Sequence record: OR896839.1
Length of the DNA: 38,265 nt
Origin: Salmonella phage S147_CPL00262
Reading direction: 5' to 3' (one strand)
In this document: positions 1 to 38,265 of the stretch, piece by piece
How the letters are laid out: each line of letters begins with the position of its first letter
Position numbering within the stretch: position 1 is the stretch's first letter
Notes under the pieces: generated by a model
What the model saw: the letters and a program-made list of their open reading frames with translations, nothing else
Told to the model about the DNA's origin: nothing
Databases searched by the model: none
Position numbers and translations under genes: made by a program

Positions 1-1764
1 ATGAGCGACACCCAAGCAAACCGTAATGCGCTAATCATCGCGCAGCTTAAGGGTGACTTCGTGGCCTTCCTGTTCGTATTGTGGAAGGCTTTGGCTCTCC
101 CGCCGCCAACTAAGTGTCAGATTGATATGGCCCGGTGTCTGGCTAACGGAGACAACAAGAAGTTTATCCTACAGGCTTTCCGTGGTATCGGTAAGTCATT
201 CATCACCTGTGCGTTCGTTGTGTGGACGCTATGGCGTGACCCTCAGTTGAAGATACTGATTGTCTCTGCATCCAAAGAACGTGCGGACGCTAACTCCATC
301 TTCATCAAGAACATCATTGACCTGCTGCCATTCTTGGCTGAGTTAAAGCCTCGCCCCGGTCAGCGTGACTCTGTGATTAGTTTCGATGTTGGCCCTGCCA
401 AGCCTGACCACTCTCCGTCTGTGAAGTCGGTGGGCATCACTGGTCAGTTGACTGGTAGCCGTGCTGATATCATCATAGCGGATGACGTTGAGATTCCGTC
501 TAACTCCGCAACTCAAGGTGCCCGTGAGAAGCTGTGGACTCTGGTGCAGGAATTTGCTGCGCTTCTGAAACCACTGCCGACTTCTCGCGTTATCTACCTT
601 GGCACGCCTCAAACCGAAATGACCTTGTACAAGGAACTCGAAGATAACCGTGGGTACACCACAATCATCTGGCCTGCGCTCTATCCGCGTAGCCGTGAGG
701 AAGACTTGTACTATGGCGACCGTCTGGCCCCGATGCTCCGCGAAGAGTTCAACGATGGGTTCGAGATGCTCCAAGGTCAACCAACTGACCCCGTGCGCTT
801 CGATATGGAAGACCTGCGTGAGCGTGAGTTGGAATACGGCAAGGCTGGCTTCACTTTGCAGTTCATGCTCAACCCGAACCTGAGTGATGCCGAGAAGTAC
901 CCCTTACGCCTCCGTGACGCTATCGTGTGCGGTCTGGACTTCGAGAAAGCCCCAATGCATTACCAGTGGCTTCCGAACCGTCAGAATCGCAATGAAGAGC
1001 TTCCTAACGTGGGACTTAAGGGTGATGATATTCATAGCTATCATTCGTGCAGCCAGAACACTGGACAGTACCAGCAACGCATCCTCGTGATTGACCCTAG
1101 TGGTCGCGGTAAGGATGAGACTGGTTACGCAGTGTTGTTCACCCTGAATGGCTACATCTATCTGATGGAAGCTGGCGGGTTCCGCGATGGTTATTCCGAT
1201 AAGACCCTTGAGTCCCTCGCTAAGAAAGCGAAGCAGTGGAAGGTTCAGACAGTGGTCTTCGAGAGTAACTTCGGGGATGGTATGTTTGGTAAGGTATTCA
1301 GCCCTGTGCTCCTGAAACACCATGCAGCGCAACTTGAAGAGATTCGTGCTCGTGGTATGAAGGAACTACGCATTTGTGATACGCTGGAGCCTGTACTCTC
1401 TACGCACCGCCTTGTGATTCGTGACGAGGTGATTCGTGAGGACTACCAGACTGCCCGTGACGCTGATGGTAAGCATGACGTTCGCTATTCGCTGTTCTAC
1501 CAGTTGACCCGCATGGCCCGTGAGAAGGGCGCTGTGGCACATGACGACCGACTTGATGCGTTAGCATTGGGTGTAGAGTTCTTACGCTCTACGATGGAAC
1601 TGGACGCCGTGAAGGTGGAAGCTGAGGTGCTTGAGGCGTTCTTAGAGGAACACATGGAGCACCCAATCCATTCGGCTGGTCACGTAGTCACCTCTATGGT
1701 TGACGGTATGGAACTCTATTGGGAGGATGACGATGTGAATAGCAACAGGTTCATTGACTGGTAG
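1..1764 (+). CDS. 19: Terminase large subunit (DNA maturase B), gene 19
   Basis: 587-aa ORF; N-terminus [31 protein letters not shown]... and overall length match T7/T3 gp19 as recalled; SD AAGGAG lies at the very end of the window (38251-38256) immediately upstream when the window is circularised. Confidence 0.95.
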
Positions 1765-1785
1765 TTATGCATATTGAGTGCATAA
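1765..1785 (+). other. Perfect 7-bp stem hairpin (TTATGCA / TGCATAA, 7-nt loop) directly after the gene 19 stop
   Basis: Inverted repeat read directly in the sequence; function unknown. Confidence 0.3.
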
Positions 1786-1845
1786 GGAATCATTGAGACC
1801 ACGGATGGTCACTTTAAGAAACTCCTTAAGAATCAATGAGTTTGA

Positions 1846-1868
1846 ATTAACCCTCACTAAAGGGAGAG
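1846..1868 (+). promoter_or_regulatory. T3-type phage RNA polymerase promoter (phiOR-equivalent)
   Basis: AATTAACCCTCACTAAAGGGAGA exact match to T3 RNAP promoter consensus. Confidence 0.85.
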
Positions 1869-2008
1869 AGGGGACTTAAAGCTACTATACAGGTTAGTCA
1901 TTCAGGTTATGCAATGACCCTTTATGCACTTTAAGTCCACCTCTATGATTGGTGATATTATCATTGTATAATCACCCTACCTTAGAGCAACTGAAAGGAG
2001 GTGGCTCA

Positions 2009-2158
2009 ATGTTACGCTTGCTGATTGCCCTGCTGCGTCATAGAGTCACTTGGCGATTTCTTCTGGTACTTACTGCTGCCCTTGGGTACGCAGGTCTTAC
2101 TGACCACCTCGGTCAACTGGAAGTGGCCTTTTGCTCTATACTCTCTTGTGGGGATTAA
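2009..2158 (+). CDS. 19.5: gp19.5-like small protein
   Basis: 49-aa ORF MLRLLIALLRHRVTWRFLLVL... preceded by SD AAAGGAGG; same length and similar sequence to T7 gp19.5 as recalled. Confidence 0.7.
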   Translation: MLRLLIALLRHRVTWRFLLVLTAALGYAGLTDHLGQLEVAFCSILSCGD

Positions 2159-2240
2159 ATTATTGTTGATGACCGACAAGCGGCTCTGAGGGATTCGTAG
2201 GTATAGTTTCACTACACCAACTCATCCCTGTAGAGTCAAC

Positions 2241-2714
2241 CCTAAAGGTTATACCTAAAGATGCCCTGTAGTTCGTAATGGTCTTACAGGGTCTTCTGGT
2301 GTCTCCTAGCTATCCCTTCGGGATGCGCCTATGGTCTCACCTATGGTGTGGCCTTACCTAAAGTGGTTGCCTAAAGAGACCCTTTAAGAATTTACCACAA
2401 AAATCTGAATGGGTATCTCACAGTTCAAGAACCCAAAGTACCCCCCATAGCCCTCCTAAAGCCACCTAAAGCCAGCCCTACCCCTAGGGTTTAACCTTCG
2501 GTTAACCTTGAGTATCTCCTCAAGTGGCCTATAGGATAGCCTAAAGTGTTGCCTAAAGTCAATACCTAAAGTGGTGGGTGGCTTAAAGAGGCCTTAAAGA
2601 GTGTCCTAGTGTACCAGTTCGATAGTACATCTCTATGTGTCCCTATCTGTTAGCCTCATAAAGTAAACCCTAAAGCCGCCACCTAAAGACCAGACCTAAA
2701 GCCATCACCTAAAG
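2241..2714. repeat. Irregularly spaced CCTAAAG heptamer array typical of T7-group genome ends (concatemer junction region)
   Basis: At least 14 copies of CCTAAAG (plus CTTAAAG variants) between 2241 and 2714; non-coding. Confidence 0.8.
2416..2646 (+). other. Putative mature genome left end and single copy of the terminal repeat
   Basis: TCTCACAGTT... at 2416 resembles the T7/T3 left-end sequence (recalled); no adjacent second copy in the window, consistent with a circularised assembly or concatemer junction; the right boundary is a guess. Confidence 0.35.
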
Positions 2715-2797
2715 AGCAACACTATCTTAAAGACAACCAGACCGATAGACCCACTGTTAACCTGTAGTGATGCCCTGTAGTTCTCTGTAGTCATTTC

Positions 2798-2820
2798 ATT
2801 AACCCTCACTAAAGGGAATA
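2798..2820 (+). promoter_or_regulatory. T3-type phage RNA polymerase promoter (phiOL-equivalent)
   Basis: ATTAACCCTCACTAAAGGGAATA. Confidence 0.75.
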
Positions 2821-2870
2821 AGGGATACTTAAAGGGTAATTAAAGATTTAATAAAAGATTAAATTAATGG

Positions 2871-2900
2871 TTGACTTTAAGTTACCTTTAAGGCTATTAT
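2871..2900 (+). promoter_or_regulatory. Host sigma70 early promoter (A1-equivalent)
   Basis: -35 TTGACT at 2871-2876, 18-bp spacer, -10 TATTAT at 2895-2900. Confidence 0.6.
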
Positions 2901-3001
2901 TCATCACGTCAACGGGACAACGGCCTTAAAGCCACTCCCTGAGATACCGGAGTCAACCGGATAAGTAGACAGCCTGATAAGTCATACGAAAAAAACAGGC
3001 A

Positions 3002-3030
3002 TTGACAACATGAAGTAAACGCAGTAAGAT
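3002..3030 (+). promoter_or_regulatory. Host sigma70 early promoter (A2-equivalent)
   Basis: -35 TTGACA at 3002-3007, 17-bp spacer, -10 TAAGAT; closely resembles T7 A2 as recalled. Confidence 0.7.
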
Positions 3031-3112
3031 GTATCACATAGCGTCAACCAACCGATTCGGTGTCTTCTAGGTGACTTAAGCGCACCACGGCACATAAAGC
3101 GAAACAAAATGG

Positions 3113-3141
3113 TTGACAACATGAAGTAAGCACGGTACGAT
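3113..3141 (+). promoter_or_regulatory. Host sigma70 early promoter (A3-equivalent)
   Basis: -35 TTGACA at 3113-3118, 17-bp spacer, -10 TACGAT; closely resembles T7 A3 as recalled. Confidence 0.7.
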
Positions 3142-3266
3142 GTACCACGAAATGACGGAACAGTGAGGCGGGACACTGAAAGCCGCTAGGGTCTAACGAA
3201 ACAAGACCGACACGCTCTTTAACAATCTGGATAATAGCTCTTGAGTGTACCGATGTATAAGCGAAT

Positions 3267-3305
3267 AACTCAAGGTCGCACTGAAAGCGTGGCCTTTATG
3301 ATATT
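3267..3305 (+). promoter_or_regulatory. Putative RNase III processing hairpin (R0.3-equivalent)
   Basis: Conserved motif ACTCAAGGTCGCACTG...TGGCCTTTATGAT that recurs upstream of several genes in this window. Confidence 0.55.
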
Positions 3306-3338
3306 CACTTAACACGAACTAACATGAGGTAACACCAA

Positions 3339-3797
3339 ATGATTTTCACTAAAGAGCCTGCTAACGTCTTCTATGTACTGGTGTCAGCTTTCCGTTCTAA
3401 CCTCGACGATGAGGTGAACATGAGCCGCCACCGCCACATGGTAAGCACTTTACGTGCCGCACCGGGTCTTTATGGCTCCGTTGAGTCAACCGATTTGACC
3501 GGGTGTTATCGTGAGGCAATCTCAAGCGCACCGACTGAGGAAAAAACGGTTCGTGTACGCTGCAAGGACAAGGCGCAGGCGCTCAATGTTGCACGCTTAG
3601 CTTGCAATGAGTGGGAGCAAGATTGCGTACTGGTATACAAATCACAGACTCACACGGCTGGTCTGGTGTACGCTAAAGGTATCGACGGGTATAAGGCTGA
3701 ACGTCTGCCGGGTAGCTTCCAAGAGGTGCCCAAAGGCGCACCGCTGCAAGGCTGCTTTACGATTGATGAGTTCGGTCGTCGCTGGCAAGTACAGTAA
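3339..3797 (+). CDS. 0.3: S-adenosyl-L-methionine lyase (SAMase; anti-restriction), gene 0.3
   Basis: 152-aa ORF as first early gene after the A promoters; sequence and length match T3 SAMase as recalled. Confidence 0.85.
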   Translation: MIFTKEPANVFYVLVSAFRSNLDDEVNMSRHRHMVSTLRAAPGLYGSVESTDLTGCYREAISSAPTEEKTVRVRCKDKAQALNVARLACNEWEQDCVLVYKSQTHTAGLVYAKGIDGYKAERLPGSFQEVPKGAPLQGCFTIDEFGRRWQVQ

Positions 3798-3803
3798 GTG
3801 ATA

Positions 3804-3845
3804 GACTCAAGGTCGCACTGTATGTGTGGCCTTTATGATTATCAC
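3804..3845 (+). promoter_or_regulatory. Putative RNase III processing hairpin
   Basis: Second copy of the ACTCAAGGTCGCACTG...TGGCCTTTATGATTATCAC motif. Confidence 0.5.
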
Positions 3846-3869
3846 TTAGCACGCTATAGGACTAACACC

Positions 3870-4070
3870 ATGAGTAAACTTCTGGCAACCTCTAAAATCA
3901 AAGGCCAATGCACTGTAACGCTGCGCGAGTATTACCACGGGTCAATGGGATGCACCTACGTTGTGCGCTACGGCAAACAGGTCACACATTGGGTAAACCC
4001 GATTTTAGCACAAGAGGAGTATCAAGCCTGTGTGACACACCAAGCCACGTGTGCAGGTTGGAATGATTGA
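3870..4070 (+). CDS. Hypothetical early protein (67 aa, Cys-containing)
   Basis: ORF starting at the internal ATG at 3870, directly after the RNase III-like hairpin; no recognisable function. Confidence 0.5.
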   Translation: MSKLLATSKIKGQCTVTLREYYHGSMGCTYVVRYGKQVTHWVNPILAQEEYQACVTHQATCAGWND

Positions 4071-4089
4071 CATTACAGGAGAGCATGAT

Positions 4090-4170
4090 ATGTTCGAGAA
4101 GGTTGTGAACTGGTCTATCGGGCCGATTATCATCTTAATCATTATGAACAACTTAGGGTATTTCTCATGA
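4090..4170 (+). CDS. Hypothetical small hydrophobic early protein (26 aa)
   Basis: MFEKVVNWSIGPIIILIIMNNLGYFS; SD AGGAGA 8 nt upstream; stop overlaps the next ORF start (ATGATG). Confidence 0.4.
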   Translation: MFEKVVNWSIGPIIILIIMNNLGYFS

Positions 4171-4364
4171 TGGCAGCACTAATCGCACTGGTCTATCTGT
4201 GCATCGCTATGTACTTTATGCGAGACTTTAAGCGCGGTCTGGCAATACACAAGGCAACGCTGAGTTACTTTAAGTGGGGATTCATCCCACGGTTTACGGT
4301 TCGTGAACGCAACGGACGCTTTAAGGCCAACAAGGTAGGAGTATTCTACATTGCTACGCACTAA
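4167..4364 (+). CDS. Hypothetical early protein (65 aa, N-terminal hydrophobic segment)
   Basis: ORF translationally coupled to the preceding small ORF; predicted membrane helix MMAALIALVYLCIAMYF. Confidence 0.45.
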   Translation: MMAALIALVYLCIAMYFMRDFKRGLAIHKATLSYFKWGFIPRFTVRERNGRFKANKVGVFYIATH

Positions 4365-4535
4365 CTCAAAGCACGTAAAGATTGCACTGTATGCTATGGC
4401 TTATGGTGCATCGAAACGCAAGGTCAAACGCATCTTAACGAGACACCGCAAGATGACCGCACGACAGGCTGCAAGCGCTGTCAAATGGGCTGAATTTACT
4501 CTTTACTCTTCTTACAGATAACAGGACACTGAACG

Positions 4536-5645
4536 ATGACTTTCACCGAAGCACAAGCCGCACTCGAAGCTATCCGCAACCTACCGATTGACCGATTGGA
4601 TGAACGCCAGCCCATGCTGGTGGCTCTTGCGGCTGCTATCGTGAACGCTGAGACTCAAGACGGGCAACTGACGCAGGCAGCAGGAAACACAGCGCTAGAA
4701 CGCATGGACTACTGGCAGACACTGGCTGAGCGTATGCGTGATGTTGGATTTGTACGCTTGGGCAACGGTCACTTTAGCGCAGCATACGAGCACGCATTGT
4801 TACCGGGCAAGGTTATCAAGGTAGGCTTTAAGAAAGAGGATTCAGGCGCTGCCTATGCTGCATTCTGCCGTATGAATCAGGGTCGTGAGGGTATACCTAC
4901 GGTGTACGACATTCAGCGTCATGCTGGTTGTTACACGGTGGTTCTTGATTATCTGAATCCGCTTAACGATTGGTGCTACGGTGAAAGCGATAAGATTCGC
5001 CACCACTTCCGCGCTGCACGGGAAATCATTGAGGAGGATTGCTTCGACATCGCCGAAGAGTACCCAATAAGTGACGGGTTCATTGAGACCTGCAAGGATA
5101 TCCGCAAGTTCTTCTTAGGTATCGCATCGTTCGACTGTCACAGCGGGAACATGATGAAAGACCAGATGGGACGCCTGATTATCACAGACCCGGTATCATT
5201 CAGCGCAGACGACAAGTTAAAGCCGGGTGAGTTCCACTGTGACCCGGATGAACTAATCGCTGAGATTGAGGCGCTGAGAGCGCAGGAAGCGATTGACCGC
5301 TGTAAGGCACGCAAGGCACGCCGTGACCCTAACGGAACCTTTCAGGCAGCACGTAAAGCACGCATCAAATGGCGCAGAAAGGCCTCTAAGCGTGCTAAAC
5401 GTGACGCTAAGGTACTAGCTAGGATGCGCATGGACGCCAATCAGAATCGCAGGGATGAGCCTAGGGCGCGTATGGTGTGGGGCGATAAGCACTGGCGCAA
5501 CGCTTGGATGCACCACAATAACCTAAACTTTGCAGAACTGGAGCGCCGCGCTGCTGCGGCAATGATGATGCACGACGAGGTGCGCATTCAGTGGGGCAAA
5601 CCGTTACACATAGACGCATACCTTGACAAGCGTCTACAAGGCTGA
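4536..5645 (+). CDS. 0.7: Serine/threonine protein kinase / host transcription shutoff, gene 0.7
   Basis: 369-aa ORF in the position of T7/T3 gene 0.7 immediately upstream of the RNA polymerase gene. Confidence 0.8.
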   Translation: MTFTEAQAALEAIRNLPIDRLDERQPMLVALAAAIVNAETQDGQLTQAAGNTALERMDYWQTLAERMRDVGFVRLGNGHFSAAYEHALLPGKVIKVGFKKEDSGAAYAAFCRMNQGREGIPTVYDIQRHAGCYTVVLDYLNPLNDWCYGESDKIRHHFRAAREIIEEDCFDIAEEYPISDGFIETCKDIRKFFLGIASFDCHSGNMMKDQMGRLIITDPVSFSADDKLKPGEFHCDPDELIAEIEALRAQEAIDRCKARKARRDPNGTFQAARKARIKWRRKASKRAKRDAKVLARMRMDANQNRRDEPRARMVWGDKHWRNAWMHHNNLNFAELERRAAAAMMMHDEVRIQWGKPLHIDAYLDKRLQG

Positions 5646-5715
5646 TAGAGTCTTATCTTACAGGTCATCAATCGGTGGCCTGAATAGGTACGATTTATTC
5701 ACAATGAGGTAAGCA

Positions 5716-8370
5716 ATGAACATCATCGAAAACATCGAAAAGAATGACTTCTCCGAAATCGAACTGGCTGCTATCCCGTTCAACACACTGGCAGACCACT
5801 ACGGCAGCGCATTGGCTCGTGAACAACTGGCTTTAGAGCACGAGTCTTATGAGCTAGGCGAGCGCCGCTTCCTCAAGATGCTTGAGCGTCAAGCGAAAGC
5901 TGGTGAGATTGCAGACAACGCAGCCGCTAAGCCGTTACTCGCTACGCTTCTCCCTAAGTTAACCACACGCATCGTTGAGTGGCTCGAAGAGTACGCCTCG
6001 AAGAAAGGCCGCAAGCCAGTAGCCTATGCGCCACTCCAGTTACTCAAGCCGGAGGCGTCCGCGTTTATCACACTCAAGGTCATCCTTGCGTCACTGACCA
6101 GCACGAACATGACAACCATTCAGGCCGCTGCTGGTATGCTGGGGAAGGCCATTGAGGATGAGGCACGTTTCGGGCGAATCCGTGACCTCGAAGCGAAGCA
6201 CTTCAAGAAGCACGTTGAGGAACAACTCAACAAGCGCCACGGGCAAGTCTACAAGAAAGCCTTTATGCAGGTGGTTGAGGCAGACATGATTGGTCGCGGG
6301 CTGCTGGGAGGAGAGGCGTGGTCTAGCTGGGACAAGGAAACCACGATGCACGTAGGGATTCGCCTGATTGAAATGCTGATTGAATCCACGGGTCTGGTGG
6401 AATTACAGCGCCATAACGCAGGCAACGCAGGCTCTGACCATGAGGCACTGCAACTGGCCCAAGAGTACGTCGATGTGTTAGCGAAGCGTGCAGGAGCACT
6501 GGCTGGCATCTCTCCGATGTTCCAACCGTGTGTCGTACCGCCGAAACCTTGGGTATCAATCACAGGTGGCGGCTACTGGGCGAACGGTCGCAGACCTTTG
6601 GCGCTCATTCGCACTCACTCTAAGAAGGGACTGATGCGTTATGAGGATGTTTACATGCCAGAAGTTTACGAGGCGGTCAACATCGCACAGAACACCGCAT
6701 GGAAAATCAACAAGAAAGTCCTCGCGGTTGTCAACGAGATTGTGAACTGGAAGAACTGCCCGGTCGCAGACATTCCATCTCTGGAGCGCCAAGAGTTACC
6801 GCCTAAGCCGGACGACATTGACACCAACGAGGCAGCACTCAAGGAGTGGAAGAAAGCCGCCGCTGGTATCTACCGCTTGGACAAGGCACGAGTGTCTCGC
6901 CGTATCAGCTTAGAGTTCATGCTGGAGCAGGCCAACAAGTTTGCAAACAAGAAAGCAATCTGGTTCCCTTACAACATGGACTGGCGCGGTCGTGTGTATG
7001 CTGTGCCGATGTTCAACCCGCAAGGCAACGACATGACGAAAGGTCTACTGACCCTCGCTAAAGGAAAGCCAATCGGTGAGGAAGGTTTCTACTGGCTGAA
7101 AATCCACGGCGCGAACTGTGCGGGTGTCGATAAGGTTCCTTTCCCTGAGCGCATCGCGTTCATTGAGAAGCACGTAGACGACATTCTGGCTTGCGCTAAA
7201 GACCCAATCAATAACACTTGGTGGGCCGAGCAGGATTCACCTTTCTGTTTCCTCGCGTTCTGCTTCGAGTATGCAGGCGTTGCGCACCACGGTCTGAGCT
7301 ACAATTGCTCTCTGCCGCTGGCGTTCGACGGGTCTTGCTCTGGTATCCAGCACTTCTCCGCGATGCTCCGCGATGAGGTAGGCGGTCGTGCGGTTAACCT
7401 GCTGCCAAGCGAAACCGTGCAGGACATTTACGGCATCGTTGCACAGAAAGTAAACGAGATTCTCAAACAGGATGCAATCAACGGCACACCTAACGAGATG
7501 ATTACCGTTACCGATAAGGACACCGGGGAAATCTCTGAGAAGCTCAAGCTGGGAACCTCAACGCTGGCGCAACAGTGGCTGGCATATGGTGTAACCCGTA
7601 GCGTAACTAAACGTTCGGTCATGACGCTGGCTTACGGTTCCAAGGAGTTCGGCTTTCGTCAACAGGTACTGGACGACACCATTCAGCCTGCGATTGACAG
7701 CGGTAAGGGCTTGATGTTCACTCAACCGAACCAAGCGGCTGGATATATGGCTAAGCTGATTTGGGACGCGGTGAGCGTGACCGTAGTCGCAGCGGTTGAG
7801 GCGATGAACTGGCTCAAGTCTGCCGCTAAGCTGTTGGCTGCTGAGGTCAAGGACAAGAAGACCAAGGAGATTCTGCGCCACCGTTGCGCGGTTCACTGGA
7901 CTACGCCGGACGGCTTCCCGGTCTGGCAGGAATACCGCAAGCCACTCCAGAAGCGTCTCGATATGATTTTCTTAGGGCAATTCCGTCTGCAACCGACGAT
8001 TAATACCCTCAAGGATTCAGGCATTGACGCACACAAGCAGGAGTCTGGCATCGCGCCTAACTTTGTTCACTCACAGGATGGTAGCCACCTCCGCATGACA
8101 GTAGTTTATGCTCACGAGAAGTATGGCATTGAGTCCTTTGCGCTCATCCATGACAGCTTCGGGACTATCCCGGCAGACGCTGGTAAGCTGTTCAAAGCTG
8201 TACGTGAGACGATGGTTATCACCTACGAGAACAACGATGTGCTGGCAGACTTCTATGACCAGTTTGCAGACCAGCTACACGAGACCCAACTGGACAAGAT
8301 GCCTCCGCTTCCGAAGAAAGGGAACCTGAACCTGCAAGACATTCTCAAGTCTGACTTTGCCTTTGCATAA
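5716..8370 (+). CDS. 1: Single-subunit DNA-directed RNA polymerase, gene 1
   Basis: 884-aa ORF MNIIENIEKNDFSEIELAAIPFNTLADHYG...; length and sequence typical of T3/T7 RNAP; SD GAGG upstream. Confidence 0.97.
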   Translation: MNIIENIEKNDFSEIELAAIPFNTLADHYGSALAREQLALEHESYELGERRFLKMLERQAKAGEIADNAAAKPLLATLLPKLTTRIVEWLEEYASKKGRKPVAYAPLQLLKPEASAFITLKVILASLTSTNMTTIQAAAGMLGKAIEDEARFGRIRDLEAKHFKKHVEEQLNKRHGQVYKKAFMQVVEADMIGRGLLGGEAWSSWDKETTMHVGIRLIEMLIESTGLVELQRHNAGNAGSDHEALQLAQEYVDVLAKRAGALAGISPMFQPCVVPPKPWVSITGGGYWANGRRPLALIRTHSKKGLMRYEDVYMPEVYEAVNIAQNTAWKINKKVLAVVNEIVNWKNCPVADIPSLERQELPPKPDDIDTNEAALKEWKKAAAGIYRLDKARVSRRISLEFMLEQANKFANKKAIWFPYNMDWRGRVYAVPMFNPQGNDMTKGLLTLAKGKPIGEEGFYWLKIHGANCAGVDKVPFPERIAFIEKHVDDILACAKDPINNTWWAEQDSPFCFLAFCFEYAGVAHHGLSYNCSLPLAFDGSCSGIQHFSAMLRDEVGGRAVNLLPSETVQDIYGIVAQKVNEILKQDAINGTPNEMITVTDKDTGEISEKLKLGTSTLAQQWLAYGVTRSVTKRSVMTLAYGSKEFGFRQQVLDDTIQPAIDSGKGLMFTQPNQAAGYMAKLIWDAVSVTVVAAVEAMNWLKSAAKLLAAEVKDKKTKEILRHRCAVHWTTPDGFPVWQEYRKPLQKRLDMIFLGQFRLQPTINTLKDSGIDAHKQESGIAPNFVHSQDGSHLRMTVVYAHEKYGIESFALIHDSFGTIPADAGKLFKAVRETMVITYENNDVLADFYDQFADQLHETQLDKMPPLPKKGNLNLQDILKSDFAFA

Positions 8371-8382
8371 CAAACACTTAGC

Positions 8383-8404
8383 ATTAACCCTCACTAACGG
8401 GAGA
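8383..8404 (+). promoter_or_regulatory. T3-type phage RNAP promoter
   Basis: ATTAACCCTCACTAACGGGAGA. Confidence 0.8.
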
Positions 8405-8456
8405 CTACTTAAGGTCTCCCACTTTAAGACACTTTAGGTACTAAGAGATTAAATTT

Positions 8457-8729
8457 ATGATTAACATTAAGACTTTCTTTAAGAACATCTTTAAGTTAAA
8501 CCGCTTGACTTCCATTAAGTTCTACGCTTGGATGCCCGGTAGTGATGACCTCCGCAAGACTGAATTTAAGTTAGGCTTAGGGCCGTGCGGTAAGGTGGTC
8601 AAGAAGTTGGAATGTTACTCAACGTCCTCCGGGATGGTCATCTTCCAGACCACTGAGGACAACGAAACGAAATCCTTCTACTACCCGAAAGGTTCAACGT
8701 GTGGTCGTATCGAACGGACATACAGTTAA
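8457..8729 (+). CDS. Hypothetical protein (gene 1.05 position)
   Basis: 90-aa ORF between two phage promoters; AT-rich N-terminal coding region. Confidence 0.5.
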   Translation: MINIKTFFKNIFKLNRLTSIKFYAWMPGSDDLRKTEFKLGLGPCGKVVKKLECYSTSSGMVIFQTTEDNETKSFYYPKGSTCGRIERTYS

Positions 8730-8745
8730 CCCTCACTAACAGGAG
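8723..8745 (+). promoter_or_regulatory. T3-type phage RNAP promoter
   Basis: AGTTAACCCTCACTAACAGGAGA. Confidence 0.8.
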
Positions 8746-8748
8746 AGT

Positions 8749-8790
8749 TAAACTTAAGGTCATCACCAGCGGTGGCCTTTGTGATTAACT
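8749..8790 (+). promoter_or_regulatory. Putative RNase III processing hairpin (R1.1-equivalent)
   Basis: CTTAAGGTCATCACCAGCGGTGGCCTTTGTGATTAAC motif. Confidence 0.5.
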
Positions 8791-8821
8791 TTCAATACAC
8801 ATCAACATGAGGTAAGATACT

Positions 8822-8962
8822 ATGCGTACCAACTTTGAGAAATTTACCAAGCGCGATTCAGTGGTCAACGAGCATGGCGAACAGTGGCAAGAGCGCCGTG
8901 ACCGCATGAAGAAACGCCACAAGCAACAGCGCGGTAACTCACAGAAACGGGAGTGGAACTAA
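8822..8962 (+). CDS. 1.1: gp1.1-like small basic protein
   Basis: 46-aa ORF MRTNFEKFTKRDSVVNEHGEQWQERRDRMKKRHKQQRGNSQKREWN; resembles T7 gp1.1 as recalled. Confidence 0.7.
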   Translation: MRTNFEKFTKRDSVVNEHGEQWQERRDRMKKRHKQQRGNSQKREWN

Positions 8963-9237
8963 TGATGGGACGTATCTATAGCGGCAACCTGAACGATTAC
9001 AAAGATGCGGTAGCGCGTCTACAGGAAGACCATGACGTGACCGTGAAGGTGGAGTCATTCAGCTATGAAAACCCAGCGAAGATGTGCAGGTCATCCGGCG
9101 AGGTTCTCCGTGTGTTCACGCGCTCCGGGAATCTGGTGGCATCCAGAACCTTCGAGCATAGCGACAGTGATGTGCAAATCAACGCGCAGACTGCATGGCT
9201 CCGTAAGGTTCACAGCGATTTGAAACACTGGAAGTAA
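8962..9237 (+). CDS. 1.2: gp1.2-like inhibitor of host dGTP triphosphohydrolase
   Basis: ORF MMGRIYSGNL...SGNL...DLKHWK shares the pattern of T7 gp1.2 (recalled); start overlaps the 1.1 stop (TAATGATG). Confidence 0.7.
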   Translation: MMGRIYSGNLNDYKDAVARLQEDHDVTVKVESFSYENPAKMCRSSGEVLRVFTRSGNLVASRTFEHSDSDVQINAQTAWLRKVHSDLKHWK

Positions 9238-9257
9238 TAACCCTCACTAACAGGAGA
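9235..9257 (+). promoter_or_regulatory. T3-type phage RNAP promoter (phi1.3-equivalent)
   Basis: TAATAACCCTCACTAACAGGAGA. Confidence 0.8.
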
Positions 9258-9258
9258 A

Positions 9259-9296
9259 TCCTCAAGGTCACTTTAACGAGTGGCCTTTGTGATTCG
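9259..9296 (+). promoter_or_regulatory. Putative RNase III processing hairpin (R1.3-equivalent)
   Basis: CTCAAGGTCACTTTAACGAGTGGCCTTTGTGATT motif. Confidence 0.5.
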
Positions 9297-9331
9297 AACT
9301 GATTAACTTTCAACCAATGAGGAACAACCGT

Positions 9332-10348
9332 ATGAACATCTTCAAGACCAACCCATTCAAAGCTGTGTCATTCGTAGAGTCTGCCGTTAAGAAAGCGCTG
9401 GAGACCTCCGGCTACCTAATGGCTGATATCAAATATGATGGTGTGCGCGGTAACATTGTGGTTGACAACGTGGCTGAGGCCGCATGGTTGTCTCGCGTAT
9501 CCAAGTTCATCCCGGCGCTGGAACATCTGAACGGTTTCGATAAGCGCTGGCAGCAACTACTGAACGATGACCGCTGCATCTTCCCGGATGGCTTCATGCT
9601 GGATGGTGAACTGATGGTCAAGGGCGTAGACTTCAACACAGGGTCTGGCCTACTGAGAACCAAGTGGCTCAAGAAGAACAACTTCATGTTTGACCGTGGT
9701 GGTGTTGAGCCGCTGAAAGGTTCCAAAGTAGCCTTTGAGTTAGACCCTAAGCGCCTGAGTGTGCGCCTGTATGCGGTCATGCCAATTCACATTGCGGAGT
9801 CTGGCGAGGACTACGATGTACAGAACCTGCTGATGCCATATCATGTGGAAGCCATGCGCTCTCTTCTGGTTGAATACTTCCCGGAAATCGAGTGGCTTAT
9901 CGCTGAGACCTACGAGGTCTACGATATGGATTCGCTGAGTGAACTGTACGAGGCAAAGCGTGCCGAAGGTCACGAGGGTCTCATTGTGAAAGACCCGCAG
10001 GGCATCTATAAGCGAGGCAAGAAGTCTGGCTGGTGGAAGCTCAAGCCTGAGTGTGAAGCTGACGGTATCATTCAGGGTGTCAATTGGGGAACCGAAGGGT
10101 TAGCCAACGAGGGTAAAGTGATAGGCTTTAGTGTGCTTCTTGAGACTGGTCGTTTAGTAGACGCCAACAACATCTCTCGCGCACTGATGGACGAGTTCAC
10201 AGCCAACGTTAAAGCCCACGGTGAAGACTTCTACAACGGGTGGGCCTGTCAGGTCAACTATATGGAAGAGACCCCGGACGGCTCCCTGCGTCACCCTAGC
10301 TTCGAGAAGTTCCGAGGCACTGAGGACAACCCTCAAGAGAAAATGTAA
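9332..10348 (+). CDS. 1.3: ATP-dependent DNA ligase, gene 1.3
   Basis: ORF MNIFKTNPFKAVSFVE... with the nucleotidyltransferase motif I KYDG (adenylation lysine); SD GAGG upstream of the ATG at 9332. Confidence 0.92.
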   Translation: MNIFKTNPFKAVSFVESAVKKALETSGYLMADIKYDGVRGNIVVDNVAEAAWLSRVSKFIPALEHLNGFDKRWQQLLNDDRCIFPDGFMLDGELMVKGVDFNTGSGLLRTKWLKKNNFMFDRGGVEPLKGSKVAFELDPKRLSVRLYAVMPIHIAESGEDYDVQNLLMPYHVEAMRSLLVEYFPEIEWLIAETYEVYDMDSLSELYEAKRAEGHEGLIVKDPQGIYKRGKKSGWWKLKPECEADGIIQGVNWGTEGLANEGKVIGFSVLLETGRLVDANNISRALMDEFTANVKAHGEDFYNGWACQVNYMEETPDGSLRHPSFEKFRGTEDNPQEKM

Positions 10349-10358
10349 CCAACTCACT

Positions 10359-10390
10359 GGCTCACCTTAACGGGTGGGCCTTTCTTCGTT
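10359..10390 (+). terminator. Rho-independent early terminator (TE-equivalent)
   Basis: 8-bp stem GGCTCACC / GGTGGGCC with one G-U wobble, followed by TTTCTTCGTT, directly after the ligase stop. Confidence 0.6.
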
Positions 10391-10400
10391 CCGGGGGGGA

Positions 10401-10423
10401 ATTAACCCTCACTAACAGGAGAC
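10401..10423 (+). promoter_or_regulatory. T3-type phage RNAP promoter
   Basis: ATTAACCCTCACTAACAGGAGAC. Confidence 0.8.
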
Positions 10424-10428
10424 ACACC

Positions 10429-10506
10429 ATGTGGCTTATCCTATTCGCTATCGTCGCAACGATTAGTTTAATGGCTGCCGACGACAACATTTGGCCTGAT
10501 TGTTAA
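10429..10506 (+). CDS. Hypothetical small hydrophobic protein (25 aa; gene 1.5 position)
   Basis: MWLILFAIVATISLMAADDNIWPDC; the promoter's own AGGAGA serves as SD. Confidence 0.35.
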   Translation: MWLILFAIVATISLMAADDNIWPDC

Positions 10507-10518
10507 GGAGACAACATC

Positions 10519-10776
10519 ATGCGTTTACACTTCAACACATCAAATGGTATCTTTTCGGTTCGCCGCGAAGACCGCTCTACAGCAGTGGCCTCTGAGCGCA
10601 ACGCTAAGCTGCCGCTGATTGGTTCGGTAGTCCCATTGTCGCCTCGTGTTCACCTACTGATAACTCGTGGAGAGTTCATTAAGGCGATGAATAAAGAGCG
10701 CCCACATCTGGAAGCCGTGGTCACTTACTGGCCTCGCATCCGTCTGTTCGTTAAGTGGATTAAGGAGGTGCTGTAA
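10519..10776 (+). CDS. 1.6: gp1.6-like protein
   Basis: 85-aa ORF with SD AAGGAGA; position and size of T7 gp1.6. Confidence 0.7.
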   Translation: MRLHFNTSNGIFSVRREDRSTAVASERNAKLPLIGSVVPLSPRVHLLITRGEFIKAMNKERPHLEAVVTYWPRIRLFVKWIKEVL

Positions 10777-11264
10777 TGCTGCAACATCATTGGAACAAAC
10801 CAGACTTAGAGGATCGCTTCCCGGTTAACTCTGTTGTGCGATACTCCGGCGGTGGCCTCAAGCGCATCTTAGGGATGAGCGGAGTGGTCACTGGTCACTC
10901 ACACACAGGTCGCGTTAAGGTTCGCTTCGGTACTCATAACGCTGAGGTTCTTCCTGACAACCTGATTCCGCTGCCTAAAGCTGGCGTTAAGACTCCGAAC
11001 GTGGAAGCACCGAAGTCAGTCAAGTCTGACGTGACCCATCCGAACCACTACATGCTGTTCGACAACGTGGAAGCCATTGAGGTTATCGCCCGGTCAATGA
11101 CCGTCGAGGCGTTCCGTGGGTACTGCCTTGGGAATATTTTGAAGTACCGCCTGCGTGCTGGCAAGAAATCCGAACTGGCAACTATGGAGAAAGACCTTAA
11201 GAAAGCGGCTTTCTATCAGGAACTCTTTGACAAACATAAGGGGCTGTGTTATGACGCTTCGTGA
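10776..11264 (+). CDS. 1.7: gp1.7-like nucleotide kinase
   Basis: 162-aa ORF, start overlaps the 1.6 stop (TAATG); C-terminal region ...HYMLFDNVEAIEVIARSMTVEAFRGYCLGNILKYRLRAGKK resembles T7 gp1.7 as recalled. Confidence 0.7.
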   Translation: MLQHHWNKPDLEDRFPVNSVVRYSGGGLKRILGMSGVVTGHSHTGRVKVRFGTHNAEVLPDNLIPLPKAGVKTPNVEAPKSVKSDVTHPNHYMLFDNVEAIEVIARSMTVEAFRGYCLGNILKYRLRAGKKSELATMEKDLKKAAFYQELFDKHKGLCYDAS

Positions 11265-11388
11265 ATGCTGCGATTGGTGTGCCGCTAAGTGGAACCAAGC
11301 TATCGAGGCTGGTGACGAGGTTGCTGCCAACGCCTACCAACAACTGTACGCGCTGTGGGAGCGGCGCTTTAAGGAGGCCAATAAATGA
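11251..11388 (+). CDS. 1.8: gp1.8-like small protein
   Basis: 45-aa [26 protein letters not shown]...; overlaps the 1.7 end and the gene 2 start. Confidence 0.55.
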
Positions 11389-11621
11389 GCCAGTGTAACA
11401 ACGGGTGCCAGTATGCGAAGGACGTAGGGATGGAGAACCACTCCTGTGCAAATCGCTGCATGTACTCAGAACAGAAATACCTTCTGACGATAGAAGGCAA
11501 CACCGAGTCCTTTGAGGTTCCGGTATTCGCCCGGTCTCTCGAAGAGGCAACGCTACAGGCTGAACATTATGAGGACGCTGGGTTCGTAGTGACTCGCATC
11601 CGTCCAGAAGTGAAAGCCTAA
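11385..11621 (+). CDS. 2: gp2-like inhibitor of host RNA polymerase
   Basis: 78-aa ORF; C-terminal ...[35 protein letters not shown] resembles T7 gp2 as recalled. Confidence 0.7.
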
Positions 11622-11642
11622 TTACCCTCACTAAAGGGAACA
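11621..11642 (+). promoter_or_regulatory. T3-type phage RNAP promoter (phi2.5-equivalent)
   Basis: ATTACCCTCACTAAAGGGAACA (one-base variant of the consensus). Confidence 0.7.
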
Positions 11643-11673
11643 ACCCAATCATTAACCACAAAGGAGAAACATT

Positions 11674-12372
11674 ATGGCTGGTTTCAAGAAGAAAATTTAC
11701 ACCTCTGGTCTTGGCACTGCTGAGCCTTATGCGTATCTGAGTAAGCCGGATTATGGCAACGAAGAGCGTGGCTTCGGCAACCCTCGTGGTGTCTATAAGG
11801 TAGACCTGACTCTTTCCAATAAAGACCCGCGCTGTCAGGCAATGGTCGATGAAATCGTGAAGTGTCACGAAGAGGCTTATGCTGCTGCCGTGGAAGAGTT
11901 CGAAGCTAACCCGCCGCAGGTACAGCGTGGTAAGAAACCACTGAAACCTTACGAGGGCGACATGCCGTTCTTCGATAACGGTGACGGTACGACTACCTTC
12001 AAGTTCAAATGCTATGCGTCTTTCCAAGATAAGAAGACCAAAGAGACCAAGCACATCAATCTGGTCGTGGTCGATAGCAAAGGCAAGAAGATTCAGGAAG
12101 TGCCGATTATCGGTGGCGGCTCCAAGCTGAAAGTGAAATACTCTCTGGTGCCTTACAAGTGGAACACCGCTGTGGGTGCAAGCGTCAAGCTGCAACTGGA
12201 GTCCGTGATGCTGGTCGAACTGGCTACCTTCGGTGGTGGCGGTGAAGATGAGTGGGCCGATGAAGTCGAAGATGGTGGTTACACTGCGAGTGAATCCCGT
12301 CAGTCCCGCGATGAGCAGGAGTGGCAGGAAGACGAGCACGAAGAAACCCCGGATGACGACGAGGACTTCTAA
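11674..12372 (+). CDS. 2.5: Single-stranded DNA-binding protein, gene 2.5
   Basis: 232-aa ORF with the characteristic acidic C-terminal tail ending ...DDDEDF; SD AAGGAGA. Confidence 0.95.
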   Translation: MAGFKKKIYTSGLGTAEPYAYLSKPDYGNEERGFGNPRGVYKVDLTLSNKDPRCQAMVDEIVKCHEEAYAAAVEEFEANPPQVQRGKKPLKPYEGDMPFFDNGDGTTTFKFKCYASFQDKKTKETKHINLVVVDSKGKKIQEVPIIGGGSKLKVKYSLVPYKWNTAVGASVKLQLESVMLVELATFGGGGEDEWADEVEDGGYTASESRQSRDEQEWQEDEHEETPDDDEDF

Positions 12373-12833
12373 TGGCTGGCGCATACGCTGCGCGAGGTGT
12401 ACGCAAGGTCGGAGCATTCCGTTCCGGCCTAGAGGATAAAGTCTCAAAGCAGCTTGAGAGTAAGGGAATTAAGTTCGACTATGAACTTTGGCGTATCCCT
12501 TACGTCATCCCTGCGAGTGACCACTTATACACTCCAGACTTCCTGCTGCCTAATGGCATCTTCATTGAGACCAAAGGGCTGTGGGATTCCGATGACCGCA
12601 AGAAACACCTTTTGATTCGTGAGCAACACCCTGAACTGGACATTCGCTTGGTCTTCTCAAGCAGCCGCTCAAAGCTCTACAAGGGTAGTCCAACAAGCTA
12701 CGCCGAGTGGTGTGAGAAGCATGGCATTCTGTTTGCTGACAAGCTAATTCCGGTGGAGTGGCTCAAAGAACCCAAGAAGGAGGTTCCGTTCGATAAATTT
12801 AAGACTAAGAAAGGAGTAAAGAAAAATGGCTAA
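12372..12833 (+). CDS. 3: Endonuclease I (Holliday junction resolvase), gene 3
   Basis: 153-aa ORF with basic C-terminus, in the position of T7 endonuclease I. Confidence 0.9.
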   Translation: MAGAYAARGVRKVGAFRSGLEDKVSKQLESKGIKFDYELWRIPYVIPASDHLYTPDFLLPNGIFIETKGLWDSDDRKKHLLIREQHPELDIRLVFSSSRSKLYKGSPTSYAEWCEKHGILFADKLIPVEWLKEPKKEVPFDKFKTKKGVKKNG

Positions 12834-13281
12834 AGTTCAATTCAAACCACGAGAAACCACGGAGGCAATCTTTGTGCATTGCTCAGCAACCAAGCCAAGC
12901 CAGAACATTGGCGTTCGTGAGATTCGTCAGTGGCACAAAGAGCAGGGCTGGTTAGACGTAGGATATCACTTCATCATCAAGCGTGATGGCACTGTGGAAG
13001 CAGGCCGCGATGAACTGGCTGTAGGTTCCCACGTGAAAGGTTACAACCACAACTCCGTAGGCGTATGCCTCGTGGGTGGGATTGATGATAAAGGCAAGTT
13101 CGACGCCAACTTTACACCTGCGCAAATGCAAGCGCTGCGTAGTCTGCTGGTCACGCTGCTGGCGAAGTATGAGGGTTCAGTCCTTCGTGCTCACCATGAC
13201 GTTGCACCCAAAGCCTGCCCGTCCTTCGACTTGAAGCGCTGGTGGGAGAAGAACGAACTGGTTACATCTGACAGAGGGTGA
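12826..13281 (+). CDS. 3.5: N-acetylmuramoyl-L-alanine amidase (T7 lysozyme type), gene 3.5
   Basis: 151-aa ORF MAKVQFKPRETTEAIFVHCSATKPS...; matches T7 lysozyme as recalled. Confidence 0.95.
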   Translation: MAKVQFKPRETTEAIFVHCSATKPSQNIGVREIRQWHKEQGWLDVGYHFIIKRDGTVEAGRDELAVGSHVKGYNHNSVGVCLVGGIDDKGKFDANFTPAQMQALRSLLVTLLAKYEGSVLRAHHDVAPKACPSFDLKRWWEKNELVTSDRG

Positions 13282-13285
13282 TACC

Positions 13286-13393
13286 ATGAGGATGATTTGT
13301 ATTCGCTGTGATAAGCCGTTGAAGAGTCGTGTACCGTCACGTCAGTGTCAGTGCAAAGACCCAATCAAGGCTGAGGAACACACCGAGGAATAA
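13286..13393 (+). CDS. Hypothetical small Cys-rich protein (35 aa)
   Basis: MRMICIRCDKPLKSRVPSRQCQCKDPIKAEEHTEE; CxxC...CxC pattern; lies where I recall T7 carrying the larger gene 3.8. Confidence 0.35.
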   Translation: MRMICIRCDKPLKSRVPSRQCQCKDPIKAEEHTEE

Positions 13394-13414
13394 TTAACAC
13401 TCACTAAAGGGATG
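13392..13414 (+). promoter_or_regulatory. T3-type phage RNAP promoter (variant)
   Basis: AATTAACACTCACTAAAGGGATG. Confidence 0.65.
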
Positions 13415-13446
13415 ACATAACGTTGTCCCTTTGTTCGCACTATTGA

Positions 13447-15162
<1,716 letters not shown>

Positions 15163-15212
15163 GTACCAGTGCCACTGCGGTCATCCAGACTGTGATGGCG
15201 GAATGTACCACT

Positions 15213-15236
15213 AATTAACCCTCACTAACGGGAACA
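15213..15236 (+). promoter_or_regulatory. T3-type phage RNAP promoter
   Basis: AATTAACCCTCACTAACGGGAACA. Confidence 0.8.
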
Positions 15237-15261
15237 ACCATTAAACCATAGGAGACACACC

Positions 15262-15474
15262 ATGTTTAAATTAATTAACGCTTTAGGTAAGCTGGTAGTT
15301 AAACTGTACTTCATCGAAGCCAAGAAGCTGGACAAGAAGGCCAAAGCTGATTCACAGCGAGCCATTGAGTTGGCGAAACAGTCCCGCGAGAAATCCGATG
15401 CGGCTGTTAGTGGCATCCACAAGTCGGCAGCGATTGCAGCCAAAGCACAGTCCATGAGCAAATTCTTTGAGTAA
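15262..15474 (+). CDS. 4.3: gp4.3-like protein
   Basis: 70-aa ORF with SD AGGAGA, in the position of T7 gp4.3. Confidence 0.7.
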   Translation: MFKLINALGKLVVKLYFIEAKKLDKKAKADSQRAIELAKQSREKSDAAVSGIHKSAAIAAKAQSMSKFFE

Positions 15475-15486
15475 GGAGCGAACACT

Positions 15487-15771
15487 ATGAGCAAGTCAAT
15501 CACCCACGCAAACACCATCCGTCTGCCAGACACCGCCGACCAGTTCTCACGCCGAGTACACATCAATGTGCGTGGTGAGAAGGTAACGATGGTCTACCGC
15601 TGGAAAGACCACAAGTCTCCGAAAGCACACACTCAACGAATGACCTTGGATGACAAGCAGGTCGGTCGCTTGATGGGTGCCCTGACTATGGCTGCTGACA
15701 AGGTGGTCGGTGACAACCGTGAGCGTCTGGTAGAGTTCGGCGCTGGTATGCAAGAGATTATCGAGAAGTGA
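15487..15771 (+). CDS. 4.5: gp4.5-like protein
   Basis: 94-aa ORF with SD AAGGAG, in the position of T7 gp4.5. Confidence 0.7.
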   Translation: MSKSITHANTIRLPDTADQFSRRVHINVRGEKVTMVYRWKDHKSPKAHTQRMTLDDKQVGRLMGALTMAADKVVGDNRERLVEFGAGMQEIIEK

Positions 15772-15780
15772 TAAACTCAA

Positions 15781-15818
15781 GGTCGCCCAAGGGTGGCCTT
15801 TATGATTATCATTTAATG
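15781..15818 (+). promoter_or_regulatory. Putative RNase III processing hairpin (R4.7-equivalent)
   Basis: AAACTCAAGGTCGCCCAAGGGTGGCCTTTATGATTATCA motif. Confidence 0.55.
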
Positions 15819-15838
15819 AGAAACTATAGGAGGGCATT

Positions 15839-17953
15839 ATGCTCGTAAGTGACATTGAGGCCAACAACCTCTTAGAGAAAGTCACCAAGTTTCACTGTGG
15901 CGTTATCTATGACTACCGCGATGGTGAGTATCATAGTTATCGTCCGGGCGACTTCGGGGCGTATCTGGACGCGCTGGAAGCCGAGGTGAAGCGAGGTGGG
16001 CTTATTGTTTTCCATAACGGTCACAAGTATGACGTTCCGGCTTTAGAGAAACTCGCAAAGCTGCAACTCAATCGTGACTTCAAGTTACCCCGTGAGAATT
16101 GTATTGACACATTGGTACTCTCGCGTTTACTTCATGCGAACCTTAAAGACACAGACATGGGGCTTCTTCGTTCCGGGAAACTACCCGGTCGTCGCTTCGG
16201 GTCTCACGCTCTTGAGGCATGGGGTTATCGCTTGGGCGAGATGAAGGGTGAATACAAGGACGACTTCAAGGCTATGCTGGAAGAGCAGGGCGAAGAATAT
16301 GTTGAGGGTGCTGAGTGGGTTTCGTTCAACGAGCCGATGATGGCATATAACGTTCAAGACGTTGTGGTAACTGTCAAGCTCTTAGAGAAATTCCTCACAG
16401 ACCTCCACTACTTCCCTGCGGGTATGGACTTCACGAAGTACGATGCGGATTTATTCTGGCGAGAAGCTGGCGAGTCTGTGGATATTGAACATCGTGCAGC
16501 GTGGCTGTTAGCGAAGCAGGAGCGTAACGGCTTCCCGTTCAACACCAAGGCAATTGAGGAACTTTATGTAGAACTGGCAGCGAAACGCGCCGAACTTCTG
16601 CGAAAGTTAACCGAAACGTTTGGCTCATGGTATCAACCGAAAGGCGGTAAGGAACTCTTCAAGCACCCACGGACAGGCAAGCCGCTGCCGAGTTATCCTC
16701 GCGTGGTCTATCCGAAACAGGGTGGCGTGTACAAGAAGCCTCGTAATAAGGCACAGCGCGAAGGTCTTGAACCTTGCGACTTGGACACGAGGGATTACAT
16801 GGAGGGTGCCCCGTATACTCCGGTCGAGTTCGTTACGTTCAAGCCAAGTAGCCGCGACCACATTCAGAAGAAACTACAGGAGGCCGGATGGGTTCCTGAG
16901 AAGTTCACCGAGAAGGGTGCGCCTGTGGTGGACGATGAGGTCTTGGAGCATGTACGAGTGGATGACCCTGAGAAGCAGGCGTGCATTGACTTGATTAAAG
17001 AGTACCTGATGATTCAGAAGCGAATCGGTCAGGCAGCAGAAGGTGACAAAGCGTGGTTACGTTATGTTCAAGATGATGGTAAGATTCATGGAGCCGTTAA
17101 CCCTAACGGTGCAGTTACTGGTCGTGCTACTCATAGTTTCCCAAACCTTGCACAAGTACCCGGCGTTCGTTCTCCTTACGGGGAGCAGTGTCGTAGCGCT
17201 TTTGGCGCTGAACATCATTTGGATGGGATTACTGGCAAGCCGTGGGTGCAAGCGGGGATAGACGCCAGTGGCTTAGAGTTGCGCTGTCTGGCACACTTCA
17301 TGGCTCGCTTCGACAACGGAGAGTATGCGAATGAGATTCTCAACGGTGACATTCACACCAAGAACCAGAACGCTGCTGAACTCCCAACGCGCGACAACGC
17401 CAAGACATTCATTTACGGGTTCCTTTACGGAGCCGGAGATGAGAAGATTGGTCAGATTGTTGGGGCAGGGAAGGAGCGCGGGAAGGAACTCAAGAAGAAA
17501 TTCTTAGAGAACACCCCGGCGATTGCAGCGCTACGAGAAGCTATCCAACAGTCTCTCGTTAAGTCTTCCGCTTGGATTGGCGGTGAGCAGAAAGTCCAGT
17601 GGAAACGCCGTTGGATTAAGGGTCTGGATGGTCGCAAGGTTCACGTCAGGTCTCCACACGCAGCGCTCAACACTTTGTTGCAGTCTGCTGGTGCTCTGAT
17701 TTGTAAGCTGTGGATTATCAAGACCGAAGAGATGCTCATTGAGAAAGGCTTGAAGCATGGCTGGGATGGTGACTTTGCGTACATGGCTTGGGTTCACGAT
17801 GAGATTCAGGTGGCCTGCCGTACAGAGCACATCGCTCAGATTGTTATTGACACCGCGCAGGAAGCTATGCGTTGGGTCGGAGCGCATTGGGCTTTCCGTT
17901 GTCGTTTAGATACCGAGGGTAAGATGGGGCCGAATTGGGCTGTCTGCCACTAA
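15839..17953 (+). CDS. 5: DNA polymerase (family A, with thioredoxin-binding insertion), gene 5
   Basis: 704-aa ORF with 3'-5' exonuclease and polymerase regions and the thioredoxin-binding segment ...KKPRNKAQREGLEPCDLDTRDY... Confidence 0.97.
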   Translation: MLVSDIEANNLLEKVTKFHCGVIYDYRDGEYHSYRPGDFGAYLDALEAEVKRGGLIVFHNGHKYDVPALEKLAKLQLNRDFKLPRENCIDTLVLSRLLHANLKDTDMGLLRSGKLPGRRFGSHALEAWGYRLGEMKGEYKDDFKAMLEEQGEEYVEGAEWVSFNEPMMAYNVQDVVVTVKLLEKFLTDLHYFPAGMDFTKYDADLFWREAGESVDIEHRAAWLLAKQERNGFPFNTKAIEELYVELAAKRAELLRKLTETFGSWYQPKGGKELFKHPRTGKPLPSYPRVVYPKQGGVYKKPRNKAQREGLEPCDLDTRDYMEGAPYTPVEFVTFKPSSRDHIQKKLQEAGWVPEKFTEKGAPVVDDEVLEHVRVDDPEKQACIDLIKEYLMIQKRIGQAAEGDKAWLRYVQDDGKIHGAVNPNGAVTGRATHSFPNLAQVPGVRSPYGEQCRSAFGAEHHLDGITGKPWVQAGIDASGLELRCLAHFMARFDNGEYANEILNGDIHTKNQNAAELPTRDNAKTFIYGFLYGAGDEKIGQIVGAGKERGKELKKKFLENTPAIAALREAIQQSLVKSSAWIGGEQKVQWKRRWIKGLDGRKVHVRSPHAALNTLLQSAGALICKLWIIKTEEMLIEKGLKHGWDGDFAYMAWVHDEIQVACRTEHIAQIVIDTAQEAMRWVGAHWAFRCRLDTEGKMGPNWAVCH

Positions 17954-17971
17954 TTCTATAGGAGAAACATT

Positions 17972-18277
17972 ATGGCAATGACCAAACACTTTAAAGTAAC
18001 CTTCGACGTTACCGCTGTGATTGACAGCGAATCCGAGAAGAATCTGAACGAGTTGCTGGTAGACCTAGCTAAGAAGGCCGGGGCTGGCGAGAAGCTGAAT
18101 CCGTTCAAACAAGAACTGCTTATTCAAGGCCTGACACACGGGCCGGAAGGCGCTGCTGCGTTCTGTATCAAGCAAGGTCTCCGTGAGTTTATCCGTGATG
18201 GTCACAGTGAGTTAAGCTCTACAGAGCAGAAGCTAATGAAATTCTCACCTGCAACTGTACGCGAGGTGTTCAAATGA
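17972..18277 (+). CDS. 5.5: gp5.5-like protein (H-NS-binding in T7)
   Basis: 101-aa ORF MAMTKHFKVTFDVTA... resembling T7 gp5.5 as recalled; no gene 5.3 is present between gene 5 and this ORF. Confidence 0.75.
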   Translation: MAMTKHFKVTFDVTAVIDSESEKNLNELLVDLAKKAGAGEKLNPFKQELLIQGLTHGPEGAAAFCIKQGLREFIRDGHSELSSTEQKLMKFSPATVREVFK

Positions 18278-18483
18278 GTGAATACCTGAAAGTTCTGGCA
18301 GCTATCAAAGGCTGCCCTAAGTCCTTTCAGTCGAACTATGTGCGAAACAATGCGGCTCTCGTAGCTGAGGCCGCTTCTCGTGGACACATTAGCTGTTTGA
18401 CTGTGGGCGGTCGCAATGGTGGAGCATGGGAGGTCACAGCCTCTGGTGTTCGCTTCCTGAAACGAATGGGAGGTTGCGTATGA
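18274..18483 (+). CDS. 5.7: gp5.7-like protein
   Basis: 69-aa ORF, same length as T7 gp5.7; start overlaps the 5.5 stop. Confidence 0.7.
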   Translation: MSEYLKVLAAIKGCPKSFQSNYVRNNAALVAEAASRGHISCLTVGGRNGGAWEVTASGVRFLKRMGGCV

Positions 18484-18662
18484 TTATGCCTAAGAGTGAC
18501 ACCGTAACGATGACCCGTGATGCGTGGAACGATGTTAGCGCGTACATTGATAAGCTGGAGAAAGACCTAGAGTTCCTGAATGCGCTTAAGGCGTGTGGTG
18601 TGGATAATTGGGACGGATACTCTGATGCAGTAGAAATGGTTTACGGGGAGGATGACGAATGA
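18480..18662 (+). CDS. 5.9: gp5.9-like acidic protein (RecBCD inhibitor in T7)
   Basis: 60-aa acidic ORF starting at the ATG that overlaps the 5.7 stop (ATGA). Confidence 0.6.
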   Translation: MIMPKSDTVTMTRDAWNDVSAYIDKLEKDLEFLNALKACGVDNWDGYSDAVEMVYGEDDE

Positions 18663-19570
18663 GCCTAATCACATTGAAAGACTTCGCGGAGATGCGTGAA
18701 GGTAAGCCTATGGAGAAGGGAGTGCTGGTCATGGATGGTGACTGGTTGGTATATCAGTCAATGGCTGCTGCCGAAGTTGAGACGGATTGGGGAGACGACA
18801 TTTGGACTCTTGAGTGTGACCACGCCAAGGCACGGAGCATTCTCGATTCTGCAATCGAATCGTACCGAACCCGTAAGAAGGCTTGGAGTGACGCTATGGT
18901 TGTTCTGGCGTATACCGACGATGTGAACTGGCGTAAGGTACTGGTTGATGAGACCTATAAGGAGAACCGTAAGGCGACCCGTAAGCCTGTAGGATACCGT
19001 GACTTCTTAGCGAAGCTGTGGGAGCGCGATGAGTTCATTCACATCAAAGAGGACATGCTGGAAGGTGATGACGTTATGGGCATCATTGGGTCTGGTCACG
19101 AGGTCTTCGGCTTCAAGAAAGCTGTGTTGGTCTCCTGTGACAAGGACTTCAAGACTATCCCGGACGTTGACTTCCTGTGGTGTACCACTGGTAACATCTT
19201 GACGCAGACCAAAGAGACCGCTGATTGGTGGCATCTCTTCCAGACCATCAAGGGTGATATGACTGATGGCTACTCCGGGATTCCCGGCTGGGGCGATACG
19301 GCAGAAGGTTTCCTGAATGACCCGTTCATTGTGGAGCCTGTAGAGTCCGTGTTGAAGTCCGGTAAGAACAAGGGGCAGACAGTAACCAAGTGGGTGAAGC
19401 GTGCTCCTGATGCGACTGAGACGCTGTGGGACTGCATTAAATCCATTGGTGCCAAAGCTGGGATGACCGAGCAGGAAATCATCAAGCAAGGCCAAATGGC
19501 TCGCATTCTTCGCTTCGAGGAATACAATTACATTGACAAGGAGATTTACTTGTGGACGCCGCAAAGCTGA
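18659..19570 (+). CDS. 6: 5'-3' exonuclease, gene 6
   Basis: 303-aa ORF in the position of T7 gene 6. Confidence 0.93.
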
Positions 19571-19665
19571 TTACCATCGCTGTGCTGGTAGGTATGCTGG
19601 CGCGAGGTCTCTGGATGTTCGCTCTCATAGTCCGAGACGTGAAGCGAGACTCCGAGATTAAGTGA
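19552..19665 (+). CDS. 6.3: gp6.3-like small protein (GTG start)
   Basis: 37-codon ORF overlapping the gene 6 end; GTG start with SD AAGGAG 8 nt upstream; same length as T7 gp6.3. Confidence 0.4.
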
Positions 19666-19667
19666 TA

Positions 19668-19735
19668 AACTCAAGGCTCTCTGTATTAACCCTCACTAAA
19701 GGGAAGAGGGAGCCTTTATGATTATTACTTTAAGA
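19668..19735 (+). promoter_or_regulatory. RNase III-type hairpin (R6.5-equivalent) enclosing a phage promoter
   Basis: AAACTCAAGGCTCTCTG ... AGAGGGAGCCTTTATGATT arms flank the promoter at 19684-19707. Confidence 0.55.
19684..19707 (+). promoter_or_regulatory. T3-type phage RNAP promoter (phi6.5-equivalent)
   Basis: TATTAACCCTCACTAAAGGGAAGA. Confidence 0.8.
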
Positions 19736-19757
19736 CTTAACCTTAAGAGGTGAATTT

Positions 19758-20003
19758 ATGTTACAACCAATTAATCATGTTTTAACTCATCCCGATGATA
19801 TTCCTAGTATGCCTCGTGCAGCTAAAGAGTATCTACAGGTGCGCTTCAATCAGACCTACGTGATGGAGTCCGGGGAGTACCGTGCGCTACGCGCTGCTGG
19901 ATACTCTGAGTCTTTCATCGCAGGTGTGATGCATGGTCTGTACCTTGCCTCTCGAACACTTGATGAGATTGAGGTGCGTAAAGAGCAACTGAGACAGGAG
20001 TAA
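19758..20003 (+). CDS. 6.5: gp6.5-like protein
   Basis: 81-aa ORF in the position of T7 gp6.5. Confidence 0.7.
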   Translation: MLQPINHVLTHPDDIPSMPRAAKEYLQVRFNQTYVMESGEYRALRAAGYSESFIAGVMHGLYLASRTLDEIEVRKEQLRQE

Positions 20004-20007
20004 TTAT

Positions 20008-20259
20008 ATGTGCTGGAAACCGAAGGTGAAAGTCCCTAAGATGGACACTAACCAGATTCGCGCTGCCGAACCAGCACCTTTGACTGAACCACCGAAATCT
20101 GTGGTATGGGGAGGCGATGACGATGAGGACACCAGCGTGTCTTCCTCTGAGGTGCCAACCTCACCGAGCAGCGGTAAGAGCAGTCTTAAGGTAAAGCTGG
20201 ATGACAACGCAGCCAAGAACAAGAGTAAATCCTCCATTCGCTCCAAGGCGTTTGGGTAA
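20008..20259 (+). CDS. 6.7: gp6.7-like virion protein
   Basis: 83-aa ORF, Lys-rich termini with an acidic/Ser-rich centre. Confidence 0.7.
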   Translation: MCWKPKVKVPKMDTNQIRAAEPAPLTEPPKSVVWGGDDDEDTSVSSSEVPTSPSSGKSSLKVKLDDNAAKNKSKSSIRSKAFG

Positions 20260-20286
20260 CTGAGTCATAACATAGGGAGAAACATC

Positions 20287-20607
20287 ATGGGATTCTTCAA
20301 GAAAATCAAGAAGGCCGTTAAGAAAGTCGTGAAGGAAGTTACCAGACCAGTCGAGAAGGCAGGTAAGGAAGTCGGTAAAGTCGTTGGCGGTGCGCTGGGT
20401 GCAGGTAAGCAGGAGATTATCCAACAAGAGGCTCCAGCACCAGTAGTGACTGCGCCACCTCCAGCACAGATTGTGGATGTACCTGAACAGGATAAGGCTG
20501 AGGGTGAGGATGAGGCACAAACCGAGAGCGCACGTAAGAAGGCCCGCGCTGGTGGTAAGAAGTCTCTGAGTGTAGCCCGTAGCTCCGGCGGTGGTATTAA
20601 CATCTAA
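20287..20607 (+). CDS. 7.3: gp7.3-like virion/tail assembly protein
   Basis: 106-aa ORF MGFFKKIKKAVKKVVKEV... in the position of T7 gp7.3; no gene 7 equivalent upstream. Confidence 0.75.
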   Translation: MGFFKKIKKAVKKVVKEVTRPVEKAGKEVGKVVGGALGAGKQEIIQQEAPAPVVTAPPPAQIVDVPEQDKAEGEDEAQTESARKKARAGGKKSLSVARSSGGGINI

Positions 20608-20617
20608 GGAGGACTGA

Positions 20618-22225
20618 ATGGCTGATTCAAAACGTACAGGATTGGGCGAAGACGGTGCTAAAGCTACCTATGACCGCCTAACGAACGACCGTAGAGCCTA
20701 TGAGACTCGTGCGGAAAACTGTGCGCAATACACCATTCCGTCCTTGTTCCCGAAGGAGTCCGATAACGAATCTACCGACTACACGACTCCGTGGCAGGCT
20801 GTAGGTGCGCGGGGTCTTAACAATCTGGCCTCTAAGTTAATGCTTGCGTTATTCCCGATGCAGTCGTGGATGAAGCTGACCATTAGCGAATATGAGGCGA
20901 AGCAGCTTGTTGGAGACCCTGATGGACTCGCTAAGGTGGACGAAGGTCTGTCTATGGTTGAGCGTATTATCATGAATTATATCGAATCCAACAGCTACCG
21001 TGTGACACTCTTTGAGTGCCTCAAGCAGTTGATAGTGGCAGGCAACGCCCTGCTTTACTTACCGGAACCAGAAGGCAGCTACAATCCGATGAAGCTGTAC
21101 CGATTGTCTTCTTATGTTGTCCAAAGAGACGCATACGGCAATGTGTTACAGATTGTCACTCGTGACCAGATAGCCTTTGGTGCTCTCCCGGAAGACGTTC
21201 GGTCTGCGGTAGAGAAAGCTGGTGGTGAGAAGAAGATGGATGAAATGGTCGATGTGTACACCCATGTGTATCTCGATGAAGAGTCCGGCGATTACCTCAA
21301 GTACGAGGAAGTAGAGGACGTAGAGATTGATGGCTCCGATGCCACCTATCCGACTGACGCTATGCCCTACATTCCGGTTCGCATGGTTCGCATTGATGGC
21401 GAGTCTTACGGTCGCTCCTACTGTGAAGAATACTTAGGTGACTTAAGGTCGCTTGAGAACCTCCAAGAGGCTATCGTTAAGATGAGCATGATTAGTGCTA
21501 AGGTCATCGGTCTGGTTAACCCGGCTGGCATTACGCAGCCTCGTAGATTAACCAAAGCTCAGACTGGTGACTTCGTTCCCGGTCGTCGAGAAGACATTGA
21601 CTTCCTGCAACTGGAGAAGCAAGCTGACTTTACCGTAGCGAAAGCTGTGAGTGACCAGATAGAAGCACGCTTATCATATGCCTTTATGTTGAACTCTGCG
21701 GTGCAACGAACAGGTGAACGTGTGACCGCCGAAGAGATTCGATACGTTGCGTCAGAACTGGAAGATACGCTTGGTGGTGTCTATTCGATTCTGTCTCAAG
21801 AACTGCAATTACCTCTGGTTCGTGTGCTCTTGAAGCAACTCCAAGCAACCTCGCAGATTCCTGAGCTACCGAAAGAAGCCGTTGAGCCTACTATCAGCAC
21901 AGGTCTGGAAGCAATCGGTCGTGGTCAAGACCTCGATAAGCTGGAGCGCTGTATCTCCGCTTGGGCTGCTCTGGCTCCTATGCAGGGAGACCCGGACATT
22001 AACCTTGCTGTCATTAAGCTGCGCATTGCTAACGCCATTGGTATTGATACTTCTGGTATCCTACTGACGGACGAGCAGAAGCAAGCACTGATGATGCAGG
22101 ATGCGGCCCAAACAGGTATCGAGAACGCTGCCGCCACTGGTGGGGCTGGTGTGGGTGCTCTAGCGACCTCAAGTCCAGAAGCTATGCAGGGTGCAGCAGC
22201 ACAGGCTGGCCTAGACGCCACCTAA
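20618..22225 (+). CDS. 8: Portal (head-to-tail connector) protein, gene 8
   Basis: 535-aa ORF in the position of the T7/T3 portal. Confidence 0.95.
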   Translation: MADSKRTGLGEDGAKATYDRLTNDRRAYETRAENCAQYTIPSLFPKESDNESTDYTTPWQAVGARGLNNLASKLMLALFPMQSWMKLTISEYEAKQLVGDPDGLAKVDEGLSMVERIIMNYIESNSYRVTLFECLKQLIVAGNALLYLPEPEGSYNPMKLYRLSSYVVQRDAYGNVLQIVTRDQIAFGALPEDVRSAVEKAGGEKKMDEMVDVYTHVYLDEESGDYLKYEEVEDVEIDGSDATYPTDAMPYIPVRMVRIDGESYGRSYCEEYLGDLRSLENLQEAIVKMSMISAKVIGLVNPAGITQPRRLTKAQTGDFVPGRREDIDFLQLEKQADFTVAKAVSDQIEARLSYAFMLNSAVQRTGERVTAEEIRYVASELEDTLGGVYSILSQELQLPLVRVLLKQLQATSQIPELPKEAVEPTISTGLEAIGRGQDLDKLERCISAWAALAPMQGDPDINLAVIKLRIANAIGIDTSGILLTDEQKQALMMQDAAQTGIENAAATGGAGVGALATSSPEAMQGAAAQAGLDAT

Positions 22226-22245
22226 TAACCCTCACTAAAGGGAGA
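22223..22245 (+). promoter_or_regulatory. T3-type phage RNAP promoter (phi9-equivalent)
   Basis: TAATAACCCTCACTAAAGGGAGA overlapping the gene 8 stop. Confidence 0.85.
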
Positions 22246-22326
22246 CCTCATCTTTGAAATGAGCGATGACTAAAGGTTGGAGTCCTTTGGTTTCCCTTTA
22301 TCTTTAACAACTTAGGAGATTTAACA

Positions 22327-23259
22327 ATGGCTGAATCTAATGCAGACGTTTATGCGTCCTTCGGTGTGAACAACGCGGTAATGACCGGAAGCACACCTAC
22401 TGAACACGAACAGAATATGCTGAGTCTCGATGTTGCCGCCCGTGATGGCGATGATGCAATCGTACTTAGCGAGGAACCGAGTTCTAATAACGATGACCCT
22501 TATGCGGCTGGTGAAGACCCATTCGCCAATGAGGAAGACGATGAGGGCCGCATTCAGGTTCGTATCAGTGAAGATGGTAGTGAAGCTGAGTTCGACACTG
22601 GTAGCGATAACGCTGAGGTGGAGACCGAAGGTGAAGCCGCTGAGTTTGAGCCGCTGGGTGACACTCCAGAAGAACTGAGCCAAGTGACTGAACAATTAGG
22701 TCAGCACGAAGAAGGCTTTCAGGCGATGGTCGAGCAGGCCGTTGAGCGTGGACTGAGCGCAGAGTCTGTGACTCGCATCTACGAAGAGTACGAAGCCGAT
22801 GGTATCTCTGAGAAATCCTACGCTGAACTCGAAGCTGCTGGCTATAGTCGTGCCTTTGTGGACTCCTACATCTCCGGTCAGGAAGCTCTTGTAGACCAGT
22901 ACGTCAATCAGGTAGTTGCCTTTGCTGGTGGTAAGGAGCGCTTTAGCGCAATCCATACGCACCTTGAAGCAACCAACCCGGCTGCGGCTGAGTCCCTTGA
23001 GGCTGCCATGATGAACCGAGACTTGGCGACTATCAAAGCGATTATCAATCTGGCTGGTGAGAGTTACACGAAGAAATTCGGTAAGCCTGCCAACCGTAGT
23101 GTTACCAAGCGTGCTACTCCGGTTAAACCTGTAGCTCGTCAGAAAGAGGGCTTTACGAATCAGGCTGAGATGATTAAAGCTATGAGTGACCCGCGTTACC
23201 GTAGTGATGCTGCCTACCGTCAAATGGTAGAACAGAAGGTTATCGACTCCAGTTTCTAA
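22327..23259 (+). CDS. 9: Capsid assembly (scaffolding) protein, gene 9
   Basis: 310-aa highly acidic ORF between portal and major capsid genes. Confidence 0.92.
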   Translation: MAESNADVYASFGVNNAVMTGSTPTEHEQNMLSLDVAARDGDDAIVLSEEPSSNNDDPYAAGEDPFANEEDDEGRIQVRISEDGSEAEFDTGSDNAEVETEGEAAEFEPLGDTPEELSQVTEQLGQHEEGFQAMVEQAVERGLSAESVTRIYEEYEADGISEKSYAELEAAGYSRAFVDSYISGQEALVDQYVNQVVAFAGGKERFSAIHTHLEATNPAAAESLEAAMMNRDLATIKAIINLAGESYTKKFGKPANRSVTKRATPVKPVARQKEGFTNQAEMIKAMSDPRYRSDAAYRQMVEQKVIDSSF

Positions 23260-23280
23260 TTAACCCTCACTAAAGGGAGA
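23258..23280 (+). promoter_or_regulatory. T3-type phage RNAP promoter (phi10-equivalent)
   Basis: AATTAACCCTCACTAAAGGGAGA exact consensus, overlapping the gene 9 stop. Confidence 0.9.
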
Positions 23281-23415
23281 GACCATAGATGACTACAATG
23301 GTTGAATCACCTGAGCACAGAACTTTGTGGTCACTCCCGTAGGTGAAACATTGAGAACCAACTCGATTCAAGTAGTAACCAAACTTTTCTTTAAATTAAC
23401 ATAAGGAGATTCAAC

Positions 23416-24459
23416 ATGGCTAACATTCAAGGCGGACAGCAAATTGGTACTAATCAGGGTAAGGGTCAGTCCGCAGCGGACAAATTGGCGCTGTTCCTGA
23501 AAGTGTTCGGCGGTGAAGTCCTGACGGCTTTCGCTCGCACCTCCGTGACCATGCCTCGTCACATGCTGCGCTCTATTGCTTCTGGTAAGTCCGCACAGTT
23601 CCCTGTGATTGGTCGCACCAAAGCTGCTTACCTGAAACCGGGTGAGAACCTCGATGACAAACGTAAGGATATCAAACACACCGAGAAGGTAATCCACATT
23701 GATGGCCTGCTGACTGCGGACGTGCTGATTTACGACATTGAGGACGCGATGAACCACTATGACGTTCGCGCCGAGTACACCGCACAGTTGGGTGAATCTC
23801 TGGCGATGGCGGCTGACGGTGCTGTACTGGCTGAACTGGCTGGTCTGGTTAACCTGCCGGACGCCTCCAATGAGAACATCGAGGGTCTCGGTAAGCCTAC
23901 CGTACTGACTCTGGTTAAGCCGACCGCTGGCGACCTGACTGACCCGGTTGAGCTGGGTAAAGCGATTATCGCTCAGTTGACCGTTGCTCGTGCTGCTCTG
24001 ACCAAGAACTACGTTCCGGCTGCTGACCGTACTTTCTACACCACTCCTGATAACTACTCCGCGATTCTGGCTGCTCTGATGCCGAACGCTGCAAACTATC
24101 AGGCACTGATTGACCCTGAGCGCGGTACTATCCGTAACGTGATGGGCTTCGAAGTGGTTGAGGTTCCGCACCTGACTGCTGGTGGTGCTGGTGATGACCG
24201 TGAGGACACTCCGGCTGACCAGAAGCACGCTTTCCCGGCGACTTCCAGCACTACCGTTAAGGTTGCTCTGGATAACGTTGTTGGCCTGTTCCAGCACCGC
24301 TCTGCGGTTGGTACGGTCAAGCTGAAAGACTTGGCTCTGGAGCGCGCTCGTCGTGCGAACTATCAGGCTGACCAGATTATCGCTAAATATGCGATGGGTC
24401 ACGGCGGTCTGCGTCCAGAAGCTGCTGGCGCTATCGTTCTCCCAAAGGTGTCGGAGTAA
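23416..24459 (+). CDS. 10A: Major capsid protein 10A
   Basis: 347-aa ORF MANIQGGQQIGTNQGKG... closely matching T7 capsid protein as recalled; strong SD AAGGAGA. Confidence 0.97.
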   Translation: MANIQGGQQIGTNQGKGQSAADKLALFLKVFGGEVLTAFARTSVTMPRHMLRSIASGKSAQFPVIGRTKAAYLKPGENLDDKRKDIKHTEKVIHIDGLLTADVLIYDIEDAMNHYDVRAEYTAQLGESLAMAADGAVLAELAGLVNLPDASNENIEGLGKPTVLTLVKPTAGDLTDPVELGKAIIAQLTVARAALTKNYVPAADRTFYTTPDNYSAILAALMPNAANYQALIDPERGTIRNVMGFEVVEVPHLTAGGAGDDREDTPADQKHAFPATSSTTVKVALDNVVGLFQHRSAVGTVKLKDLALERARRANYQADQIIAKYAMGHGGLRPEAAGAIVLPKVSE

Positions 24460-24731
24460 TTCCCGACCCCACTGGAGTTACTCTTAGTCAGAAGACTATG
24501 AGCTTAGACGTTGGGGCTTCTAAAGCCCTGACTTCTACGGTAACTCCGGCTGATGCAGTACAGACAGTGACCTTTACGTCTTCCAATGCGAAGATTGCCA
24601 CGGTCGATGCCTCTGGTACTGTAACTGCTGTGGGCGCTGGCTCCGCTGACATCACTGCGACTACTGTGAATGGCCTGACGGCTGTCTGCAAGGTCACTGT
24701 GAAAGCAGTAGAGCCTCCCGTAGAAGGCTAA
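23416..24731 (+). CDS. 10B: Minor capsid protein 10B (10A with a -1 frameshift extension carrying an Ig-like Big_2-type domain)
   Basis: -1 frame continues about 94 codons beyond the slippery site; the extension has a Big_2-like pattern (TVTPADAVQTVTFTSSNAKIATVDASGTVTAVGAGSADITATT); T7 also makes 10B by -1 frameshifting. Confidence 0.55.
24441..24447 (+). other. Candidate -1 programmed ribosomal frameshift slippery heptamer C_CCA_AAG
   Basis: X_XXY_YYZ heptamer in the 10A zero frame, 10 nt before the 10A stop; the -1 frame is open from here to 24731. Confidence 0.6.
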
Positions 24732-24772
24732 GGTCTTTACCGGGGATTTACTTTCCTTCATTACTTTATGAA

Positions 24773-24810
24773 CCCCTTGGGTGCCCTCTGAGGGTATCTG
24801 AGGGGTTTTT
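24773..24810 (+). terminator. Rho-independent late terminator (Tphi-equivalent)
   Basis: GC-rich hairpin CCCCTTGGGTGCCCTCTGAGGGTATCTGAGGGG followed by TTTTTT. Confidence 0.85.
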
Positions 24811-24813
24811 TGC

Positions 24814-24836
24814 TTTAAACCCTCACTAACAGGAGG
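24814..24836 (+). promoter_or_regulatory. T3-type phage RNAP promoter (phi11-equivalent)
   Basis: TTTAAACCCTCACTAACAGGAGG. Confidence 0.75.
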
Positions 24837-24843
24837 TAACATC

Positions 24844-25434
24844 ATGCGCTCTTATGAGATGAACATTGAGACCGCAGAAGAGCTATCAGCCGTCAACGAC
24901 ATTCTGGCTTCCATCGGTGAGCCACCAGTATCAACCCTTGAGGGTGATGCGAATGCTGACGTTGCGAATGCTCGACGTGTGCTCAATAAGATTAACCGAC
25001 AGATTCAATCACGAGGATGGACATTCAATATTGAGGAAGGTGTGACTCTTCTACCGGATGCGTTCTCTGGTATGATTCCATTTAGCTCTGACTATCTGTC
25101 CGTAATGGCAACCAGCGGTCAGACCCAATATATCAACCGTGGTGGCTATCTCTACGACCGCTCTGCGAAGACCGACAGATTCCCCTCTGGTGTTCAGGTA
25201 AACCTGATTCGTCTGAGAGAGTTCGATGAGATGCCTGAGTGCTTCCGTAACTACATCGTCACCAAGGCTTCCCGCCAGTTTAACAACCGCTTCTTCGGTG
25301 CGCCGGAGGTAGACGGAGTGTTGCAGGAAGAGGAACAGGAAGCATGGCGTGCGTGCTTCGAGTACGAGCTAGACTACGGCAACTACAACATGCTGGACGG
25401 TGACGCATTCACCTCTGGTCTACTTAACCGCTAA
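24844..25434 (+). CDS. 11: Tail tubular protein A (gatekeeper), gene 11
   Basis: 196-aa ORF in the position of T7 gp11. Confidence 0.92.
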
Positions 25435-25449
25435 TAACAAGGAGGCTCT

Positions 25450-27855
25450 ATGGCTCTCATTAGTCAATCAATCAAGAACCTCAAGGGTGGTATCAGCCAA
25501 CAGCCAGATATTCTCCGGTTCGCTGAACAAGGTAGCGTACAGATTAACGGTTGGTCTTCTGAGTCCGAGGGTCTCCAGAAGCGCCCACCGATGATTCACC
25601 TTAAGACCCTTGGCGCTGCTGGGTATGTGGGTGCGCAACCTTACGTTCACCTCATCAACCGTGATGAGTTCGAGCAGTATTTCGTTGTGTTCACTGGTGA
25701 AGACATTAAGGTGTTCGACCTCGATGGTAAGGAGTATCTAGTACGTGGAGACCGCTCTTATGTGCGTACAGCTAACCCACGGGAAGACCTTCGGATGGTA
25801 ACTGTGGCAGACTATACCTTTGTGACTAACCGCAAGGTGGTTGTGCAGAGTAACGACCAATCGGTCAACCTTCCGGGCTTTAAAGACCAAGGCGATGCGC
25901 TGATTAATGTTCGTGGTGGGCAATATGGGCGTAGACTCTCAATCGAGTTCAACGGGGCTGAGCGTGCTGCTATTCAACTACCAGACGGCTCACAACCAGC
26001 ACACGTCAATGAGGTTGACGGTCAGGCCATCGCTGAGAAGCTGGCGGCTCAGTTGAGGAACAACCTTGGGAATCCAAACAACGAGCAAGACCCGAATAAG
26101 TGGCGCTTCAACGTTGGCCCCGGATTCATCCATATCCTTGCGCCAAATAACGATAACGTTTGGGGACTACAGACTAAGGATGGTTACGCAGACCAGCTAA
26201 TCAACCCTGTAACCCATTACACTCAGTCGTTCCAGAAGCTGCCTATTAACGCTCCAGATGGGTACATCGTGAAGATTGTTGGTGATACCTCAAAGACTGC
26301 CGACCAGTATTACGTTAGGTTCGACCTCAACCGTAAGGTATGGGTAGAAACAATCGGCTGGAACACAAGGACTCACCTACATTACCACACGATGCCTTGG
26401 GCGCTGGTACGTGCTTCTGATGGGAACTTTGACTTCAAGGTACTTGAGTGGGGTGCTCGTACTGTTGGTGATGATACAACCAACCCATACCCATCGTTTA
26501 CCGGACAGACAATCAACGATATTTTCTTCTTCCGTAACCGTTTAGGCTTCCTTAGTGGGGAGAACATCATCTTGTCTCGTACCTCGAAATACTTCAACTT
26601 CTTCCCGGCATCCGTGTCGAACTACTCCGACGATGACCCAATCGACGTTGCGGTTAGCCACAACCGGGTGTCAACCTTGAAGTATGCCGTTCCGTTCTCA
26701 GAAGAGTTGCTCCTATGGTCTGACCAAGCGCAGTTCGTTCTGACGGCTTCTGGTATCCTATCGAGTCGCTCCGTAGAGTTGAACCTTACGACTCAGTTTG
26801 ATGTGCAAGACAGGGCGCGACCACACGGTGTTGGGCGTAATGTATACTTTGCGTCACCTCGCGCTTCCTTCACATCCATTAACCGATACTATGCGGTACA
26901 GGATGTAAGCTCTGTGAAGAACGCAGAGGACATGACGGCTCACGTTCCGAACTACATACCTAATGGGGTGTTTAGTATCTCAGGCACAACCGCTGAGAAC
27001 TTCGTGGCTATCCTTACGAGCGGTGCTCCGAACCGAGTGTATATCTATAAGTTCCTCTACATTGACGAGGAAATCAGGCAGCAGTCATGGTCTCATTGGG
27101 ACTTTGGGGACAACGTTACGGTGTTTGCAGCACATGTGATAAACTCAACAATGACTGTATTGATGGGCAACGAACATGCTGTGTGGATGGGACGCTTGCA
27201 CTTCACGAAGAACTCCATAGACATTCCGGGAGAGCCTTACAGATTATACATCGACGCTAAGAGGAAATACACCATCCCTGCCGGGACGTATAATGATGAT
27301 ACCTACCAGACGTCCATAAGCCTCGCAGCGATTTATGGGATGAACTTCACTAAGGGTATGGTTTCGGTGGTCTTTCCTGATGGGAAGATTGTAGAGATAG
27401 ACCCGCCAATCAACGGGTGGAGTAGCGACCCAATATTGAGACTTGATGGGAACCAAGAGGGACAAGTAGTCTACATTGGGTTCAACATCCCGTTCACGTA
27501 TACGTTCTCGAAGTTCCTCATCAAGAAGACTGCTGAGGACGGCTCGACGGCTACCGAGGATATTGGTCGATTACAGCTTCGGCGTGCATGGGTAAACTAT
27601 GAGGATTCTGGCGCGTTCACCATCCGTGTGAACAACCTGTCCCGTGAGTTCATCTACACGATGGCTGGCGCTCGTTTGGGTTCTGACAATCTGCGCGTTG
27701 GCAGGTCGAACATTGGCACAGGTCAGTACCGATTCCCGGTGGTGGGTAATGCGCAGACGAACATAGTAACTATCGAGTCAGATGCGTCAACTCCACTGAA
27801 CATCATTGGGTGCGGCTGGGAGGGGAACTACCTTCGTCGTTCTTCTGGCATTTAA
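25450..27855 (+). CDS. 12: Tail tubular protein B (nozzle), gene 12
   Basis: 801-aa ORF in the position of T7 gp12; SD AAGGAGG. Confidence 0.93.
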   Translation: MALISQSIKNLKGGISQQPDILRFAEQGSVQINGWSSESEGLQKRPPMIHLKTLGAAGYVGAQPYVHLINRDEFEQYFVVFTGEDIKVFDLDGKEYLVRGDRSYVRTANPREDLRMVTVADYTFVTNRKVVVQSNDQSVNLPGFKDQGDALINVRGGQYGRRLSIEFNGAERAAIQLPDGSQPAHVNEVDGQAIAEKLAAQLRNNLGNPNNEQDPNKWRFNVGPGFIHILAPNNDNVWGLQTKDGYADQLINPVTHYTQSFQKLPINAPDGYIVKIVGDTSKTADQYYVRFDLNRKVWVETIGWNTRTHLHYHTMPWALVRASDGNFDFKVLEWGARTVGDDTTNPYPSFTGQTINDIFFFRNRLGFLSGENIILSRTSKYFNFFPASVSNYSDDDPIDVAVSHNRVSTLKYAVPFSEELLLWSDQAQFVLTASGILSSRSVELNLTTQFDVQDRARPHGVGRNVYFASPRASFTSINRYYAVQDVSSVKNAEDMTAHVPNYIPNGVFSISGTTAENFVAILTSGAPNRVYIYKFLYIDEEIRQQSWSHWDFGDNVTVFAAHVINSTMTVLMGNEHAVWMGRLHFTKNSIDIPGEPYRLYIDAKRKYTIPAGTYNDDTYQTSISLAAIYGMNFTKGMVSVVFPDGKIVEIDPPINGWSSDPILRLDGNQEGQVVYIGFNIPFTYTFSKFLIKKTAEDGSTATEDIGRLQLRRAWVNYEDSGAFTIRVNNLSREFIYTMAGARLGSDNLRVGRSNIGTGQYRFPVVGNAQTNIVTIESDASTPLNIIGCGWEGNYLRRSSGI

Positions 27856-27875
27856 CTTAAAGTCTCCCTGCGGTG

Positions 27876-27898
27876 AATTAACCCTCACTAAAGGGAGA
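27876..27898 (+). promoter_or_regulatory. T3-type phage RNAP promoter (phi13-equivalent), flanked by an 8-bp inverted repeat
   Basis: AATTAACCCTCACTAAAGGGAGA; GTCTCCCT (27862-27869) and AGGGAGAC (27892-27899) are perfect reverse complements. Confidence 0.85.
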
Positions 27899-27927
27899 CA
27901 CTAATAGATACGAGGGGTTAAAGCATT

Positions 27928-28338
27928 ATGTATATTACAAAGTGTTTACAAAACCACGCTGACAACTTTCAGCCGTCTGTAGAGGACATTCTGGAAGCTG
28001 AGGCACTAGGTGTTGAACCAAAGGTAATTCCTGATGAGAACACTGTGGCAATGCTTAGCGATAACGCTGTGTTGGCAATTGGTGGCAATCAGGGAGACAG
28101 AGTGTGGTTCCTTACCTCTAAGTACGTCCCACTGTTTACCTTGAAGGAGCGCTTAGGGTTTCGTAGACTTATCATTGAATATCGTGATATGATGCTGAGC
28201 CAGTACGAGTCCATTTGGAATTTCGTTTGGGTAGGCAATAAGTCACACATTCGTTTCCTAAAGACCATAGGCGCGGTATTCCATAATGAGTTTACCGCTG
28301 ATGGTCAATTCCAATTATTCACTATCAGTAGGAGGTAA
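27928..28338 (+). CDS. 13: Internal virion protein gp13
   Basis: 136-aa ORF in the position of T7 gp13. Confidence 0.8.
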   Translation: MYITKCLQNHADNFQPSVEDILEAEALGVEPKVIPDENTVAMLSDNAVLAIGGNQGDRVWFLTSKYVPLFTLKERLGFRRLIIEYRDMMLSQYESIWNFVWVGNKSHIRFLKTIGAVFHNEFTADGQFQLFTISRR

Positions 28339-28340
28339 CT

Positions 28341-28934
28341 ATGTGCTGGATGGCAGCGATTCCTATTGCCATGATGGGTGCCCAAGCTCTAAGTAGCCAG
28401 AACAGTGCTGACAAGGCGCGAGTGGCACAGACCGAAGCTGGACGCAGACAGGCAATGGAGATGGTCAAAGAAATGAATATCCAAAATGCCAACGCCTCGC
28501 TGGAACAACGGGACGCCCTTGAAGCTGCATCCTCTGAGTTGACTTCACGTAACATGCAGAAGGTACAGGCTATGGGAACCATCCGTGCAGCTATTGGCGA
28601 GGGTATGCTAGAAGGTGAGTCCATGAAGCGCATCAAGCGTATCGAAGAAGGTAACTACATTCGGGAGGCAAATAGTGTCACCGAGAATTACCGCCGAGAC
28701 TACGCGAGTATCTTTGCGCAACAGTTGGGACGCACTCAGTCCACAGCAAGTCAAGTCGATGCAATGTACAAGAGCGAGGCCAAAGGTAAGTCTGGTCTGA
28801 TGCGTGTACTAGACCCTCTGTCCATTATGGGTCAGGAAGCTGCAAGTCAATATGCGGCTGGTGGATTTGACAAGAAAGGCGGAAACCAAGCAGCACCTAT
28901 CAGTGCCGCCAAAGGAACCAAGACCGGGAGGTAA
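28341..28934 (+). CDS. 14: Internal virion (core) protein gp14
   Basis: 197-aa ORF in the position of T7 gp14; SD AGGAGG. Confidence 0.85.
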   Translation: MCWMAAIPIAMMGAQALSSQNSADKARVAQTEAGRRQAMEMVKEMNIQNANASLEQRDALEAASSELTSRNMQKVQAMGTIRAAIGEGMLEGESMKRIKRIEEGNYIREANSVTENYRRDYASIFAQQLGRTQSTASQVDAMYKSEAKGKSGLMRVLDPLSIMGQEAASQYAAGGFDKKGGNQAAPISAAKGTKTGR

Positions 28935-28936
28935 TA

Positions 28937-31180
28937 ATGGCTAGTAAACTAAATAGTGTTTTAGGCAACATGGCGACTCCCGGTATGGAACGACTCCGGG
29001 GCGTCAAAGGTATGGACTACCGGGCAGCAACCATTCAGGCTGAGCAACCAAGAGCGAGTCTTCTGGACTCCATTGGTCGATTCGCTAAGGCTGGTGCCGA
29101 TATGTACATGGCGAAAGATGAACGTGATAAGCAACGAGCCGATGAGCGCTCCAACGAGATTATCCGTAAGCTGACCCCTGAGCAGCGCCGACAGGCTATC
29201 CAGAATGGTACACTGCTGTATCAGGATGACCCATACGCAATGCAAGCCTTGAAGTTCAAGACCGGGCGTAACGCTGCGTTCCTCGTTGACGATGAGGTTC
29301 AACAGGCCATCAAAGAGGGTCGCTTCCGTACTCGTGAAGAGATGGAGCAGTATCGTCACTCACGCTTACAGGAGCACTCGAAGTCGTTCGCTGAGCAGTT
29401 CGGCATCAATGAGATGGACGAGGAATACCAGAAGGGTTTCAATGCAAACATCACCGAGCGTAACATTGCTCTGTATGGGGCACACGATACCTTCCTGAGT
29501 GACCAAGCGCAGAAGGGTGCAATCCTGAACTCGAAGGTTGAACTCAATGGTGTTCTGTCTGACCCTGACCTACTGTCTCGTCCTGAGTCCGGTGAGTTCT
29601 TCCAGAACTACATCGACAACTCCTTGGTGACAGGGATGACCGACAATCAGGCTCAACAGGTTATCTCTTCGTCCCTGAATGACGTGCTACAGCGTCCGGG
29701 TGGTGCCGCCTTCTTGCAGAACATTGAGAACCGCAAGGTGACTCTTAATGGCGCTACGACTACCTATCGTGAACTGATGGGTGATGAGCAGTGGCAGGCA
29801 ATGATGATTAAGGCACAGCACACTCAATTCCAGAACAACGCGAAGTTAACCGAGAAGTTCCGACTGGATATTAACTCAGCGCTTAACCAAGCGGACACTG
29901 GTAAAGGTTGGGAGACTCTTCAAGGCATCAAGGCCGAACTCGATAAGATTCAGCCGGGTGAAGAGATGACTCCTGAGCGTGAGTGGCTGATTTCCGCACA
30001 GGAACAGATGCGCACCCGCTTCAAGCAGGAACAAGCCGAGACAGCCAAGCTGATGGACAAGCAACAGAAGACCCTGAATAAATCTTTGGTCATCGACAAG
30101 CAGTTCCAGAAGCGCCTCAACGGTGAATACGTCTCGACCAACTATAAGGACATGCCGACCAACGAGAACACTGGTGAGTTTACACATAGCGATATGGTCA
30201 ACTACGCGAACCAGAAGTTAGCGGAAATCGAAGCGATGGACTTAACGCCAGAACAGAAAGACAAACTGAAATTGGACTACCTACGGGCAGACTCCAAGGA
30301 GGGTGCTTTCCGTGCAGCGTTTGGTGAGATGATTACTGATGCTGGAAACGAATGGCAGGCTGCGGTGATTAACGGTAAGATGCCTGATAGCACACCAGCG
30401 ATGGACAACCTTCGTCGCATCCGCAACACTGACCCTGACCTGATTGCCTCTTTGTATCCTGACAAGGCCGAGTTGTTCCTGACTATGGACATGTTGGATA
30501 ACCAAGGCATCGACACGCAGGTTCTTATCGACGCTGATAAGGCCCGCGCACAGAAGACCAAGGAGATGCAGTTTGAGGATGACCGAGCGTGGGCTGCTAT
30601 GATGAACGATTCAACGAATCCTCAAATCAAGTACATGCCTTCGAGTGTCCAAGGGTATGCCCGGAAGATTTATGATTCCGTGAAGTACCGGACAGGGAAC
30701 CCTGACATGGCAACCGAACAGGTCGCAAAGTTCCTCTCCGATTCGACGACCACGTTCTCCAGTAGCGATGTTGAGGGTGATACCTACGGCGTCCTACCGA
30801 AGAACATCCTGACTGTTTCGGATGACCCTAAGTCGTGGGAGCAAGGGAAGAACATTCTGGACGAAGCCATTAAGGGAATCACAGCGGCGAACCCTTGGAT
30901 TACCAACAAGCAACTGTCGGTGTACCAGCAAGGTGATTCAATCTACCTGATGGACACAACCGGACAGGTTCGCATTCGGTATGACCAAGAGTTGCTCCAG
31001 CGTGAGTATCAGCGCACCGCACAGATGCAAGCTGAGGCAGCACGAGAGAAAGCCCTCAAAGAGGCCAACAAGCGTGCCCCAATCAGTCGTGTATCACAGG
31101 CGCGCGAAGAAGCGCGTAAACGTGTCCAAGAGAAACGGAAGAAGACTCCGAAGTACATCTATGGACGTAAAGAAGACTAA
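28937..31180 (+). CDS. 15: Internal virion (core) protein gp15
   Basis: 747-aa ORF in the position of T7 gp15; SD GGGAGG. Confidence 0.9.
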   Translation: MASKLNSVLGNMATPGMERLRGVKGMDYRAATIQAEQPRASLLDSIGRFAKAGADMYMAKDERDKQRADERSNEIIRKLTPEQRRQAIQNGTLLYQDDPYAMQALKFKTGRNAAFLVDDEVQQAIKEGRFRTREEMEQYRHSRLQEHSKSFAEQFGINEMDEEYQKGFNANITERNIALYGAHDTFLSDQAQKGAILNSKVELNGVLSDPDLLSRPESGEFFQNYIDNSLVTGMTDNQAQQVISSSLNDVLQRPGGAAFLQNIENRKVTLNGATTTYRELMGDEQWQAMMIKAQHTQFQNNAKLTEKFRLDINSALNQADTGKGWETLQGIKAELDKIQPGEEMTPEREWLISAQEQMRTRFKQEQAETAKLMDKQQKTLNKSLVIDKQFQKRLNGEYVSTNYKDMPTNENTGEFTHSDMVNYANQKLAEIEAMDLTPEQKDKLKLDYLRADSKEGAFRAAFGEMITDAGNEWQAAVINGKMPDSTPAMDNLRRIRNTDPDLIASLYPDKAELFLTMDMLDNQGIDTQVLIDADKARAQKTKEMQFEDDRAWAAMMNDSTNPQIKYMPSSVQGYARKIYDSVKYRTGNPDMATEQVAKFLSDSTTTFSSSDVEGDTYGVLPKNILTVSDDPKSWEQGKNILDEAIKGITAANPWITNKQLSVYQQGDSIYLMDTTGQVRIRYDQELLQREYQRTAQMQAEAAREKALKEANKRAPISRVSQAREEARKRVQEKRKKTPKYIYGRKED

Positions 31181-31198
31181 CAGTGATAAGGAGGCTCC

Positions 31199-34100
31199 AT
31201 GAGCTACGATAAGAACAAACCTAGCGAGTTCGATGGGTTATTTCAAAAAGCGGCAGACAATCATGGGGTCTCCTATGACCTGCTTCGTAAATTAGCATTC
31301 AACGAATCCAGTTTTAATCCAAAGGCCAAATCCCCAACTGGCCCGAAGGGTCTCATGCAGTTCACCAAAGGTACAGCCACTGCGCTTGGCCTAAAGGTTA
31401 CTGACGACGATGACGATGACCGTTACAACCCTGAGTTGGCTGTGGATGCAGCCGCTCGTCACCTGAGTGACCTCATTCGGAAGTACGATGGGGATGAACT
31501 CAAAGCTGCCTTGGCATATAATCAGGGCGAGGGGCGCAACGGTGCTCCACAGATACAGGCTTATGACAAAGGCGATTGGGCTTCAATCTCTGAGGAAGGT
31601 CGTAACTATATGCGTAACCTGATGGACGTAGCTAACAGTCCTCGCAAGGGGGACTTGGAGGCGTTCGGCGGCATCACCCCAAAGGCTAAGGGCATTCCAT
31701 CGGGGGATGCATTTGCTGGAATCGGGAAGAAGCAGACGGTAGGAACTGACCTGCCGGAGTCAACTGGATTCAAAGTGGAGGGTAAAGAGCAGAAAGCACC
31801 TAACGTGCCGTATGCTAAGGATTTTTGGGAAAAGACTGGAACAACACTGGACGAGTTTAATTCTCGTTCAACCTTCTTCGGAATCGGAGATGCCACAAGT
31901 GCAGAACTTCACAACTCCGTATTGGGTGTGGCTTTTCGCGCTGCTCGTAGTGATGACGGTTTTGATTTATTCAAGGACACCATTACGCCGACTCGCTGGA
32001 ACAGCCATACGTGGACTCCAGAAGAGTTAGAGCGCATCCGTAAGGAAGTGAAGAACCCATCGTACATCAACGTAGTCACTGGAGGCTCTCCTGAGAATCT
32101 GGACGCCCTCATTAAGATGGCGAATGACAACTACGAGATGGACGCGCGGTCTGCCGATGCTGGTGTTGGTGCCAAACTTACTGCTGGTATCGTCGGTGCT
32201 GGTGTAGACCCGCTGAGTTACGTGCCGCTAGTAGGCGTAACCGGGAAGGGTCTCAAGGTGGTTAACAAGGCTTTCATTGTTGGTACTCAAAGTGCTGGCC
32301 TCGCTGTTGCCTCTGAGGGTATCCGTACATCAATTGCTGGTGGAGAAGCCCACTATGCTGATGCTGCTTTAGGCGGTCTGATGTTCGGTGCCGGGATGAG
32401 TGCAATCAGTGACGCTATCGCCGCTGGTATTCGCCGTTCCCGTGGGACTGAGGTCGTTAATGATTTCGCTCCTATGGCACACCGCTTGGAAGCCCGTGAG
32501 ACCGCTCTGAACACTGGTGGGGAAGACCTGACCCGTATGCCTAGCGAGAACCGTGTGTTCGACCGTGAGCACGCTGGCGTTGAGTATTCACCTCTGGAGA
32601 CAGAGCCGGGTGCCGTTGTGTTGCCTCAAGGTCAAATCCTGAGCGACACCAACCCGTTGAACCCTCAGACTCTTAGCGAGTTCGAGGCGGTCAACCCTGA
32701 GCGTGCCTCTCGTGGTATCTCTTTGGGCGGCTTCACTGAGATTGGCTTGAAGACTCTCCGCTCTGAGAACCCGACTGTTCGCTCCATTGCGAGTGACCTT
32801 GTGCGTTCTCCAACAGGGATGGAATCAGGCTCTAATGGTAAGTTCGGTGCGACTGCTTCTGACATTAAGGAGCGGCTCCACGCGAACAATCAGCGCACCT
32901 ACAATCAGCTTTATGATGCTGTGCGTACTGCAATGAAAGACCCTGAGTTCTCCACAGGTGGGGCAACAATGAGCCGTAAGGAAATCCGACAGGAAATCTA
33001 CAAGCGTGCAGCCTTGGCGATTGAGCGACCTGAGCTTCAAGCAAACCTGACAAAGGGTGAGCGGAACGTGATGAACATCCTCAAGCAACACTTTGACCTC
33101 AAACGTGAAATCATGGAGAACCCGTCAATCTTCGGCAACACCAAGGCGGTCAGTATCTTCCCCGGCTCACGCCACAAGGGAACCTACGTGCCAAACGTGT
33201 ACGACCGCGCTATCAAGATTGAGATGGTTAAACGTTACGGTAATGATGGCTTGCAGCGAGCAATCGCGGAGTCATGGTTGACGTCTTATCGTGCTCGTCC
33301 AGAAGTCAAGGCGAGGGTCGATGAGTACCTGATGGAACTTAACGGTCTCAAATCCGTGCAGGAAGTTACGCCTGAGATGGTGCAGAAGCACGCGATGGAT
33401 AAGGCGTATGGTATTTCACACACTGACCAGTTCTCTGCCTCCTCTGTCATTGAGGATAACATTGAGGGTCTGGTGGGTATCGAGAACAACAACTTCTTGG
33501 AAGCCCGTAACATGTTCGACAGTGACATGGCGGTGACTCTCCCTGATGGTAACACGTTCTCTGTGAATGACCTGCGTACCTATGACATGGCTGAAATTCT
33601 GCCTGCATACGACCGACGAGTAGATGGTGATGTTGCAATCATGGGCGGTTCCGGTAAGACTACCAAAGACCTGAAAGATGAAATCATGGCGCTGGATAAG
33701 CAGTCAGAGGGTAACGGCACACTGAAAGGTGAAGTGGAAGCTCTCAAGGATACCGTGAAGATTCTGACTGGTCGTGCTCGTAGGAACCCGGAAGGCGCTT
33801 GGGGTACAGCCCTGCGCTCCGTAAATGACCTCACGTTCTTTGCTAAGAACGCCTATATGGGCGCACAGAACGTTACTGAAATCGCTGGTATGCTGGCGAA
33901 GGGTAACGTCTCTGCGATAACTCATGGCATCCCTATGATTAACGATTGGGTCAACCGTGGTAAACCGCTTCGTGCCTCTGAGATTAAGGAGATACACGGG
34001 ATGGTGTTCGGTAAGGAACTAGACCAACTAATCCGTCCGGGACGTGAAGACCACGTGCGCCGACTCCGGGAGTCTACGGACACCAGCGCTGCGGTTGCCA

Positions 34101-35161
34101 ATGTGGTCGGTACGATTCGTTTCGGCACTCAAGAGTTGGCTGCACGTTCTCCTTGGACAATGCTCCTAAACGGAACATCAAACTACATTCTTGATGCTGC
34201 CCGTCAGGGTGTGCTTGGGGATGTGGCTGGAGCGGCCCTTGCTGGGAAAGCCTCTAAGTTCGGTAAGGCAAACTACCTTAAGTCTGCCTCTATCAGCCCT
34301 GAGCAGTGGAATGGAATCAAGCAGTTGTTCAGAGACCATGCGACTCGTGGAGAAGACGGTAAGTTCACCATTCGTGACAAACAGGCTTTCGCTAACGACC
34401 CACGTTCAATGGACTTGTGGCGACTGGCTGATAAGGTGGCGGATGAGACTATACTGCGACCTCACAAGGTTTCCTCACAGGACTCCAAAGCGTTCGGTGC
34501 AGGGGTGAAGATGGTGATGCAGTTTAAGAACTTCGTCATCAAGTCCCTTAACTCCCGGTTCGTCCGTAGCTTCTACGAGGCAACTAAGAACAACCGTGCG
34601 TTAGACCAAGCGTTGACTCATATCATCTCTTTGGGTCTAGCTGGTGGTTACTACGTTGCGCAGGCGCACCTTAAGGCCGCAAGCCTACAGGAGCACAAAC
34701 GTAAGGAGTACCTCAAGAACGCCCTTGACCCTAAGATGATTGCTCATGCATCAATCTCTCGTAGTTCACACTTAGGCTCACCATTGAGTATCTACGACAT
34801 GTTCGCTGGGATGGTTGGTAGCGATACCTATAAGTACACCCGCTCTACTGTACTCCCTAAAGAGTCCGAGAAGCGCGACCCTAACAAGGCAGTGACAGGT
34901 AGACAGGTGGCTTCAACTATCGCAGGTGCAATTGGTGAGCAGGTTCCGGGTTTAGGTTTTGTTGGCTCTGTGGGTGCAACAGCTATTAACGCCGCTTCCC
35001 TGCTGTCTTCTCCAAACAAGGCTACCGCTCTGGAGTTCCGTACAGGACTCTTCAACACCTCTCGTGAGTTGATTCCTAATGACCCGCTATCGCAGCAACT
35101 CATTATGAAAATCTACGAGGCCAACGGTATCCGCATAAAGGAGACGCCGAAGAAACAATAA
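31199..35161 (+). CDS. 16: Internal virion (core) protein gp16 with N-terminal lytic transglycosylase domain
   Basis: 1320-aa ORF; N-terminal SLT-like motif ...AFNESSFNPKAKSPTGPKGLMQFTKGTA... Confidence 0.93.
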   Translation: MSYDKNKPSEFDGLFQKAADNHGVSYDLLRKLAFNESSFNPKAKSPTGPKGLMQFTKGTATALGLKVTDDDDDDRYNPELAVDAAARHLSDLIRKYDGDELKAALAYNQGEGRNGAPQIQAYDKGDWASISEEGRNYMRNLMDVANSPRKGDLEAFGGITPKAKGIPSGDAFAGIGKKQTVGTDLPESTGFKVEGKEQKAPNVPYAKDFWEKTGTTLDEFNSRSTFFGIGDATSAELHNSVLGVAFRAARSDDGFDLFKDTITPTRWNSHTWTPEELERIRKEVKNPSYINVVTGGSPENLDALIKMANDNYEMDARSADAGVGAKLTAGIVGAGVDPLSYVPLVGVTGKGLKVVNKAFIVGTQSAGLAVASEGIRTSIAGGEAHYADAALGGLMFGAGMSAISDAIAAGIRRSRGTEVVNDFAPMAHRLEARETALNTGGEDLTRMPSENRVFDREHAGVEYSPLETEPGAVVLPQGQILSDTNPLNPQTLSEFEAVNPERASRGISLGGFTEIGLKTLRSENPTVRSIASDLVRSPTGMESGSNGKFGATASDIKERLHANNQRTYNQLYDAVRTAMKDPEFSTGGATMSRKEIRQEIYKRAALAIERPELQANLTKGERNVMNILKQHFDLKREIMENPSIFGNTKAVSIFPGSRHKGTYVPNVYDRAIKIEMVKRYGNDGLQRAIAESWLTSYRARPEVKARVDEYLMELNGLKSVQEVTPEMVQKHAMDKAYGISHTDQFSASSVIEDNIEGLVGIENNNFLEARNMFDSDMAVTLPDGNTFSVNDLRTYDMAEILPAYDRRVDGDVAIMGGSGKTTKDLKDEIMALDKQSEGNGTLKGEVEALKDTVKILTGRARRNPEGAWGTALRSVNDLTFFAKNAYMGAQNVTEIAGMLAKGNVSAITHGIPMINDWVNRGKPLRASEIKEIHGMVFGKELDQLIRPGREDHVRRLRESTDTSAAVANVVGTIRFGTQELAARSPWTMLLNGTSNYILDAARQGVLGDVAGAALAGKASKFGKANYLKSASISPEQWNGIKQLFRDHATRGEDGKFTIRDKQAFANDPRSMDLWRLADKVADETILRPHKVSSQDSKAFGAGVKMVMQFKNFVIKSLNSRFVRSFYEATKNNRALDQALTHIISLGLAGGYYVAQAHLKAASLQEHKRKEYLKNALDPKMIAHASISRSSHLGSPLSIYDMFAGMVGSDTYKYTRSTVLPKESEKRDPNKAVTGRQVASTIAGAIGEQVPGLGFVGSVGATAINAASLLSSPNKATALEFRTGLFNTSRELIPNDPLSQQLIMKIYEANGIRIKETPKKQ

Positions 35162-35181
35162 ACCCTCACTAAAGGGAGAGA
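35157..35181 (+). promoter_or_regulatory. T3-type phage RNAP promoter (phi17-equivalent)
   Basis: AATAAACCCTCACTAAAGGGAGAGA overlapping the gene 16 stop. Confidence 0.8.
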
Positions 35182-35230
35182 GGTCACATTCTGGCCTCTT
35201 CTCTTAATGTTAATTTACAAAGGAGGTCAC

Positions 35231-36838
35231 ATGGCTACAAATATTAAGACCGTGATGACTTACCCGCTGGATGGCTCCACTACGGACTTTAATATTCCGT
35301 TTGAGTATCTGGCTCGTAAGTTCGTCCGAGTGACCCTTATCGGTGTTGACCGAAAGGAACTCATCTTGAATCAAGACTATCGTTTTGCAACTAAGACCAC
35401 AATCTCCACAACGAGAGCATTGGGGCCAGCGGACGGTTATAACCTTATCGAGATTCGTCGGTACACCTCAGCGACTGAACGTCTGGTTGACTTTACGGAT
35501 GGCTCAATCCTCCGTGCGTATGACCTGAACATCTCACAGGTGCAGACCCTCCACGTTGCTGAGGAAGCGCGTGACCTTACCGCTGATACGATTGGCGTTA
35601 ACAACGATGGTGACTTGGATGCTCGTGGTCGTCGTATTGTGAACGTTGCGGACGCTAAAGACCCCGGTGATGCAATAACTTTAGGTCAAGTCTCTCGGTG
35701 GAATGCGTCGGCCCTGAACTCTGCGAATGCTGCGGCTGCGTCTCAACAGGCCGCTAAGACCTCAGAGAACAACTCGAAGGTATCTGAGAACAACGCAAAG
35801 ACCTCCGAGAACAACGCGCATCAATGGGCGCAGCGTGCAGAGGACTCTCCGGTTCAGGGTAGCGAGTTCTCTGCGTATCACTATTCACGGAAGGCCTCCA
35901 AGAGTGCTGCCGCCGCAAGTACGTCTGAGGGGAATGCAAAGACCTCTGAGAACAACGCAAAGACCTCCGAGAACAACGCAAAGACTTCTGAGAACAACGC
36001 AAAGACTTCTGAGAACAACGCCGCTACCAGTGCTGCAACCGCTATCGCTGAGGCCGCCAAGTTGACAAACATGAATGATTTTGCGACTACCATCAAGGCT
36101 GTTAACACAGCTACCTACTCGGTTTCGTGGAAAGGTGATGGTATGTTTGACGGCTCGGTCACTGCTGGCAAGGGACTCACAGTGTCTAATGGTGACGTCG
36201 TCATTAACCAAGGAGCGGGTAACTGGGTTCTCCTGAATGGGCACACAGCAGTTGGCGTTAACTACACATCCAACGGCATTCGTACAACTAACCGCCTCAA
36301 CCAGCGTGTGGATGACTACACATGGGAAGCGACGGGGCAGTATTTTGCCAAAGTAGTCCACGTATACCAAGCAGGCAGTCAAACAGTTCCAGAGTTCTTC
36401 TACGAGTTCCGAAACAATGGTACTATGCAGTTGGGCCAAGTTAGGGCGATTGGTGGAGATGAATCCTACTTCCAGCACAACGTTAATATCCAGTGGGGTG
36501 GACGCGGCGCACGTTATCAGGAAAATGGTGACATTGTATCTATACAGGGGGATGCGTCCATCTTCCGAGAATTTGGAGGAACACTTAGTGGTACAATTAA
36601 CTGGCTTAAGAATGTTAACATTCAGGACGTTTGGTTAGGTGGTCAGGAGTGGTGGGGTTCTTTCCGTGGCAACGGGAATAGCCGAACTGACTGGGCATTG
36701 GGCGGAGGCTCAGTGTGTACTGGCGTGACTCAGGATATGACCGCAGGTGAGCGTAATGCTTGGATTGATGGTATATTCCATCGTAAGGTCTGGATTCGTT
36801 ATGGCTCTGGGCAGCAGCGAATCATTGCTTCTGTTTAA
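35231..36838 (+). CDS. 17: Tail fiber protein, gene 17
   Basis: 535 aa from the ATG with SD AAAGGAGG; N-terminal ~150 aa match the conserved T7/T3 fiber virion-attachment domain (MATNIKTVMTYPLDGSTTDFNIPFEYLARKFV...) as recalled; central heptad repeats; distal domain not recognised. Confidence 0.93.
   Translation: MATNIKTVMTYPLDGSTTDFNIPFEYLARKFVRVTLIGVDRKELILNQDYRFATKTTISTTRALGPADGYNLIEIRRYTSATERLVDFTDGSILRAYDLNISQVQTLHVAEEARDLTADTIGVNNDGDLDARGRRIVNVADAKDPGDAITLGQVSRWNASALNSANAAAASQQAAKTSENNSKVSENNAKTSENNAHQWAQRAEDSPVQGSEFSAYHYSRKASKSAAAASTSEGNAKTSENNAKTSENNAKTSENNAKTSENNAATSAATAIAEAAKLTNMNDFATTIKAVNTATYSVSWKGDGMFDGSVTAGKGLTVSNGDVVINQGAGNWVLLNGHTAVGVNYTSNGIRTTNRLNQRVDDYTWEATGQYFAKVVHVYQAGSQTVPEFFYEFRNNGTMQLGQVRAIGGDESYFQHNVNIQWGGRGARYQENGDIVSIQGDASIFREFGGTLSGTINWLKNVNIQDVWLGGQEWWGSFRGNGNSRTDWALGGGSVCTGVTQDMTAGERNAWIDGIFHRKVWIRYGSGQQRIIASV
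35752..35814 (+). repeat. Three tandem 21-bp repeats encoding AKTSENN / SKVSENN heptads
   Basis: GCTAAGACCTCAGAGAACAAC / TCGAAGGTATCTGAGAACAAC / GCAAAGACCTCCGAGAACAAC. Confidence 0.85.
35936..36019 (+). repeat. Four perfect tandem 21-bp repeats encoding (AKTSENN)x4
   Basis: GCAAAGAC(C/T)TC(T/C)GAGAACAAC x4, differing only at synonymous positions; preceded by a degenerate copy. Confidence 0.9.
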
Positions 36839-36848
36839 GGAGAACAAT

Positions 36849-37235
36849 ATGGTTAAGTATGAAAACTGGAAGTGGACTAACGGTGAACAAGTAGGGACTG
36901 ATCGTTATATCGCCGAGATTAACATTGGGGAACTCTCTTGGTACGACCTGACGGAAGACTTGGATAAGCAAGGAGAACGTGTTGTCGTCGGTGTGTCCAG
37001 CGATGGAAGCGTCAACTGGTTCACCGATGGTCGGGTATCAGGTGTTCACGCCCCGTCTGATGGGACAAGTGTTGTTGTGGTTGATAGCGTCCCGTTCACT
37101 CAGGAGGACTATCGACACTTCATCTTGGTGGGCAATGAGTTCCAGCGTAAGGAAAGTACATTAACTCCGCGCACTAAGGAAGACATCATGGCTGACTTAA
37201 TTAAACTTCAAGAGGAACTGAAAGCTATGGCATAG
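36849..37235 (+). CDS. Hypothetical protein (128 aa) between tail fiber and holin; function unknown
   Basis: ORF MVKYENWKWTNGEQVGTDRYIAEINIGELSWYDL... with SD AAGGAGA 7 nt upstream, immediately after the gene 17 stop; the T7 gene order as recalled has no counterpart here. Confidence 0.7.
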   Translation: MVKYENWKWTNGEQVGTDRYIAEINIGELSWYDLTEDLDKQGERVVVGVSSDGSVNWFTDGRVSGVHAPSDGTSVVVVDSVPFTQEDYRHFILVGNEFQRKESTLTPRTKEDIMADLIKLQEELKAMA

Positions 37236-37275
37236 CGATAAAGAACAAGGATGTTCACACATAAGGAGAACAAGA

Positions 37276-37479
37276 ATGTTATCTTTTGACTTCAATAACG
37301 AGGTCGTTAAGGCTGCGCCGATTGTTGGCACAGGGGTCGCTGATGGTGCGGCCCGACTCTTTTGGGGACTATCGTTAAACGAATGGTTCTACGTTGCAGC
37401 TATCGCCTACACAGTGGTTCAGATTGGTGCCAAGGTAGTCGATAAGATGATTGACTGGAAACGTGCAAATAAGGAGTAA
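37276..37479 (+). CDS. 17.5: Holin, gene 17.5
   Basis: 67-aa ORF with a central hydrophobic segment and charged C-terminus; same length as T7 gp17.5; SD AAGGAGA. Confidence 0.85.
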   Translation: MLSFDFNNEVVKAAPIVGTGVADGAARLFWGLSLNEWFYVAAIAYTVVQIGAKVVDKMIDWKRANKE

Positions 37480-37482
37480 CCT

Positions 37483-37749
37483 ATGAGCGACAAGACTTTA
37501 ATCAAGCTGCTGGAGATGCTGGACACGGAGATGGCACAGCGTATGCTTGCTGACCTCCAGAGCGAGGAACGACGAACGCCGCAGCTTTACAACGCAATCG
37601 GCAAACTGTTAGACCGCCATAAGTTCCAAATCAGTAAGCTGACCCCGGATGAGAACATCCTTGGCGGTCTCGCGGCTGGTCTGGAAGACTACAACAAAGT
37701 GGTCGGCCCTAATGGTCTGACTGACGATGAGACTATCACGCTACAGTAA
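37483..37749 (+). CDS. 18: Terminase small subunit (DNA maturase A), gene 18
   Basis: 88-aa ORF in the position of T7 gp18. Confidence 0.88.
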   Translation: MSDKTLIKLLEMLDTEMAQRMLADLQSEERRTPQLYNAIGKLLDRHKFQISKLTPDENILGGLAAGLEDYNKVVGPNGLTDDETITLQ

Positions 37750-37754
37750 GTGAC

Positions 37755-37792
37755 ATACTCAAGGTTCTCCACGCGGGGAGCCTTTATGGATG
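37755..37792 (+). promoter_or_regulatory. Putative RNase III processing hairpin (R18.5-equivalent)
   Basis: ACTCAAGGTTCTCCACGCGGGGAGCCTTTATGGAT motif. Confidence 0.5.
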
Positions 37793-37838
37793 TTATTTGG
37801 TGCATCTATGTGAAATCTGAAAATTGATGGGAGGTGTT

Positions 37839-38265
37839 ATGCTAAAACTTTTACGCAGCGCACTCCCTTGGGTACTCGCCGGGACACTCTTTATGGGTGG
37901 CTGGCACTTAGGGTCAACCCATGAGAGAGCAAACTGGAAGGAGGTAATCCAAAATGAGTACATTGCGAAAACAAAAGCAACCGCAGCAACTCAGGCAGAG
38001 GTCAGTCGGGTATCCCGTGAGTACCAAGAAGAGATTGCAGCCATTGAAGGCAGCACTGATAGGATGCTTAATGACCTGCGTAGTAATAATAAGCGGCTGT
38101 CAGTCCGCATCAAGACCCTTACCGGACTACCAGAAGATAACGGTAGATGCGAGTTTAATGGTCGAGCCGAACTACACGAGTCAGATGCTAAGCGTATTAT
38201 CGGAATAACCCAAGCTGCTGATGCTCACGTAAGAGCGCTCCAGCGTACTATTAAGGAGATGCAGA
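37839..38265 (+). CDS. 18.5: i-spanin Rz (gene 18.5), 3' end runs off the window and completes at 1..26 if circularised
   Basis: ATG at 37839 with SD GGGAGG; translation MLKLLRSALPWVLAGTLFMGGWHLGS... (N-terminal TM helix) resembles T7 Rz as recalled; no stop before the window end. Confidence 0.8.
   Translation, partial: MLKLLRSALPWVLAGTLFMGGWHLGSTHERANWKEVIQNEYIAKTKATAATQAEVSRVSREYQEEIAAIEGSTDRMLNDLRSNNKRLSVRIKTLTGLPEDNGRCEFNGRAELHESDAKRIIGITQAADAHVRALQRTIKEMQ
37954..38208 (+). CDS. 18.7: o-spanin Rz1 lipoprotein (gene 18.7), embedded in the +1 frame of Rz
   Basis: 84-aa ORF with a lipoprotein-type signal and lipobox (…LIGCLMTCVVIISGC…), Pro-containing; SD GGAAGGAGG. Confidence 0.8.
   Translation: MSTLRKQKQPQQLRQRSVGYPVSTKKRLQPLKAALIGCLMTCVVIISGCQSASRPLPDYQKITVDASLMVEPNYTSQMLSVLSE

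Follow-up and report, generated by a model that had tools for sequence, protein, structure and literature searches.

A conserved hairpin directly after the terminase gene of T3- and T7-type phages and a two-hairpin module upstream of phiOR

A perfect hairpin lies directly behind the terminase gene of a T3-like phage genome, and we found that it is real and under selection, yet weak, non-essential and ordinary in kind. Judging from the aligned sequences, it forms one part of a module of two stem-loops common to T3-, T7-, K11/KP32- and PP81-type Studiervirinae. The initial annotation had recorded a single hairpin; that hairpin exists as described, and what had been overlooked is that it makes up half of a conserved pair. 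Among the possible roles of hairpin 1 we tentatively prefer that of an accessory stem-loop within the 3' UTR of late transcripts. Few genomes in biology have been annotated as thoroughly as those of T7 and T3, yet the element between gene 19 and phiOR is unannotated in the curated T7, phiYeO3-12 and PP81 records. With arms better conserved than the synonymous sites nearby, it stands out as a functional non-coding element, if probably a minor one. A search of the literature found nothing describing a hairpin element between gene 19 and phiOR, and the two-hairpin module of T3/T7/K11-type phages appears to be undescribed.

Genomic context

The window, that is, the whole stretch of DNA analysed, has 38265 bases (38264 in the matching GenBank record OR896841.1) and is the genome of a T3-like Teetrevirus in a permuted record that begins at gene 19. 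Between positions 1500 and 2200 (701 bp queried) it was 100% identical to Klebsiella phage GlastosBack (OR896841.1). Gene 19, which encodes the terminase large subunit, occupies 1..1764 on the + strand as a 587-aa ORF with its stop TAG at 1762-1764; this annotation is found in OR896841.1 (100% identical), T3, T7 and phiYeO3-12. A phiOR-type T3 RNA polymerase promoter (AATTAACCCTCACTAAAGGGAGA) is located at 1847..1869 on the + strand, with its core at 1848, outside the hairpin module, and lines up with phiOR as annotated in phiYeO3-12 and T7. T3-type promoter cores were found at 1848, 2800 and four other places in the window, the one at 2800 being a second, phiOL-like promoter. Gene 19.5 (2009-2158) was located by homology with the records of relatives, and the terminal repeat (~2416-2644) by alignment to the annotated phiYeO3-12 repeat and the T3 right end. 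Dense arrays of short CCTAAAG-like repeats are present on both sides of the terminal repeat (window 2200-2760), as is typical for T3-group genome ends. Since genes and promoters all lie on the + strand, the region from gene 19 to phiOR is transcribed. The curated records of T7, phiYeO3-12 and PP81 carry no annotated element from gene 19 to phiOR.

A 33-aa ORF with a GTG start (1778-1879, + strand) overlaps both hairpins as well as the phiOR promoter, and appears to correspond to a 'hypothetical protein' of GlastosBack and related records. Its frame is lost through indels in T7 and Przondovirus, and it is therefore probably no gene. A mini-ORF starting at the ATG of the left arm was rejected as well: its length is not conserved, ranging from 2 codons in T7 and 4 in PP81 to 9 in the T3-like phages and the Przondoviruses, and in C5 the ATG is missing.

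Anatomy and folding of hairpin 1

Hairpin 1 occupies 1765-1785 and consists of TTATGCA, TATTGAG and TGCATAA, the two arms forming seven Watson-Crick pairs, as originally described. Its first base adjoins the TAG stop and its end lies 62 nt upstream of the T3-type core at 1848, so that its placement directly 3' of the terminase gene and upstream of a phiOR-like promoter also held. The description of the site as near the genome end was loose about distance: given that the repeat maps to ~2416-2644, the hairpin is ~630 bp from the terminal repeat and ~860 bp from the mature right end. On the + strand, the left arm (1765..1771) contains the conserved core TATGCA (1766-1771) and the right arm (1779..1785) the conserved core TGCATA (1779-1784); they are separated by a loop (1772..1778) of constant length, 7 nt, and free sequence. 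The arms are followed by a linker (GGAATCATTGA, 1786..1796, + strand) with a conserved GGA at 1786-1788 and a 'WKCA' element at 1789-1792.

An eighth pair, U.G, is possible and leaves a 5-nt loop. With this pair included, a 25-nt stretch folded as RNA at -7.4 kcal/mol (eight pairs; z -3.75), and the same stretch as DNA folded at -5.0 kcal/mol (z -4.28); in a 41-nt context the z value was just -1.25. Chance alone readily yields perfect 7-bp hairpins with loops of 3-10 nt (6 observed in the whole window vs 19 +/- 5 in mononucleotide shuffles), and the bare pattern is thus not noteworthy by itself. Relative to these shuffles the window is depleted in such hairpins. The palindrome TATGCA-N7-TGCATA is present as a single copy, with no other copy in the window at up to 2 mismatches, which equals the chance expectation. 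From the comparisons given below, it is conservation and not the pattern that raises hairpin 1 above chance.

Scans of the region were negative. The sigma-70 promoter scan gave no call at hairpin 1 and the terminator scan none at 1765-1810, and the Rfam scan of 1500-3000 (E up to 10) returned two chance-level matches elsewhere and no family matching the module. The bases 3' of hairpin 1 are GGAATCATTGAG, with GGAAUCAUUGAG directly after the stem, and thus contain no U-tract. Because the stem is also weak, with two G-C pairs, hairpin 1 is not an intrinsic terminator, in agreement with the initial annotation, which had considered a classical terminator unlikely.

Conservation of the arms

Two alignments were used, one of 12 genomes and the other of 30 distinct sequences, with sequences taken from annotated phage records, from IMG/VR loci found via gp19 and from a search with a DNA pattern anchored on hairpin 2 alone. 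From the end of gene 19 to phiOR, identity with T7, K11/KP32-type Przondoviruses and Pectobacterium phage PP81 was ~70%. The TATGCA and TGCATA arms were near invariant in both alignments and the 7-nt spacer was saturated with substitutions. Across six deep lineages (T3, T7, K11/KP32, PP81 and two metagenomic ones) the arms were 91-94% identical (94% for the left and 91% for the right), compared with 32% for the loop, which is essentially random, and ~60% for in-register synonymous third positions of gene 19. This contrast between arms and loop excludes hitch-hiking or recent transfer; the arms are therefore under purifying selection. The spacer was exactly 7 nt long in 30/30 distinct sequences, and indels occurred instead in the distance from the stop codon to the hairpin and in the downstream linker. 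The position of the element right after the stop of the last late gene was also kept across genera. It had been proposed that the palindrome be looked for in related genomes, and that it be dropped if relatives lacked it and no transcript ends lay nearby; on the side of conservation the outcome was clearly positive in T3-, T7- and K11-type phages, as the arms are conserved in these relatives.

Matches of a covariance model of the module were confined to the clade with ~68% or more gp19 identity, and the model (R1) found no homologue in phages with gp19 identity of 62% or less, including Vibrio ICP3. A metagenome scan anchored on hairpin 2 returned mostly chance matches, together with 5 real copies and no new variant types. 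One Przondovirus contig (L157, IMGVR_UViG_3300045988_000484, minus strand, ~504-560) carries an 11-nt tandem duplication within hairpin 1 (TGCATGGATTG twice), so that a third TGCA core is present at a distance of one helical turn.

Hairpin 2 and the alternative hairpin

Hairpin 2 (GACCA-CGGA-TGGTC, 1797..1810, + strand) lies ~11 nt downstream of hairpin 1 and has a GGA-containing loop. It takes the form GGCC...GGCC in Przondoviruses and AGCAC/GTGCT in PP81, and stems that cannot be aligned with it occupy its place in L026 (CAGAGG/CCTCTG) and L027 (GTTAC/GTAAC). RNAalifold retained hairpin 2 alone, with 2 of its 4 pairs changed on both sides, and dropped hairpin 1. Explicit counts over 30 sequences showed the second pair (54-65) as AU in 15 sequences and GC in 12. 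By these alignments hairpin 2 covaries as predicted for a structured RNA. Besides, the PoeticCupcake version (GGCU/GGUC) pairs solely via two G.U wobbles, and because it needs these wobbles it folds on the + strand RNA and not on its complement.

Hairpin 1 behaved differently in the same 30 sequences. None of its six core pairs showed a compensatory double change (0/6); three pairs were invariant, two had wobble variants, and the central G-C was broken in 6/30 sequences. With compensatory changes absent and the central pair broken, the alignment neither proves nor requires pairing of hairpin 1. The wobble-type changes, all of them adjacent to the loop, were few events, ~2-3 on the + strand vs ~2 on the - strand.

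The linker element can pair with the right arm of hairpin 1, which gives an alternative hairpin in T7, NC-A, PP81 and L104. It is built from the right arm and a downstream ATKCA, for example TGCAT/ATGCA in T7 and TGAAT/ATTCA in NC-A. For C5, L151 and NC-A, in which hairpin 1 is broken, the alternative hairpin was predicted with a probability of 0.5-0.75. Its covariation was not significant, as 88/500 shuffles reached the same level and 17/30 sequences were mismatched. Two further structures were seen in the vicinity. T3-like phages have a third small hairpin, TTTAAG-AAACTC-CTTAAG (window 1813-1830), which is absent from T7 and Przondovirus. A long-range stem of 1746-1757 with 1833-1844, enclosing three hairpins, came from a single-sequence fold (z -1.97); the multiloop was rejected, its columns being not kept in T7 or Przondovirus and not recovered by RNAalifold.

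Natural loss, replacement and HNH insertions

Natural variants replace or delete hairpin 1, and the hairpin is therefore dispensable for viable phage. In two isolated Klebsiella phages, Poynor and PoeticCupcake, whose flanks are ~98% identical to the window, an HNH_3 gene (L164 575-997 and L165 238-660, respectively) is located exactly at the gene 19 stop and replaces everything from hairpin 1 through hairpin 2. These cassettes supply their own GGA-loop hairpin, GGCC-AAGGAA-GGCC in Poynor and GGCU...GGUC in PoeticCupcake. The T7-like contigs L014 and L016 have a clean deletion of hairpin 1 and the linker; a hairpin 2-like stem is kept and is followed by a different HNH_3 gene (L014 1841-2284). 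Przondovirus contigs of the L017 type also have an HNH_3 gene after gene 19 (L017 1807-2241), followed by a modified hairpin 1 (TTATGTCGATTCAGTCGCATAA) that overlaps the stop of the new last ORF, then by hairpin 2 and phiOR. Thus, in the alleles that bear an endonuclease, hairpin 1 is deleted, replaced or altered. At least two different HNH lineages have inserted at the gene 19 stop, in T3-like phages, Przondoviruses and T7-like phages. The gene 19–phiOR junction is a recurrent HNH landing site and tolerates replacement, which is helpful to know when T7-like phages are engineered.

Possible roles of the element

An RNA-level role of hairpin 1 is plausible and, because compensatory substitutions are absent from it, we put it no higher than that. 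Several observations point in this direction: the contrast of the arms with loop and synonymous sites, the kept position after the last late stop (also in the HNH-bearing Przondoviruses), transcription through the region, and the neighbouring hairpin 2, which covaries and, in PoeticCupcake, pairs on the + strand RNA alone. Hairpin 1 itself tolerates U.G (L020, L099, L115) and G.U (L027, L028); it was predicted to form with a probability >0.8 in most lineages (-3.5 to -6.7 kcal/mol), and where it is broken the alternative hairpin takes over. A mild excess of structure was also found in the 60 nt after the terminase stop at 55 non-redundant Autographiviridae loci (mean z -0.64, p = 0.004, vs -0.14 for the coding control). 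In LUZ100, a distant T7-like phage, canonical terminators account for just 5/22 mapped transcript ends (PMC10134795); our literature search found no transcript 3'-end mapping for T3 or T7. On the other hand, the RNAalifold consensus omits hairpin 1, the structure excess has no strand asymmetry, the alternative hairpin lacks significant covariation, and, measured against an exonuclease barrier, the stem is weak and rich in A/U. Also, the change that recurs at the central pair, in four lineages, is C to A and not the wobble-preserving C to U.

In the main rival reading, TATGCA-N7-TGCATA would be a double-stranded DNA palindrome bound by a putative dimeric protein. This protein could be encoded by the phage, for example as a subunit of the terminase or as a replication factor active close to phiOR in its role of secondary origin, or it could belong to the host and be shared by Enterobacterales. 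The C-to-A change of the central pair speaks for this reading. Here the arms are conserved as sequence, the spacing of the inverted half-sites is fixed amid flanking spacers that carry indels, and the TGCA cores are 11 and 10 bp apart, or about one helical turn. The half-site variants are symmetric at the DNA level: TGCATA became TGAATA in the right arm of four lineages (NC-A, PP81, L026, L104), mirrored by TATTCA in the left arm of C5, L108 and L151 (one lineage), and it became CGCATA in the right arm of the phiYeO3-12 group, with TATGCG in the left arm of L027 and L028. However, the site is unique in the genome, as often as chance predicts, and some viable relatives have lost it; a tendency to acquire or retain the alternative hairpin in lineages with a broken hairpin 1 is not what a duplex site would lead one to expect, and hairpin 2 next to it acts as a folded strand and not as a fixed sequence. 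We know of no sequence-specific duplex-binding regulator in the T7 group. As the other tests did not separate the readings, we rank the RNA stem-loop first and the DNA site, which we consider rather doubtful, second. A chance palindrome without function, kept by recent shared ancestry or segment recombination, would fit the dispensability, the absence of covariation in hairpin 1 and the fact that a 7-bp stem is not rare; it is already disfavoured by the alignment, in which the loop is saturated while 12 arm positions are held in the same lineages, and it seems the least credible explanation of all.

Two further explanations were considered. The sequence may matter mainly because free-standing HNH homing endonucleases recognise it or insert there; this would account for HNH_3 genes placed exactly at the gene 19 stop in T3-like phages, Przondoviruses (L017 group) and T7-like phages (L014, L016), and for the altered or lost hairpin 1 of these alleles, as expected for a destroyed target. 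This leaves the conservation of the arms in genomes without the endonuclease unexplained, and homing enzymes exploit sequences that are already conserved for other reasons; we therefore regard it as very improbable. The hairpins could instead cause the phage RNA polymerase to pause or, weakly, to terminate, and so insulate the phiOR promoter/origin by reducing read-through from the late operon. Both lie 35-80 nt upstream of the promoter, a short U-rich run follows hairpin 2 (ACUUUAAG; in T7 AGUUCUUUAAG), and many mapped LUZ100 transcript ends are non-canonical (PMC10134795). Set against this are the missing U-tract of hairpin 1, the weak stems and the absence of a terminator call, as well as the description of T7 with a single phage-polymerase terminator, Tphi (PMC6938266), and such a signal is improbable.

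We infer that RNA rather than DNA is the active form of the element and that its function lies in stability or binding. For the accessory stem-loop in the late transcript, the following sequence of events can be proposed. The phage RNA polymerase would read through gene 19 without meeting a terminator. Once the ribosome has left the stop codon, the downstream RNA could fold into hairpin 1 and the GGA-loop hairpin 2; in some lineages an alternative hairpin that reuses the right arm of hairpin 1 would fold in its place. On the late transcript of the + strand, the module would then be an accessory part of the 3' UTR that tunes the gene 19 message. It could do so by marking a processing site for 3'-to-5' decay or modestly hindering that decay, or else by offering an RNA-binding protein a place to dock. 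A stronger version, in which protein docking or switching is the dedicated task of the module on the T3/T7/K11-type late transcript, is improbable. In one possible variant of it, the GGAs of hairpin 2 and the linker might recruit host CsrA/RsmA, and the exposure of the first GGA would be under the control of hairpin 1 and the alternative hairpin. If such docking took place, the 3' end of the terminase message might be protected or a global host regulator titrated late in infection; for the best-studied phage family this would add a level of post-transcriptional control that has not been described.

Comparison with known systems

Class I (Tphi-type) terminators of T7/T3 RNA polymerase resemble hairpin 1 in that a hairpin directly follows a late gene. 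They differ from it in stability and downstream sequence: hairpin 1 has no U-tract, its stem is not the stable, G+C-rich one of intrinsic terminators (2/7 G-C pairs, ~-7 kcal/mol), and the scan made no call. The class II pause motif for phage RNA polymerase is ATCTGTT, and reading the sequence directly we found it absent from the gene 19–phiOR stretch.

In the T7 group, an RNase III site consists of a long, irregular duplex of ~20 bp that is interrupted by internal loops. The RNase III hairpins of this group (R0.3 to R18.5) are, like hairpin 1, intercistronic stem-loops on phage-polymerase transcripts, and a cleavage of this kind could leave or protect an upstream 3' end. Unlike them, hairpin 1 has a stem of 6-8 pairs, far from a duplex of about two turns, and no Rfam match, and it is not in the mapped set, as none of the ten known RNase III sites of T7 lies after gene 19 (PMC6938266).

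The suggestion of a DNA-level signal near the packaging junction did not hold up for an essential signal. The concatemer-junction signals (pac elements) of T3/T7 are situated from phiOR to the junction; work by Chung and Hinkle from 1990 and by Fujisawa reportedly concerns these T3/T7 pac elements and a hairpin intermediate next to the terminal repeat. Like them, hairpin 1 lies in non-coding DNA of the right end, after gene 19 and before the terminal repeat. In contrast, it is upstream of phiOR and ends at 1785, ~630 bp before the repeat rather than at or next to it, and viable phages do without it in cis (HNH replacement in Poynor and PoeticCupcake, deletion in L014/L016). Because it is both dispensable and distant from the repeat, an essential packaging signal is unlikely.

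Like palindromic operators of dimeric DNA-binding proteins, hairpin 1 is an inverted repeat of 6-bp half-sites (TATGCA-N7-TGCATA) with a fixed 7-bp spacer and symmetric variants; unlike them it is a single copy without a known cognate protein, and it is not placed over the promoter, ending 62 nt upstream of phiOR.

The last comparison concerns hairpin 2. CsrA/RsmA sites have GGA in a loop of ~6 nt whose stem does not exceed 4 bp, a second site is found at a distance of 10-63 nt, and the SELEX consensus is RUACARGGAUGU (PMC7652899). The ACA of the consensus is unmatched here, there is no nearby Shine-Dalgarno sequence to repress, and GGA-loop hairpins are not enriched genome-wide (3 observed vs 3.6 +/- 1.9 expected); a literature search found no paper linking CsrA to T7-group transcripts. 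The architecture nevertheless corresponds: hairpin 2, and not hairpin 1, can be written as GACC-ACGGAU-GGUC, a 4-5-bp stem with GGA (1803-1805) in its loop, and the linker GGA (1786-1788) lies 17 nt upstream of it, within the 10-63-nt bridging range. We take this apparent fit of hairpin 2 and the linker GGA to CsrA/RsmA hairpins as a lead only.

Follow-up and report, generated by a model that had tools for sequence, protein, structure and literature searches.

Genes and features between gene 0.3 and the kinase

The interval between gene 0.3 and the gene 0.7 kinase lies in a 38,265-nt phage sequence (the window) and is occupied by four small, tightly packed early genes, as read from the sequence: 0.45, a tiny membrane peptide, 0.6 and 0.65. 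The sequence is 100% identical to OR896841.1 (Klebsiella phage GlastosBack, Teetrevirus), a deposited record that annotates a CDS for each of the four ORFs. The gene order is matched by the annotations of T3, phiYeO3-12, phiSG-JL2, Patroon and LL2. Genes 0.45, 0.6 and 0.65 already carry names in T3, phiYeO3-12 or phiSG-JL2, and their presence here is an ordinary finding. All four products fall in existing PHROG families of unknown function. The features are as follows.

3339..3797, plus strand: gene 0.3 (SAM lyase), the upstream neighbour; a 152-aa ORF, the 0.3 product in the T3, phiYeO3-12 and OR896841.1 records
3795..3848, plus strand: predicted RNase III processing hairpin (R0.45 in phiYeO3-12 and phiSG-JL2; R0.5 in T3), from folding and alignment
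3870..4070, plus strand: gp0.45, 66 aa, with an SD-like AGGA at 3858-3861; phrog_6500, E = 2e-43
4090..4170, plus strand: ORF for a 26-aa hydrophobic peptide (MFEKVVNWSIGPIIILIIMNNLGYFS), with the SD AGGAG at 4077-4081; phrog_17444
4167..4364, plus strand: gp0.6 (= 0.6A), 65 aa, with a predicted N-terminal transmembrane helix and a basic C-terminal domain; phrog_2385, E = 8e-30
4337..4341, plus strand: SD-like AGGAG inside gene 0.6, 9 nt 5' of UUG 4351, seen in the sequence and marked in the Patroon and LL2 records as a ribosome binding site
4351..4521, plus strand: gp0.65, 56 aa from a probable UUG start, containing the 41-aa ORF 4396-4521; T3 homology and phrog_10380
4536..5645, plus strand: gene 0.7 protein kinase, the downstream neighbour; a 369-aa ORF, a serine-threonine kinase in the T3 and OR896841.1 records, with an SD-like AGGA at 4523-4526

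The general framing of an earlier sequence-only reading holds: the DNA is class I early sequence from a T3-group phage, and such regions house accessory genes for interaction with the host. That reading also called the small ORFs unassigned, a description that gives way to their homology with T3 early proteins: gp0.6 and gp0.65 are 94% and 96% identical to the products of T3 genes 0.6 and 0.65. Its statement that none of the products can be assigned holds for biochemical function and fails for gene identity, since three of the four ORFs are closely homologous to named T3, phiYeO3-12 or phiSG-JL2 genes. Searches of Pfam, NCBIfam, PADLOC and PDB sequences with all four products returned no matches, and a literature search found no functional work on gp0.45, T3-type gp0.6 or gp0.65.

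The stretch at 3795-3848 is a conserved RNase III processing hairpin with predicted cleavage. RNA folding gives a stem with an internal loop at -24.8 kcal/mol (z = -3.7), and the element can be aligned with the R-sites annotated in T3, phiYeO3-12 and phiSG-JL2 (R0.3, R0.45 and R0.5). This alignment shows no variation in the flanks ACTCAAGGTC ... GGCCTTTATGAT, and in the upper stem the changes are compensatory. In form the element matches T7-group RNase III sites: an intergenic hairpin of about 50 nt, an internal loop and these two flanks. Cleavage at the T3 sites flanking gene 0.3 was reportedly described by Hughes et al. in 1987. Coordinate 3798, which is the GTG of the longest open frame here, lies inside the hairpin.

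Gene 0.45 follows directly. Its product is 91-94% identical to gp0.45 of phiYeO3-12 and phiSG-JL2, with similarity over the full length, and it occupies the same position right after the RNase III site 3' of gene 0.3. The family, found in 156 phage records, has a nearly invariant M1, and the longer N-terminal extensions proposed by gene finders are not conserved. The Cys-bearing ORF reported after gene 0.3 exists, with 66 rather than 67 residues (ATG 3870 to 4070); its cysteine content is not a family feature as such, C54 alone being nearly invariant. An AlphaFold model (pLDDT 84) contains four strands and a C-terminal helix, which suggests a small soluble beta/alpha protein. Homology of gp0.45 with T7 gp0.4, or of the 26-aa peptide with T7 gp0.5, was rejected: tblastn with T7 0.4 and 0.5 gave no match in this region. 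Relatives that have both 0.4 and 0.45 carry them as two separate genes.

The 26-aa hydrophobic ORF with a strong SD, already recognized in the earlier reading, probably starts at ATG 4090, 8 nt downstream of AGGAG 4077-4081, and its stop overlaps the gene 0.6 start in an ATGA. It occurs in 25 phage records, where it is 91-97% identical and intact in every case. A fairly unlikely alternative is that this ORF is not a gene, or that it starts at ATG 4063 (35 aa), with 4071-4166 serving as a leader or spacer coupling 0.45 to 0.6. Several facts suit such a reading: the ORF is limited to those 25 records, all at least 91% identical; gene callers picked versions of 35-39 aa; and nothing fills the slot in T3 or phiYeO3-12. 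Only five substitutions separate the copies (four non-synonymous, one synonymous), too few for a selection test, and two of the four place Ser in the hydrophobic core. Against it stand the strong SD, the ATGA junction, the intact frame in 25 of 25 records and the composition of the region in relatives. In five of them the peptide ATG is preceded by the 3' half of a hairpin of RNase III type and then by the SD, so that the codons upstream of 4090 belong to the hairpin. An unrelated membrane protein of 52 aa sits behind the same leader, in the same slot, in Patroon and phiSG-JL2, and the analogous slot of T7, gene 0.5, likewise encodes a small hydrophobic protein. The hairpin in relatives and the shared leader before the 52-aa protein therefore favour ATG 4090 over ATG 4063.

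The gene 0.6 family comprises 117 protein clusters and is present in 572 phage records. The 65-aa ORF at 4167-4364 does have the hydrophobic N-terminus described earlier, with a maximum Kyte-Doolittle value over 17 residues of 2.36, at residue 2. Like the T3 gene 0.6/0.6A family, it combines this helix with the C-terminal pattern HKATLSYFKWGF.PRFTVRERNGRFKANKVG.FY.ATH; the last 40 residues hardly vary, and the pI of the C-domain is 11.4. The annotators of LL2 give a TMHMM prediction of N-out/C-in. Together these features suggest a single-pass inner-membrane protein of N-out/C-in topology, whose basic and almost invariant 47-residue domain would face the cytoplasm. The longest of the 117 clusters measures 74 aa. 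Homology with T7 0.6A was rejected, as hhalign aligned only 13 C-terminal columns with a probability of 5%.

Extent and coding evidence of gene 0.65

The region 4365-4535 was previously taken as a 172-bp gap holding only a 41-aa basic ORF. Gene 0.65 lies there: its frame is open from 4339, and UUG 4351 follows AGGAG 4337-4341. With this region coding and the spacers between genes no longer than 19 nt, the interval is packed. The first 14 nt of gene 0.65 lie within the end of gene 0.6, in the +1 frame. The T3 annotation of gene 0.65 specifies a "UUG start codon", and the Patroon and LL2 records begin the ORF at the equivalent UUG. The match to phrog_10380 (E = 1e-34) covers profile positions 1-55 of 55. 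The position is also that of T3 gene 0.65, overlapping the end of gene 0.6 and finishing just before gene 0.7, an arrangement common to all T3-like loci.

The coding signal is clear over most of the gene. For codons 16-50, pN/pS is 0.30, and the two other frames give 1.29 and 1.34; codons 6-15 give a weak frame contrast (0.46 vs 0.53 and 1.08). A non-coding role for 4365-4535, as a regulatory or structured RNA such as an RNase III site, leader or sRNA, is scarcely credible in the face of this signature, even though RNase III sites occur several times in T7-group early regions and the stretch was once perceived as a gap. Its RNA fold z-score is -0.24, no better than shuffles. The R-site consensus was not found in 4365-4535, and an Rfam search of 1-9000 gave no matches.

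The earlier reading was accurate in that 4396-4521 encodes the basic sequence it quoted, and short in its extent, since the product most probably has 56 aa from UUG 4351. That a 41-aa peptide is instead made from AUG 4396, with some 30 nt of untranslated spacer ahead of it, is very unlikely. AUG is the better start codon and the deposited record annotates 4396-4521. Yet no SD precedes 4396, whereas AGGAG precedes 4351, and M16, the residue encoded there, is an internal and invariant part of the MAYGA motif throughout the family. The 15 residues 5' of AUG 4396 (residues 2-15 are LRTNSKHVKIALYA) are conserved in protein, through synonymous and conservative changes, in relatives only 56-80% identical. 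In the family alignment two residues that precede M16 stand out, R3 as nearly invariant and A12 as invariant, and A12-L13 is retained between clades despite three synonymous changes. A start at AUG 4396 would also delete helix 1 of the AlphaFold model (pLDDT 87.7), which has helices at residues 6-17, 22-33 and 37-55.

Gene 0.65 is present in 175 phage records. Searched against 1.8 billion representatives, its profile recovered only 5 clusters, all from the same phage family and every one beginning M-[SL]-Q-[RH] at the equivalent upstream start; this search returned no fusions and no informative relatives. The 56-residue product is very basic (pI 11.4) and is predicted to be a three-helix bundle; its most likely role would be that of an adaptor that binds nucleic acid or protein.

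Separate initiation or frameshift at the end of gene 0.6

The curated records of phiYeO3-12 and phiSG-JL2 join the basic ORF to gene 0.6 by a putative +1 frameshift, and T7 has a "possible gene 0.6B". Under that reading the ORF would form the C-terminal extension of a fusion, 0.6B, produced by a +1 shift within 4339-4364, and the three-helix domain would be tethered to the membrane anchor. Both the +1 relationship and the ACG CAC TRA C that spans the stop of gene 0.6 have been kept from T3-like through to T7-like phages, and a stop followed by C is a weak termination context, as known from prfB-type sites. A start codon would be compatible with a minor fraction of ribosomes also shifting frame. 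The sequence-only reading had missed this long-standing annotation, together with the RNase III site and the full extent of the basic ORF.

The local sequence does not favour a shift. Positions 4339-4364 read GGA GUA UUC UAC AUU GCU ACG CAC UAA, and no slippery P-site codon able to re-pair in the +1 frame occurs there; in the 23-nt window, CAC to ACU and UUC to UCU mispair. The AGGAG is 20 nt away from the stop, unlike the stimulator of prfB, which is about 3 nt from its shift site, and its distance of 9 nt to UUG 4351 is the spacing of an initiation site. The downstream frame of a prfB-type site lacks an initiation codon of its own, and here one is present. The conserved ACGCACTRAC is accounted for by dual coding, as T-H-stop in gp0.6 and R-T-D/N in gp0.65. 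Natural in-frame fusions were found in none of the 117 gp0.6 clusters.

Comparison of about 65 non-redundant kinase-anchored loci points the same way. Two features go together: a start codon placed at -14 (ATG) or -11 (TTG) from the gene 0.6 stop, and a +1 ORF that runs for 40 codons or more (counts 50/4/1/10; Fisher p = 6e-8, a statistic that ignores shared ancestry among the loci). The start codon accompanies the long +1 ORF in 50 of 51 loci, the lone exception being the kinase ORF itself. It arises through a synonymous site of gp0.6, TAT vs TAC or ATT vs ATC. The same start serves at least seven unrelated types of downstream ORF, including the T7-type 0.6B extension and genes for endonuclease VII and Bro-N, which are unrelated, lie in the same frame and begin at the same codon.

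SD strength was tried as a discriminator and set aside. All relatives carry the SD-like stretch because it encodes the conserved K-V-G of gp0.6, and its presence with or without a downstream ORF means that it does not discriminate between the two models. Anti-SD duplex energies are alike in loci with and without the ORF (means of -7.2 vs -7.6 kcal/mol); only the start codon discriminates. A literature search found no work on 0.6B expression and no proteomic data.

The co-occurrence of start and ORF, the lack of a slippery site and the conserved helix-1 residues therefore argue for independent initiation, and translationally coupled initiation of gp0.65 at its own codon is the best reading of the sequence. 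Most probably gp0.65 is not a frameshift extension of gp0.6, and the 0.6B fusion is accordingly an improbable account of this locus. On this comparative evidence, an overlapping gene in its own right is a better reading of what T7-group records carry as the 0.6B frameshift.

A proposed early operon and its relatives

The most probable explanation as a whole is a class I early operon, cut by RNase III, with four small cistrons and gp0.65 translated separately. The interval would be the promoter-distal part of this operon, transcribed by host RNA polymerase; a scan for sigma-70-like promoters gave a count not above chance. Host RNase III would cut the primary transcript at 3795-3848, leaving an mRNA with closely spaced or overlapping cistrons for gp0.45, the 26-aa membrane peptide, gp0.6 and gp0.65, along with the kinase gene. 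Ribosomes may initiate at UUG 4351 through AGGAG 4337-4341, by re-initiation after the gene 0.6 stop 11 nt downstream, or by both routes. The four products would be dispensable accessory proteins acting on the host early in infection. Equivalent T7 genes were lost by spontaneous deletion during laboratory adaptation (PMC8923235).

T3 (NC_003298, T3p03/T3p04) has the same order of R-site, 0.6, 0.65 and 0.7, with the same 14-nt overlap, UUG start and AGGAG. Unlike the present phage, it lacks both the gp0.45 and the 26-aa peptide cassettes, and its gp0.65 is one residue shorter near the C-terminus. This interval had been called the least conserved part of the early region, which is apt for 0.45 and the peptide, cassettes that are present or absent (the peptide in just 25 records), and inapt for gp0.6 and gp0.65, which are highly conserved. 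In phiYeO3-12 and phiSG-JL2, R0.45 is the same hairpin, 0.6A corresponds to gp0.6 and the 0.6B extension to gp0.65. phiYeO3-12 differs in lacking the peptide cassette, and phiSG-JL2 in having the 52-aa membrane ORF, unannotated, in the peptide slot and a 14-aa duplication in 0.6A.

The likeness to T7 is mainly positional. T7 genes 0.4, 0.5 and 0.6A/0.6B also lie between gene 0.3 and the kinase and are dispensable, a small hydrophobic protein (gene 0.5) fills the middle slot, and a +1 ORF with an ATG at -14 overlaps the 0.6A stop. T7 gp0.4 is an FtsZ inhibitor, and T7 gp0.6 is a growth inhibitor that targets MreB. Unlike the present gp0.6, T7 0.6A has no membrane helix. Homology was not detected for 0.4 and 0.5 (tblastn) or for 0.6A/0.6B (profiles), save for the last ~13 residues of gp0.6/0.6A, and profile comparison of the T7 0.6B extension with gp0.65 gave no match.

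That shared 13-residue stretch coincides with a dual-coded start cassette proposed here. It is possible, if on balance doubtful, that the last ~36 nt of gene 0.6 form a portable element, made of the SD-like K-V-G codons and a +1 AUG or UUG, which is conserved from T7 to T3-like and KP32-like phages and onto which unrelated genes are grafted. These would range from gp0.65 variants and the T7 0.6B tail to small membrane peptides, a Bro-N gene and an endonuclease VII homing gene. The arrangement resembles coupled overlapping cistrons in having a start 11-14 nt before the gene 0.6 stop, an SD-like sequence within the upstream CDS and, at the peptide/0.6 junction, an ATGA overlap. It is unlike them in that one 36-nt gene end starts several unrelated genes, which makes it more modular than usual.

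The direct value of these findings is modest and lies partly in corrected annotation: gp0.65 should be given 56 aa from UUG 4351 rather than 41 aa, gp0.45 should be started at 3870, the peptide probably starts at 4090, and the RNase III site is absent from the deposited record. gp0.45, gp0.6 and gp0.65 count among the early proteins of therapeutic phages of Klebsiella, E. coli and Yersinia, and are reasonable, not exceptional, candidates for host-takeover or anti-defence screens. If the start cassette is real, the 0.6B frameshift, annotated for 40 years in T7 and its relatives, would be a misread overlapping gene, and the gp0.6 anchor and gp0.65 would form a co-translated two-protein module for host takeover or anti-defence.

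Gene content of the interval

Positions 3300-4700 match OR896841.1, the record of Klebsiella phage GlastosBack, a T3-like Teetrevirus, at 100% identity (window coordinate = record coordinate + 1), and 134 further phage records at 80-99%. Between the SAM lyase gene (0.3) and the kinase gene (0.7), the interval consists of the known T3-group genes 0.45, 0.6 and 0.65 and a small cassette ORF, all of which follow a known RNase III site. The sequence-only reading (unassigned ORFs and a gap) has for the most part been overtaken: its small ORFs are real, with several details altered, and those other than the cassette ORF bear T3-group names (0.45, 0.6, 0.65), yet are uncharacterised. All four products belong to PHROGs of unknown function, and OR896841.1 already annotates four "hypothetical protein" CDS here. 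Related phages are annotated in these orders (R, RNase III site):

T3: R0.5, gene 0.6, gene 0.65 ("UUG start codon"), gene 0.7
phiYeO3-12 and phiSG-JL2: R0.45, 0.45, 0.6A, "0.6B" (putative +1 frameshift product), 0.7
T7: 0.4, 0.5, 0.6A, "possible gene 0.6B", 0.7

The window carries the following:

3870-4070, plus strand, gp0.45, 66 aa
4090-4170, plus strand, 26-aa peptide ORF, with AGGAG 8 nt upstream and a stop overlapping the gene 0.6 start (ATGA)
4167-4364, plus strand, gp0.6

RNA folding places a hairpin with an internal loop at 3795-3848 (-24.8 kcal/mol, z = -3.7). It can be aligned to the RNase III sites annotated in T3, phiYeO3-12 and phiSG-JL2, with flanks that do not vary and compensatory changes in the upper stem. 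The interval as first delimited thus begins in a predicted RNA processing site rather than a gene. Its first ORF, described as 67 aa, does exist but starts at 3870 and encodes 66 aa; the start Met of gp0.45 hardly varies, and the N-terminal extensions that gene callers add lack conservation. CDS0008 of OR896841.1 (window 3822-4070) starts inside the hairpin, which looks wrong, the conserved start being 3870.

A small ORF cassette

Twenty-five phage records contain the 26-aa peptide, with identities of 91% or more. The codons ahead of the ATG 4090 equivalent make up, in five relatives, the 3' half of a further RNase III-type hairpin, after which comes a Shine-Dalgarno (SD) sequence, and Patroon and phiSG-JL2 carry the same leader ahead of an unrelated 52-aa membrane protein. 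This hairpin half and shared leader make ATG 4090, as originally proposed, the likely start; the start of CDS0009 in OR896841.1 (window 4063-4170) at 4063 looks wrong. Selection on the peptide is not demonstrable from five substitutions in all, four of them non-synonymous, and its status as a gene is plausible but unproven.

The extra hairpin is complete before the peptide cassette in five relatives (loci L088:1270-1335 and L089-L092), and window 4040-4090 retains only its 3' half, ATGATTGACATTACAGGAG, joined to the last gp0.45 codons. This partial hairpin, together with the shared leader that Patroon and phiSG-JL2 have before another ORF, suggests by sequence comparison that small early genes may be shuffled as "R-site + SD + ORF" cassettes, recombining at conserved R-site sequence. 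At the 0.45/peptide junction, a sigma-70-like match (4067-4094; TTGACA-16 nt-TATGTT, extended -10 TG, 10/12) is one of a regional count at chance (4 versus 2.9 expected).

Genes 0.6 and 0.65

gp0.6 has RDFKRG after its hydrophobic N-terminal helix, and its basic C-terminal domain (pI 11.4) hardly varies; the LL2 annotators report an N-out/C-in topology. The gene end (…GCA ACG CAC TRA) is conserved as far as T7, whose 0.6A shares this sequence but is otherwise unrelated to T3-type gene 0.6. In phiSG-JL2, gp0.6A (L003:2095-2334) contains an in-frame 14-aa tandem duplication in the conserved domain, with KRGLAIHKATLSYF present twice.

The 172-bp gap said to follow gene 0.6 is absent: the basic ORF frame is open from 4339, with a UUG at 4351, 9 nt after AGGAG (4337-4341), exactly as in T3 gene 0.65. 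Across 26 homologous protein clusters, M16 (AUG 4396) never varies and sits internally, as part of a MAYGA motif; upstream of it A12 is invariant and R3 nearly so. Among 16 distinct sequences from T3-like and KP32-like clades, pN/pS over codons 16-50 is 0.30 in the gp0.65 frame versus 1.29 and 1.34 for the alternative frames; ahead of M16, a stretch of only 10 codons, the frames separate less clearly (0.46 versus 0.53 and 1.08), but A12-L13 is nevertheless retained through three synonymous changes. Given the family alignment, AlphaFold2 predicts a three-helix bundle with confidence (pLDDT 87.7); its first helix spans residues 6-17, so that the predicted fold requires residues upstream of M16. 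When 1.8 billion representative proteins were searched exhaustively with the gp0.65 profile, just five clusters matched, each beginning M-[SL]-Q-[RH] from the upstream position. Upstream conservation, the predicted first helix and these cluster starts mark the 41-aa basic peptide proposed from AUG 4396 as a very probable truncation. CDS0011 of OR896841.1 (window 4396-4521) likewise appears truncated, its likely start being UUG 4351.

Kinase-anchored sampling yielded 80 IMG/VR loci, 66 with T3-type gene 0.6, and about 65 non-redundant gene 0.6 junctions were classified by whether a +1-frame ORF of 40 codons or more follows the stop. Where such an ORF exists, 50 of 51 loci carry a start codon, ATG at -14 or, for T3-likes, TTG at -11; in the sole exception the kinase ORF itself occupies that frame. 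Where the start codon is missing, 10 of 11 loci have only 3-28 open codons (Fisher p = 6e-8, treating loci as independent despite shared ancestry). The start codon arises at gp0.6-synonymous or conservative sites (TAT GTC versus TAC ATC; ATT versus ATC). At least seven unrelated kinds of downstream ORF share this start:

three gp0.65 variants
a T7-type 0.6B tail on T3-type gene 0.6 (L017)
a hydrophobic peptide
a 59-aa protein
an endonuclease VII gene (Pfam E = 2e-25; L023, L073, L091)
a Bro-N gene (L037, L040)

In some relatives the endonuclease VII gene, of homing type, or the Bro-N gene fills the gp0.65 slot, in frame with that ATG at -14 from the end of gene 0.6, and the annotated endonuclease VII of Teetrevirus "phage 31" begins there too. 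Because the T7-like contig L017 (1464-1834) joins a T3-type gene 0.6 to a T7-type tail, the halves of the annotated 0.6B fusion protein assort independently.

Three further points speak against a +1 frameshift (0.6B): the 23-nt window in which a shift would have to occur offers no codon able to re-pair in the +1 frame, AGGAG stands at initiation spacing from UUG rather than frameshift spacing from the gene 0.6 stop, and natural in-frame fusions occur in 0 of 117 gp0.6 clusters. The SD-like stretch does not tell the models apart: it codes for the conserved gp0.6 residues K-V-G and so occurs at all loci. On these comparisons, gp0.65 is best read as a separately initiated, translationally coupled cistron; a minor 0.6B frameshift product may also be made.

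Neighbouring annotation and possible roles

Four minus-strand "hypothetical protein" CDS of OR896841.1 (record 2012-2212, 2705-2794, 2909-3175 and 3192-3314) sit in the non-coding early promoter region, the last covering the R0.3 RNase III site, and are probably spurious gene calls (window 2012-3315). Gene 0.3 (window 3339-3797) is labelled "SAM-dependent methyltransferase" there and in many RefSeq-style records, a propagated misnomer, as the T3-type product is a SAM lyase (SAMase; PMC7877911).

Searches of Pfam, NCBIfam, PADLOC and PDB sequences gave no match for the interval products, nor did these show sequence homology to T7 gp0.4, gp0.5, gp0.6A or the 0.6B tail. Activities of this region in T7 include FtsZ and MreB inhibition, which are therefore not transferable to the interval products. 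T7's equivalents of these genes are non-essential, and laboratory adaptation leads to their loss (PMC8923235). In a working model, the interval products would serve as accessory proteins that interact with the host: gp0.6 would sit anchored in the membrane and display its basic domain to the cytoplasm, and gp0.65, produced in a coupled ratio, would act as a basic partner that binds nucleic acid or protein. Useful by-products are the annotation corrections and the comparative case against a "0.6B frameshift".

Follow-up and report, generated by a model that had tools for sequence, protein, structure and literature searches.

In the T3-like Teetrevirus analysed here, whose whole stretch of 38,265 nucleotides (Salmonella phage S147_CPL00262, OR896839.1) we call the window, a programmed −1 frameshift at the heptamer C_CCA_AAG very probably yields the minor capsid protein 10B, which carries a Big_2 Ig-like domain. 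This reading was the core of the original prediction, and it is supported by a Pfam match, by the slip sites curated in relatives, and by selection on the −1 frame. The sequence features of the T3-type capsid frameshift with its Ig tail are confirmed here, but the system is ordinary and already known; the finding is not new because the curated records of T3 and phiYeO3-12, a review of 2016, and the annotation of phage Patroon already describe it. The review presents the extension of the T3 coat protein by −1 frameshifting as an Ig-like tail (PMC5009743). The main value of the analysis for this window is a corrected annotation.

Gene 10 and its slippery site

The features of the gene 10 transcript that bear on the shift are as follows.

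23259..23280, plus strand: T3-type late promoter phi10, a perfect match to ATTAACCCTCACTAAAGGGAGA, driving the gene 10 transcript
23416..24459, plus strand: gene 10A, major capsid protein of 347 aa and 36.9 kDa (ORF list, Pfam, PDB, Shine-Dalgarno)
24441..24447, plus strand: slippery heptamer C_CCA_AAG, predicted −1 shift site (X_XXY_YYZ register, curated T3 and phiYeO3-12 sites)
24770..24815, plus strand: T-phi intrinsic terminator, end of the gene 10 mRNA (stem 24770-24808 plus U tract; terminator scan)

The promoter motif ATTAACCCTCACTAAAGGGAGA was matched 13 times in the window, against 0 matches expected by chance. The 10A product matched the Pfam family Gp10A-like with 371 bits, and T7-like capsid proteins in the PDB with E-values of 5.7e-181 and 1.2e-171. 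Its Shine-Dalgarno pairing is strong (−9.3 kcal/mol), its stop codon is the TAA at 24457-24459, and T-phi is kept in all relatives aligned.

The original prediction had placed CCCAAAG in the zero-frame register, 10 nt before the 10A stop. Base 24441 is indeed the third base of a CTC codon in the 10A frame, which gives the register C_CCA_AAG at 24441-24447, at that distance from the TAA. Among the real genes of the window, no other strong in-register heptamer opens a long −1 frame; one further match of this kind exists, in a short ORF nested inside the gene at 31199-35161. The curated annotation of T3 (X17255, AJ318471) places a 'frameshift at 19084', 15 nt before the end of 10A; for phiYeO3-12 the entry is 'ribosome slippage at 22682-22687; -1 frameshift', at 13-18 nt from the 10A end. 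Both curated positions map to 24441-24446 of the window, with identical flanking sequence. Production of 10B at a different site and frame in close relatives had been named as evidence against the prediction; T3 and phiYeO3-12 use the same heptamer and the same frame. The heptamer is unbroken in 13 of the 14 relatives of the window type, and the core of the slip site conserved across relatives and lineages is A_AAG only.

The heptamer itself is well suited to slippage. C_CCA_AAG was the most efficient heptamer in E. coli, reaching up to 54% with a pseudoknot, and A_AAG the best slip tetramer for tRNA-Lys (PMC4066793). C_CCA_AAG has also been described as highly shift-prone (PMC5009743), and T3 and phiYeO3-12 frameshift at lysyl residues (PMC2579914).

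The site contains short runs of three C and three A, which raises the question of whether RNA polymerase, not the ribosome, changes the frame by transcriptional realignment. Runs of 3 nt are far shorter than the homopolymers known to cause transcriptional slippage, and we rejected it from the sequence on that ground. Nothing specific supports it, and both the exact X_XXY_YYZ register of the motif and the invariance of A_AAG, the tRNA-Lys slip tetramer, across lineages speak against it, so that its probability is close to nil. Readthrough of the 10A stop codon was likewise rejected, because the extension lies in the −1 frame and not in the 0 frame.

Coding capacity of the −1 frame

Beyond the slip site, the −1 frame contains two features.

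24447..24731, plus strand: predicted 10B-specific extension of 94 codons and a stop, beginning with the linker GVGVIPDP (translation, dN/dS, codon usage)
24471..24692, plus strand: Big_2 (bacterial Ig-like group 2) domain, extension residues 9-82 (Pfam, PHROG, PDB)

Read from G24447, the −1 frame, which is already open from 24387, runs to 24731; this agrees with the predicted opening of about 94 codons ending upstream of T-phi, and a gap of 38 nt separates it from the T-phi stem. Such an opening is rare. Within the genes of the window the −1 frame meets a stop every ~11.5 codons, and the longest of the 914 open −1 runs found there has 92 codons, short of the 94 seen here (95th percentile 28).

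The substitution pattern points to purifying selection on the −1 frame. Its dN/dS is 0.20-0.22 (0.22 against the T3 allele), and synonymous sites are saturated (pS 0.66). Of the 34 columns that vary, 17 hold silent changes when read in the −1 frame, 10 when read in the 0 frame and 2 when read in the +1 frame. The codon-usage log-odds of the extension are positive in the −1 frame only. In one relative, L025, two changes leave the −1 frame protein unaltered yet make an earlier 10A stop. The arrangement also extends beyond the genus, with at least 37 codons of open −1 frame beyond the 10A stop in 79 of 80 T7-group loci; the +1 frame is open for 2-17 codons only.

A profile search of the extension against Pfam Big_2, which had been proposed as a check of its Ig-like character, gave a match well above threshold. 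The extension scored 58.2 bits on PF02368 (E 7.8e-16, profile positions 3-78 of 79), where the curated gathering threshold is 22.8 bits. It also matched PHROG 215, 'structural protein with Ig domain' (94.9 bits), and Big_2 domains of a phage short tail fiber in the PDB (9cuy, E 1.7e-11). By these Pfam, PHROG and PDB sequence matches, the domain family of the tail is settled. The tails of T3 and phiYeO3-12 score 40-42 bits on Big_2. A single-sequence AlphaFold2 model of the 94-aa tail was all-beta with six strands, at low confidence (mean pLDDT 51.4). When the 438-aa fusion was used as a query, no natural in-frame fusion of capsid and Ig domain appeared among the best 120 protein clusters, all of which were 337-354 aa long and covered the 10A part only.

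These data bear on the possibility that no 10B is made and that the −1 frame stays open by chance or as a relic without function. The genus can do without the Ig tail, since some Teetreviruses have another tail in its place, and the 10B of T7 has been reported as non-essential in the laboratory. Against this stand the geometric probability of a 94-codon open −1 frame (~2e-4), the Big_2 E-value of 8e-16, a dN/dS of ~0.2 over saturated synonymous divergence, the retention of the heptamer in nearly all window-type relatives, and that of the −1 arrangement across genera. We consider a relic or a chance ORF extremely improbable.

The ORF at ATG 24498 and its annotation

The distal part of the extension is present in public records under other names.

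24498..24731, plus strand: 77-aa ORF, distal part of 10B (in GenBank a separate gene, 'major tail protein')

The GenBank record of Klebsiella phage GlastosBack labels 24498-24731 'major tail protein'. Most public records have a separate CDS here, called 'major tail protein', 'minor capsid protein' or 'hypothetical protein', and three inspected Teetrevirus records annotate an opposite-strand ORF instead. Patroon (MK608335), which is 98.9% identical, annotates a joined 'Frame shift product'.

These annotations, together with the presence of the ATG and a score of the 77-aa product alone above the Big_2 threshold (51.2 bits), would favour an independent small gene giving a free 77-aa protein. The start is poor, however. 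Its Shine-Dalgarno pairing is −1.0 kcal/mol, compared with −7.3 to −11.6 for genes 9-12, and 81% of the ATG triplets in the window pair as well or better. The ORF also misses the opening strand of the domain, which corresponds to Big_2 profile positions 3-12; with the 17 residues upstream added, the scores rise from 51.2 to 58.2 bits on Pfam and from 84.3 to 94.9 bits on PHROG 215. The stretch between heptamer and ATG is conserved as −1 frame protein out to Pseudomonas phages, and PfSW6 and Kurepalu-2 have no equivalent start codon. An independent start at ATG 24498 was rejected on the poor Shine-Dalgarno pairing and on the domain beginning upstream, and we regard a free 77-aa protein of 7.4 kDa as very unlikely. 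The stretch 24498-24731 is not a 'major tail protein' gene and is the tail of the minor capsid protein 10B. Several of the mislabelled Teetrevirus records are Klebsiella phages of the therapy-candidate kind, where capsid adherence, clearance and immunogenicity matter.

Search for a frameshift stimulator

Stimulators generally begin 5-8 nt downstream of the heptamer (PMC4066793). The structure nearest to the heptamer is the following.

24450..24467, plus strand: small hairpin GTCGG/CCGAC with an 8-nt loop (predicted fold; not supported as a frameshift stimulator)

The original prediction had this stem beginning 3 nt after the heptamer and acting as a possible stimulator. The fold was found, at −7.1 kcal/mol (z = −3.0) and bettered by only 1 of 200 shuffles, and the stretch is 100% identical between window-type and T3-type phages; the rest of the proposal did not hold up, as the spacer measured 2 nt and both spacing and conservation argue against the stimulator role. 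A 2-nt spacer falls short of the usual 5-8 nt (PMC4066793), and the hairpin would presumably be largely unwound in the mRNA channel while AAG is in the A site. In the relative L026, a 15-nt in-frame deletion takes out the whole hairpin and keeps the heptamer and the −1 linkage; in L025, its central pair is disrupted by changes silent in the −1 frame. The hairpin is not used in the minimum-energy fold of T3, and Pf-10, PfSW6, SH1 and AP5 have no equivalent. The nucleotide conservation is accounted for by the linker GVGVIPDPTG, which is conserved as protein in Pf-10 with different nucleotides. Because of the spacing and the natural deletion and disruption variants, the hairpin was rejected as a stimulator, and a frameshift that depends on it is unlikely.

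Other candidates fared no better. A 3' structure at 24470-24552 is stable (z = −4.2), but it begins only after 22 nt and has no conserved counterpart in T3, L026 or Pf-10. A recurrent hairpin at 24509-24531 was found by RNAalifold in 8 sequences at −4.0 kcal/mol and was unsupported, with a covariation term of −0.22. No upstream Shine-Dalgarno-like stimulator was found (anti-SD pairing −1.5 kcal/mol), and Rfam at gathering thresholds gave no match anywhere in the window. Neither of the stimulatory elements of a canonical −1 PRF signal, a hairpin or pseudoknot 5-8 nt downstream or a Shine-Dalgarno-like sequence 6-17 nt upstream that relatives conserve, was found at the site.

In reporter constructs, heptamers without a stimulator shifted at only ~2-10 times the background of 0.055% (PMC4066793). 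As such heptamers are weak and no canonically spaced stimulator was found, the efficiency of frameshifting is not predictable here. The stimulator question is the same as for the long-range effect reported in T7, where frameshifting depends on CCCC in T-phi, more than 200 nt away (PMC5009743).

Predicted synthesis of 10B

We propose that one gene 10 mRNA gives two proteins. Most ribosomes would stop at 24457-24459 after the 347-aa 10A. A minority would back up by one base on C_CCA_AAG while CCA occupies the P site and AAG the A site; the tRNA for lysine would then re-pair on AAA instead of AAG, and that for proline on CCC instead of CCA. The slipped ribosomes would then continue GGU-GUC-GGA in the −1 frame for 94 further codons. 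The predicted product, join(23416..24447,24447..24731), would consist of 10A residues 1-344, the linker GVGVIPDP and the Big_2 domain, with 438 aa and 45.6 kDa as compared with 36.9 kDa for 10A, and is predicted to read ...AAGAIVLPKGVGVIPDPTGV... across the junction. It is expected to co-assemble with 10A, which would place the Ig domain on the outer surface of a fraction of the capsid subunits. The domain so displayed is a putative weak adhesin for surface carbohydrates, by analogy with other Ig-like decorations of phages.

At the level of nucleotide and protein sequence, the evidence shows the slip site with its −1 frame, the Big_2 domain, and purifying selection that acts on this frame; homology suggests that the shift actually occurs in this phage. 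T3 has been reported to make two capsid products from gene 10 (PMC5009743); the SH2 GenBank record carries 'No experimental evidence'. The tryptic peptide GVGVIPDPTGVTLSQK is encoded in the −1 frame at 24447-24494 and cannot derive from the annotated 77-aa ORF, because it lies upstream of ATG 24498.

Exchange of the 10B tail

Comparison with phiYeO3-12 delimited one further feature.

24480..24772 (about), plus strand: exchangeable 10B-tail cassette, Ig body and 3'UTR (replaced relative to T3 and phiYeO3-12)

Nucleotide identity to phiYeO3-12 is 97.0% in 10A and 91.8% over the first 49 nt of the extension, falls to 56.1% in the Ig body and 46% in the 3'UTR, and recovers to 88% in T-phi and 97.6% in gene 11. 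Judged from this profile, the Ig module at about 24480-24772 is a swapped cassette between flanks of ~97% identity.

Different tails occur at the same position elsewhere. Other Teetreviruses have a T7-type helical tail there; tails of this type, with ...LTPQQKAA(R/I)TRA..., are present in 32 of the 80 T7-group loci and in the Teetreviruses SH1 and AP5. Pseudomonas T7-like phages have homologous Big_2 tails in the −1 frame, entered through other slip sites (A_AAG or G_GTT_TTC). Among the tails seen are a helical one of 45 aa, a tandem Big_2 (Pf-10), an unclassified 96-aa module and, in Teetrevirus, two or more Big_2 alleles, including that of the window. There is about an even chance that the 3' end of gene 10 serves as a conserved low-copy display slot across the T7 group, in which the slip site, A_AAG or G_GTT_TTC, keeps its place and always opens the −1 frame, and tails are swapped by recombination, with the conserved 10A end or linker on one side and T-phi on the other. 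If so, the window allele would be one interchangeable adhesion module, and co-circulating Klebsiella phages would differ in capsid surface chemistry by cassette exchange and not by point mutation. An exchangeable 10B tail behind a conserved slip site may also be of use in phage display or engineering.

The Pseudomonas putida phages Roomu-1 and Kurepalu-2 have a tail of ~470 aa, made up of Big_2, a GDSL/SGNH-like hydrolase and an unassigned C-terminal region; joined to the capsid protein it would give a product of ~815 aa and ~88 kDa. It would be a capsid-tethered enzyme, as predicted from its domains, and points to undescribed enzymes of this kind in Pseudomonas phages.

Comparison with known systems

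The closest known systems are T3 and phiYeO3-12, which have the same heptamer as the window at the same distance (10 nt) from the 10A stop. They also share some 45 nt at the start of the −1 frame, the linker GVGVIPDPTGVTLSQKTM and a Big_2 domain, and in all of them T-phi comes directly after the tail; their 10A is 97% identical in nucleotides. They differ in the Ig body, which is another allele with 56% of nucleotides and 54% of amino acids identical beyond residue 18; their extension has 89 aa compared with 94 aa here, and the window 3'UTR is ~106 nt shorter and unrelated. The window Ig allele is about equally close to the Big_2 of Pseudomonas phage Pf-10 (57%) and to that of T3. Patroon (MK608335), phiYe-F10 and Citrobacter phage SH2 have the same Ig allele, with 98-99% nt identity over the gene 10 region, and differ essentially in annotation only.

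In T7, which has a homologous arrangement, a −1 shift within the last few codons of 10A likewise yields a minor capsid protein that ends before T-phi. T7 differs in slipping at G_GUU_UUC, where the window has GTT CTC; the Phe codon concerned precedes the T3 site by one to two codons. Its tail is short (44-57 aa) and, as noted in the review, not Ig-like (PMC5009743). Neither the G_GUU_UUC site nor a short non-Ig tail, which mark the T7-type 10B, was found in the window.

Lactobacillus phage A2 and Listeria phages A118 and A500 also place a C-terminal Ig-like domain on a fraction of the major structural subunits by recoding, but on unrelated capsid or tail proteins, at other slip sites, and sometimes by a +1 shift. 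Ig-like domains appended by frameshift appear to move by recombination (PMC5009743).

T4 Hoc and similar decorations also have Ig-like domains on the capsid surface, and weak binding to glycans or mucus has been proposed for such decorations (PMC7602432). The likeness to these mucus- or glycan-adhering proteins lies in the domain family alone, and the putative function is taken from reviews. Hoc is a separate capsid-binding protein, whereas here the domain is predicted to be a covalent part of some capsid subunits.

A slippery heptamer opens a long -1 frame at the end of gene 10A

The gene 10 region of the window (23300-24900) was 100% identical to that of Klebsiella phage GlastosBack (OR896841.1, 38,264 bp; Autographiviridae, Studiervirinae, Teetrevirus), whose record coordinates are shifted by one base. 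The window phage is T3-like, and the T3 RNA polymerase promoter consensus was matched 13 times in the window, against 0 expected by chance.

Features of the gene 10 region (window positions, presented strand)
23259-23280, phi10 promoter, a perfect match to the T3 RNA polymerase consensus
23416-24459, gene 10A, encoding the 347-aa major capsid protein (Pfam Gp10A-like, 371 bits; PDB T7-like capsid proteins, best E 5.7e-181)
24441-24447, slippery heptamer CCCAAAG, read as C_CCA_AAG in the 10A frame (24441 is a third codon base)

The 10A stop codon TAA (24457-24459) starts 10 nt past the end of the heptamer. From G24447 the -1 frame is open for 94 codons (GVGVIPDPTGVTLSQKTMSLDVG...VEPPVEG) up to a stop at 24729-24731, and the stem of the T-phi terminator starts at 24770. 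The original prediction had placed a -1 frameshift here, and direct checking found its coordinates, register, extension length and sequence all correct. The predicted fusion of 10A and extension has 438 aa and 45.6 kDa, compared with 36.9 kDa for 10A. In the -1 frame of window genes stops occur about once per 11.5 codons, and the longest of 914 open -1 runs inside these genes has 92 codons (95th percentile 28), short of the 94 at the heptamer; an open -1 frame of 94 codons has a geometric probability of about 2e-4.

Among the seven in-register X_XXY_YYZ heptamers of the window (Y = A or T), CCCAAAG at 24441 was the only strong site in a real gene that opened a long -1 frame. GGGAAAG at 34244 was rejected; it lies inside a short ORF nested in the gene at 31199-35161, and its long -1 frame is that gene itself. 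The same gene, which from its size and position we take to encode a gp16-like internal virion protein, holds a second in-register C_CCA_AAG (31678-31684). The -1 frame closes there after one codon, so that slippage would only truncate the protein.

The extension encodes an Ig-like domain

The extension had been read as a Big_2 domain, and the Pfam search bore this out with 58.2 bits (E 7.8e-16; cut-off 22.8 bits) over extension residues 9-82, or profile positions 3-78 of 79. The top PHROG was 215, "structural protein with Ig domain" (head and packaging), at 94.9 bits. Big_2 matches among solved structures were a phage short tail fiber (9cuy, E 1.7e-11) and, more weakly, intimin; AlphaFold2 without an alignment returned an all-beta model at a low pLDDT of 51, and the domain assignment does not draw on it.

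In the GlastosBack record, 24498-24731 is entered as a separate 77-aa "major tail protein", which would make it an independent gene starting at ATG 24498. Several results argue against such a gene. Its ATG pairs with the anti-SD at merely -1.0 kcal/mol, compared with -7.3 to -11.6 for genes 9, 10, 11 and 12, and of the ATG triplets in the window, 81% pair at least as well. Without the 17 residues upstream of its ATG, the 77-aa product misses Big_2 profile positions 3-12; with them, the Big_2 score rose from 51.2 to 58.2 bits and that of PHROG 215 from 84.3 to 94.9 bits. Between heptamer and ATG, the -1 frame is conserved at the protein level out to Pseudomonas phages while the nucleotides differ, and some of these phages lack an equivalent start codon. 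Across 14 sequences carrying the Ig allele of the window (window-type), 34 columns vary; the variation is silent in 17 of them when read in the -1 frame, in 10 when read in the 0 frame of 10A and in 2 when read in the +1 frame. Comparing the window allele with that of T3 gave a dN/dS of 0.22, with synonymous sites saturated (pS 0.66), and codon-usage log-odds were positive in the -1 frame only. In the metagenomic locus L025, two substitutions just 3' of the heptamer leave the -1 protein unchanged yet create an earlier 10A stop, so selection maintains the -1 reading in this variant. The analysis confirms the observation and, the hairpin excepted, supports its interpretation as a -1 frameshift into an Ig-like extension.

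Public annotation of the 10B tail (window 24498-24731; comparison loci L102-L109) is inconsistent between records. It is named "major tail protein" in GlastosBack, KLB7 and Keithstache, and hypothetical, structural or minor capsid protein in other sibling records. Koku_002, HMGUsm2 and ZCEA1 (3 of the records inspected) have a 258-nt ORF on the opposite strand instead, and only the Patroon, T3 and phiYeO3-12 records, among those inspected, join the tail to 10A. The "major tail protein" label arose by transitive annotation and is wrong; it comes from the promiscuous Ig domain, which also matches tail-protein PHROGs.

The proposed hairpin is unlikely to act as a stimulator

A GTCGG/CCGAC stem had been proposed to stimulate slippage. 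The stem exists, folding at -7.1 kcal/mol (z = -3.0), but its relevance to frameshifting is unlikely in view of its spacing, its loss in other loci and its absence from the T3 fold. The spacer is 2 nt rather than the 3 nt originally counted, and stimulators usually begin 5-8 nt downstream (PMC4066793); judging from ribosome geometry, the hairpin would be partly unwound with AAG in the A site. The metagenomic contig L026 (1194-1203; IMGVR_UViG_3300038674_000011) is a natural T3-type variant in which a 15-nt in-frame deletion right after the heptamer removes the hairpin. Its 10A stop adjoins the slip site (C_CCA_AAG_TGA), and its Big_2 tail is still -1-linked. The central pair of the stem is broken in L025, and the minimum-energy fold of T3 makes no use of the hairpin. 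The stretch is conserved because it encodes the linker between heptamer and domain.

Folding of L026 (z = -0.9) and of Pf-10 (z = -0.6) revealed no comparable structure, no SD-like sequence was found upstream of the slip site, and the Rfam search gave no match. A stable structure at 24470-24552 (z = -4.2) was rejected as a stimulator, as it starts too far off and is not conserved; a recurrent 10-bp hairpin at 24509-24531 was rejected as a conserved element, its covariation not being meaningful. The RNA of the 10B tail and T-phi (24430-24815) is unusually structured as a whole (-156.5 kcal/mol, z = -5.3 relative to shuffles), and no conserved RNA element was demonstrable within it. In reporter constructs, heptamers without a stimulator gave only about 2-10 times a 0.055% background (PMC4066793), which leaves two options, low-level production of 10B or the action of an element not yet recognised. 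In T7, frameshifting reportedly involves a CCCC situated more than 200 nt away, in T-phi (PMC5009743); the T-phi of the window has it too (24773-24776).

The tail as a cassette among T7-group phages

By its pattern of sequence identity, the 10B tail of the window reads as a swapped cassette. Nucleotide identity to phiYeO3-12 is 97.0% in 10A and 97.6% in gene 11; between the two it runs from 91.8% (first 49 nt of the extension) through 56.1% (Ig body) and 46% (3'UTR) to 88% (T-phi). Past residue 18, the Ig domain shares 54% identity with T3 and 57% with Pf-10. In the phage collection, the window-type tail occurred in 40 records and the T3-type tail (the allele of T3 and phiYeO3-12) in 16, each at >=90% aa identity, and the SH1-type helical tail in 35 at >=95%. 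UK Klebsiella isolates deposited together under consecutive accessions differ in their cassettes, Keithstache having the Ig tail and Keithsmous the helical one.

In a wider sample of 80 T7-group capsid-gene loci from IMG/VR, the -1 frame was open for at least 37 codons beyond the 10A stop in 79, and the +1 frame closed after 2-17 codons. Slip sites fell into two main classes, G_GTT_TTC or a one-base variant (T7 type) and C_CCA_AAG (T3 type). Relative to the T7 position, where T3-like phages have GTT CTC (CTG GTT TTC in T7-like phages such as locus L081, vs ATC GTT CTC CCA AAG at window 24433-24447), the T3-type site is displaced by one to two codons in the 3' direction. The slip site appears to have shifted position with the -1 output frame retained.

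The tails were of three main types, a 96-97-aa module in 41 loci, the short helical tail of T7 type in 32, and the Big_2 tail of T3 type. The first and commonest, HLGLSVNTFSARMVTPPEYEVHTVAIGG... behind G_GTT_TTC (41/80 loci; L028 and 40 others, such as L040 and L043-L052), had no match in Pfam and is possibly one more capsid display module, as yet unclassified. Homologous Big_2 tails are found in the -1 frame of Pseudomonas T7-like phages behind C_GAA_AAG (Pf-10, Roomu-1), T_GCA_AAG (PfSW6) and G_GTT_TTC (Kurepalu-2).

Within Teetrevirus, Citrobacter phage SH1 (L110) has T_GCA_AAG directly followed by TAA, and Yersinia phage AP5 (L111) has G_CCA_AAG. Both have similar T7-type helical tails in the -1 frame (...ELTPAQKAAITRARNKALKEATE in SH1), so at least three 10B cassettes circulate in the genus. 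The SH1-SH5 paper describes SH1 as without a minor capsid ORF; contrary to that paper, SH1 does have a -1-frame tail. Erwinia phage vB_Ea1_ZCEA1 (PV804821; L108, ~1140-1150) has C_CAA_AAG, with Pro to Gln in 10A and an intact window-type Ig tail; the change either leaves a weaker site that slips on A_AAG alone or reflects a sequencing error. Lysine-type sites share A_AAG as their invariant core, which in E. coli is the best slip motif for a single tRNA (PMC4066793).

Roomu-1 (PP496431; L019, 1489-2913) and Kurepalu-2 (PP496477; L021, 1501-2913) have a -1-frame ORF of ~472 aa in the capsid gene, entered from C_GAA_AAG and G_GTT_TTC, respectively. It comprises Big_2, a GDSL/SGNH-like hydrolase (Lipase_GDSL_2 in Roomu-1, 38.5 bits; cut-off 32.9 bits) and ~200 residues without family assignment. 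No start codon with a Shine-Dalgarno was found ahead of the Big_2 domain in either phage. From its sequence, the ORF probably specifies a capsid-tethered esterase made by frameshifting, which goes unmentioned in the paper describing the collection.

Proposed mechanism and known frameshift cases

In the proposed mechanism, tRNA-Pro and tRNA-Lys would slip -1 in tandem on C_CCA_AAG, and a minority 438-aa 10B would co-assemble with 10A. In T7 capsids and T7 display the C-terminus faces outwards, which would place the Big_2 domain on the outside of the capsid. The standard hypothesis on Ig-like decorations of phages has them adhere weakly to surface glycans (PMC7602432), and the 10B tail may do likewise. 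Its replaceability within the genus hints at a role that is accessory and depends on the niche. The analysis provides a corrected annotation, evidence against the proposed stimulator, and a view of the tail as a cassette, together with the side observations tied to it.

In E. coli, C_CCA_AAG shifts very readily (PMC5009743), and C_CC.A_AA.G ranked there as the most efficient heptamer, reaching 54% with a strong pseudoknot (PMC4066793). In T3, -1 frameshifting gives the coat protein an Ig-like extension, and the extension of T7 is not Ig-like (PMC5009743); T3 and phiYeO3-12 shift at lysyl residues (PMC2579914). The curated T3 record X17255 notes a "frameshift at 19084", which is 15 nt short of where 10A ends, T3 record AJ318471 a "frameshift due to ribosome sliding", and the phiYeO3-12 record "ribosome slippage at 22682-22687; -1 frameshift"; the annotated slip positions of both phages correspond to window 24441-24446. 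T3, phiYeO3-12 and the window do not differ in the heptamer or in the ~45 nt that follow it, and the T3 and phiYeO3-12 tails are likewise Big_2 (39.9 and 41.6 bits). Relatives might have made 10B at another site or in another frame; these two share both with the window, which upholds the predicted slip and means that the finding was already known. The phenomenon is established for T3 and phiYeO3-12, and it is annotated in a near-identical phage, Patroon, which has 98.9% identity to the window here and carries a joined "Frame shift product".

Follow-up and report, generated by a model that had tools for sequence, protein, structure and literature searches.

An in-frame 21-nt minisatellite in the probable coiled-coil shaft of a T7-type phage tail fibre

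Results

Gene 17 and its genomic setting

The stretch of DNA analysed here (38,265 nt, hereafter the window) comes from a Teetrevirus, a T3-like podophage that is 99.9% identical to Klebsiella phage GlastosBack. Gene 17, encoding a tail fibre protein of 535 aa (plus stop), occupies positions 35231–36838 on the plus strand, on which all features given below are located unless stated otherwise; it was delineated by the ORF call, the GlastosBack annotation, Pfam family PF03906, tail-fibre PHROGs and alignment to T7 gp17. The reading frame is open from position 35207, and the ATG at 35231 (MATNIK...) is the annotated start in relatives. PF03906 was matched by residues 1–155 with an E value of 1.2e-57 (194.4 bits, cut-off 25.2), and this N-terminal tail-attachment domain (35231–35695) is the only part of the protein to which solved N-terminal structures of T7 gp17 could be matched. 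Homology to T7 gp17 itself (E = 6.4e-82 in phmmer) extended over residues 1–306. The gene order is T7-like according to the annotation of GlastosBack and other relatives, with gene 17 located directly after gene 16 (internal virion protein), here a gp16-like ORF of 1320 aa (31199–35161), and upstream of the genes for holin and terminase, the positions of the holin and of the small terminase subunit being taken, by relatives' annotation, by ORFs 37276–37479 and 37483–37749, respectively. With an N-terminal domain scoring above cut-off and this gene position, the product can be classified, at the level of sequence, as a T7-type gp17.

Two blocks of 21-nt units in frame with the gene

The sequence itself, Tandem Repeats Finder and in-frame dissection all revealed two blocks of 21-nt units within gene 17. 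Block 1 (35753–35815) is composed of three units encoding AKTSENN, SKVSENN and AKTSENN (GCTAAGACCTCAGAGAACAAC, TCGAAGGTATCTGAGAACAAC and GCAAAGACCTCCGAGAACAAC, in this order), and was reported by Tandem Repeats Finder at 35752–35817 (period 21, 3.1 copies, score 69). Block 2 (35936–36019), headed by a degenerate unit ASTSEGN that was recognised by in-frame dissection (35915–35935), comprises four units, all translated as AKTSENN (35936–36021 in Tandem Repeats Finder, period 21, 4.1 copies, 95% matches), and its score of 151 was the maximum for the window. A preliminary description of this DNA had already listed the two in-frame blocks, with three copies and with four copies plus a degenerate one, and is borne out in this respect; its coordinates (35752–35814 and 35918–36019) were otherwise correct and needed to be shifted by 1–3 nt to agree with the codon register. 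In-frame dissection additionally uncovered one unit missing from that description, AAASQQA (35732–35752), which shares the heptad register of the blocks and is doubled in phages Keithstache, GP-5, RCF and NL_ZS_3.

Pairwise identity among the block 2 units was 19–21 of 21 nt, and their AKTSENN codons varied only between ACC and ACT and between TCT and TCC, which agrees with the earlier remark that the copies differ solely at synonymous third positions. The two blocks also have in common an exact 23-nt direct repeat, present in unit 3 of block 1 (35795–35817) and in unit 2 of block 2 (35957–35979).

None of 300 codon shuffles of gene 17 contained even two tandem 21-nt copies at a threshold of two or fewer mismatches, compared to four copies observed, and the repeat is therefore not a product of chance. 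Runs of at least three such copies were confined to the gene 17 array across the 38 kb window. As is characteristic of minisatellites, the copies are arranged head to tail with high DNA identity, and related genomes differ by whole units, visible as alignment gaps of exactly 21 nt. The gene 17 blocks are a real in-frame minisatellite with a unit of 21 nt, or 7 codons. A phase-variable contingency locus was considered and rejected, the unit length being a multiple of three and the variant of every relative remaining in frame.

Repetitive ORFs in other frames, ascribed in the preliminary description to the same repeats, include one of 112 aa on the plus strand (35727–36065) and three on the minus strand (35754–36002, 35881–36108 and 35885–36478, together spanning 35754–36478), all with repetitive translations. 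All four overlapping ORFs failed to match any PHROG family and were dismissed as spurious; annotators should disregard repetitive ORFs that appear in other frames or on the opposite strand of gene 17 arrays.

Heptad register and predicted structure of the shaft

Two long helices were predicted by AlphaFold2 (DSSP assignment) downstream of the attachment domain. Shaft helix 1 (aa 151–201, 35681–35833; mean pLDDT of ten-residue blocks 74–89) holds the AAASQQA unit and block 1, while shaft helix 2 (aa 215–286, 35873–36088; 78–92) holds block 2 and terminates at the conserved motif AAKLTNMNDF, of which the KLxNxN anchor is kept in relatives. The helices are parted by a non-helical insertion in a conserved linker (aa 202–214, RAEDSPVQGSEFS; 35834–35872) that contains both Pro and Gly and was modelled as a helix break with a short strand at residues 207–209. 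Across the linker the heptad register jumps by 5 (equivalent to −2), and T7 gp17 shows a 5-residue gap at this insertion in the alignment.

On either side of the linker, every unit carries A or S in the first position and S in the fourth (ALNSANA, AAASQQA, AKTSENN..., ASKSAAA, ASTSEGN and AATSAAT, in register). This A-x-x-S-x-x-x register is unbroken over five consecutive heptads on the N side and seven on the C side, and the consensus of the family (82 sequences) reads AxxSxxxAxxSxxx. Residues 103–204, block 1 included, could be aligned to T7 gp17 without gaps, with unit position 1 falling on A168, A175 and A182 and position 4 on F171, F178, F185 and W199 of the T7 protein. The PF03906 match, the T7 gp17 alignment and the AlphaFold2 helices support the earlier placement of the repeats in the equivalent of the coiled-coil region of T7 gp17. 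Both the uninterrupted seven-residue periodicity and the predicted helical secondary structure are features of coiled coils, and the AxxS shaft is probably a trimeric one.

Unit number and shaft length among relatives

The closest relatives of the protein were retrieved by an exact-sequence cluster look-up, the best match of a large protein search being 79% identical. Comparison of gene 17 among relatives revealed differences in copy number, as the preliminary description had anticipated. Keithstache, GP-5, RCF and NL_ZS_3 differ from the window type by indels of exactly 21 nt at two sites. Block 1 consists of three units in Poynor, four in F1M1C and five in ECA2, of which three in F1M1C and four in ECA2 are identical at the DNA level; block 2 has three or four units among relatives, and runs of 2–11 units were found in metagenomic gp17 homologues.

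The order of synonymous variants also differs between phages. Block 2 of the window reads ACC TCT, ACC TCC, ACT TCT, ACT TCT, compared to ACC TCT, ACC TCT, ACC TCC, ACT TCT in F2M1C, whose gene is 98.6% identical. In GP-5, the synonymous variant TCA is present in all three block 2 units, and in Keithstache TCT occupies all three. SKVSENN is gone from block 1 of NL_ZS_3, with AKTSENN-type units in its place, and three ENA relatives carry ASTSEGN-AKTSEGN followed by three AKTSENN units. GlastosBack, F2M1C and a number of ENA contigs carry the four-unit array of the window as well. Taken at the sequence level, the exact 21-nt indels, the identical neighbouring units in ECA2 and F1M1C, the reordering in F2M1C and the shared variant in GP-5 argue in favour of the earlier proposal that slippage or unequal recombination expanded the array recently; gain, loss and homogenisation of units by one of these routes is the most likely account.

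Segment lengths among relatives were 46, 53 or 60 aa on the N side of the linker and 64, 71 or 78 aa on the C side, giving a total shaft between anchors of 117, 124 or 131 aa; all anchor-to-anchor differences were multiples of 7 aa, even when distant relatives were included. The suggestion that copy number alters shaft length accordingly holds among the more distant relatives and fails within the 90% cluster, where shaft length was constant in 13 of 13 members as a result of compensating indels. In the closest clade, one unit gained upstream (AAASQQA) is balanced by one lost from block 2 (AKTSENN), so that the linker moves by one heptad, the distance between attachment and distal parts stays at 124 residues and the protein remains 535 aa long. 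Strict conservation of shaft length, true within the 90% cluster, was rejected for more distant relatives, in which lengths of 117 and 131 exist. Ten of the 14 distinct shafts with gene 17 architecture were 124 residues long, and N-side and C-side lengths were negatively correlated (r = −0.50) in what is a small sample of phylogenetically non-independent members.

Distribution of the heptad in other phages

A tblastn search of a phage collection with the block 2 peptide returned the seven closest relatives only. This search is uninformative on the spread of the heptad because its low-complexity filter masks the repeat, and we therefore employed a scan of IMG/VR with an IUPAC DNA pattern. The [AS]KxSExx unit was matched in at least 120 viral contigs, in runs of up to 16 units, and 79 of the matching ORFs lacked a T7-type N-terminal domain. 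Judged by these sequence matches, the AKTSENN-type heptad is a very common building block of tail fibres and the gene 17 array is a fairly ordinary one. No prior description of the gene 17 repeat was found in the literature, which for phage GlastosBack offered nothing beyond a taxonomy list; classic work on T7 reportedly dealt with deletion between short direct repeats.

Discussion

We consider it likely that gene 17 carries an in-frame minisatellite within the trimeric coiled-coil rod of gp17, in which slippage or unequal recombination turns the units over. Each 21-nt unit would correspond to a single heptad, [A/S]-K-x-S-E-N-N, in the proximal rod of a trimeric fibre. From the register we infer a parallel three-stranded alpha-helical coiled coil, in which Ala/Ser (unit position 1) would take position a and Ser (unit position 4) position d, broken once, at the conserved linker containing Pro and Gly. 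Gain or loss of a whole unit would leave the heptad phase intact and, if the helix is canonical (~1.5 Å rise per residue), would change the rod by ~1 nm. Replication slippage or unequal homologous recombination between near-identical 21-mers could gain, lose and homogenise units, and the exact 23-mer common to both blocks could permit exchange between them; these molecular routes are suggested by the pattern of sequence variants. Unit number might also have some effect on infection.

A more tentative idea, possible rather than probable, is that rod length is under stabilising selection, with the arrays on either side of the linker trading units as a self-correcting length gauge. If so, the fibre must suit a fixed geometry on the virion, and the natural variants of 117, 124 and 131 residues would provide a ready series in which rod length could be related to fibre stowing and deployment.

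It is unlikely, in our judgement, that the arrays instead serve, or persist, as homology patches for swaps of tail-fibre modules, in other words as a recombination linker and not a length element. About 45 phage records do lose their nucleotide similarity to the query at positions 521–522, just before the first unit, and ViciousJeremy has the N-terminal 166 aa in common followed by a different shaft; megablast alignment ends are imprecise, however, and module boundaries at domain junctions are to be expected with or without repeats. Similarity to ECA2, Poynor and F1M1C likewise stops inside block 2 (query 794) at the nucleotide level, whereas protein similarity to ECA2 and Poynor runs past block 2 to KLTNMNDFA. 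Tail-fibre genes of Webervirus siphophages resemble block 2 with 72–77% nucleotide identity, and the heptad unit is present in many unrelated tail-fibre families, but a recent exchange would have left higher identity over these 113 nt, and the resemblance may reflect a shared peptide.

The structural part of the preferred reading has to be weighed against a flexible polar spacer, largely disordered or folded as a single helix, in which the seven-residue period is nothing but the unit of duplication. The AKTSENN units are built from A, K, T, S, E and N and have no fixed position occupied by Leu, Ile or Val, and the presumed a and d residues (Ala/Ser and Ser) are small and polar, in place of the hydrophobic core typical of coiled coils. 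Pfam returned no repeat or coiled-coil family on the shaft. AlphaFold2 modelled the protein as a monomer, with a pTM of 0.29, and models of this kind are quick to render polar low-complexity sequence as long single helices. A Foldseek comparison of the model with the PDB matched the N-terminal domain (about residues 1–164 of T7 gp17) and left the shaft unmatched; PDB entries for T7 gp17 end at about residue 164, so that the repeat region is without a solved structure, and a PDB sequence search with the shaft alone retrieved nothing but depolymerase 7LZJ, in its unmodelled part, and relatives of this protein. Against a mere spacer, the A-x-x-S register runs on through the non-repeated flanking heptads and the whole family, and natural indels, those that separate distant relatives included, keep to multiples of 7 aa. 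Furthermore, T7 gp17, for which a triple-helical proximal rod has been described, has Ala and Phe/Trp in the columns in question, and the motif itself is located in the unmodelled N-terminal part of depolymerase DpK2, described as a triple helical bundle. We regard the spacer as quite unlikely on balance.

Maintenance of identical units by selection on peptide and codon usage, that is, convergence in place of recent duplication or homogenisation, is very improbable. As this explanation would have it, even very distant tail fibres show strong conservation of the heptad peptide, but synonymous sites are alike within a phage and unlike between phages (TCA three times in GP-5, TCT three times in Keithstache), ECA2 contains four identical 21-mers and copy number changes in steps of exactly 21 nt. 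A short-read assembly artefact is scarcely credible: tandem repeats are prone to mis-assembly in general, with nothing specific pointing to it here, but the longest array (84–105 nt) is shorter than a typical read, and GlastosBack, F2M1C and a number of ENA contigs share the same arrangement.

Host range is determined by tail fibres, whose rods are generally regarded as inert spacers. For comparative work, gene 17 alignments need to follow the heptad register, as a plain nucleotide alignment masks compensating 21-nt indels behind equal gene length. For phage engineers, the natural length variants (117, 124 and 131 residues) are accompanied by insertion points that are likely to be tolerated.

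Comparison with known systems

The nearest counterpart is the proximal rod of T7/T3 gp17, a homologue that shares the N-terminal domain, the place between attachment and distal parts and the heptad phase. In T7, the proximal region (roughly residues 160–250) was described as a triple-helical coiled coil by AlphaFold3, molecular dynamics (MD) and AFM (bioRxiv 10.1101/2025.10.22.683886). T7 gp17 differs in having FRNEAET-type heptads, Ala and Phe/Trp at the core columns and no near-identical DNA repeats, whereas the gene 17 protein has Ala/Ser and Ser at these columns, two 21-nt arrays and an extra Pro/Gly insertion (DSPVQ...).

Depolymerase DpK2 of Klebsiella phage RAD2 (PDB 7LZJ), another trimeric receptor-binding protein, contains the heptads AKTSEDN AKSSENA AKNSE in a stretch, AKTSEDNAKSSENAAKNSE (residues about 130–173), that precedes the first modelled residue (191). 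Its unmodelled N-terminal part, seen at low resolution, is described by the authors as an extended triple helical bundle (PMC8552709). Unlike the gene 17 product, DpK2 belongs to the tailspikes, carrying a beta-helix depolymerase, and is not a T7-type fibre, and as the bundle is unmodelled it offers no atomic evidence for the core.

Tandem [AS]KxSExx units are also found in tail fibres of Webervirus (T1-like) and other phages, with about 17 units in MezzoGao, and in IMG/VR contigs, where runs of 3–16 units lie in ORFs matching tail-fibre PHROGs. Arrays of the Webervirus type differ from that of gene 17 in their N- and C-terminal domains, virion types, usually higher copy numbers and, often, a 14-residue super-repeat.

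Phage fibres and the stalks of adhesins share transitions of the kind found at the junction into the first helix (PMC4786415). Some gp17 relatives indeed gave sub-threshold matches there (residues 134–176, upstream of the repeats) to YadA_stalk (PF05662) of trimeric autotransporter adhesins, with 20.5–28.1 bits against a cut-off of 28.4, while the window protein itself gave none at E ≤ 1. Membership of YadA_stalk was rejected, as only relatives gave matches, all of them under the gathering score and located upstream of the repeats. The fibre shaft of adenoviruses likewise consists of short repeats whose number varies, which gives different types fibres of different length; its 15-residue repeat forms a triple beta-spiral instead of alpha-helical heptads and has no sequence relationship to the gene 17 unit.

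Set beside these systems, the gene 17 array reveals no new kind of system, the heptad unit being known from tail fibres of many phage groups, and represents a nucleotide-level case of a probable rod made from exchangeable one-heptad units that are turned over among phages more than 90% identical.

Heptad repeats in the tail fibre gene

The repeats of gene 17 are an in-frame heptad minisatellite in the fibre rod, of a type which is itself widespread and already known. They are carried by an ORF at 35207–36838 (+ strand), whose start is placed at ATG 35231 by the annotation of relatives, yielding a 535-aa tail fibre protein. Residues 1–155 matched PF03906, the T7 tail-fibre N-terminal domain (E = 1.2e-57), T7 gp17 aligned across residues 1–306 (E = 6.4e-82), and tail-fibre PHROGs were matched as well. 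The window gene and gene 17 of the T3-like Klebsiella phage GlastosBack (genus Teetrevirus; OR896841.1) share 99.9% identity.

Read in frame on the + strand, an AAASQQA unit (35732–35752) was followed by block 1 (AKTSENN, SKVSENN, AKTSENN; 35753–35815), a linker of 33 residues (aa 196–228; 35816–35914; AHQWAQRAEDSPVQGSEFSAYHYSRKASKSAAA / WAQRAEDSPVQGSEFSAYHYSRKA), a degenerate ASTSEGN unit (35915–35935) and the four AKTSENN units of block 2 (35936–36019), beyond which lie AATSAAT and AIAEAAK. Tandem Repeats Finder returned a period of 21 for both blocks and gave block 2 the top score of the window (151). Both approaches confirmed the 21-bp tandem AKTSENN repeats of the preliminary description, which had located the blocks correctly but 1–3 nt away from the codon register. 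Its claim that the block 2 copies vary solely at synonymous positions was also borne out, ACC/ACT and TCT/TCC being the only differences among the four units, and the repetitive out-of-frame and antisense ORFs it mentioned were present in the ORF listing, where they matched no phage protein family. The third unit of block 1 (35795) and the second of block 2 (35957) have an exact 23-mer in common. None of 300 codon shuffles of gene 17 contained a tandem 21-nt run, and three or more such 21-nt copies in a row occurred nowhere else in the window.

Elsewhere in the window, short tandem repeats (CCTAAAGCCA, CCTAAAGCCAACA, TAAAGGGTAAT, TAATTAAAGATT) clustered at 2455–2867, at the left genome end. 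Another repeat of 21-nt period (20299–20374; 3.5 copies, 70% matches, 10% indels) sits in a 106-aa lysine-rich ORF (20287–20607, +; MGFFKKIKKAVKKVVKEV...), where it gives a further heptad-like array; the product, a small virion protein, seems to resemble T7 gp7.3.

Copy number and shaft length among relatives

In five relatives gene 17 had exactly the same length as in the window, at first sight indicating no polymorphism; comparison in register, however, uncovered copy-number differences concealed by this equality. Keithstache, GP-5, RCF and NL_ZS_3 (92–94% nucleotide identity) carry AAASQQA twice and, in block 2, AKTSENN three times, against once and four times, respectively, in the window, GlastosBack and Pantoea phage vB_PdeP_F2M1C (F2M1C), and two exact 21-nt gaps separate the two types in the alignment. 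Block 1 comprised five units in ECA2 (four identical in DNA), four in F1M1C (three identical) and three in Poynor. Anchored on the GQV motif, the linker Trp and the KLxN motif, shafts of relatives measured 46, 53 or 60 residues on the N side of the linker and 64, 71 or 78 on the C side (totals of 117, 124 or 131), with a single outlier (C side 83, total 136). The proposal that copy number varies and changes shaft length therefore held among relatives, but net length was invariant in the closest clade.

Throughout the 90% identity cluster (13 members) the shaft measured 124 residues, across at least three different arrays and with two 21-nt indels offsetting each other, as did 10 of the 14 distinct shafts of this architecture. 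N-side and C-side lengths were negatively correlated among these 14 (r = −0.50), and given how few these sequences are, and that they are related to one another, we treat a length constraint, that is, a compensated, length-gauged rod, as a rather doubtful possibility and not as a result.

The repeat region of F2M1C (98.6% identity) has as many units as the window, with the synonymous variants in different order. All three block 2 units of GP-5 have TCA where close relatives have TCT, an AKTSENN-type unit replaces SKVSENN in block 1 of NL_ZS_3, and three ENA relatives carry ASTSEGN-AKTSEGN followed by three AKTSENN units. Judged from sequence comparison, such array differences are evidence for ongoing turnover rather than old fixed differences. 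Variant reordering in F2M1C, TCA homogenisation in GP-5 and the exact 21-nt gaps likewise lend support to the suggested recent expansion. The arrays would change where 21-nt units slip or recombine unequally, and conversion between the two blocks would add to unit exchange; we infer this combination to be the most economical mechanism. Efficient deletion between direct repeats of ~20 bp is known from T7-type phages.

Flanking sequences and records of relatives

The segment 35231–35728 showed 90–96% nucleotide identity to ~45 records of Klebsiella, Citrobacter, Serratia, Leclercia, Escherichia and Enterobacter phages, ending abruptly at query position 521–522 (aa ~166). This stop, just ahead of the first heptad unit, is, as far as alignments can tell, a sharp mosaic boundary between attachment domain and shaft.

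Records with an identical or almost identical tail fibre differed in the host they are named for: Salmonella for the identical protein (S147_CPL00262), Klebsiella pneumoniae for GlastosBack (99.9% nucleotide identity), Pantoea deleyi for F2M1C (97.3% across the first 75% of gene 17) and Escherichia coli for RCF (93.6%). The receptor-binding part may recognise something common to these hosts, or the labels may denote isolation strains only.

The gene 3' of gene 17 (36747–37235, +) has its likeliest start at ATG 36849, 11 nt past the gene 17 stop, giving a 128-aa product (MVKYENWKWT...) with 97% identity to the GP-5 protein annotated 'tail fiber assembly protein'. In the record of GlastosBack the start is placed at the equivalent of 36756, overlapping the gene 17 end. 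T7 is not known to carry any gene between 17 and 17.5. In F2M1C (record region 1525–3059), gene 17 is annotated at just 403 aa, with two small hypothetical ORFs behind it, although as far as the annotated gene end the DNA shares 97% identity with the window; a frameshift or a sequencing error may be the cause, or the distal domain may really have been truncated or replaced. The record of Yersinia phage vB_YenP_WW2 (1–2638) opens with short fragments annotated as tail fibre and transglycosylase ahead of a full gene 17, apparently an artefact of assembly or circular permutation where the record begins.

Predicted structure of the shaft

Residues 103–204 of the protein aligned with T7 gp17 without gaps. 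In this stretch unit position 1 (Ala/Ser) corresponds to T7 A168, A175 and A182 and position 4 (Ser) to F171, F178, F185 and W199, and since both columns carry the T7 heptad pattern, these positions were assigned to core a and d. In the monomer modelled with AlphaFold2 (pTM 0.29, mean pLDDT 72.9), residues 151–201 and 215–286 form predicted helices (pLDDT means of 74–92 over ten-residue blocks). The alignment and the predicted helices place the repeats, as had been suggested, in a shaft probably equivalent to the T7 gp17 coiled coil.

The classical hydrophobic-core criterion does not recognise this shaft as a coiled coil, because its core is small and polar. The same presumed Ala/Ser core would suit a flexible spacer, a reading we consider improbable given that the A-x-x-S-x-x-x register continues through the non-repeated heptads and recurs as the consensus when 82 family sequences are aligned. 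As to the probable coiled-coil shaft, PDB entries for T7 gp17 end near residue 164 and this part lies outside all solved structures, so a three-stranded rod rests on analogy, with the T7 proximal region and with the heptads of the phage RAD2 depolymerase (see below). The T7 proximal region, previously without experimental resolution, is a triple-helical coiled coil according to AlphaFold3, MD and AFM (2025 preprint, bioRxiv 10.1101/2025.10.22.683886).

The linker (35816–35914) breaks the predicted helix with a short, non-helical insertion containing Pro and Gly (residues 202–214), and the heptad register is shifted by 5 residues (equivalent to −2) from one side to the other. It is kept among relatives whose heptad arrays differ considerably, and ViciousJeremy has a comparable motif (WAIKESPVEG...); T7 gp17 lacks 5 of the linker residues. 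The linker may be a built-in hinge or a beta-layer-like element of the rod.

Heptad units in other tail fibres

Runs of 2–11 [AS]KxSExx units were found in many of 120 metagenomic gp17 homologues, and a degenerate DNA pattern covering 2.7 units matched at least 120 IMG/VR contigs. Among the IMG/VR matches listed, the longest run was 16 units, 41 of 120 host ORFs had a T7-type N-terminal domain, and all six scanned ORFs lacking it matched tail-fibre PHROGs. Being present across many tail fibres, the unit is therefore a general rod element, for which varying copy number is the rule.

Among known phages, the tail fibre of the Webervirus siphophage MezzoGao carries ~17 such units. ViciousJeremy (Teetrevirus) shares the N-terminal 166 residues with the window protein and continues into a different shaft, built on the same plan and including AKTSETN units. 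Like heptads (AKTSEDN-AKSSENA-AKNSE) lie ahead of the first modelled residue of the phage RAD2 depolymerase, whose unmodelled N-terminal part is, according to its authors, an extended triple helical bundle (PMC8552709).
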